Below the pieces are notes generated by a model. The model searched no databases and had not been told where the DNA came from. It saw only the letters and a program-made list of their open reading frames with translations. The translations under genes and the position numbers were made by a program. DNA of 32,000 nt, taken from the NCBI GenBank assembly GCA_000503875.1, contig CP006913.1, positions 1,145,761 to 1,177,760 on the forward strand, written 5' to 3'. The DNA comes from Candidatus Saccharimonadota bacterium (lineage in GTDB: Bacteria > Patescibacteriota > Gracilibacteria > Absconditabacterales > Absconditicoccaceae). Shown here one piece after another: positions 1 to 32,000 of this stretch. Every line of letters starts with the position of its first letter. The first letter of the stretch is position 1.

Positions 1-1
1 G

Positions 2-433
2 GAACCAGAATTTGTTTCTTTTAGCATTTTGTTTCCTTACACAATCAATAACAAACCAGTCTATAATGCATATGGAAATAAAGCTGGAATTACTCTCGAA
101 GTAACTGCCGAGTGAGTAACTAGTGTAAATGCTCAATTGCTTCCATTCAAAGGAGCTGTGAGATCTTCAGAAAAACTAAGCAATGATGATATGGTTTCTT
201 TTGTGAAGAGAGGTGGAAATAATCCTTTCCGAGGAAATCAAGCAGAAATTGAACTTCAAAGCCCAGAAAGAGTTAATGTGTTGTTCAACGTTTGGAGAAA
301 CAATACAAACGAAGTTTATCTTTCTTCTGGAATTAGATTTGGAAGCAAGGTTAAATTAGATCAATTTAATCCACAAAACTATGAAATGATAATTTCTGAT
401 TACAAAATTTGAAATGGTAGTTATGGGTACTAA
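2..433 (+). CDS. hypothetical protein, 5'-truncated by the window edge
   Basis: The frame is open from base 2 to TAA 431-433 once TGA 113-115 and 410-412 are read as sense. This extends track ORF 137..412 in both directions. A hairpin terminator follows. No family recognised. Confidence 0.55.
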
Positions 434-460
434 TATCAATCACCCCATAAAATAAGAAGA

Positions 461-486
461 ATCTCGCAGAAATGCGGGATTTTTTT
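461..486 (+). terminator. rho-independent terminator
   Basis: The hairpin is ATCTCGCA-GAAA-TGCGGGAT followed by a T-run (481-486), 28 nt after the stop of the upstream CDS. Confidence 0.7.
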
Positions 487-580
487 GTCATAAAAAAACT
501 ATCTAAAAATTTGCCAAAAAATCAATTCTGGATACAATTATACTGGAAATAATTCTGTATTTTATGTTGTTATATTTCTC

Positions 581-1324
581 ATGGAAACAAATCTTCTTAT
601 AACACTCCAAAACTACGGTTTTTCTGAAAAAGAAGCCAAGGTATATCTTACTGTTCTCGAACTGGGGACAAGTATCGCTAGTACTATTGCGAGACGTAGT
701 GAAATTAAGAGAGTAACAGTTTATACTATTCTCGATGATCTCAAGAGAAAGTGAATAGCCAATGAAACCACCAAGGATGATGTAAAATTTTACAGTGTAA
801 TCAGTCCAGATATTTTATTGAAACAACTTGAACAAAAATTTGAATCGTTCAAAGAAAAGGTGCCAGAATTATTGGCTTTGGCTGAGAAGTTTGGAAACAA
901 AACAAGAATTCAATTTTTTGAAGGATTAGAGGGTATGAAAAAAGTTTATGCAGAATTACTTACTTCTAAAGATCATAGTATTCGTTCATTTTTATGAAGT
1001 CATGAAGCTCATCCAGTTTTAAGAGATTATCTGAATGAACATTTTGTTCCTCAAAGAGTTAAATATAAAATAAAAGCTAAAGTAATTTGTTGTGAATCAG
1101 AAGATAATAAATCATATCATAAAGTTAACAAAAAAAACCTTATTGAAGTAAAATTTATCAAGGATGATATTTTTAAATTATCTTGTGGTATAGATATTTA
1201 TGCAGGAAATAAGGTATCTATTGTATTGTTTAGTAAAGAAGAAATGTCAGGCTTAATAGTAACTAGCAAAAGATTTCATGATACATTAGCTAGTATTTTT
1301 GATTTTATTTGGGTGAAAAAATAA
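581..1324 (+). CDS. TrmB-family winged-helix transcriptional regulator (247 aa)
   Basis: ATG 581 to TAA 1322-1324 in a single frame. The N-terminus LQNYGFSEKEAKVYLTVLELGTSIASTIARRSEIKRVTVYTILDDLKRKGIA matches the TrmB HTH pattern. The Gly of the KKG motif is TGA 752-754, and a second in-frame TGA lies near 996. Confidence 0.75.
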
Positions 1325-1347
1325 TTTATTTTATATGTGTCTAAACT

Positions 1348-2841
1348 ATGCACAGCAAAGAAGAATCAGAAAAACATTTTAAAAAAATCAATTTTCTTAA
1401 ATCAAAAATTGCCTCCAAAAAGGGTAAAATATGATGAGTTACAAAAAACACAGAGAGCGATTTATATAATCTTTTCAATGAATATTCGAGCGCAATACAG
1501 GAAAAGAAAAAAGAAATTTTATGATGATTTGCAACATATCTAGAAAATAATGAATTACCCTCAGATATTTTATTCCACGCTTTATGACCAAAAAAATACT
1601 CAAATATTACACACAACAAAACATCGCCCTATAGTAAGATGTATTATGGAGAAATTCAAATGTTATTAGATTTGGTTGATAATAAGTCAAAATATATAAA
1701 TAAAAATATTATAGATATAGGTTGTGGTGATGGTATTAAATTATATGCTATGCTTCAAGAAGCAATAAAAAACAAAAAAATAGAATGAACAGTAGACTAT
1801 CTTGGTTTGGATGATAGTATTGATATGTTAAATTTTGCTAAAGATAATTTTTATAATATGTTTTACTCAAAAACAAAAAACAAAAAATGATTCCGTTATA
1901 TTCAATCAGATGATATAGATCCAATAAATAAAAAAATTCGTCCCTGGTTTCAGAAATCCAGATTTCAAAATATCAATTGATTAGATAAAAAGACACCTAA
2001 AACCATGTTTTTTTTAGGGGGAACATTTTGAAATCTTGGAAATTTTCAAGAAGAGTTTCTGAAAGATATTAATAAAATGCTCCAAAAAGACGACACTTTT
2101 GTTTTGAGTTACTTTCGCGTTTTGGATAGATCTAAATTTGGTAATTTAGCAGGAGATGAATTAATAAAAAATTTTTTTGAAAGAGAAAAAAAACGCTATG
2201 AAGATCATAATGTGGTTTACCACGAAAAAGAAATAGATATAAGATATTTTAAAAATATATTACCATGAATAGATATAAAGCAAGAAGATTTTGATATTAA
2301 TATGGAACTTGATTCTGAAAATAAAATATTATATGATGTTAGAATATCCAATAGAGATATTATTTATAATGGTGAAATTGTAATGCAAAAATGAGTTCCA
2401 TACAGAAGTGAATGAACAAAAATAGATGAACAAACACTGAGAGAAAATCTAAAGAAAGAAAATTTTACTAAAAATTTTGTAGAATCTTTGTATAGAACTA
2501 AAGAAACGCATGATTTTATAAATGAGTTTCTTGTTTTTAGATGAGTAGACCCTAAAGATTGTAGCATACATATAGAATATGAAGATAAAGACAATACTTT
2601 GTATATATCACTTGAACCACTAAAACCAATCACTTTTTTTTGGGAAGAAGATGGTATAAAAAAGACAGTTACTAAAAAACCATGAGATGTAATAGTTCTC
2701 CACAAATCTAAAAGATTTAGTGATTCTGAAATGAAGGATATAATTAAAAAAGCATGATTAACTATTGTTGATGAATTATGATGTAAAGGGGATATAGCAA
2801 ATCAAGACATAATGAAGCTCCTCGTAATCAAAAAACAATAA
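1348..2841 (+). CDS. SAM-dependent methyltransferase, EgtD/Methyltransf_33-like (497 aa)
   Basis: ATG 1348 to TAA 2839-2841 is one frame with many in-frame TGA and absorbs track ORF 2077..2268. It has SAM motif I (IIDIGCGDG) and a FFLGGTFGNLG motif (one Gly is TGA) resembling the LGSTIGNF motif of histidine-methyltransferase-like enzymes. The C-terminal half is uncharacterised. Confidence 0.6.
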
Positions 2842-2884
2842 AAATTTAATGTTTGGAACTATCAATATAATCAATTAATATAGT

Positions 2885-2932
2885 CTGTTGCTATTTTCTG
2901 ACAACACGTTTTACTAGGTAAGCATTGTATTT
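2885..2932 (+). repeat. conserved intergenic element, copy A
   Basis: CTGTTG-N6-TCTGACAACACGTTTTACTAGGTAAG-N-ATTG. The 26-nt core (2897-2922) is identical to 4122-4147. It contains the inverted repeat TGTTG-N11-CAACA and lies about 70 nt upstream of ATG 3002. Confidence 0.6.
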
Positions 2933-3001
2933 ACTGTGTTTTTTGTTATATTTGGAAATGTCAAGAGGTCATTAACAATAATAACTTTAAAATACAATCA
3001 A

Positions 3002-3211
3002 ATGAAAAATCTAAATGAGAAACTAGAGCTTCTTCATCTTTGTTTGATAAAAGAAGGTGTTCCTATGGAACTTCCAAAAGTGCTTGAGCAATATCAATAT
3101 GACTTTGTTAAGTTCAAAGAAATTGCTCAAAACTGTGAATCATCAAATGACGATGTGTATATAAATGCTCTTAGAGCATTTAGAGATGCTTTGTTACAAG
3201 AAGAAAATTAA
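3002..3211 (+). CDS. small hypothetical protein (69 aa)
   Basis: This is the internal ATG of track ORF 2936..3211 (MKNLNEKLELLHLCL...). I chose it because the upstream part of the ORF overlaps the conserved intergenic element. No in-frame TGA and no family recognised. Confidence 0.45.
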   Translation: MKNLNEKLELLHLCLIKEGVPMELPKVLEQYQYDFVKFKEIAQNCESSNDDVYINALRAFRDALLQEEN

Positions 3212-3270
3212 AACAAAAATAAATAAACCTAAAACCGGGAACAGGGGGTTAATACTGAACACAATGTATC

Positions 3271-3654
3271 ATGAAAAACAAACTTTTTGTTATCGAATCG
3301 GGAATAATTTTAGGGCTAACAATTATTTACCTATTGTTTCCACAAAAAAATGTTCATATGTTTTTTATAGTTCCATTCCTGCTTTTTGGTTATGTATTTG
3401 GACAATCTTTGAGTCAGGAATATTATAATCCTATAGGAAATAAAATAACAAGTATCTTGATTATTTTTGGGTCAAGCGTACTCCTATCTGGGGTTGCTTA
3501 TCTTCTTCAACGAGCAATGTTTGTAAAAAGCCTTTTTTCAGGGTATTTACTTTTCCTAGCCTCTGTTGTATGTTTAATTATTGTGATAATGTTTCTCCTT
3601 GGCAAAAACATATCACTATTAAACCAAAGAATCTATCATAATGAATCACTATAA
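3271..3654 (+). CDS. integral membrane protein (127 aa, about 4 TM segments)
   Basis: This is a track ORF with four long hydrophobic stretches and no in-frame TGA. The overlapping ORF 3165..3428 is rejected. Confidence 0.6.
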   Translation: MKNKLFVIESGIILGLTIIYLLFPQKNVHMFFIVPFLLFGYVFGQSLSQEYYNPIGNKITSILIIFGSSVLLSGVAYLLQRAMFVKSLFSGYLLFLASVVCLIIVIMFLLGKNISLLNQRIYHNESL

Positions 3655-3666
3655 ATACATAAAAAA

Positions 3667-4005
3667 ATGAAAAATCTATTTTTTGCTGCAAGTATTCTAG
3701 TAGTACTGGCCTCTTGCAATCCAAAAGAAAAACGTGCTTTTATCCTTGGACAGGAGAGAGGAAATGATACAACAATCATTGCGTTGAAATTTAATATGCC
3801 GAATGCATTTATTGTTTCTGTATTCACAGAATCAAGATTGTCTCCTAGCATAGAAAAATTTCCAACAAATTCTACTTACCTTCCACCAGATAAAAAGGGA
3901 TTAACAGTTTATATTCCAACCACCAAAAGTGGAACAAGATTCTTGGTTATGGTTACTGATGTAAAAAATCAGAAAACAATAATGATAGAATCAAAAACAG
4001 AGTAA
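3667..4005 (+). CDS. putative lipoprotein (112 aa)
   Basis: This is a track ORF. The signal peptide has a lipobox (ILVVLASC), the gene starts 13 nt after the preceding gene, and a terminator lies downstream. Confidence 0.6.
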   Translation: MKNLFFAASILVVLASCNPKEKRAFILGQERGNDTTIIALKFNMPNAFIVSVFTESRLSPSIEKFPTNSTYLPPDKKGLTVYIPTTKSGTRFLVMVTDVKNQKTIMIESKTE

Positions 4006-4068
4006 GATCTCCGCTTAAAAGAGAGATTCCAGGGAGTTGTGGACTGGTAGTAAATTCACAACACATAG

Positions 4069-4097
4069 CTGACAAGGTTTTCTTTGTCAGTTTTTTT
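4069..4097 (+). terminator. rho-independent terminator
   Basis: The stem is CTGACAA / TTGTCAG (4069-4075 / 4084-4090), followed by T7 (4091-4097). Confidence 0.7.
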
Positions 4098-4108
4098 ATA
4101 TTCAAAAG

Positions 4109-4156
4109 CCTGTTGTAATTATCTGACAACACGTTTTACTAGGTAAGTATTGATAT
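4109..4156 (+). repeat. conserved intergenic element, copy B
   Basis: This has the same architecture as 2885-2932, with an identical 26-nt core at 4122-4147 and TGTTG-N11-CAACA retained. It lies about 60 nt upstream of ATG 4216. Confidence 0.6.
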
Positions 4157-4215
4157 TTAGAAGGAATTATATAATAATAAGAATGTCAATATTTATATTC
4201 TACTCTTATTTAAAA

Positions 4216-5616
4216 ATGGCTGATTTGCTTAGTTATGTTTCCAAAAATTTTCTTAGATCAGAAAAATGACAAGAAGGTTTATCTATAATAAAAAAAGACA
4301 TTTTGTTAGAAGATAAAATGAAGAGATTATATACTCTTTTGAAAATAGATTTACATTGTGGAGTGAAAGACATAGAAGATATGCTTGTCAGGTGTAATGA
4401 AGAAATAAAAGTTCTGAAAATAGCTAAAGAAAAACTTCAAGAATGATACAATAGTAATATGCAACCAATTATACCAAAATATGAAGAAGTGAGAGATCTT
4501 TTATCAGATTACAGAGTTCTTCTTAATTTTCTTTGAGAATTAAAAGGTGGTTTGTGAAAAACTTTTTTGGATCATGAAAAAATTTGAAAATTTCAGGAAA
4601 TATATAGTACTTTAATTAAAAGATCAAAGGAATTAGAAGCTTTTTTTGAAAAATGGGAAAATTTAACAGTAACCAATAATGCAAAAGAAGTGATTTTATG
4701 AACTGATGAATGTGTTAAAAAAACATTAGAAAAAGAAAAATTAGTAAATATTCAGATTCCAAGATTGGCTAAAATATTAAAAGCTATAGACGAAAAATAC
4801 AAACCATTAAAATCAAATGCATATGTAAAAGACTTGTTGAAATATCTTTCTATTTGATATAATCAGAATATTGAAGTTGATTTTTATAAACAAGCAACCC
4901 AAGAAAAATGAGAAGGTTGAAGCGAAAACATATGTGAATTTAAACATAAAGAAAATATTATAGAAGAAATGTTTCTTTATCTGGAAGAGAATGGTATTAA
5001 GTCTGATGAAAAAGATGTTATAGTAGATAAAGGAAGTCCTACGCTCTATATTTATATCAAAGAAATGAATAAAACGGTTGTAATCTCAAATCGCTACGGA
5101 ATATGAACCCATATTTATAATGGAAAAGTGGATATCAAAGAAATAGAAAGCAATACAATCGACTATCTATTAGAAAAACATGACGGAAAAAGAATTAATT
5201 TTCTCTTGGAGTCTGGATGACTTGTTGCTTGGAAAAAAAGATTTGTTGATGCTTTATGAACTGAAAAAACATCAGATGAGACAATAGATGAAATAAAAAA
5301 TCATTGAGGAGAAAAACAAATAATCGAAGTTAAAAGACATATCCCTTTATTCGAGAGAGTAAGAGCCTTTGCGGCAGATAAGAAAAATATAAATCTAAAA
5401 ACAGTAGATTGCAATAAAACATATCAAGCAATTATTACTTCTATAAAACCATGAAGAGTATATGTTTGTATAGGATGAGAAGATAATCAGGCCTTTGGGT
5501 TTTTTAAATATATAAATCAAGAAGATATTAAACATTTTTGCCCATGAGATATTATAAAAGTTATTCCAGAAAGAATATATGAGAGATATCCTATTATCTT
5601 TAGAAAAACATCATAA
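4216..5616 (+). CDS. hypothetical protein (466 aa), K/E-rich
   Basis: ATG 4216 to TAA 5614-5616 is one frame with 16 in-frame TGA by my count and no TAA or TAG. It is absent from the standard-code track because of its TGA density. No family recognised. Confidence 0.65.
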
Positions 5617-5644
5617 TATTTATTTTTTTATTGTAATATATCCT

Positions 5645-5818
5645 ATGTCTTCAAACAGTGATAATCCTCAAATACTATCAGAAGAAAAAATAGTTTTAGA
5701 TACGAAAACCCAATCTCTCAAAAACAAAAAAATATATTTTGATTCTGATGGAACTGAAGTCAAAATTGGTTATGATGACGAGACATGAATAGGTTTCGTT
5801 GAAATTATTTCAGATTAA
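5645..5818 (+). CDS. small hypothetical protein (57 aa)
   Basis: This is the internal ATG of track ORF 5579..5788 (MSSNSDNPQ...). It reads through TGA 5786-5788 to TAA 5816-5818, and a terminator follows immediately. Confidence 0.4.
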
Positions 5819-5824
5819 GAAGGG

Positions 5825-5847
5825 TCTCGCAGAAATGCGAGATTTTT
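5825..5847 (+). terminator. rho-independent terminator
   Basis: TCTCGCA-GAAA-TGCGAGA followed by TTTTT. It is almost identical to the terminator at 461-486. Confidence 0.7.
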
Positions 5848-5909
5848 CTCTTGCCTTCTTTTTTTTAAACGCTACACTTAGAAAAATCTTTAGCTTCTTC
5901 ATCGAAGAA

Positions 5910-7112
5910 ATGTCTGTCTATTCATTCTCTCAACTCCAGGTTTTCCAGCAATGCCCACGTAAATATCAGTACAAATATGTAGATCAAATCAAGGAAAAAG
6001 AATTTGAAAGTTCGCCAGATTTAATATTGGGACATAGTGTGCACAAGGTTTTGGAGAATCTCTATAACAATGTGAATGTCTTCAAAATTCCAAATCTAGA
6101 AGAGGTATTGGAAGATTTTCATGCTACACGAAACCAGGAAATAGCAGATGCAACCAAAGAAAAGCCACTTCAGATCAAGGGACAACAAACCTTGGAAGAT
6201 TATATCAGAAGAGGAGAACACTACGTGAATGCGTATTACAAAAAATATGCTCCATTTACAGGAGTCCAGGTGATAGCTACGGAAAGTATGGTGAATTTTG
6301 ATTTAGACACCGCTGGACAACAAAAATTCCGCGGGGTAATCGATAGAATAGATAAGGAAGGCGATACCTTTGTGATCAACGATTATAAGACCAACAAAAA
6401 TCTCCCTCCCGAACAAAAGCAGGAATATACCGAACAACTTTCTCTCTATGGACTAGCACTCCAACAAAAATATGGAAAATATTTCAAACAAATAAAAGCC
6501 AGATTACATTATCTCCATTTTGATATTACGGACGAACGGGAAATTACGGATGATGTTTTGACTACGGTTGTCCAAAAATATTCGAGCATTATCGAGTGAG
6601 TAGAACACAAAAAATTCGCCTACAATATGGGGGACAAAAGGGCTTTTGAACCTGTTCAAAACGAGTATTGTAAATATTGCGAGTATATGTCGATTTGTCC
6701 CCTTCGGGCACACATGAAATACGATGACGAGGTAATATGAGGCGAACTGGGAGCGAAGACAGTGAAAGGTCTAGTCGACGAATACGTCCAGTTCGCCAAA
6801 CAGGAATCCGAAGCAAAGGCGCAAAAAGAACTCCTCAAGGATATGCTTGTTGAATACCTCGAAAAAAAATGACTCCTCAAATTATTTGGAAACGCCTATA
6901 AAATCTCTGCCAGCCAAGGAGAAAATGTCTCAATCAAAGATAAAGATCTGCTCGTGACTAAACTCCAAGAACTTGGAATACTAAATGAAACCTTGGATAT
7001 AGACAGATTTAAATTGCAGAAATTGATAAAAGACGGAAAAATAGATATCTCTAAACTCAATTGATCAGCAGAAAAAAATGCAAGCTGGACACTAAGATGA
7101 AGCGCTTTATAA
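5910..7112 (+). CDS. PD-(D/E)XK nuclease, Cas4/RecB/AddB-like, with a Cys cluster (400 aa)
   Basis: ATG 5910 (MSVYSFSQLQVFQQCPRKY) lies within track ORF 5799..6599. The gene continues through four TGA to TAA 7110-7112. Motifs are GVIDRID...FVINDYKT (D...[DE]xK) and the Cys pattern C(N-term)...CKYCEYMSIC, typical of Fe-S Cas4/AddB nuclease domains. A C-terminal extension of about 130 aa is uncharacterised. Confidence 0.75.
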
Positions 7113-7147
7113 AAAAAACTCCTCTTATTCAGAGGAGTTTTGTTGTT
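7111..7147. terminator. bidirectional terminator between convergent genes
   Basis: A perfect 9-bp stem AACTCCTCT / AGAGGAGTT (7117-7125 / 7131-7139) is flanked by an A-run upstream and a T-rich tract downstream. Confidence 0.7.
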
Positions 7148-7159
7148 AAAACAGAAATA

Positions 7160-7663
7160 TTATTTATGGAAAATCACATTTCCACTACTGATTCCTTCTT
7201 CAATTTCCTCTTCATCAGAAATTTTTTCCAATTCTTTTTCGCATTTTTCGCAATGACTTACGAAAGGATCTTGGAATTTAATTGCTTGTATGATCATAAG
7301 CTCAACATCTATACTTTCGTCTCTAGCATTAATTACAAAAATTTCTTCTTCACTCGTTTCTTGCTCTTCTTGTTTGATTTTTTCACTAATAACAAATCTG
7401 GAAACATATTCGGGAACAACAACTTTTCTTGTATAGTGTACTCAACAACGATCGCAGGTTTCTTCAAGAGTACAAGAAATATTTTCTAAATTCACATACA
7501 AAGAATCTTGATTCAATGAACGTAAAACAATAGTTCCAGAAATCCCTTCCTTGTTAAGATTTGGTAATGCTGAAGTAGTTTTTTCTTCAAAAGTAAGGGT
7601 GTCTACTTTCCCTCATTCTTTCAATAAATCTCCAACTTTGATAATAAAATTTTTATCTTTCAT
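7160..7663 (-). CDS. YceD/DUF177 family protein (167 aa)
   Basis: On the minus strand, ATG (7661-7663) to TAA (7160-7162) is 504 nt. The protein reads MKDKNFIIKVGDLLKEGGKVD...CDRCG...HCEKCEK, and the paired CxxC motifs and overall layout are typical of DUF177. There are two in-frame TGA. The antisense track ORF 7061..7489 is rejected. Confidence 0.65.
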
Positions 7664-7764
7664 TTGTGCATAAAAACAATAAAATAGCTCATAGCTAATA
7701 ACTTATAGCGTATAGCAAGCAATCAGATACTATATTTTTACCAAGGATTTTCAATTGTTTATCA

Positions 7765-8946
7765 ATGAAAAATATGCGAAATATTACTAAGCAAAAATTT
7801 GATACCAAGATATTTTTTTCTTTTCATAATTTTTTTTCTCAACATATTTTCAAAAACGATATTGTAGCGGTTGCTGTTTCTGGCGGTCCAGATAGCATGT
7901 TTTTGAGTTGCTTACTTTATGATTTTTTTGTTTCTCAAAAATATAATACAAAAAATCTGATTTTTATTCATCTCAATCACGGCGTAAGAACTGAAAGTAT
8001 CGAAGAAGCGAAAAATATTAAACAACGATTTACATGAACATCATTGGAAATTATTACCAGACCAAAAACACTCAAAGCAACAGAAAATGATCTTAGAAAA
8101 CGAAGGTATCAAAAGTTTTTGGATACGATGATAAAGCATTGAGCAAACAAAATTTTTCTTGGACATCATTTTGATGATCGTGTAGAAACATCACTTTTAA
8201 ACTTGCTTCGTGGATGTGGAGTAGATGGATTTATAGGAATCAAACCAATCGAACACCATCATCTTTTACATGGAAAATTAGTTGTGAGACCGTTATTATC
8301 TCTTCGTAAAACAGAAATTCTTGATACATGTAAACAACAAAATATCCCTTATGTCCAAGATATTTCCAATCAAGATATTTCCGTAAGTCAGAGAAATTAT
8401 TTGAGAAATGAAATTATTCCCAAGCTTTTTTTACAAAAATGATTTGAAAAATTATTTCAAAAACGATACCAAAAATATGATAGCCAATCTATAGAAAACC
8501 TCTTACAACCAATAACAATAAGTCTTTATCGAAAAGCAAAATCAGCATATTATTTGATAAAAAATAGAAAAGAATGTAGCGCCCAAGATCTTCTTCGTAT
8601 CTTTAAACAACTACATGCAAGCGCTGGAATTACGACCAAAACCTTACAAGAATTTCTGCCTTTTGTACAAACAGCAAACAAAGGTCGGAAATCAATTCAA
8701 GGCGTAATAGTTATGATTGCCCATGGAAAAGTATATTTCTTCGTTGCCTCAGAACGTTTTCGAGAAAAAACTATTGATAACAAAACTCAAATTACTACCC
8801 TTCATTATAGAGGGAAAACGCGGAATAAATATTGTATTACCGAAAAAATTCCTATTTTCCGAAGGAACTTTATTCCTGTTGTTATAAAAGGAAATAAAAT
8901 TATTTCTTGGGACAAAAAATGATGGGAAAACACGACCATTTTTTAA
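7765..8946 (+). CDS. tilS: tRNA(Ile)-lysidine synthase
   Basis: Track ORFs 7765..8037, 8203..8442 and 8554..8922 are all in frame 1 and are joined by TGA codons. It has the PP-loop VAVSGGPDS and the GHHFDDRVETSLLNLLRGCG motif, and ends at TAA 8944-8946. Confidence 0.85.
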
Positions 8947-8962
8947 TCTTTTTTACTACTTC

Positions 8963-9457
8963 ATGCGAGAATATATACAACCTATTGTATTCCAAATTAC
9001 GTCTACACGATCATATATAGTTATTACTATTTCAGAAAAACGAGGACGAACGCCACGAGTCGTAGAATATATTTTTGTTATTGGTGTTTTGTATCTTATA
9101 GCATTATTCTTACTCCACAAAGTCTATCGTTTTTTTGTCCATTCGGTTTTAAAACAAAAAGCGAATTTTTTCTTGGCATGCGATACTGTTTTATATCAAT
9201 TTCAATTAGAGAGTAACGAAAATCAACAGGATATATCTTGGATTAAAGAATTATTAAAAAAAGGATCGTATGAACAATCCTATAAATTATTTTTGGAAAA
9301 AACATCATTACTTCCTTTGGAAGCAGCAGAACACTTCAAAAGAAAACTTGAGAAAACTCACACCGCATACATCAATACATCCAAAAGAAAAACTTTTTGT
9401 GGGGTATTTTTGGTACTAGTTACTTTGGGCGTTTATAAGTTATTTCTAGAAAATTAA
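8963..9457 (+). CDS. hypothetical membrane protein (164 aa)
   Basis: This is a track ORF with two hydrophobic segments and no family recognised. Confidence 0.5.
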   Translation: MREYIQPIVFQITSTRSYIVITISEKRGRTPRVVEYIFVIGVLYLIALFLLHKVYRFFVHSVLKQKANFFLACDTVLYQFQLESNENQQDISWIKELLKKGSYEQSYKLFLEKTSLLPLEAAEHFKRKLEKTHTAYINTSKRKTFCGVFLVLVTLGVYKLFLEN

Positions 9458-9693
9458 TTTAATAAAATAGGTGGTCTTTTTTTGGATTGCTTTCTATCAA
9501 ATTGTTCTAATTCTTCAGAAATCTGATATTCATTATGATGCTTTTTTTCTGGTTTTTTTGTTCAAACTCCTATTGCACGTCAAAGCTCTTCAAGTCCCAT
9601 AGAAAGGCTGAGTCCTTTTCTTGTTCCAATAGTATTTGCCAGGCTTTCTTTTTGCTTTTCAGTTTGTTGGCCTAATTGATTATTTTCGCTCAT
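9454..9693 (-). CDS. small hypothetical protein (79 aa)
   Basis: On the minus strand, ATG (9691-9693) opens MSENNQLGQQTEKQKESLANTIGTRKGLSLSMGLEELGRAIGVG..., with two in-frame TGA, ending at TAA (9454-9456). Under standard code it would be only 37 aa. The call is weak. Confidence 0.35.
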
Positions 9694-9751
9694 AAGTGAA
9701 TAGGAGAGATAAAACTAATTCTTATATATCTTTTTTTATGAGAAAAACAAA

Positions 9752-9786
9752 CAAAAAAAAGAGTTCCAGTAAAAAACTGGAACTCT
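9752..9786 (-). terminator. rho-independent terminator of the T9SS-like operon
   Basis: A perfect 11-bp stem AGAGTTCCAGT / ACTGGAACTCT (9760-9770 / 9776-9786) has a 5-nt loop. On the minus strand it is followed by T8 (plus-strand A-run 9752-9759). It lies 28 nt after the stop of CDS 9814..11175. Confidence 0.8.
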
Positions 9787-9813
9787 TTAATCTATTATTT
9801 CTTCTGGTACTAG

Positions 9814-11175
9814 TTATTTACTACGCCAGATTTCTTGGCCATCTAATTTCAACCAAAGAACTTCTTTGTTTTCGTATTCGTTCTTCTTCCAAAAGATTGC
9901 ATAGCGTTTTTTGTCTGCACGAAGTAATGCAATAAAAGGCATACTTCTTTCATCTTCAGGAAGACATCCCTTTTTAATGATTTTAGCCTGTTTGGTTAAG
10001 GCACTATCTAACTCGGCATAAACATAATCAATAACGAATTTATTAAGAGGAGATTCTCCTTCTTTTTCAATTACATCCATGCGGATGTTTTCATTATCTA
10101 TACATTTAAAACGATTCTTAAAAAGAGGAACACTTGTCCAATATCTTTGGTATGCACCAAGTTGAATTTCTCCCCTGAAAGGAACAAGTTCTAATTTTTC
10201 TAATTCAATTAAAAGTTGTTCTCTAGCGGTGATTGTATCAATAGGTGTAGGTATAACTTGTCTCGTGAGCGTATCCAATGGAATACTATCCGATTTAGGA
10301 ATTGTATCCAATACAGGAACACTGTCCAGTTGTATTGAATCAAGTTTCGGAATAAATACAGGTTTTGTTAAGCTGTAAATGTCGTATCCACCTGATCCAC
10401 CAGGACGATCAGATGCAAAATAATATAGGGAGTCAGTTTGTTTCCTAACATCTATAGTATTGCATCCAGAGATGTTAATAGGATAAGGAAGCTTTTGTGG
10501 AGCTTGCCATTCCCCATCAACAAAGAGAGATCGATATACACAAAACCATCCATCCCGGTTGGAATTAAAATATAACTCTTTTCCGTTTGGAGTAATCCAA
10601 ACACCATTCTCATCAAATGATGAATTGAGTATCTCTACAGGAACTGGTTTTTCTTTTCCTGTTTGAAAGTAGATGTCATAATTACCACTACGATTGCTCG
10701 TAAAATAAAGAGAATCTCCTTTTGTAGCTATACTATTTTCATCATAATCGGAATTGATGTAAGGAACTTCTTGTAATGATTCTATGCTAATTCCTTGTTT
10801 CCTTGGAGCCATAAACAACTTTCCTTGGTCATTGAAATAACCTCGATAAAAAAACCAATACTTATTAGACATACCAACCAATGCTGAATTTGCATCGATA
10901 TTGGCACTGCCATAACTAAGTTTCTTTACCTTACCAAAGCTAGTATCTGCCATCTGTGTATAATACACCTTCTCTGTATATTCCAGAAGTCTATCTTCAC
11001 GATTATTTCTTCGTTTAGAAGTAAACAACAACATAGAATCTACAGGAAAAGGTGAATACTCTGCAGCAACCGAATTGATGTCTAGATTTTTCATAACCCA
11101 GGTTGAATCCGGTTGCTGAGCAAACCCCAAAAAAGAACAAGAAACAGAATAAATAATTATCAGTAGCTTTTTCAT
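9814..11175 (-). CDS. secreted PD40/TolB-like beta-propeller repeat protein with an uncharacterised C-terminal domain (453 aa)
   Basis: This is a track ORF with signal peptide ...SFLGFAQ. It has repeated PD40-type motifs (DSLYFTSNRSGNYDIYF, GKELYFNSNRDG, DSLYYFASDRPGGSGGYDIYS). I saw no OmpA-C motif. It stops at TAA. Confidence 0.7.
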   Translation of the reverse strand: MKKLLIIIYSVSCSFLGFAQQPDSTWVMKNLDINSVAAEYSPFPVDSMLLFTSKRRNNREDRLLEYTEKVYYTQMADTSFGKVKKLSYGSANIDANSALVGMSNKYWFFYRGYFNDQGKLFMAPRKQGISIESLQEVPYINSDYDENSIATKGDSLYFTSNRSGNYDIYFQTGKEKPVPVEILNSSFDENGVWITPNGKELYFNSNRDGWFCVYRSLFVDGEWQAPQKLPYPINISGCNTIDVRKQTDSLYYFASDRPGGSGGYDIYSLTKPVFIPKLDSIQLDSVPVLDTIPKSDSIPLDTLTRQVIPTPIDTITAREQLLIELEKLELVPFRGEIQLGAYQRYWTSVPLFKNRFKCIDNENIRMDVIEKEGESPLNKFVIDYVYAELDSALTKQAKIIKKGCLPEDERSMPFIALLRADKKRYAIFWKKNEYENKEVLWLKLDGQEIWRSK

Positions 11176-11181
11176 ACGCTA

Positions 11182-12063
11182 CTATTTAGAGGATTTCGAA
11201 TAAGGAAGCTTTAGCATTAAGACAACCTCATGTTTGGTAAACGAATAACCATATACGTCACCAAATGAATAAGAGCCGCAATACCCAAATGATATATTTT
11301 GGACATTAATTCCAAAACCACCTTTTATCGTATTTGCAGATGCATATCCTATGCTAAAAAGAATATCCTTATTGAGAATAAATTTTCCAGATACCCCATA
11401 TTGTACGCTACTGAAAGTTTGTGTGATAACATATCCACTTCCCTCCAAGAACAATACATTTTCCATCAAAGTAAATCTGTACATACCACTAGCAGCATAC
11501 GTAATATTAGTTTTGTTTTCAAAACTACTTACCATCCAATCAGTTTGACTGGGAAGTAAATTATACGCAGCGATACCAACATAGTATCTATCTACTTGAT
11601 TAAGTGCTAAACCGAAATTGGCATTAAACCAGTTTCCAGATTCGGCACCCTGGAGAATAGGATCATCTATATCGTGTACTTCTACACGATCTCTCATTAA
11701 TTTTAATTGGTTAAATCCGCCACTTAATCCAAACGAAAGTTTGGAACCACCAACAGGTACATGGTAAATAAAAGTAGCCTCAGCAGAAAGGTTTTGTAGT
11801 ACGCCACCTTCTTGCGAAGCAATCTTAAATCCACCTGCAACCCGTTGATTATTAAACGGTGAACTCCCCCAAAACATAAAGGATTTCGGATGATAATCAT
11901 AGGCACCCATTTCTGTTTGATAGAGCGTACCCAATTTTACCATTTCATTGTATCCGCCCAAACTTGGATTGGCTAAATATGGGTCATAGCCAGCCCCTAA
12001 TTGAGCGAACCCTTTCGTTGATATAAGCACTACCAACAAAAGGAAAATTCTGATTTTTTTCAT
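11182..12063 (-). CDS. PorP/SprF-family type IX secretion system membrane protein (293 aa)
   Basis: This is a track ORF with signal peptide ...STKGFAQ. Its size, alternating beta-strand-like composition and position directly downstream of a type-B CTD cargo gene fit the PorP/SprF family. It stops at TAG. Confidence 0.7.
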   Translation of the reverse strand: MKKIRIFLLLVVLISTKGFAQLGAGYDPYLANPSLGGYNEMVKLGTLYQTEMGAYDYHPKSFMFWGSSPFNNQRVAGGFKIASQEGGVLQNLSAEATFIYHVPVGGSKLSFGLSGGFNQLKLMRDRVEVHDIDDPILQGAESGNWFNANFGLALNQVDRYYVGIAAYNLLPSQTDWMVSSFENKTNITYAASGMYRFTLMENVLFLEGSGYVITQTFSSVQYGVSGKFILNKDILFSIGYASANTIKGGFGINVQNISFGYCGSYSFGDVYGYSFTKHEVVLMLKLPYSKSSK

Positions 12064-12082
12064 TGTAATATATTTTTGTTGG

Positions 12083-14641
12083 TTAGTACAATATAGTTAT
12101 TGTTTTCCAATATGGTTTTTCAGAACCATCTTGTTTAACAACTTTTAAGTATAAATAAACAAGTGATCCGGAAGCAACAAGATTACCATTTTTATTCTTG
12201 GCATCCCAAATGGTCTGAGAAGGATCTGTTGATGTAAAGATTTCGCCATCTTTGTTTTGGATAACAAGTACTATTGAGATAGCATTGTTACACAAAGAAC
12301 TAAAATCCAATACGTCATTATCTCCATCTCCATTTGGAGTAACAAGATTGGGAATAGCTACACCATTTCCTGCCATAATTTCGACAGAATCTGTTGTAAC
12401 ACAACCATTATTATCGGTTATTTGCACATAATGCCGACCAGCTGCCAAAGAATCCGCTTCCTGAGTTGTTTGAACGGGAATACCACTCCATAAGTAAGTA
12501 TGCGGTGGGGTAAAATGATCCACATATTGTACTAAGGCCGTACCATCCTCGCATTCAGGACAAGAAGTATTTTCAACTCTGAAATAAGTTCTAGGATGAT
12601 CAGGTTGTTCAATAATAACCTTTTCCATAGAGATACATCCATTATCATCGGTAACCGTTACATCATAAGACCCTGCCTTCAGTCTATCAATAATAAAACT
12701 GTTTGCGGGAGTTGTAATAGTAACCGTAGTATCAACACCTAAATAATTAGTTCCATCAAGTACTAATGTACTATTTGGTCCAGAGGTACCACCTGATACA
12801 TTCACTTCAACACTTCCTCGTCCATCATAGCATAGGCTATGGGTTGGGTTAATAGTTACTACCAAAGGGAGTGGTTGTACAAACGTAATAGTGGTATCAA
12901 AGTCACAAGTTCCATTTGAAATACGAACCAGATGATCACCAATAGGCATATCAACAAAGCTTGTAGTGTCATCAAATAACACATTTTGCGTAACTCCACC
13001 TACAGTAATATCTAGAGGAAATGCTTCCAAGTTATGAACTCTAATTATCCCTAATTCGTCGTTACACGAGATAGGAGTATTTACAAATTCAAATTGGAAA
13101 TTTGCTGGATTAGTAAGTGTCCAGGTTGTGTCAAAAACACAGCCAACACTGTCCTTAAGATGTAAGTCATAAATTCCACTACTAAGATTTGTTATAGCAT
13201 TGGTATTGTTATTCATAAGTACGCCATCTTTTTTCCAGACAAAAGAGTTTCCTCCATTACCTCCAATAACTGTTGTCGTGATACTAGCATTGGTGTATTC
13301 ATAACAACCTACAGGAACAACAACATCTGTTACATGAAGTCGGGCTGGTTCATTTATTGTTACCGCTGGCGGAATAAATGTACATCCGTTTTCATCAGTA
13401 ATTGTCAATGTATACGTTCCAGCAGCAAGTCCAGTAATAGAAGCAGTCGTTTGACCACTATCCCAAGAATAACTTAATTGACCAGTTCCTCCACTAAAAT
13501 TGGCAGTAATAGAGCCATCATTAGCTTGGAAACAAGTCAGATCTTTTTTAATTAGTTCTCCTTGAATAGGTGAATCAGGTTCCTTTATAATTACACTTTG
13601 ATCCAAAGCACATCCTGTAGAATCTTCTACATGAATAGTATATCTACCAGCAAATAAGTCAGTAACTGCTGCATTATTGCTAGAGAATCCACTCGGACCA
13701 GTAATTGTGTAAACAAAACCACTATAACTTCCTTCTGCAACTGCGTTAATACGTCCCGTATTATCTCCATAACACAAAATATTTCTTTGTGTGTAGGAAA
13801 TTTTTATTGGTGTAAGAACACTGTCAACCAACCAAGAATGTCGAAAACCTTTATTATCGTTTGTTACGACTTTAAAGATATTTCTCCCTGGATAAACTTC
13901 AGAAGAAAAACTTGCTACAGTATCTGCTACACTTGTTACATACAGTGGACCAGGAAGTAATTCAACAATAGTAACCGTGTCTTCCGGGAACTGCACTTGT
14001 GCAGGTAAATTAGCAGGAACTAAAATTGGTCTTACATCACTAATTGGCGCTGTTGCATCATAGCAAGCAGTAGAATCAATTTCGTAAGTCGTAGTAATTC
14101 CAGATAATTCATTAACAACAACAGTATCATTTCTTTGACAACCGTTTATATCAGTAAGCGTAATAAAATACGTTCCTGAATAAAGATTATCGAAAACATT
14201 AGCTGTTTGTGTTGTTTCAATAGTAGTAGTACTATCAATCAAATTATAGGTAAACCATCCGGTTCCACCTCCAGCTGTAATAGTAATCCTCCCATTTGGC
14301 AAAGGCCAATTGGAATTAGGAACTATCGCATATGCTGCAGTGATCGCAGGAGGATTATCCAGCGTATAAGTAAATGTTTCTGTTGCCAAAAGGGCATTAG
14401 TAACAGTTACGGAATACAAAGCAGCATCCAAACCAGAAGCGACTTTCCCTGAAAGAGTTGGTATAACTATACCATTTCGTTCCCATACATACGTATAAGG
14501 AGGATTAATCAATGTAGTAGTAACGGTTATTTCACCGTCCTTACCATCATGACACTTAATGTTTTCTGTGGCAGTGATCTGTGAAAAACCAGACAGCCAA
14601 AAAAACAAAAGTACCAACGTTACAATAATTTTTTGTCTCAT
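12083..14641 (-). CDS. SprB-repeat cell-surface protein with a T9SS type-B C-terminal sorting domain (gliding-motility-associated CTD), 852 aa
   Basis: This is a track ORF with signal peptide ...WLSGFSQ. It has repeated SprB-type modules (CHDGKDGEITVT, CYGDNTGRINAVAEG, CFQANDGSITANFSGGTG, CYDGRGSVEVNVSGGT). The C-terminus IPNLVTPNGDGDNDVLDF... is the hallmark of the CHU_C/type-B sorting domain. It stops at TAA. Confidence 0.85.
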   Translation of the reverse strand: MRQKIIVTLVLLFFWLSGFSQITATENIKCHDGKDGEITVTTTLINPPYTYVWERNGIVIPTLSGKVASGLDAALYSVTVTNALLATETFTYTLDNPPAITAAYAIVPNSNWPLPNGRITITAGGGTGWFTYNLIDSTTTIETTQTANVFDNLYSGTYFITLTDINGCQRNDTVVVNELSGITTTYEIDSTACYDATAPISDVRPILVPANLPAQVQFPEDTVTIVELLPGPLYVTSVADTVASFSSEVYPGRNIFKVVTNDNKGFRHSWLVDSVLTPIKISYTQRNILCYGDNTGRINAVAEGSYSGFVYTITGPSGFSSNNAAVTDLFAGRYTIHVEDSTGCALDQSVIIKEPDSPIQGELIKKDLTCFQANDGSITANFSGGTGQLSYSWDSGQTTASITGLAAGTYTLTITDENGCTFIPPAVTINEPARLHVTDVVVPVGCYEYTNASITTTVIGGNGGNSFVWKKDGVLMNNNTNAITNLSSGIYDLHLKDSVGCVFDTTWTLTNPANFQFEFVNTPISCNDELGIIRVHNLEAFPLDITVGGVTQNVLFDDTTSFVDMPIGDHLVRISNGTCDFDTTITFVQPLPLVVTINPTHSLCYDGRGSVEVNVSGGTSGPNSTLVLDGTNYLGVDTTVTITTPANSFIIDRLKAGSYDVTVTDDNGCISMEKVIIEQPDHPRTYFRVENTSCPECEDGTALVQYVDHFTPPHTYLWSGIPVQTTQEADSLAAGRHYVQITDNNGCVTTDSVEIMAGNGVAIPNLVTPNGDGDNDVLDFSSLCNNAISIVLVIQNKDGEIFTSTDPSQTIWDAKNKNGNLVASGSLVYLYLKVVKQDGSEKPYWKTITILY

Positions 14642-14811
14642 AAGTGGTTAATTTAATTTATATTTAATTTTTGTTTAATTTCTTTGTTAATTACCTAGCT
14701 AGATATACCCGAAAAATAAGCATTCCAGCCATCATAGTATATGTAGCTATTTGGCGATAAAAGTCAATACAATAATGAGAATAAATTATATAAAACAAGA
14801 AACAAATCAGA

Positions 14812-14839
14812 TTGATTTTTTTGTAAAATTTCCTATATT
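14812..14839 (+). promoter_or_regulatory. candidate sigma70-type promoter for dnaJ
   Basis: TTGATT (14812-14817), a 16-nt spacer, then TATATT (14834-14839), about 45 nt upstream of ATG 14884. This rests on pattern match only. Confidence 0.3.
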
Positions 14840-14883
14840 ATCACCTCGACAAAAAAAGTGCTATTTACTATTAACGTATAGAT

Positions 14884-15933
14884 ATGGATTTTGATGTAAA
14901 AAAGGATTATTACAAAATATTAGATATTCCAGAAACGGCCACAGCGGAAGACGCAAAGAAAGCATTCAAAAAGCTTGCAGTAAAACATCACCCAGACCGC
15001 TGATGAGATAAAGCAAAATTTCAAGAGATCAACGAAGCTTATCAAACCTTAGGAGATGAAAAAAAGAAAGCTCAATACGATGCTTATCGTAGTGGTGGCG
15101 GAGGACAAGGATGATATGATTTTGGCGGATTTGGCGGTTGATGACAAGGATGATTTGATTTCTGAGGAGTAGATCTCGGAGATATTTTTGGAAATATGTT
15201 TGGAGGTGGATTTGGAGGACAACAAACAAGAGCAGAATCATTTAGTGGAGAAGATATCAAAGTTGCTATAGAAATTACTTTTGAAGAATGATTTTTGGGA
15301 GTAACCAAAAAGGTCGCTTACAATAGAAAAATAAAAATGTCTGGTATTGATGAAAAAAATTGTAGCACTTGTAAAGGTCAATGAAGAGTTTCAAGAACAG
15401 TTCAAACACCTTTTGGAATGATGCAAACTCAAACTGTTTGTCCAGATTGTGGAGGTGTTGGTCACCAATATACCAAGGATGGAAAGACTATTAAATCTCC
15501 ATTTGAAAATCACAAAGAAACGATTGAAGTTAAAATTCCAGAAGGAATCGATGATGGCGTTTATATAAAATTTACTGGAAAAGGACACCAATGATTAAAT
15601 GGTTATGATGGTGATTTATATATCAAAATAAATATTCAGACTTCTCCTATATATGAAAGAAGATCAGATAATTTATATATCAAAGTTCCTGTAACCATTT
15701 TTGATCTTGTGCTTGGAGCAGAAAAACAAATCACTCATCCAGAAGGAAAACTAAAAGTAAAAATCCCAAAAGCTACTCAGGTAGGAGATATGGTCAAAAT
15801 ATCTGGAAAATGATTTGGTAAGTGATGAATCTTTGGTAAAAAATGAGATCTTTATCTGATTCCAAAAGTAGACATCCCAAAAAAATTAAGCAAAGAAGAA
15901 GAAAAATTGTGGAAAGAATTAGCTTCGATATAG
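14884..15933 (+). CDS. dnaJ: molecular chaperone DnaJ (349 aa)
   Basis: It has a J-domain ([35 protein letters not shown]), a G/F region ([42 protein letters not shown]) and zinc-finger motifs CSTCKGQG and CPDCGGVG. About 14 in-frame TGA all fall at Gly positions. It ends at TAG 15931-15933. It is absent from the + strand of the track because of these TGA. Confidence 0.92.
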
Positions 15934-16017
15934 TGTTTAGTGCTCTGATGATGAATGAATTTTGTTTGTTTTTTATTGCGAGAGAAACAATAACTTTATA
16001 ACCTTCATAACTAACTT

Positions 16018-16575
16018 ATGCTCATAACCATAACTTGAAAAGCTTGAAGCGGAAAATCTACTGCAGCTAAGGCACTTGCAGAGAGGCTTTGATACGAATA
16101 TATTTCTATATGAAGCATGAGAAGAATTGTTGCAGAGAAAATGTGATTAAATATTTTGGAATTTAATGAGCTTGGCGAACGCCCAGAAAATCAAAAAGAA
16201 TTTGATTTGAAATACGAAGAATATCAAAAAAGTTTAGATCCAACATCCAAAATTGTTTTGGAAAGTAGATTGTGATTTTTTTGTCAGCCAAAATCTTTTA
16301 AAATTTTTTTAACGGTTGATGAAGAATCTGCAGCAAAAAGAATATTTAATAATAAAAGATCTACTGATGATTATACATCTTGGGAAGAAGTTTTAGAAAA
16401 AACAAAAATAAGAGATAAAGAAGATGTAGAAAGATATAAAGAATTATATAATGTAGATTATAGTGATTTCAAAAATTATGATCTAATATTGGATACAACA
16501 ATTAAAAATGTTGATGAAACAGTCGACGAAATTATAGAGCCATTTAATAAATACAAGAAAAACCAGCAAAAATAA
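16018..16575 (+). CDS. cmk: archaeal-type cytidylate kinase family / AAA nucleotide kinase (185 aa)
   Basis: It opens MLITITGKAGSGKSTAAKALAERLGYEYISIG. Two glycines of the Walker A motif are TGA (16036-16038, 16045-16047). The overall layout resembles Cytidylate_kin2 proteins. It ends at TAA 16573-16575. Confidence 0.7.
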
Positions 16576-16590
16576 CAGCTGGTTTTTTTT
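16561..16590 (+). terminator. rho-independent terminator overlapping the cmk stop
   Basis: AACCAGC / GCTGGTT stem (16561-16567 / 16578-16584) followed by a T-run to 16590. Confidence 0.65.
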
Positions 16591-16596
16591 AGATTA

Positions 16597-16731
16597 TTAT
16601 CTTTTTTTAGCGGCACTTTTGTTAATTTCTCTAGCCAATTTGGCTAATTCTTCTATTGTTTCTATTTTTGGAAGAGGAGGTAGGCTACTTCGAGTTTTAT
16701 CCTCCTTTTTAGCAATAACTATTGTTTCCAT
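16597..16731 (-). CDS. possible small protein (44 aa)
   Basis: On the minus strand, ATG 16729-16731 to TAA 16597-16599 gives METIVIAKKEDKTRSSLPPLPKIETIEELAKLAREINKSAAKKR. It fills an otherwise empty gap. There is no homology argument. Confidence 0.25.
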   Translation of the reverse strand: METIVIAKKEDKTRSSLPPLPKIETIEELAKLAREINKSAAKKR

Positions 16732-16825
16732 AACTTTATATTTATTTGTCTATATATACTTTTTTCCCTGGAAAAAGCAAACAATATTCCTACAGTAGGA
16801 AACGTTTTATATTTCAAGATATCAT

Positions 16826-18145
16826 ATGTTCAAATCTAAACAATTCTTTACTGCATTAGCTATTGCAATTTTTATTTGAGCCCTTGCTGGCTGAGTATAT
16901 ATTACTCAAAGAAACGATCTTCCAGATATTTTTGGCTATGTTCCGACATGAATGGATCAAGTTATGGTAAATCGAGCTGAAAAAAATATCCAAAATAATA
17001 CCAATATGCTCATTGAAGTTCCTCAAGCAGTGCAAGAACAATTTCAACAAATCAAGGTGATGATTATTGTGCAAGACGAATCATTTTCAGGTGAACAAAT
17101 GGTTTTTCTTCAAACCAAATCAGATTTTTCTCCGGAAGATTTTCTTCAAACAATAAATCCTGAAAACGAAACAACATCAACGTACTTACGTTTAGACGAT
17201 TGACAATATGTGTTTGGGCCTCAACAAACTATTCAATCATATACAAAGCCAATTCCAGATAAAACACTTTTTCAACAATCACAACTCAAAAAATATATTC
17301 CTATTATCAGAAGAAGTTCATTGAGTATTGTATCAAATAATAATGATCTATTTTCTACACAAAAAGAATATTCCTCATTATTAGATTCTGCCGAGTATTT
17401 AGTAATGAATATTTCTTCTAGCCCAAGAGGAGAATTTGATTTTTCTGCATATGTTATTCTTTCTCAATCTCAAGCAGAACAACAAAATAAATTCAAACCA
17501 CAATTCACATCATTGCTTAAAGAGTCGACTATAACTTATCTCGAGCTTGGAAAAATTCTTTCTGGTATAGATATATCAGCTCAACTGGCATCTGGATCTG
17601 CACAAGACCTTTTGCTCAAAAAATTATTAGCGAACAACTTGGCAATCGTAGTAAGTAAAGGAGCAAATATGTTTAATCTTGGAGTAACTATTGTTGCTGA
17701 TAATCCATCATTATTTACTGATCTTGAACCGTTTTTTCCTCTGTTGGGAATGTGGCTTCAAAGCCAACCGATGATTAGTGGAAATCAAGTTACCAGTATC
17801 CAACAACCAGGAAAAATAGGCTACGACATTACTCTCCAAGGAGTTCAAAAAATTGGAGCATATTTAGAACAAACAGAAAACCAAACTAAAATATCATTAT
17901 GAAATCCCCTTATTGAAGGAGCAAAAAGAAAATTAAAATGATATTCAAAAAATGCTTTGGCTGTCCTTTATGTAGATATGAATCAGCTTTTAAATTTATA
18001 TAAACAATTTGCAAATATAGGTCTCAATACATCAGTCCTGACAACATCACAAGAATCAATGTTTACACAGATGCAAGATAAGACACTCCGTGGAGAGATA
18101 GCAATAGAAAAAGACGCAATTAGCATCAAATGATCAATTAAATAA
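16826..18145 (+). CDS. membrane-anchored hypothetical protein (439 aa)
   Basis: ATG 16826 opens MFKSKQFFTALAIAIFIGALAGGVYI, an N-terminal TM segment containing TGA-encoded Gly. Track ORFs 16952..17203 and 17210..17902 share this frame. It ends at TAA 18143-18145. No family recognised. Confidence 0.65.
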
Positions 18146-18150
18146 AGATA

Positions 18151-18179
18151 AAAAATCCCTCGTGATGAGGGGTTTTTTC
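18151..18179. terminator. bidirectional terminator between convergent genes
   Basis: CCCTC-GTGAT-GAGGG hairpin (18157-18171) with an A-run upstream and a T-run downstream. Confidence 0.55.
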
Positions 18180-18180
18180 T

Positions 18181-19614
18181 TTAAAATAGTATTTTCCAAA
18201 GTTGCCAAGAGTTTCCTTGCTGATACAAAGAGAAGCATTTTCCATTGGCTATGTTCTCAGACATTTGCTGTTCTCATAACCATATATATAAAGGTCTATT
18301 CAGATTTTTATAACTTTTTTCTAACATCTCGCATTTATAACTTCCATCATTTTCTCGCCGCTTAATCCATTCAGTGTGGTTTCGTTTATCTAATTCAGCC
18401 ATTCAAGGATTGATGTAATCTCTTTGACTCCAGCCCATAATCCAAGGAGTATAATTTTTGTGCGAATTTATAATTATGGCATTTTCTTCTGTTCTATTTT
18501 TGATGTTTTTTATCGCAGAAAATTCTTCTTTGCTAATTAAAGGTATTGCGTTGATGTTGATATGGACAATATAATTAAACCCTACAGCCAATCCAATTAT
18601 AGCAAAAATAAAAATTCAGAATTTTTTAATTTCCCATTTTTCACAAACAAATTTATATAGATTCCAAATTCCATAAGCAGCCAATATCACCACAAATATA
18701 TCAAAAAAAACAATCGCTCTATTGAAATTAACCATTCTCAAGACTAGTCGTATTGCTCAAATAATATATCAAATATCTATAATTCAAAACCTTTTTCTTA
18801 TGATTTTGTAAAAGAATCAAACCAAACTAAACAATAAAACAAATCGTTGAATCTTTATATATTCGGCAATCATAATAAAATCTCAACCAGTCTGACTTGC
18901 TACAATAGTTCAAGTTGCTTTGATCGCTTCCGACATAATCTGATGCCAAATTGGGATATACATTGCAAGTCAAATAACTCCAGCTAATCATCGAAATATA
19001 GTTTGTTTCCAAGGGATTTTTTTGTTTGTATATCGCTCCAAAATCCAAGATCAAAAAAGAAGCAATCATGTATATAACGCAGTATGTTTATGGAGTAAAA
19101 TAATAATCAAAAACAAAATAGATTGTCGCAATACTTTGTTTTTTTGTATAAAGATTAGGACTAGCAGCATAAGATTGACAGCAATAATCTGCTTAAAATA
19201 TCCTCGCCAAAATACCTGATAGCCGACAATTGACATCCAATACAGCCAAGCTCATATTACTCACATCCATTTGTTTTCTTTTTTCAATAACACAAAAATC
19301 AGAACTCATGGAAGGAGGTTGATTATTCATATTCATCGGGTTAGCCACCAATCAAAGTTCGCTCACATTTTGCCAAAAATTGCCATTATTGTTCCAAGTA
19401 ACGGTTCATGTCTCACCCACCCAGGAAGCAGAGAAAAATCAAAATTCCACAAAATCTTGGAATATTCTACAAAAATTCATTTGTACATTCCTGGGTCATA
19501 GCCTAGTGGAGTTTCATTTCCTACAAAGTATCGTAGTCTATACAGTCAGAATAAAATTCAGATCCATAATAGGATCCATGTTCAATATTTTTTTCAAAAA
19601 CCTCCTTTCTCCAT
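18181..19614 (-). CDS. polytopic integral membrane protein (477 aa), possibly GT-C/ArnT-like glycosyltransferase
   Basis: On the minus strand, ATG (19612-19614) to TAA (18181-18183) is 1,434 nt in one frame, with about 24 in-frame TGA and no TAA or TAG. Track ORF 18403..18591 is in this frame. The protein is dominated by hydrophobic helices. The functional guess is weak. Confidence 0.6.
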
Positions 19615-19709
19615 CTATATATATCAATTAAAAACTTTTTAAAAATTTGACAGAAATACAAAATTTATATATAATTAGATTAATATTTTTTATTTATATA
19701 TTTTTTGTT

Positions 19710-21152
19710 ATGAAGAAAACAACAGAAAAGGACTCTTTGGTTTCTCAGATCAAAGCGATTCCAAATCAAGTTAAAATTTTTGTTTTGGGATTGTTTGTGG
19801 TAGTTTTGGCTCTTGTTAGTGTTTTGCCTAACTTAAATTATAAATTCCTTCAAGGAAGCATTTTAAATATAAAAACAGAATCAAAAGTTAATGGTTATGG
19901 TTATTGATATGGTTATGAACCTCCATATGTTTTTGTAGATGATGATTGATATGGATATGGTTATCAAGTAGATGAAAACACTAAAAAATATATTAGAATT
20001 AGAAATATTGAATTTTATTTTGATAATATGTCTGATATATTAACTGTAAAAGTAATATATAGTCCAAGATATGAAGGCACTATGATTGTAGAACCATCTA
20101 TTTATCTTGTTGAGCCAGCACAAATAAATTATTGAACCACAAATCCATCATATATTGGGAAATGTTTGGTTTTGGAAAACAATGATATTTGTATTATGAA
20201 ACAACAATTTACTATAAATAGAACATTGCATGGAAATCAAATAAAAGTAACACCAGTATTTAAAACAAGAGTTACTGCAGTATCAAATAATGATCAAAGA
20301 GCTTTATGACAAATAATAATCGATAATGCCAGCACAAATACAACTTGTCAAACACCAGAAAACATATTAGCGTGTTCTTTGCATTTAACATCTTGTCCAA
20401 GTGAATGTAGACCAGCTCAATGTCAAACACCAGAAAATGTATTAGCGTGTTCTTTGGGGTTAGATTCTTGTCCACAAGAATGTATATATAATTGAAATAC
20501 TACTTTAACAGGGAATGTTTGTCAAACACCAGAAAATGTATTAGCATGTTCTTTGCATTTAGCATCTTGTCCACAAGAATGTAGACCAGCCCAATGTCAA
20601 ATACCAGAGAATGTATTAGCGTGTTCTTTAGGGTTAGATTCTTGTCCACAAGAATGTATATATGGAGCAACTTCAGGAAACACAACATCATACTGGACTA
20701 ACTGGCTCAATAGAGATGGTCCATCTGGAAACGGAGATTATGAAACATATGCTGATTTTATGCCAGTTCCTTGTAAAGATGGATATCAACCAATTGATGT
20801 AAAATTTATTCGTGCTGACGAAAGTGAAACAACACAAACTATTCATTTTTCATCGAAAGGTGGGTATTGTTTAAATAGTGAAAATTCAAAATGATGTGCA
20901 GATTATAAAGTGAAATTCTTTTGTGAAAAAACAGGAAGCAAACCAACGATTATTGAAAAGCCAAAAGAAACACCAAGAGTTATTGAACAACCAAAGGTTG
21001 TAGAAACACCGATAGTTATAGAAAAGCCAAGAACTGTAAAAGAAGCAATAACTATAGAAGCTAAACCAACACCAAAGACAAAAGAAACGATTGAAACTAA
21101 AACTACAGCAGAATCAACAATTTTAGATATTTTCAAAGATCTTTTAAAATAA
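19710..21152 (+). CDS. secreted or anchored Cys-rich repeat protein with a WxxW (mucin-2-type) domain (480 aa)
   Basis: ATG 19710 (MKKTTEKDS...) is followed by a TM/signal anchor. Track ORFs 19647.., 20553.. and 20910.. are all in frame 0 and are joined by TGA. Features in order are a GYGYGYGY tract, four CQTPENVLACSL-x-L-x-SCPxEC units, YWTNWLNRDGPSGNGDYE...GGYCLN...GCADYKVKFFC (WxxW pattern) and a PK/E/T-rich tail with repeats of the form [IV]IE[KQ]P-[KR]. Confidence 0.75.
20346..20663 (+). repeat. in-frame tandem repeat: two 174-nt super-units, each holding two Cys-rich sub-units (75 nt, then 69 nt within the 99-nt second half)
   Basis: 20346-20489 aligns with 20520-20663 with about a dozen mismatches over 144 nt by eye. 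TGTCAAACACCAGAAAA starts recur at 20346, 20421, 20520 and 20595. Confidence 0.85.
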
Positions 21153-21173
21153 AAGGTAATAATTGATAAAAAA

Positions 21174-21198
21174 GACTCCTCCTCGTGGGGAGTTTTTC
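21174..21198 (+). terminator. rho-independent terminator
   Basis: ACTCC...GGAGT hairpin followed by TTTTT, about 20 nt after stop 21152. Confidence 0.5.
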
Positions 21199-21265
21199 TT
21201 TAGACTTGAAAAAACAAACAAATACCATAAAACAAATCAGATTTTTATTCTATATTTTGGATATT

Positions 21266-23651
21266 GATGGCAGACAATCTAGTTATCGTGGAGTCTCCTG
21301 CGAAATCACAAACAATCAAAAAGTTTCTTTGACCAGATTATGAGGTGAAAGCGTCCTTCGGACACGTAGTAGATCTTCCTCAAAAATCATTGGGAATCGA
21401 TATAGAAAATAATTTTCAGCCACAATACGAAGTCTCTCCTGACAAGAAAAAAGTAATTTCAGAACTTAAATCCTTAGCAAAAAATGCCAAAAAGGTATGG
21501 ATCGCTACCGATGAAGACCGCGAGGGAGAAGCTATCGGACGACACGTAGCCAACCAATTAGGATTAGATATCAAAAAGACATCAAGAATCGTATTTCACG
21601 AAATTACTAAAGATGCAATCCAACACGCTGTAGCAAATCCAAGAACATTAGATATGCATTTAGTTGATGCTCAGCAGGCAAGAAGAGTCCTCGATAGACT
21701 TGTTTGATTCGAATTGTCACCGGTGCTCCGAAGAAAAATTAAAGCAGGTCTCAGTGCCTGAAGAGTACAATCAGTTGCGGTAAGATTGATTGTTGAAAGA
21801 GAAAGAGAAATACAAAAATTCGAATCAGAATCTAGCTTTAAAGTAGTTGGATTTTTTATAGGAGATGCAAAACAACCATTCAAAGCAGAACTTTCTAAAG
21901 AATTCAAAACCCAGCCAGAAGCCCAAAGCTTCTTGGAAGAAATAAAAGCAGCATTATACAATATCTCAGATATCGAGGTGAAACCAGGTAAAAAATCACC
22001 TTCAGCTCCATTTACAACATCAACACTTCAACAAGAAGCAAGTCGTAAAATGGGATTTCCTGTTGCCAGAACCATGCAAGTTGCTCAGAAATTATACGAA
22101 GCAGGATTGATTACCTACATGAGAACTGATTCCGTAAATCTTTCTGAAACAGCAATCGCTGCGTGTCAGCAAGAAATTACAAAACTCTATGGAAAGGATT
22201 ATTCCAAACCAACAAACTATGTGACCAAATCAAAAGGCTCACAAGAAGCGCATGAATGTATCAGACCTACGCATATGGAAAATTCAGTAGCAGGAGCAGA
22301 TCCTCAAGAAAAAAAACTCTATGAACTGATTTGGAAAAGAACATTAGCTTCTCAAATGGCCCCAGCCGAAGTAGAAAAGACTAAGGCTACGATAGATATA
22401 TCAACCAGTAAACTAAAATTTATCGCCACAGGAGAAGTAATTAAATTCGAATGATTTCTCAAAGTATATATGGAATCTCATGATGACGAAGATGATCAAA
22501 ATCAAGAAGGAATGTTACCAATTTTGAAAAAAGGAGAACTCTTGACGATGCAATCAATTCTTGCGGGTCAAAAATTCAAAAACCATCCACCAAGATATAC
22601 AGAAGCAAGTCTGGTTAAAAAGCTTGAAGAGCTAGGAATTTGACGTCCGTCTACTTATGCACCGACAATTTCTACGATTCAAAAAAGAGGATACGTGGTG
22701 AAAGAAGATAGACCGGGGGAACAGAGATCTTTTGTCGAGATGATCCTCAAAGCCGGACAAATTACCACAGAAACCAAAAAACAGATGACCGGTGCCGAGA
22801 AACAAAAGCTGTTCCCAACTGATATTGGGATGGTTGTTACTGATTTTCTCGTAGAACATTTTTCTGATATTATGGATTATAACTTCACAGCAAATGTAGA
22901 AGAAGATTTCGATAAAATCGCAGAAAATCAATTACAACGACAAGATATGATGCTCAATTTTTATGGATCATTTCATGCATCGGTTGTAGATACTATGGGA
23001 AGTGCAGAAAGACAAAGCGGTGAAAGAGAGTTGGGAATTGATCCCGTAAGTGGTAGAAAAGTAATTGCAAGGATTGGAAGGTTTGGTCCAATGGTACAAA
23101 TCGGACATCAAGACGATGAAGAAAAACCAAAATTCGCATCACTTCCAGCAGGTAAAAATATAGAAACGGTTACGATAGAAGACGCACTCAAAATGTTTGC
23201 ATTACCAAGAGTTGTTGGTATGTATGAGGGGAAAGAAATGGCTGCAGCAATAGGAAGATTCTGACCATATATCAAGCGAGCATCGGTGTTCGCATCATTG
23301 CCTCGTGACGCAGGATACGACGTTTTCACGATAACTGCTGAGCAAGCCGAAACCTTGGTAAAAGCCAAAGTTGAACAAGTTCAAAATAGAAATATCAGTG
23401 CCTTCGATTACCACGGAAAACAAATCGAGGTGCTCAAAGGTCAATACGGACCATATATTAAATTTGACAAAAATAATTTCAAAATACCAAAAGGATGAAA
23501 AGATGCAACGGATCTTACCCTCGAAGATTGTATGGCTATCATAGGTCCTAAAGCATTATGATCAGACACACCGGCAAAATCATCTGCTAAATCAGAAAAA
23601 CCAAAGAAAAAAGCACCAGTTAAAAAAGCTTCACCTAAAAAGAAGAAATAA
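21266..23651 (+). CDS. topA: DNA topoisomerase I, with a 1-nt frame disruption after codon 12
   Basis: MADNLVIVESPA is in frame 2 from ATG 21266. The continuation KSQTIKKFLGPDYEVKASFGHVVDLP... is in frame 0 from 21303 and is joined to track ORFs 21345.., 21786.., 22695.. and 23286.. by TGA. Motifs are DEDREGE, LSAGRVQSVAVRLIVERE and [28 protein letters not shown]. It ends at TAA 23649-23651. The total length is 2,386 nt, which is not a multiple of 3. Confidence 0.9.
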
Positions 23652-24664
23652 TGTACTACCTTCGATACGAGTACCTTTCAGAAAGTTTCCCGAGATGTAA
23701 TGTCTTCAAAATACGTGATAACAAGGAACTCTTGCACTACACGATTCATGAAGATCTTTCTAATATTGTTCAACAATCCAGAGAATATCCCAAATACGAT
23801 CACTTTTTCTTGCTCGACGAAAGCAGATTTTCTTTTTTTAGATGCGATGTAAATCAACTTTTTGAGGAGGAAATCACTATTCATACGCTCAATGAACTCA
23901 CCAAAGAAAAAATTAGAGAGACTAAAGACGCTCATGGAATTTGATGAGAAGTTGTGATGAATTATGTCGATACGATATTCGTAGATGGCAAAGAAAAGAA
24001 ATTTCTTATTGGTCAAAAAGGTCAGATTTTCTTTAGATTATATATTATATTTATAGCAAAAACGAGTCTGAATTTGTTTGACTCGGTCTATGGAACAACA
24101 TTGGAAAAGAAAAATATAAATCTGATTCCTCAGTCATTATATACCTTACTATTTTTGAGAAACAATCTCAAGAAAGATAATTTTGTACTGCTGTATATTA
24201 CCGAGAGCTATGCAAAAGCAATCACCGTGAAAGACGGTTTCTATGCGGGAATTGACGTGTTAAACCTCGGTATGGGAGCACTCAAACAAATGTACAAAGA
24301 CAATGGCGTTGTCCAGTATCGATACAAAGAATACCAAGCAATAGAAGCAAACCCTCTTGCAAAAGAACTGGTAGTAGAAACTCTGGAATTTTATTCACAA
24401 CTCTTTTGCAAACGATTATTCGAAAAACATCTCGGCGGTATGGATATTATTGTTATTTCTCCTATCACCAAAAACGAGCATTTCATCGAAACCTTCAACA
24501 AAGAATATAGAAAAATGAGTAACAACTATATCGTTCCTTTCCATCATTCCAACTCTCTCAATTCTTTTGGTATAGAACGAGAACCAGAAAATATGGACAG
24601 CCTCGTCTTTGTAAATCAAGAAGAAAAGATTAGAAAATTGCTGTTGGGAGAGGAGAAAAATTAA
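23651..24664 (+). CDS. hypothetical protein (337 aa)
   Basis: ATG 23651 overlaps the topA stop by 1 nt. Track ORFs 23651..23944 and 23954..24664 share a frame and are joined by TGA-TGA (23942-23947). No family recognised. Confidence 0.6.
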
Positions 24665-25659
24665 TGTAAGTTTTCTTTTTCTACATAAGAAATAAAATTA
24701 TCTAAAGAAGTTTCCTTTAATAAATGTCTATCATTATTAATTATTCATTTAATCCGGTTATTGTCTTCAGTAAAATCAAGTCTCTCTTCAGGTAAATTAT
24801 GTTTATTGTTTTCTCTATCTGATAATTTTTTTGCATATCTTTTAAGGGTCATCAATAAGAATAGTCCCTCAAGATATTCTTTTGTAAAAGGAAAAGAACA
24901 ATGTTTTCTATATCAAGAAAAAAATCATTCAACGTTAATTCTTCAATTTCTAATAAGTTTAGCCATTCATAAACCAATAATTTCTCTACCACTAATGCCT
25001 TCTTCATCTATAAAATAAAGATGTTCATACTGATCAAATAATAAATTTCATGTGTGAGCATCAATCAAATCCAATCATAGATTGTTTTCTTTAGGGTCGA
25101 AAAGGATGTTAATTTTTTCTAAAATTTTTATTTGTTCTTCTGGGGAAAAAGTTTTTATTGCTTTTGAAATTCTTTTAATATGTTTAGATTTTACCTCTTC
25201 AAAATCCTCTTTTGATCTATCTTTTCTATATTGATTTGCTTGTCAAAGAATCTCTCATAGTTTATAATTTTTGTTAGGTCATTTGTATTGATGATATTCT
25301 ATTGAATTGGAAATTCGTTTATAAAGCAAATATTTTCATTCTCTTCCATAATAATCAGGAAGAATATTTTTTAATTTTTTTGAATTAGTGTCTATTCGTT
25401 TGGCTTTTTTTTCTGATTCACAGATTCTCAATTTATAGGTGTTTTCTCAATCAGTTATTTTAAAGACCTCTCAACTTTGAGCGCTTTCATGATATATTTT
25501 TTCCGCTTTGAGTAGTTTATTTTTATAGTTAATTATATTAGAAAATGGTTTTGCATAAAGGTCTTCTATAAGTTCGTTTTTTTCTTTTTTAAGAAAATCA
25601 TAATTTATTTTAGAAATCATATATTTAGTTTTATCTTTAATTTTTGAGAGAATTTCCAT
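24661..25659 (-). CDS. APH/choline-kinase-like phosphotransferase family protein (332 aa)
   Basis: On the minus strand, ATG (25657-25659, MEILSKIKDK...) to TAA (24661-24663) is 999 nt with many in-frame TGA. It has a LIDAHTGNLLF...YFIDEEG pattern resembling the HxDxxxxN catalytic loop plus the IDxE metal motif of the kinase-like fold. The track start at TTG 25716 sits inside the -35 box, so I moved the start. Confidence 0.55.
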
Positions 25660-25687
25660 AGAGGATTCTAATAATAAAAATCTAATA

Positions 25688-25716
25688 ATTATATTTGTTT
25701 TGCTTGATTTTGTCAA
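25688..25716 (-). promoter_or_regulatory. consensus sigma70-type promoter for the minus-strand kinase-like gene
   Basis: On the minus strand the sequence reads TTGACA (25711-25716), a 17-nt spacer, then TATAAT (25688-25693), about 29 nt upstream of ATG 25659. Confidence 0.6.
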
Positions 25717-25741
25717 AAAATAATAATATCAAATCAAAAAA

Positions 25742-25769
25742 TTGACAAAAAATAAAAAAGATATATAAT
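25742..25769 (+). promoter_or_regulatory. consensus sigma70-type promoter for the VanW-like gene
   Basis: TTGACA (25742-25747), a 16-nt spacer, then TATAAT (25764-25769), about 35 nt upstream of ATG 25804. Confidence 0.6.
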
Positions 25770-25803
25770 AATGGTAGTTTTATTTGCTACCAAAAGTTTT
25801 TTT

Positions 25804-26871
25804 ATGAAACGAAAGCGCTATAGTCGAATAGTAGCTAGTGTGATTTCCCTTGCATCAACAGGGGTTTTTGCTAGTTCAATCATTCCTATAGAAGACTATA
25901 ACCAATCAATTCGCACCTTTTCCTGATCTACAGAAATTGGTATCTTGGAAAAACGACGATTAACACAAAAAGCGCTTTGTACTATAGAACAAGATGGTGA
26001 AGGTTTTGTTATTTCACCCAGTTGTTTGCTTCGTCCTATTATCGCAGAAATGTCTGTAAAATCAGCTTTGGATTTACTAACACCATATTTAGAAGGAGTT
26101 CCAATTGTGTACAATACTGCTTCTCCCAATTTTTCTTACGAAGCAACTACTCCGATTTTTTCCCAAAAACTATTTCCAGTAACTATTAGAGACCCTCTTG
26201 ATTACGCTTTTTTATTATCACTACAAAAAGAGGAAAAAGTTTTTCGCGTTTCCAAGGTACAACTAGCATATCTTATGAGCAAATCCTGGTCATGGTATGG
26301 AGTTTGGAAAGATATGGCACCACTAAAACCTTGTACGAAACAAAATTATTATGTGGCATTTTCAAGTCTCCAAGATTATGTTCGAGCATCAGGAACTCAG
26401 TTAAATCTTAATGATATGATAGCAAATCGTGCTGGATACTGTAAAGGAACAGGACCCAAAAATCTAATGTTTTATGGTGGGGTTTGTGGATTCGCAACTC
26501 AATTATTTAGATTATCATTACTTATTCCCAACGTTGATACGGTAGAGAGATATGAGCATAGTCAGCGATACGTCGCTTATTATTCAGAATATATTTTTGG
26601 TGATGATGCAGCATTATATCAAAACAACAAAAAACTGATTTTACAAAACAATATAGGAACTGATATTTATCTCAAGACTTTAGATTTTAGAAATAGTACC
26701 TATCTAATTGCTATTGTTCCCAAGAAAATTTCTTCTTATGTTGAAATCAAAAAAGAACAAGTAGGTAACCTAAAAGGTCAGGTAACTAAAGTAGTTAAGA
26801 CACTTAAAAGCTCTCGAGTAGCTCAAGAATTTCTTTCTTACTATACACAAAGAACCTATACCGTAAGGTAA
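25804..26871 (+). CDS. VanW-like domain protein (355 aa)
   Basis: ATG 25804 (MKRKRYSRIVASVISLAS..., signal/anchor) reads through the single TGA 25924-25926 into track ORF 25945..26871. The FYGGVCGFATQLFRLSL motif resembles the VanW GGGVCQ core. Confidence 0.65.
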
Positions 26872-26940
26872 AAATTTGATTGATATTGGGACTTGTTTCC
26901 ATAGTATTAGTGAGCATTTAATTCTATAATTGTTTTCTAA

Positions 26941-27891
26941 ATGAAAAAATTTCTAATACTCTTAATTATTGTTATTCTTGTTTTCTGATGATATCTTTGG
27001 ATAAAAAACAATCCAAATAATTTAACAATAATTTCTATCAAAGAAAAATTAGGTTTAATACCAGTTGTTCAGACACAAAATAATGAATGGTATAACAAAA
27101 CAAAAACTGGCGTATTTTTGAAAAATGGAACCGATTTAAATGGAGACTTGTATTCATTCGAGTTTCTTACGGGAGCATATGCTAAGGATAAAAACAATGT
27201 TTTTTATAAATGAGAAGAAATTGTTTGAGCAGATAGAGATTCTTTCCAAATCATAAATTCAGAATATAGTCTAGATACAAAGCACATATATTATCAATCA
27301 GAGATTCTTTCTTGAGTAGATCCCAAAACGTATAATAGTCAAAATTGATATTTAAAACTTCCTTCTACAGAAATAGAAAAAATAGGAAAAATTATTCAGA
27401 ATAAAAAAAATATAATCATAGAAGAATTAGGTCTCTCATTAGATATACCTACAACGTGGTCTCTCTTTCTTAAAGAAGATAATGAGCTTGTAAGAGGGGA
27501 AGAACATAGTACGAAAGAAATAAAAATAATAACAGACAAAACAAATAACGAAAAAAATCCCATATATGTAACATTAATGGTGAATAAAACTTCTGAAGAG
27601 GAATTGATTAGTATAAAAACAGATCAAGAAAAAGAGTACGAAAAAATTAATAGTTGAGAACTTGTTGTTAATGGATGTTGATGAGCGTTGCAATGTTATC
27701 TCTTTAAGATAAATACTTCTCTATATAATGTAATTATAGGAGAAATAGCGCCTATTATTCAATCTATTTCTCAAGATAATAATCAGTCAGATTGAATTAT
27801 TGAAGATACCTCAATTAGTACGCCAGATAGCGATTATATATTTAAGACAACAGTTGCTGCGATAAAATCTTTAAAAGAAATAGAAAAATAA
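26941..27891 (+). CDS. DKNYY-repeat membrane-anchored protein (316 aa)
   Basis: ATG 26941 (MKKFLILLIIVILVFGGYLWI) to TAA 27889-27891 is one frame with multiple TGA. The AKDKNNVFYKGEEIVGADRDSFQII and LDTKHIYYQSEILSGVDPKTY segments match the DKNYY repeat style. Confidence 0.6.
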
Positions 27892-27942
27892 TAAGGTACA
27901 CAATTCAACACGAAACATTTAAAACATAACACATTATCAAAA

Positions 27943-29223
27943 ATGAATCTACGCGAAGACTTAGAAACCCGTGGGTTTCTCAACCAATTCACTGATGAAA
28001 AATTGTTTGATCTTTATACTAAAGGAGGGCAATCATTCTATATCGGATTTGATCCATCTGCAGATTCTTTGCAATTATGAAATATGTGCGGAATTATGGC
28101 AGCAGTAAATCTGATGAAATACGGAAATAAATGTTATTTCTTAGTAGGAGGAGCTACCGGTATGATCGGTGACCCCAGCGGAAAAGATGCTGAGAGAAAC
28201 TTCCTTACCGAGGAAAAACTCCGCTCAAACGAAGCAAATATTTACGCACAATTCAAAACATTCTTAACTCGTCTTCACGATGAATTTGGAATTAATTTTG
28301 AATTTGAAATGGTAAATAATTTTGACTTTTATACAGGGATGGGATACCTAGATTTCTTGAGAGAAGCGGGGAAATACATCACGGTAAATTATATGGCAGC
28401 CAAAGAATCCGTGAAGAAAAGACTCGTAGATCCTGATAAATCTATCTCATATGCAGAATTTAGTTATATGCTTATCCAAGGATATGACTTTGCTTACTTA
28501 TATAAAAATCACGGAGTAAAGCTCCAACTTGGAGGTTCAGATCAACGAGGAAATGTAACTACTGGTATCGAACTTATTAGAAAAAAATACGATTCAGAAG
28601 CCTATGGATTGACTATTCCTTTGATTACGGATGCAACAGGAAAGAAATTTGGAAAATCTGAAGGGAATGCTATTTGGCTTAATCCCGCAAAGAATAGCCC
28701 ATATTTCGTGTACCAATACTTTATGAATACGACAGATCAAGACGTAGAAAAATATCTCAAAGTTCTAACGCTTTTGGATTTCGACACTATTGCTAAGATC
28801 GTAAAACAACACAACGAAAATCCTGCTGCTAGATACGGACAAAAACGTTTAGCTGCAGAAGTAGTTGCTGTAGTCTTTGGTAAGGACTCAGTTGCTCAGG
28901 CAGAAAAGATTAGTGAAGTATTGTTCGGAACACAGGACAAAATAGAAATTATCAAATCAATGACGCCAGGAGATATCGATGCATTGATTCAAGAAGTAGG
29001 ATCAATTCCTGCTCCAGCAGAACTCAAAGTTCTTGATCTCTTTACTCAATCAGGACTCACATCATCCAATGGAGAAGCCAAAAAAATGATGCAAACAGGA
29101 TCGCTCTTCGTAAACGAAATCAAGGCTGAGGATCCCCAAAGAATCTTTACAATCAACGACTTCGTCAACGGAATCCTCCTCCTCAGAAAAGGTAAAAAAT
29201 CATTTAAAGTAATCAAGAAATAA
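27943..29223 (+). CDS. tyrS: tyrosine--tRNA ligase (426 aa)
   Basis: ATG 27943 reads through the single TGA 28078-28080 into track ORF 28084..29223. Motifs are GFDPSADSLQLGN (HIGH region), LVGGATGMIGDPSGK, GGSDQRGN, KFGKS (KMSKS) and a C-terminal S4-like domain. Confidence 0.92.
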
Positions 29224-29250
29224 TTTTTTATTTATTATATGTATATTCTC

Positions 29251-29586
29251 ATGAAAAAAATAATCGTTAGTGTATTAGCTTTAAGTGCTCTTGTTCTTAC
29301 AGGATGTTCACAAGAACCAAAACAAAATTTAGATAATTTTGCAAAATGTATTACAGAAAAATGAGCAATGATTTATACATCTACAACATGTAGTCATTGT
29401 CAGAAACAAAAAGTGCTCTTCGGTGATAGCTGGCAATATATCAAAAATGTAGACTGTAATGATAATCCAATAGTTTGTTCAAATGCAGGAATTCAAGGAG
29501 TTCCTAATCGAGTAATAAATTGAGAAAATATAATGGGACAACAATCGTTAGAATTCTTGGCAGAAAAAACCGGTTGTGAAATCTAA
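29251..29586 (+). CDS. thioredoxin-like (VKOR-partner type) lipoprotein (111 aa)
   Basis: It has a lipobox (VLTGC) and a CSHC redox motif. The KGAMIYTSTTCSHCQKQKVLFG...VDC...C...GIQGVPN..INGE...G..SLEFLAEKTGC pattern resembles the Trx-like domains fused to bacterial VKOR. It has two in-frame TGA and ends at TAA 29584-29586. Confidence 0.6.
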
Positions 29587-29673
29587 TTTCTCTTGAATTA
29601 CACAAGGAAAACAATAAAAGTCTAGTCGATCGACCGTAAAAAGGTCAGAATTTTTATTTTGTATGTGTTGAAG

Positions 29674-31362
29674 ATGAAGATCAATAAAAAGTGGATATTT
29701 TTGGGACTCTTCCTTATTTCCTTATTTTTGGTGTTTTTTGTAGGAAGAACAACCGATCCTCTCACAGGAAAAAGACAATTATCTATTACTACAAATTGAG
29801 TAAAGTATTTTAGAAAATGATTGGATGTGTCTGGAGGAACAAGATTAGTATATAAAATTGGATATGAAAAATATGAACAATTATATACAAGTTCTGCTGA
29901 ACTTAATGCTGTTAAAAAAACGATCGAAGAGATTATTCTCAAAAATATAGATCAAAGAATTTCTAAACTTGGAGTAAGTGATTACAAAGCTTATGTTCAA
30001 AAACTTGACGAACAAAATTATATTGCTGTAGAAATTTGAGGTATTGCTGATCTTGATCAAGCAAAAGAAATTATTGGAAAAACATTGGAACTTGAATTCA
30101 AATTGGAAAATAAAGAACCAGTAACAGCCACATCATTAGCTTCTAGAAAAGCTATTGCTCAAAAATTACTTACTGAAAGTAAAGCAAATCCAGAGCTTAT
30201 GGCAAAGGCTGTAGAATGAAGAGCTTCTGATAATATTTTTGTAGGATTTTATTCTGGAACACTTGACCAACTTCCTGATATTTACAAAAACAATAAAAAT
30301 AGATTGATAAATATGAAAAATAATGAATTTTCTTCAATCATAGATGGTCTCTATACAAGAGTAAATACTCAAGATGCGCTCTGAAATCAAACAGGTGTTG
30401 ATCTTAAAGGATATACTTTCTTCCAATTATTGGATAAAGGAACGGCTATGCTTTCTGGTAAAGAAGAAACTGTTTATCAAATTTTGGATATCTTTGTACA
30501 AGACAAAGTAAATTGGGTACAGGCTGTTGATAATAATGGTAATGTTCTTAATGGTGCTTATTTTAGATTTGCAAATACGAGTACTTCTCAAATTGGAGAA
30601 CCAGTTGTTGCCATTAACTTTGATGAAAAGGGAAAAGAAATTTTTTGTAACTTAACAGAAAAAAATATAGGAAGTCCTATGGCAATTTTTATTGGAGGAA
30701 ACCTTCTTACTTCACCAGTTATTCAAACAAAGATATGTTGAGGAACAGCACAAATTGATGGTTCATTTACTGTTGATTCTGCAAAAGAATTAGCAACATC
30801 ACTAAATGATTGAGCAATGCCTGCACCACTTATATTGATGCAAGAAGAAAAAATAAATCCTAGTCTAGGAACAAATGCACTTACAGGTTCATTAATTGCT
30901 GGATTGATTGGATTTATAGCTATCGCCATATTGATTTTCTTCATGTATGGATTCAAAAAAATGATTCTTACTTCAATAGTATTGATTGTTTTCTTGGCTA
31001 TATTAGCTGGATTTATGAAACTTACTGATTATGCGTTATCCCTCAGTGGAATAGCTGCTATTATATTAGCAATCGGTATGTGAGTAGATGCAAATATCTT
31101 GATTTATGAAAGACTTAGAGAAGAATTAAAATCAGGAAAATCTATGGAATGATCAATTGATTCCGCAAAAGAAAGAAGTCGATCAGCAATTAGAGACGGT
31201 CAATTGAGTACATGATTGATTGCATTACTATTGTTTACTATGGGAACAAATATGTTTAAAGGATTCTGATTTATGATGTTGGTAACGTTGGTTCTCACGT
31301 TGTTAGTTAATGTTCCTTTGACAAAAGAATTACTTCATATGTTTTATGATAGAAAGAAATAA
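29674..31362 (+). CDS. secD: protein translocase subunit SecD (562 aa)
   Basis: ATG 29674 starts the gene. Track ORFs 29821.., 30430.. and 30817.. are all in frame 1 and are joined by about 11 TGA. Motifs are LDVSGGTRLVY, RISKLGVSDY..VQKLDEQNYIAVEIGG and AIGMGVDANILIYERLREEL. It ends at TAA 31360-31362. Confidence 0.88.
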
Positions 31363-31388
31363 TACATTTTAAATTATAAATTAATGTA

Positions 31389-31946
31389 ATGGGCACAAAA
31401 CTAGATGTATCTGAAATAAAAAAAGGAAGTATTTTAGAAATAGATGGGGATCTTTTTAGAACAATTGATGTTTCGTTTATGCAATGCCAACAAAGACAAG
31501 GTTCTTATACACTCAAAGTGAAAAATCTTGTAACAGGAGGTGTGCAAAGCAAACCATTTAAATCATGAACTGTTTTGGATAAGGCTGATGTTATTACAAA
31601 GAACGCTGTATATCTCTATAATTCTGGAGATAGTTATTCATTTATGGAAAATGATAGCGGAGAAATGCATGATTTGAGCAAGGATTCTCTCGAAGATGTA
31701 GTACTTTACCTCAAAGAAAATATGGATTTATTTTTGATGGTGTATAAGGGCAATGTCCTCAATGTTATCCTTCCTGCTACGGTAACGTACAAAATCAAAT
31801 CAACCGTTCCTGGAGTAAAAGGAGATAGAGCTCAAGCTGGTAAAAAACCAGCTACTCTAGAAACTGGCCTAGAACTAATGGTTCCATTACATAAAAATGA
31901 AGGAGATGAAGTTACTGTAAATACAGAAACAGGAGAAACTGTATAA
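31389..31946 (+). CDS. efp: elongation factor P (185 aa)
   Basis: ATG 31389 (MGTKLDVSEIKKGSILEIDGDLFRTIDVSF...) reads through one TGA (31566-31568) into track ORF 31575..31946. The C-terminal VPGVKGDRAQAGKKPATLETG motif is typical of EF-P. Confidence 0.85.
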
Positions 31947-31971
31947 ATCAATCTTCACTAATTATAGAAAA

Positions 31972-31996
31972 AGCGCCCAATATCGGGCGCTTTTTT
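31972..31996 (+). terminator. rho-independent terminator after efp
   Basis: AGCGCCC-AATATC-GGGCGCT hairpin (31972-31991) followed by a T-run. Confidence 0.8.
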
Positions 31997-32000
31997 GTTA

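What the first reader, a model, noticed from the sequence alone, without database searches (positions are those of the whole stretch)
9694..14883. Bacteroidota-type T9SS cargo / PorP-SprF / PD40 operon embedded, TGA-free, in a UGA=Gly CPR genome
Seen in sequence: three back-to-back minus-strand genes with gaps of 6 and 19 nt. The first encodes an 852-aa SprB-repeat protein ending in the NLVTPNGDGDNDVLDF-type type-B sorting domain. The second is a 293-aa PorP/SprF-like protein. The third is a 453-aa PD40 beta-propeller protein. All three have Bacteroidota-style signal peptides ending in GFAQ or GFSQ, and the operon has its own strong terminator at 9752-9786. The three genes contain no in-frame TGA in 1,598 codons, although the 852-aa protein is very Gly-rich. 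Flanking genes use TGA for Gly at densities from about 1 per 29 codons (4216..5616) down to 1 per 426 (tyrS). All three stop codons are TAA or TAG, so they would terminate correctly under code 25. Established knowledge: type-B CTD cargo genes followed by a cognate PorP/SprF gene, and often an OmpA/PD40 gene, are a signature arrangement of Bacteroidota T9SS and gliding loci. T9SS is regarded as confined to the FCB group and needs an outer membrane, whereas CPR lineages are generally described as lacking a classical outer membrane. Inference: this is either a recent horizontal acquisition from a code-11 Bacteroidota donor, possibly a host or prey of an episymbiotic Gracilibacterium, or a chimeric assembly join. 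Transfer in this direction is permissive, because a code-11 gene contains no in-frame TGA to be misread. A genuine acquisition would raise the question of what a T9SS cargo plus shuttle pair does in a cell with no visible T9SS core. GC content looked somewhat higher than in neighbouring hypothetical genes but similar to topA, and I did not compute it.
Basis: partly seen in the sequence, partly recalled or inferred. Interest (0 to 1): 0.85.

Follow-up and report, generated by a model that had tools for sequence, protein, structure and literature searches.

The report
UGA-free Bacteroidota adhesin operon in CPR
A three-gene surface-adhesin cassette that came from Bacteroidota long ago sits at a fixed place in a group of tiny, single-membrane symbiotic bacteria that read UGA as glycine. 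For an unknown reason it has been kept completely free of UGA codons in every lineage, while all neighbouring genes are full of them.

Summary
Three minus-strand genes lie in a code-25 CPR genome and contain no in-frame TGA: a SprB-repeat protein with a type-B CTD, a PorP/SprF protein, and a PD40 protein.

- It is not a chimera and not a recent transfer. The same cassette sits at the same dnaJ|tilS locus in at least seven code-25 lineages (PorP identity 42-89%, dS 0.6-2).
- It also occurs in a code-11 CPR lineage.
- The nearest outside relatives are Bacteroidota and Bacteroidales MAGs with the identical three-gene cassette (33-42% identity).

The main result is that the TGA-free state is actively maintained.
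- The operon has 0 internal TGA among 698 Gly codons across seven lineages. Neighbouring genes have 740 of 1,816 (41%).
- Its GGN codons are synonymously saturated and its GC3 equals that of the flanks.
- A fossil ATGA junction (PorP stop overlapping the next start) records the code-11 origin.

Functionally, the cassette mirrors the PorE-PorP-cargo anchoring complex of T9SS. The third protein combines a TolB-like propeller with a weakly SPOR-like domain. Published members of these CPR groups have a single membrane and lack lipid A.

Open questions: the cause of the TGA ban, and whether the genome has T9SS core genes.

The parts
14642..14883 (.). Divergent intergenic region between the operon and dnaJ. 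It presumably holds the operon promoter.
   Evidence: 242-bp AT-rich spacer. The consensus scan found no sigma-70-like site on the operon strand here. No Shine-Dalgarno motif precedes any gene in the window. The promoter assignment is inferred, not shown.
12083..14641 (-). Gene 1: an 852-aa SprB-repeat surface protein (putative adhesin) with an N-terminal signal peptide and a C-terminal type-B sorting domain. It has 0 TGA in 68 Gly codons.
   Evidence: Pfam SprB 3.6e-25 and CHU_C 6.6e-09. Orthologues are 39-79% identical. dN/dS is 0.25-0.35. Conservation is mosaic: residues 101-600 are 76-92% identical to L002 and L009, the ends 35-58%.
12128..12358 (-). Type-B C-terminal sorting domain (CHU_C) of gene 1, residues 762-838, containing NLVTPNGDGDNDVLDF.
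   Evidence: PF13585 scores 36.2 bits against a cut-off of 27. TIGR04131 scores 26.3 bits, below its cut-off of 35.
11182..12063 (-). Gene 2: a 293-aa PorP/SprF-family protein, which in Bacteroidota is an outer-membrane beta-barrel that holds type-B cargo. It has 0 TGA in 34 Gly codons.
   Evidence: PF11751 1.6e-34. TIGR03519 scores 121.9 against a cut-off of 90.55. dN/dS is 0.10-0.23.
11179..11184 (-). Tandem TAG TAG stop of gene 2. This is a replacement stop that evolved just upstream of the ancestral ATGA stop/start overlap.
   Evidence: Alignment of the 3' ends. Code-11 CPR (L011, L019) end PorP with the TGA of an ATGA overlap. Code-25 L005, L009 and L016 keep that TGA and read through 4-6 codons. 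The window, L002, L008 and L017 have new TAG or TAA stops.
9814..11175 (-). Gene 3: a 453-aa exported protein made of a signal peptide, a TolB-like PD40 beta-propeller, a disordered linker and a C-terminal alpha/beta domain. It has 0 TGA in 24 Gly codons.
   Evidence: PD40 1.9e-10. AF2 model with pLDDT 79. Foldseek matches TolB at E about 1e-7. Full-length homologues occur only in CPR (51-100%) and Bacteroidota (33-42%).
10366..11097 (-). Beta-propeller of gene 3 (residues 27-270).
   Evidence: There are partial matches to the PorE and CHU_0125 OmpA-like models, far below their cut-offs.
9823..10227 (-). C-terminal domain of gene 3 (residues 317-451). It is SPOR-like and may bind peptidoglycan.
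   Evidence: AF2 on the domain alone gives pLDDT 87. The best PDB fold match is the DamX SPOR domain 2lfv (probability 0.97, E 0.056), and the CwlC SPOR domain is at rank 44. The PDB sequence search gave only a chance-level match at E 1.9. The assignment is weak.
9758..9788 (-). Intrinsic terminator of the operon.
   Evidence: 13-bp stem with 5 GC pairs and a 5-nt loop, followed by TTTTTTGTTTG.

Best explanation
What it is. This is a three-gene anchoring cassette of the type IX secretion world. It encodes a SprB-repeat adhesin with a type-B C-terminal domain, its cognate PorP/SprF partner, and a PorE-like tether made of a TolB-type propeller plus a SPOR-like domain.

History. The cassette moved as a unit from a code-11 Bacteroidota-type donor into CPR bacteria long ago. 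It is now a resident chromosomal operon between dnaJ and tilS in a clade of code-25 (UGA=Gly) Absconditabacteria-like CPR. It is also present in a code-11 CPR lineage. It evolves under purifying selection, with frequent recombination between lineages.

Most likely mode of action (inferred).
1. All three proteins are exported by Sec across the single membrane.
2. The third protein ties the complex to the cell wall.
3. The PorP-like protein holds the adhesin by its type-B CTD, as in the PorE-PorP-PG1035 complex of P. gingivalis.
4. The adhesin becomes part of the fibrous surface used to attach to host or prey cells, without a T9SS translocon.

The UGA ban. In code-25 lineages the operon is kept free of in-frame UGA by direct purifying selection specific to that codon (shown). 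The cause is not established. My favoured reading is that these genes must stay translatable where UGA is not reliably read as glycine. One possibility is a life stage in which tRNA-Gly(UCA) is limiting. Another is a code-11 cell.
For: Identity.
- HMM matches.
- The same SprB/CHU_C, PorP and PD40+C-domain cassette occurs in Bacteroidales and Bacteroidota MAGs L012-L015 and L029.
- PorE-PorP-type-B cargo is an experimentally shown complex (PMC9143113).

Age and residence.
- Synteny at dnaJ|tilS in the window, L002, L005, L008, L009, L016 and L017.
- dS 0.6-2.0 and dN/dS 0.10-0.35.
- GC3 equals the flanks.
- CPR copies are monophyletic against Bacteroidales (100% bootstrap).

Code-11 origin.
- The ATGA stop/start overlap is shared by code-11 CPR and three code-25 lineages, and is repaired by new TAG or TAA stops in four others.

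Recombination.
- PorP groups L009 with the window and L008 (100%), but the PD40 protein groups it with L002 and L005 (98%).
- Between L002 and L009, dS is 0.33 in the right flank and 0.8-1.3 in the operon.
- SprB is a mosaic.

TGA ban.
- 0 of 698 Gly codons in the operon against 740 of 1,816 in neighbours.
- 60 of 69 conserved Gly columns vary synonymously, yet none carries a real TGA. In natives 92 of 108 such columns carry TGA.
- In the co-diverging pair window-L008, natives switched TGA status at 24 of 61 Gly sites. The operon switched at 0 of 54, although 19 of 53 GGN pairs differ.
- The TGA-free block ends exactly at the terminator, and the next small gene has 2 TGA.
- There is no general codon optimisation. 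The C-ending codon share is 0.209 in the operon, 0.197 in hypotheticals (TGA share 41%) and 0.291 in housekeeping genes.

Envelope.
- Vampirococcus (Absconditabacteria) has a single membrane (PMC8080830).
Against: - A PorP/SprF beta-barrel normally needs an outer membrane and the BAM machinery. How it would fold or sit in a single-membrane cell is unexplained.
- The rest of the genome could not be scanned, so a T9SS core or an unusual outer envelope in this clade is not excluded.
- The SPOR-like call is weak (Foldseek E 0.056).
- No expression or localisation data exist.
- The signal peptides were judged by eye.
- The direction Bacteroidota to CPR rests on family diversity and the TGA-stop fossil, not on a rooted broad phylogeny. 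The NJ trees are crude and the position of the code-11 CPR clade is unresolved (39-53% bootstrap).
- The cause of the TGA ban is not shown by any test here.
Confidence: 0.6

Rival explanations
1. Recent horizontal acquisition from a code-11 Bacteroidota donor. On this view the operon is TGA-free simply because there has been no time to accumulate TGA.
For: There is no TGA in 1,598 codons. The nearest non-CPR relatives are Bacteroidales.
Against: The cassette is syntenic in seven code-25 lineages with dS of 0.6-2. GC3 is ameliorated. Gly GGN codons are saturated with synonymous change, with 60 of 69 columns varying. The best Bacteroidota identity is only 33-42%.
Confidence: 0.02
2. Chimeric assembly or binning artefact that joined a Bacteroidota fragment to a CPR contig.
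For: Sharp change in TGA usage at both borders.
Against: The same junctions are found in two NCBI contigs of this genome. They are also found in independent assemblies from NCBI, ENA, JGI and Logan for six other lineages. GC3 and codon usage match the flanks.
Confidence: 0.01
3. The TGA ban reflects ordinary translational selection. On this view the operon is very highly expressed (for example as a major surface-coat protein) or needs very accurate glycine incorporation, so the slower or slightly error-prone UGA codon is avoided.
For: In the window, housekeeping genes use less TGA (17%) than hypotheticals (41%), and tyrS has 1 in 36. Proteomics of a BD1-5 bacterium found rare non-Gly readings of UGA (PMC4032931).
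Against: The operon shows none of the other housekeeping-type codon bias. Its C-ending share is 0.209, against 0.197 in hypotheticals and 0.291 in housekeeping genes, and it uses more rare G-ending codons. Natives use TGA at 47% of codons in strictly conserved Gly columns, so accuracy is good enough for DnaJ, TopA and TilS. In sister lineages even topA and dnaJ are 37-57% TGA, while the operon is at 0%. Weak codon selection rarely gives a complete ban in small, AT-rich symbiont genomes (inference).
Confidence: 0.15
4. The operon belongs to an allele pool shared by CPR lineages with different genetic codes. On this view frequent replacement from, or selection for transfer to, code-11 CPR keeps it readable in both codes. 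This would be the chromosomal analogue of the code-11-compatible phages of these hosts.
For: A code-11 CPR clade (L011, L019, L025) carries the cassette at 59-66% PorP identity, among the code-25 lineages in the tree. There is clear inter-lineage recombination, and a very divergent allele (L016) sits in conserved flanks. TGA-free phages with backup stops are a precedent (PMC10746230).
Against: Window and L008 co-diverge in operon and flanks (dS about 0.6-0.7), yet the operon gained no TGA while 39% of native Gly sites switched. Replacement would have to be far more frequent than the observed allele divergence allows. No code-11 allele closer than about 66% was found. There are no copies on viral contigs.
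Confidence: 0.15
5. Codon-gated expression. On this view tRNA-Gly(UCA) is limiting, or UGA-stalled ribosomes are attacked, in some state such as host-free dispersal or starvation. Only UGA-free messages are then translated, and the attachment module must be made in that state.
For: The ban is TGA-specific without general codon optimisation. Its borders coincide exactly with the operon. The function is plausibly needed before host contact (inference).
Against: There is no direct evidence. No other long TGA-free gene was seen in about 100 kb of code-25 sequence, so there is no sign of a wider regulon. Two small neighbouring TGA-free ORFs (3271-4005) are too short to judge.
Confidence: 0.2
6. The proteins are made or used in a code-11, T9SS-bearing diderm cell, meaning a Bacteroidota host or prey. 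The episymbiont would supply its own docking receptor. This would explain both the outer-membrane/T9SS-type proteins and the UGA ban.
For: All three ORFs are intact under code 11, including the ATGA junction. The proteins belong to families that function in an outer membrane with a T9SS. Absconditabacteria co-vary with Bacteroidetes in some mats (PMC8406219).
Against: No mechanism for gene or mRNA delivery is known. No near-identical copies occur in Bacteroidota (best identity 33-42%). Known hosts of cultured or observed Absconditabacteria are Gammaproteobacteria (own knowledge and PMC8080830).
Confidence: 0.05

Closest known systems
PorE-PorP-PG1035 complex of Porphyromonas gingivalis and SprB-SprF of Flavobacterium johnsoniae (type-B CTD cargo anchored by a cognate PorP-like protein; PMC9143113)
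   Same: The same three roles are encoded side by side: type-B CTD cargo with SprB repeats, a PorP/SprF-family protein scoring above curated cut-offs, and a propeller protein with a putative wall-binding domain. The gene order of cargo followed by PorP is as in Bacteroidota.
   Different: The host is a CPR bacterium whose studied relatives have one membrane and no lipid A. No T9SS core is in view. The third protein is not PorE: it has no TPR, no CRD and no OmpA_C, and carries a SPOR-like domain instead. The operon is under a ban on UGA codons.
Uncharacterised Bacteroidales/Bacteroidota cassette (L012-L015, L029): SprB/CHU_C protein, PorP_SprF protein, PD40 plus C-domain protein
   Same: Identical three-gene architecture and similar sizes (845/321/458 aa in L029). 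There is end-to-end homology of proteins 2 and 3, at 37-38% for PorP and 33-42% for protein 3.
   Different: These are code-11 diderm genomes with Omp85 and other T9SS cargo nearby. The genes are separated by short spacers or, in L029, overlap differently, rather than by the ATGA overlap seen in CPR copies.
Code-11-compatible phages of Gracilibacteria and Absconditabacteria (PMC10746230)
   Same: Genes in a code-25 host context have no in-frame TGA, and where TGA is a stop it is followed closely by a backup stop.
   Different: This is a chromosomal, syntenic, vertically resident cellular operon. It is not a phage, and there are no relatives on IMG/VR contigs.
TolB / Pal and SPOR-domain wall-binding proteins
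   Same: The propeller fold of protein 3 matches TolB structures. The C-terminal domain's best fold match is the DamX SPOR domain.
   Different: TolB NCBIfam scores are far below cut-off. There is no TolB N-terminal domain. The SPOR match is not significant by E-value.

Membership tests
T9SS type-B CTD cargo (CHU_C / TIGR04131) | C-terminal type-B sorting domain recognised by the family HMM | tested here: met
   PF13585 CHU_C scores 36.2 bits against a cut-off of 27 at residues 762-838. The NCBIfam TIGR04131 model scores only 26.3 against a cut-off of 35, so the domain is divergent.
T9SS type-B CTD cargo (CHU_C / TIGR04131) | N-terminal Sec signal peptide | tested here: inconclusive
   The hydrophobic N-terminus ending SGFSQ|I is conserved in orthologues. 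It was judged by eye, because no predictor was available.
T9SS type-B CTD cargo (CHU_C / TIGR04131) | Cognate PorP/SprF-like gene adjacent | tested here: met
   The PorP gene starts 19 nt downstream, and the arrangement is conserved in all relatives.
T9SS type-B CTD cargo (CHU_C / TIGR04131) | Export across an outer membrane by a T9SS translocon (SprA/Sov with PorV, GldKLMN) encoded in the same genome | not testable with these tools
   Only 32 kb plus about 7 kb of this genome could be read. No T9SS core gene lies within 10 kb in any lineage. Relatives are described as single-membrane and without lipid A (PMC8080830, PMC6851277).
PorP/SprF family (PF11751, TIGR03519) | Full-length match above curated cut-offs | tested here: met
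   PF11751 scores 120.2 bits (cut-off 22.3) and TIGR03519 scores 121.9 (cut-off 90.55), covering residues 1-283.
PorP/SprF family (PF11751, TIGR03519) | Outer-membrane beta-barrel location | not testable with these tools
The envelope of this organism is unknown.
PorE (T9SS component) | TPR + beta-propeller + CRD + OmpA_C architecture, and a match to the PorE model | tested here: not met
   NF052230 scores 31.8 bits against a cut-off of 600. Only the propeller aligns. There is no OmpA_C domain, and the C-terminal domain is different. The protein is a functional analogue at most.
TolB | Match to TolB equivalog models and the N-terminal TolB domain | tested here: not met
   TIGR02800 scores 16.6 against 343, and PRK01029 scores 19 against 405. 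Only the propeller fold matches.
SPOR domain | RNP-like beta-alpha-beta-beta-alpha-beta fold with sequence or structure similarity to known SPOR domains | tested here: inconclusive
   The best Foldseek hit is DamX SPOR 2lfv with probability 0.97, but E is 0.056, TM is 0.32-0.40 and only 75 columns align. There was no Pfam hit, and the PDB sequence search gave only a chance-level match at E 1.9.
Code-11-compatible genetic elements in code-25 hosts (as defined for phages in PMC10746230) | No in-frame TGA, and TGA stops backed by a nearby second stop | tested here: met
   0 of 698 Gly codons are TGA. In L005, L009 and L016 the PorP TGA is followed by TAA or TAG 4-6 codons later.
Code-11-compatible genetic elements in code-25 hosts (as defined for phages in PMC10746230) | Being a phage or mobile element | tested here: not met
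   There are no relatives in IMG/VR. The chromosomal locus is fixed in seven lineages, and no mobility genes are adjacent.

The most novel reading that the evidence does not exclude
The two oddities have one cause. The oddities are outer-membrane/T9SS-type proteins kept under purifying selection in a single-membrane CPR cell, and an absolute ban on UGA in exactly these three genes. The operon would have to be decoded where UGA is a stop or is unreadable. One version is that it is expressed in, or continually exchanged with, code-11 cells such as a T9SS-bearing host or code-11 CPR. Another is that it is translated in a life stage in which the UGA-reading tRNA is switched off. Either way, codon choice would act as a functional gate in a recoded bacterium.
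Probability: 0.3. Interest if true: 0.92.

Novelty: new variant of a known kind. Interest (0 to 1): 0.8.

Why it matters
1. T9SS-family proteins are treated as confined to Bacteroidota and the FCB group and as dependent on an outer membrane. A conserved, selected cargo/PorP/PorE-like cassette in two CPR lineages suggests that the anchoring half of the system can be reused without the translocon. The alternative is that some CPR have an unrecognised envelope. No paper in the searched library links CPR and T9SS.

2. Being free of the recoded codon is commonly read as a sign of recent transfer. Here it is an old, selectively maintained state. That result warns against using it as a clock. It also shows that in a UGA=Gly organism UGA is not equivalent to GGN for every gene.

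3. The ATGA junction, with its independent repairs by new TAG or TAA stops, is a clean natural record of how an imported gene adapts to a changed stop-codon set.

4. The adhesin is a candidate determinant of host attachment in an uncultured episymbiont clade.

Tried and rejected
- Chimera: rejected on synteny in many independent assemblies.
- Lack of time: rejected on dS, GC3 and Gly-codon turnover.
- Strand or mutation bias: native minus-strand genes are TGA-rich, for example 18181-19614 at 24 of 43 and 24661-25659 at 13 of 18.
- General codon optimisation: not seen.
- Shine-Dalgarno differences: no gene in the window has one.
- Phage carriage: two IMG/VR scans were empty.
- The single apparent in-frame TGA in an orthologue (L008 SprB) lies just after a run of N and is an artefact.
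- Identity of the third protein's C-domain by sequence: no Pfam hit, and only a chance-level PDB match at E 1.9. There is only a weak SPOR fold match.
- PDB sequence relatives of the PorP protein: none.
- Walking out along the 1.18-Mb contig failed, because proteins with TGA could not be looked up. Only about 6.7 kb extra was obtained.
- The metagenome scan added few lineages.
- There is no tRNA gene in the window.
- Literature searches for CPR together with T9SS found nothing relevant.

Full report
OBSERVATION

The window is a code-25 genome. Under a TAA/TAG-only stop set, dnaJ (14884-15933), topA, tyrS, secD, efp, tilS and many hypothetical genes become long ORFs with 1-24 in-frame TGA each. 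In alignments with orthologues, TGA alternates with GGN at conserved glycine columns in 92 of 108 columns.

Three minus-strand ORFs lie inside this background: 12083-14641 (852 aa), 11182-12063 (293 aa) and 9814-11175 (453 aa). They are separated by 19 and 6 nt and contain no TGA in 1,598 codons.

- Protein 1: SprB repeats plus CHU_C.
- Protein 2: PorP_SprF, with TIGR03519 above its curated cut-off.
- Protein 3: PD40.

A strong terminator lies at 9758-9788 on the minus strand. Immediately beyond it a small native ORF (9454-9693, minus strand) again carries two in-frame TGA. The TGA-free block is therefore exactly the operon.

NOT A CHIMERA, NOT RECENT

The exact proteins occur on a 1.18-Mb contig and on a 190-kb contig of a second NCBI assembly.

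The cassette lies at the same place in six further code-25 lineages from NCBI, ENA, JGI and Logan assemblies. On one side are dnaJ, cmk and a 439-aa protein. On the other are a 161-aa protein, tilS, yceD and a PD-(D/E)XK protein. PorP identities to the window are:

| Lineage | PorP identity |
|---|---|
| L008 | 89% |
| L009 (labelled Candidatus Absconditabacteria) | 77% |
| L002 | 68% |
| L005 | 67% |
| L017 | 59% |
| L016 | 42% |

Synonymous divergence between lineages is 0.6-2.0 and dN/dS is 0.10-0.35. GC3 of the operon equals that of the flanks: 0.236 against 0.223 in the window and 0.205 against 0.206 in L009. The higher total GC is therefore an effect of amino-acid composition, and synonymous sites are fully ameliorated.

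ORIGIN

A scan of one genome per GTDB species found the closest non-CPR PorP relatives (37-38%) in Bacteroidales and Paludibacteraceae MAGs. These MAGs, and a further non-CPR contig with Omp85 and DPP-IV neighbours (L029), carry the same three genes in the same order. They include an end-to-end homologue of protein 3 at 33-42% identity.

In crude NJ trees the CPR copies are monophyletic against Bacteroidales (100% bootstrap).

The cassette is also present in a code-11 organism, represented by L011, L019/L020 and L025/L026.
- Its genes have no in-frame TGA anywhere.
- The best named relatives of its AspRS are Patescibacteria, Falkowbacteria and Parcubacteria.
- There the cassette sits in a different conserved context: rlmH | cassette | mtnA-aldolase-PNP.

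In these code-11 CPR, PorP ends with the TGA of an ATGA overlap with the start of gene 3. The same ATGA survives in code-25 L005, L009 and L016, where PorP is read through for 4-6 codons to a TAA or TAG. The window (TAG TAG), L002, L008 and L017 have evolved new stops 1-3 codons upstream. This fossil supports transfer from a code-11 background into the code-25 clade.

THE TGA BAN

Across the seven code-25 lineages the operon has 0 internal TGA among 698 glycine codons. Neighbouring genes have 740 TGA among 1,816 (41%). Fisher's test gives P = 3.5e-129, and per-lineage P(0) ranges from 4e-9 to 2e-40. The only apparent exception, in L008 SprB, follows a run of N.

Lack of time does not explain this.
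- 60 of 69 strictly conserved Gly columns in the operon show synonymous GGN variation, the same proportion as in natives (96 of 108).
- In the closest pair whose operon and flanks co-diverge (window-L008, dS about 0.6-0.7), natives switched TGA status at 24 of 61 shared Gly sites.
- In the same pair the operon switched at none of 54, although 19 of 53 of its GGN pairs differ.

Strand does not explain it either, because native minus-strand genes are TGA-rich.

General codon optimisation does not explain it. The operon's share of C-ending two-fold codons (0.209) matches the hypothetical genes (0.197, TGA share 41%). It does not match the housekeeping set (0.291, TGA share 17%). The operon also uses more rare G-ending codons than the flanks.

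Natives use TGA for 47% of codons at strictly conserved glycines. A general accuracy problem with UGA is therefore unlikely, even though rare misreadings have been reported (PMC4032931).

The conclusion I regard as shown is direct, codon-specific purifying selection against UGA in these three genes inside code-25 lineages.

RECOMBINATION

- PorP places L009 with the window and L008 (100%), but protein 3 places it with L002 and L005 (98%).
- L002 and L009 are sisters in the right flank (dS 0.33) but differ by dS 0.8-1.3 in the operon, dnaJ and the 439-aa gene.
- L016 has ordinary flanks but a very divergent cassette.
- SprB is a mosaic: residues 101-600 are 76-92% identical to L002 and L009, and the ends 35-58%.

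Alleles therefore move between lineages. This supports the idea of a shared pool. The window-L008 comparison shows, however, that replacement from code-11 donors alone cannot keep the operon TGA-free. No copy was found on viral contigs.

WHAT THE PROTEINS ARE

Protein 3 was modelled with AF2 (pLDDT 79). It has these parts:
- a signal-peptide helix;
- a TolB-like propeller, residues 27-270 (Foldseek to TolB, E about 1e-7);
- a disordered linker, residues 273-313;
- a compact alpha/beta domain, residues 317-451.

Modelled alone (pLDDT 87), the best PDB fold match of the C-terminal domain is the SPOR domain of DamX. The probability is 0.97 but E is 0.056, and CwlC SPOR also appears in the list. 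A PDB sequence search gave only a chance-level match at E 1.9. The SPOR-like, wall-binding reading is therefore a lead, not a result.

Beyond the full-length family, only the propeller matches PorE-type TPR-PD40-OmpA_C proteins. Protein 3 is not PorE, but it has the same logic of a propeller plus a wall-binding module.

In P. gingivalis, PorE, PorP and the type-B cargo PG1035 form a complex, and in F. johnsoniae SprF binds SprB (PMC9143113). The cassette encodes exactly this trio.

MECHANISM (INFERRED)

Observed Absconditabacteria have a single membrane with a fibrous coat (PMC8080830). [quoted passage not shown]

In such a cell, Sec export alone puts proteins outside. The anchoring half of the type-B pathway could then work without the translocon:
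1. Protein 3 binds the wall.
2. The PorP-like protein binds protein 3 and the CTD.
3. The SprB-repeat protein is displayed for attachment.

The unsolved step is how a PorP beta-barrel exists without an outer membrane. Alternatives are an unrecognised outer layer in this clade or insertion into the partner cell's outer membrane. None of these could be tested.

CAUSE OF THE BAN (NOT ESTABLISHED)

I rank the possibilities as follows:

| Hypothesis | Weight |
|---|---|
| Need to be translated when UGA decoding is limiting (codon gating) | about 0.2 |
| Ordinary expression or accuracy selection | about 0.15 |
| Shared allele pool with code-11 CPR | about 0.15 |
| Decoding in a code-11 host cell | about 0.05 |
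| Something not yet thought of | the remainder |

The phage precedent for code-11-compatible genomes with backup stops in these hosts is PMC10746230.

NOVELTY

Full-text searches found no paper connecting CPR, Patescibacteria, Gracilibacteria or Absconditabacteria with T9SS, PorP or SprB. The library is limited to open-access papers and bioRxiv.

The cassette is a new occurrence of a known kind of module in an unexpected envelope type. The maintained UGA ban in a resident chromosomal operon of a recoded bacterium appears to be undescribed.

LIMITS

- Only about 39 kb of this genome was readable, so the presence or absence of T9SS core genes is unknown.
- The trees are NJ on few taxa.
- Signal peptides were judged by eye.
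- There are no expression data.

Noticed in passing
window 3271-3654 and 3667-4005 (+): Two adjacent small genes are also TGA-free (0 of 13 Gly codons, P about 0.01 at the window's TGA share). One is a polytopic membrane protein and the other has a lipoprotein-like LASC signal. Both lie between TGA-rich genes. They stayed intact in a code-11 annotation of the same genome.
   Followed up: partly
window 9454-9693 (-): A small native ORF of about 79 aa starts right after the operon terminator and has two in-frame TGA. A 73-88-aa ORF is called at the same position in the other lineages. It has no Pfam match.
   Followed up: partly
L001/L010 (GCA_964424095.1) 10900-12060, compared with L002 9800-11152: In this MAG the third gene matches only residues 175-453, and the N-terminal part appears to be missing. 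The same species assembled from other samples (L002, L003) has the intact 450-aa gene. This is either a deletion or pseudogene in one population or an assembly error.
   Followed up: partly
L005 5491-6057 and L017 2789-3352, compared with window 16018-16575: The cytidylate-kinase-like gene next to dnaJ is only 29-32% identical in L005 and L017 but 69-82% in the other lineages. This suggests non-orthologous replacement at a conserved position.
   Followed up: no
L016 8182-11488: The flanks are ordinary (dnaJ 86-94% identical to other lineages), but the cassette is extremely divergent (PorP 40-45%, SprB about 40%, and no precomputed Pfam hit for PorP). It is still TGA-free and keeps the ATGA junction. 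It may be an allele imported from an unsampled lineage.
   Followed up: partly
window 19710-21152 (+): A secreted 480-aa protein has four Cys-rich repeats (CQTPENVLACSL..SCPxEC) and a Mucin2_WxxW domain. A 599-aa protein with the same domain is in L016.
   Followed up: no
window 18181-19614 (-): A polytopic membrane protein has 24 in-frame TGA (56% of its Gly codons) and 21 Trp codons. It is the most TGA-dense long gene in the window and has no Pfam match.
   Followed up: no
whole window, starts of all genes: No gene has a Shine-Dalgarno-like motif within 20 nt of its start, so translation initiation in this genome is apparently SD-independent.
   Followed up: partly
window compared with L002, L005, L009 and L017 flanks: The window genome uses TGA for 29% of Gly codons, whereas sister lineages use 46-56% in the same orthologous genes (dnaJ 14 of 54 against 27-33 of 52-58). 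TGA usage therefore shifts quickly between related genomes.
   Followed up: partly
L015 10942-12558: The Paludibacteraceae homologue of protein 3 has a Lys/Glu-rich low-complexity insertion of about 85 aa straight after its signal peptide. All other members lack it.
   Followed up: no

Follow-up and report, generated by a model that had tools for sequence, protein, structure and literature searches.

Gel-forming mucins combine VWD-C8-TIL assemblies with long, O-glycosylated PTS regions and end in a cystine knot, and the survey of mucin evolution that describes this layout dates the appearance of the CysD (WxxW) domain in mucins to the Bilateria (PMC4948705). The mucin CysD domain is a small beta-sandwich that holds two Ca2+ ions and makes protein-protein contacts (PMC7599080; PMC11912381), the two bound calcium ions being those described for MUC2 CysD1 (PMC7599080). 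Judging by titles and abstracts, none of eight papers that name the Pfam family or the 'WxxW domain' appears to treat prokaryotes. A second comparison, by analogy only, is offered by mycoplasma variable surface proteins, which are cassette-variable surface proteins of small-genome bacteria. A hypervariable surface-protein gene has also been described in a BD1-5 Gracilibacterium (bioRxiv 10.1101/595074).

The gene analyzed here lies on a 32-kb stretch of DNA (hereafter, the window), and its product is in our judgement probably a variable, modular cell-surface binding protein of a CPR bacterium of the Gracilibacteria/Absconditabacteria type that employs genetic code 25. The sequence-only reading had joined an open reading frame across this region, and each of the elements it listed was recovered in its place within one code-25 gene, the full set of features being:

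19647..19675, + strand: sigma-70-type promoter-like site, TTGACA-17-TATAAT, with 12/12 consensus matches in a scan
19710..21152, + strand: complete gene; its 480 codons, followed by TAA, include six in-frame TGA that code 25 reads as Gly
19710..19886, + strand: N-terminal leader, aa 1-59, from invariant columns, predicted helix and hydropathy
19893..19967, + strand: Gly-Tyr/acidic tract, aa 62-86 (GYGYGYGYEPPYVFVDDDGYGYGY), from reading of the ORF and TRF
19968..20345, + strand: module A, aa 87-212, beta-rich, with no detectable homologue
20346..20657, + strand: four 21-residue Cys units, from TRF and the pattern C-x8-C-x6-C-x3-C
20691..20924, + strand: WxxW/CysD domain, aa 328-405 (Pfam 329-405), from HMM, PDB profile and predicted structure
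20937..21104, + strand: extended tail rich in K/T/E/P/I, aa 410-465, from TRF and composition
21105..21149, + strand: conserved amphipathic C-terminal peptide TAESTILDIFKDLLK, from alignment, with a predicted helix at 466-479
21179..21202, + strand: intrinsic-terminator-like hairpin followed by a T run

The frame of 1443 nt starts with ATG at 19710 and stops with TAA at 21150-21152, and its translation is identical to database protein P0001. Under the standard code it is broken six times (TGA at aa 66, 80, 142, 200, 262 and 395), and these breaks, together with a domain that is best known from animals, would speak for contamination from a eukaryote, a chimeric assembly or a stop-interrupted pseudogene. 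However, TGA serves as sense all along the window, where ORFs of at least 600 nt amount to 28.9 kb if only TAA and TAG are taken as stops versus 10.5 kb if TGA is a stop as well, and it falls on universally conserved glycines of TopA (LSA-G-RVQS, GI-G-RPSTYA) and of the DnaJ G/F region; code 25 is therefore the correct table. Within the WxxW domain, the glycine of NSENSK-G-C is likewise encoded by TGA, and is G in standard-code Woesearchaeota relatives. The gene with its TGA codons also recurs in a matching neighbourhood in independent assemblies, its GC content (31%) is similar to that of neighbouring genes, and dN/dS stays below 0.4, such that an artefactual origin is effectively refuted and retains next to no probability. 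The promoter-like site, some 35 nt upstream of the ATG, is a match to consensus and not proof of function; taken with the terminator-like hairpin, it predicts that the gene would be expressed as a monocistronic unit.

The leader is composed of a basic n-region, a hydrophobic helix (aa 21-41) and a conserved LPNLN-x-K-x-LQG-[SN]-[VI]-LN motif. Its helix, with a mean Kyte-Doolittle value of 2.9, constitutes the sole hydrophobic segment of the protein, and an N-terminal helix at 19-41 is also seen in a full-length AlphaFold model (9-row alignment) that is poor, with an overall pLDDT of 39.5. As regards the N-terminal anchor proposed from the sequence, the hydrophobic segment is thus present, while the leader may be either a signal anchor or a long cleavable signal peptide. 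By analogy, this single segment would export the protein and possibly anchor it, and a location at the cell surface appears likely. Sequence reading and hydropathy revealed no LPXTG sortase signal and no second hydrophobic segment at the C-terminus, and a type IX C-terminal domain (Por_Secre_tail or CHU_C) was not matched by Pfam in this protein. Beyond the leader, two glycines of the Gly-Tyr tract are encoded by TGA, and TRF detects a period of 6 at 19891-19917 within the tract. Module A, which follows, stands where other family members possess an SLH-like region; the earlier reading was silent on aa 87-212, as it was on the conserved C-terminal peptide ILDIFKDLLK. A tblastn hint that module A represents a degenerate SLH region was set aside as unsupported, as pairwise comparison of aa 85-212, made without the Cys unit, with the SLH region of P0015 gave E = 2.7, and no Pfam match to the SLH domain (PF00395) was found in the window protein.

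The Cys units (aa 213-233, 238-258, 271-291 and 296-316) have the consensus CQTPENVLACSLGLDSCPxEC, and the array, for which TRF returned a 174-nt period with 1.8 copies and 92% matches, arose by tandem duplication of a two-unit block. Each unit is modelled with moderate confidence (pLDDT 55-77) as a helix with a short 3-10 turn, and the fold and disulfide pairing of the array are provisional. The proposal that the unit belongs to no recognized family was borne out, with no match in Pfam-A at E up to 10 or in NCBIfam, a best E of 0.5 in a profile search of PDB sequences, and no PDB fold aligned by Foldseek to the Cys-array part of the model; the gene is not, however, the only carrier of the unit. 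Homology searching with a two-unit profile returned a single 65-aa fragment. Single copies of a near-identical 21-residue unit (CQTPENVLSCSLGLDTCPAEC) were found directly after the SLH region of ~1000-aa S-layer-like proteins of the clade (P0015-P0019, L015-L020), which are located on other TGA-recoded, low-GC contigs. The unit is a lineage-specific rather than a gene-specific module. In these S-layer-like proteins, a classical signal peptide and the SLH region precede one Cys unit, Ig-like arrays fill the following ~800 aa, and WxxW is missing; the window protein, in contrast, bears four Cys units, and an SLH domain is not detectable in it. Binding of Fe-S or metal by the unit was also considered and judged less likely: ferredoxin-type matches were all sub-threshold (FpoI, E = 0.77; Fer4_13, E = 0.004, under its cut-off, in P0012), and disulfides are preferred because the context of the units is predicted to be extracellular. 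The units are probably disulfide-stapled, and a lipoprotein-like thioredoxin-fold CxxC protein encoded 8 kb downstream of the gene is compatible with extracytoplasmic disulfide formation.

The HMM and structure comparisons that the sequence-only reading had itself named as able to overturn its assignment of a WxxW domain were run, and the domain stands, with significant matches by HMM, PDB profile and predicted structure. PF13330 (Mucin2_WxxW), the sole Pfam match to the protein at E up to 10, aligned over profile positions 1-88 of 88 with 46.5 bits (E = 6e-12; gathering score, 22.4 bits), rising to 51.9 bits for the isolated domain. A profile built from prokaryotic WxxW copies matched PDB entries 8ck2, 6tm6, 6tm2, 8ov0 and 8oer, i.e., CysD2 of MUC2 (8ck2, E = 3e-5) plus MUC5AC and MUC5B. 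The AlphaFold (AF2) model of aa 205-412, based on a 148-row alignment, reached pLDDT values of 92-98 over the domain, and its best Foldseek matches were CysD7 of MUC5AC and CysD of MUC5B, with TM scores of 0.63-0.66 (8ov0, E = 2e-5, TM 0.63; 8oer_I, E = 1e-4, TM 0.66); beyond these CysD structures Foldseek returned none with E < 0.1, and a viral structure library yielded no significant match. In an alignment of 560 WxxW domain instances, every column with at least 80% conservation is retained by the window protein (W332, P338, G342, D343, E345, G384, C387, N389, C396, D398, Y399 and C405), and the signature residues WxxW, D-x-P-x-G-x-GD-x-E, G-x-x-C-x-N and C-x-DY-x-V-[KR]-F-x-C are all present. 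HMM, profile and predicted fold all relate the domain to the CysD domains of MUC2, MUC5AC and MUC5B (8ck2, 6tm6, 8ov0, 8oer), and its homology to mucin CysD is genuine; these motifs, a predicted extracellular setting and a flanking Pro/Thr-rich segment are common to both. The acidic D-x-P-x-G-x-GD-x-E block is conserved, and calcium may be bound here too.

The differences from mucins are nevertheless considerable. While mucin CysD has ~8-10 cysteines, this domain retains only the four family-invariant ones (C355, C387, C396 and C405) and is devoid of the mucin-type Cys-rich disulfide framework, which makes it a minimal four-cysteine variant whose HMM-defined membership still holds. It is present as a single copy in a protein of a code-25 bacterium that is no gel-forming mucin, possessing neither VWD/C8/TIL/CTCK domains (PF13330 being the only one found) nor a long glycosylated PTS region (the tail spans 56 residues). 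Unlike mucin CysD, moreover, its orthologues lack the first Trp, which is replaced by Arg in three of them (YRTEW), so that the eponymous WxxW is not conserved in the clade; C-mannosylation of this motif was set aside on the same ground and as no candidate enzyme was identified. Among four orthologues, the dN/dS of the WxxW cassette is 0.17-0.39, and this purifying selection, together with the retention of all invariant residues, argues for a conserved biochemical activity.

The domain had been described as uncommon in bacteria, and it is indeed rare, yet not absent, occurring in at least five bacterial lineages plus DPANN archaea. Prokaryotic copies are scattered over Myxococcota, Pyrinomonadaceae (Acidobacteriota), Neisseriales, Desulfobulbaceae and Woesearchaeota, and the domain is also found in recoded CPR bacteria, a sponge and a soft coral; the domain alone, as a short query in a word-index homology search, returned no candidates. 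Its closest prokaryotic relatives outside the family are the Woesearchaeota copies (48-53% identity), which reside in peptidase-like and in Cys-rich secreted proteins, while the fusion partners in Myxococcota (pAdhesive_15, F5/8 type C and PKD) are adhesin-like or carbohydrate-binding. In these other prokaryotes, as in the window protein, the domain is used terminally in secreted proteins of adhesin-like or Cys-rich type, and those of Woesearchaeota also end in a short amphipathic peptide; their partners differ, however, and the C-x8-C-x6-C-x3-C unit, the leader and the Gly-Tyr tract are each absent from all of them.

The protein might instead be a structural envelope component, whose Cys units dock it beside or like the SLH/S-layer proteins and whose WxxW domains knit a coat through homotypic Ca-dependent contacts. 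Such a role would suit the Cys unit that S-layer-like proteins carry directly after their SLH region, the SLH-like module (PF00395) found in several family members, and the consensus promoter, which suggests an abundant product. Mucin CysD domains, moreover, act in self-assembly and cross-linking (PMC7599080, PMC3195396, PMC11912381). As what they mediate in mucins is self-assembly and not attachment to cells of another kind, the homology fits a structural part in the bacterium's own envelope just as well as it fits an adhesin. Against this, the window copy has no detectable SLH domain, bacterial partners of WxxW are adhesin-like or lectin-like, and replacement of the distal domain by unrelated cassettes among near-identical strains, as happens at this locus, would be unexpected in a purely structural lattice protein; we regard a structural role as possible though rather unlikely.

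The locus is syntenic with dnaJ-cmk-...-topA in three other genomes, the gene adjoining topA, and both this synteny and the mosaicism of the locus are established. The P0002 and P0009 proteins are 100% identical over aa 1-270 and ~15% identical beyond, while their DNA shows 98.8% identity over 951 nt and is then unrelated, the break point coinciding with the end of the second Cys unit. In strains that are nearly identical, the C-terminal cassettes are thus unrelated to one another, and the change occurs at a Cys unit. Conversely, P0003 and P0004 have near-identical WxxW cassettes (dS 0.155) and leaders with a dS of 1.9, and the relatives P0007 and P0008 carry PF00395 (SLH). What is new here is this mosaic gene in a syntenic slot by topA with unrelated C-terminal cassettes. 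No silent cassettes were found elsewhere in the 32-kb window.

Cassette exchange at conserved junctions, disagreement between cassette and backbone phylogenies and the hypervariable surface-protein gene of other Gracilibacteria (bioRxiv 10.1101/595074) could also mean that the head is swapped mainly to escape phages or grazers, as a decoy or varying phage receptor whose WxxW domain has no specific ligand. The purifying selection on the WxxW cassette and its full set of family-invariant residues weigh against this explanation, which we consider improbable. In common with the mycoplasma and BD1-5 systems, an export leader is conserved here while the exposed region can be exchanged, and variation is focused on a single surface-protein locus in a bacterium presumed to depend on a host. 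Those systems have no homology to the window protein, in which whole folded domains are swapped at conserved Cys-unit junctions and variation is not a matter of repeat numbers or of phase-variable promoters.

The favoured surface binding protein would, in this layout, expose a Gly-Tyr tract, the orphan beta-rich module A and a stalk of four helical Cys units, beyond which would lie the distal WxxW/CysD beta-sandwich, the extended K/T/E/P-rich tail and a short amphipathic helix. The WxxW domain would most likely be the binding head, and its target would be a protein or glycoconjugate borne either by another cell or by the envelope of the cell itself; the company the domain keeps in other proteins and the variation among cassettes suggest an adhesive or host-interaction function, an episymbiotic or predatory lifestyle being assumed from the lineage. 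Leader and Cys units are conserved, while recombination with junctions at the Cys units exchanges the flanking modules, i.e., WxxW or one of at least two unrelated cassettes on one side and an SLH-like region or orphan module A on the other, and such exchange would vary the exposed head from strain to strain, perhaps as an adaptive strategy.

More tentatively, and with considerable doubt, the locus may represent a system for varying domain cassettes in an ultra-small, host-dependent bacterium, in which Cys units serve as both disulfide-stapled stalk and recombination junctions, heads are swapped within and between lineages for host or ligand specificity, and WxxW is one such head, CysD deriving from an old pool of CPR/DPANN adhesion modules and not from an animal invention. 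Should the favoured reading of a surface binding protein hold, the taxonomic range usually described for CysD/WxxW would be widened, and the bacterial version, pared down to four cysteines, would lend itself to studies of the function of the conserved core. A 21-residue module with four cysteines, so far unannotated, would also be defined as a marker of envelope proteins in the TGA=Gly clade, and a single surface-protein locus, strongly promoted by consensus and mosaic at the domain level, would be singled out as a candidate means by which uncultivated, host-dependent bacteria alter their surface of contact.

Two minor features of the region complete the description. The tail displays a weak (V/I)IE(K/Q)PK periodicity, with an 18-nt TRF period at 20966-21024 (68% matches). 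Among the neighbouring genes, a divergent one (18181-19614), for which the role of a GT-C-type glycosyltransferase acting on the protein was considered, had no match in Pfam, NCBIfam or PDB, and an SprB-like gene at 12083-14641 carries CHU_C.

The surface-protein gene (window 19710-21152, + strand) begins with an ATG and ends with a TAA codon, while six TGA codons interrupt its frame under the standard code. With TGA taken as a sense codon, ORFs of 600 nt or longer span 28.9 kb of the 32-kb window instead of 10.5 kb, and in-frame TGA is found in 20 of the 23 genes delimited in the window. Such codons fall on universally conserved glycines of TopA (in FL-G-PDY, LSA-G-RVQS and GI-G-RPSTYA) and of DnaJ (in the G/F-rich region and in HPDR-GG-D). 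This gain in ORF coverage and the placement of TGA on conserved Gly positions show that the window, whose GC content is 32%, derives from a Gracilibacteria/Absconditabacteria-type organism that uses code 25. Within the gene itself, codon 395 is a TGA, and the corresponding residue in WxxW domains of Woesearchaeota, which use the standard code, is Gly (NSENPSGCLDY). The 480-residue translation is identical to a protein in public collections (P0001), which is encoded on a 1.18-Mb contig. The features of the gene and its product are as follows:

Window 19647-19675, upstream of the gene: TTGACA-17-TATAAT, a perfect match
Residues 1-59: conserved leader, with the sole hydrophobic segment (residues 21-41) followed by a conserved LQG-[SN]-[VI]-LN motif
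Residues 62-86 (window 19893-19967): Gly-Tyr/acidic tract, partly encoded by (GGT/TGA)-TAT repeats
Residues 87-212: beta-rich segment without detectable relative
Residues 213-316: four C-x8-C-x6-C-x3-C (Cys) units
Residues 328-405: WxxW domain
Residues 410-465: K/T/E/P/I-rich tail with weak hexapeptide periodicity
Residues 466-480: amphipathic peptide TAESTILDIFKDLLK, a helix in the structure model
Window 21179-21192, downstream of the gene: terminator-like hairpin

The anchor segment, GYGY/acidic tract, four Cys units, WxxW domain and tail proposed in the sequence-only reading were thus all recovered where that reading had placed them. With its flanking signals the gene looks like a strongly promoted single-gene unit; it is intact, conserved and apparently well promoted, and the suggestion that it represents an artefact is essentially excluded.

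The WxxW assignment made in the same reading is upheld by both profile and structural comparison. The Pfam model PF13330 matches residues 329-405 over its full length (positions 1-88 of 88) with a score of 46.5 bits (E = 6e-12; gathering score 22.4). The assignment was already precomputed for this protein, and standard annotation gives the domain. A prokaryote-only WxxW profile searched against PDB sequences returned MUC2 CysD2 (8ck2, E = 3e-5; 6tm6; 6tm2), MUC5AC CysD7 (8ov0) and MUC5B (8oer). In an AlphaFold model of residues 205-412, built from a 148-row alignment, the domain has a pLDDT of 92-98, and a Foldseek search of this model against the PDB retrieved MUC5AC CysD7 (E = 2e-5, TM 0.63) and MUC5B CysD (E = 1e-4, TM 0.66), with no other match below E = 0.1. 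All columns that are at least 80% conserved among 560 aligned domain instances are retained. By every sequence and fold test run, the domain is a genuine member of the CysD type and of PF13330. Its only cysteines are the four family-invariant ones, and it therefore represents a minimal version of the domain, while the first Trp of WxxW is replaced by Arg in three orthologues and the name-giving motif itself is therefore not conserved in the clade. A dN/dS of 0.17-0.39 among four orthologues indicates purifying selection on the domain. Unlike gel-forming mucins, the protein carries neither VWD/C8/TIL domains nor a long PTS region, and is thus not a mucin; nor is it a protein of the SLH, LPXTG or T9SS-CTD class.

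When 1.84 billion representative proteins were searched exhaustively by profile, 1086 WxxW clusters were obtained at E <= 1e-3, a small family, most members of which contain several copies. Those looked up derive from sharks, a soft coral and a sponge, and one from a Pyrinomonadaceae (Acidobacteriota) MAG. A scan of prokaryotes with two exact peptide patterns and one genome per species, whose counts are lower bounds, identified the domain in at least two Woesearchaeota MAGs (three contigs), at least four Myxococcota, one Neisseriales MAG and one Desulfobulbaceae MAG, and also recovered the syntenic relative of the window organism. In Myxococcota it forms the C-terminal module of secreted proteins with pAdhesive_15, F5/8 type C or PKD-like domains, while in Woesearchaeota it is the first module past the signal peptide in long Cys-rich proteins, one of which contains a subtilisin-like sequence on direct reading. 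No treatment of the prokaryotic domain was found in the titles and abstracts of eight papers naming the Pfam family or 'WxxW domain'. In prokaryotes the domain is thus rare and, as far as these papers show, undiscussed, yet not unique to this gene. The earlier view of a mainly animal domain that is uncommon in bacteria therefore holds as to rarity, and is to be extended to several bacterial phyla and Woesearchaeota. WxxW proteins are also present in the sponge Oscarella pearsei (P0088) and the soft coral Dendronephthya gigantea (P0052); the domain is therefore older than Bilateria, the level at which a mucin-centred survey placed CysD (PMC4948705).

The Cys unit has the consensus CQTPENVLACSLGLDSCPxEC; across 37 units from 17 proteins its four Cys and its Pro never vary, and E, L and L hardly do. 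It was described initially as an unrecognised and novel four-Cys repeat, and indeed has no match in Pfam (E <= 10) or NCBIfam and no fold match in the PDB, where the best sequence match has E = 0.5. While it belongs to no curated family, it is not private to this gene, as single units directly follow the SLH region of S-layer-like proteins of ~1000 residues (P0015-P0019, L015-L020), encoded on TGA-recoded contigs of 32-38% GC. Only seven Cys-unit loci were confirmed in JGI metagenomes using exact patterns, and the module is therefore lineage-restricted. In the structure model, which has moderate confidence here, PENxLACS of each unit is helical and CPxEC makes a short turn. At the DNA level a 174-nt block is repeated 1.8 times at 92% identity, suggesting that a two-unit block was recently duplicated or homogenised. 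The unit also occurs in small proteins with Gly-Tyr tracts (P0013, P0014, L021); these tracts (GYGYGY...) recur in several otherwise dissimilar Cys-unit proteins of the recoded clade, and could possibly serve in wall association or cross-linking.

Relatives of the gene have the same neighbours (SprB/CHU_C gene, dnaJ, cmk, a 437-439-aa gene and, after others, topA) in GCA_964620295.1, JGI 3300076802 and one Logan contig, and their products differ in modular composition: in P0003, three Cys units are combined with WxxW and with a module akin to the SLH-like region found in other members, P0004 contains a large insert and P0005 lacks WxxW. Proteins P0002 and P0009 are 100% identical over residues 1-270 and ~15% identical thereafter, P0007 and P0008 behave alike, and differences between P0006 and P0007 are confined to residues 91-205. 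The contigs encoding P0002 and P0009, from different sequencing runs, are 98.8% identical in DNA over 951 nt and unrelated beyond, with the breakpoint where the second Cys unit ends. Furthermore, P0003 and P0004 have almost the same WxxW cassette (dS 0.155), whereas their leaders are saturated (dS 1.9). The locus is fixed and mosaic at the domain level, and the identity switches, DNA breakpoint and dS contrast identify WxxW as one of three or more C-terminal cassettes that alternate on a scaffold of conserved leader and Cys units. No silent cassettes were found within the 32-kb window. In contigs L023 (1050-2000) and L024 (1-951), from different sequencing runs, the 98.8% identity spans the upstream region and the first 289 codons of the homologous gene, up to this breakpoint; beyond it, WxxW is the cassette of one allele, while a different, beta-rich one is found in the other.

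It is envisaged that the single hydrophobic leader exports the protein, after which it would either stay in place to anchor it or be removed by cleavage behind LQG. In related small proteins the matching position reads [LM]-x-A and then SV, which fits a signal-peptidase site. The Cys units would form disulfide-stapled spacers, compatible with the thioredoxin-fold CxxC lipoprotein-like gene at window 29239-29586. By analogy with mucins, the WxxW domain would act as a calcium-stabilised binding head, mucin CysD1 being known to bind two Ca2+ ions and to clasp other domains (PMC7599080). A structural role in the envelope through homotypic CysD contacts is a reading that we consider rather unlikely. 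Exchange of the head would change which targets the cell binds, or which agents bind to it; the same variation might be driven by receptor escape without a specific ligand, which seems improbable. The protein is probably a variable modular surface binding protein. It appears to belong among modular bacterial surface proteins that use a known extracellular domain, and not to a new kind of system. Standard annotation does not reveal the Cys module or its connection with S-layer-like proteins of the clade, nor that cassettes are exchanged and that WxxW is scattered among prokaryotes; the finding may mildly surprise specialists of mucin domains and be useful for work on CPR cell surfaces.

In a comparison that included the C-termini of P0010, P0011 and L005, the C-terminal peptide ILDIFKDLLK (residues 471-480, window 21120-21149), and its counterpart LLEMVKNIFK in the other cassette type, resemble the ends of Woesearchaeota WxxW proteins (KILDFFRNLFS, LLQKIFQWFRKVF, FLKKIFEWFGRLFG). 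They may represent a common anchoring or sorting peptide of ultra-small bacteria and archaea, or convergence; the amphipathic peptide may also resemble the membrane-targeting helices of MinD-type proteins.

Window 29239-29586 (+ strand) encodes a small lipoprotein-like protein with a leader ending in LTGC, a CSHC motif (thioredoxin-fold CxxC) and weak Thioredoxin and DSBA Pfam matches, both scoring under their curated cut-offs. As a candidate extracytoplasmic thiol-disulfide oxidoreductase it is of relevance to this organism, which exports many Cys-rich proteins. The divergently transcribed neighbour (window 18181-19614, - strand) encodes a 477-residue polytopic membrane protein with unusually many Trp (21 TGG) and TGA-encoded Gly (24) residues, for which Pfam, NCBIfam and the PDB gave no match. 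Its gene keeps its place beside the surface-protein gene in L001 and L002, and a minus-strand gene at this position in L023 (at least 358 residues) is probably its counterpart; the protein might modify the surface protein or take part in its export.

A three-gene Bacteroidota-style type IX secretion cluster (window 9814-14641, - strand) encodes a PD40/TolB-like protein, the outer-membrane protein PorP/SprF (PF11751, E = 2e-34) and an SprB-repeat cargo with a CHU_C sorting domain. No in-frame TGA occurs in its 1598 codons (126 Gly codons), while TGA accounts for ~30% of Gly in the other 20 window genes, the chance of such a zero being ~5e-20. Two related recoded genomes (L001 1-1026, L002 1-958) have the SprB-like gene in syntenic position, likewise free of TGA, and the cluster was likely transferred from a standard-code donor. 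Exported proteins are abundant around topA, and probable envelope proteins of the VanW-like (window 25771-26871; PF04294, E = 5e-10) and DKNYY (window 26941-27891; PF13644, E = 2e-16) families are encoded downstream.
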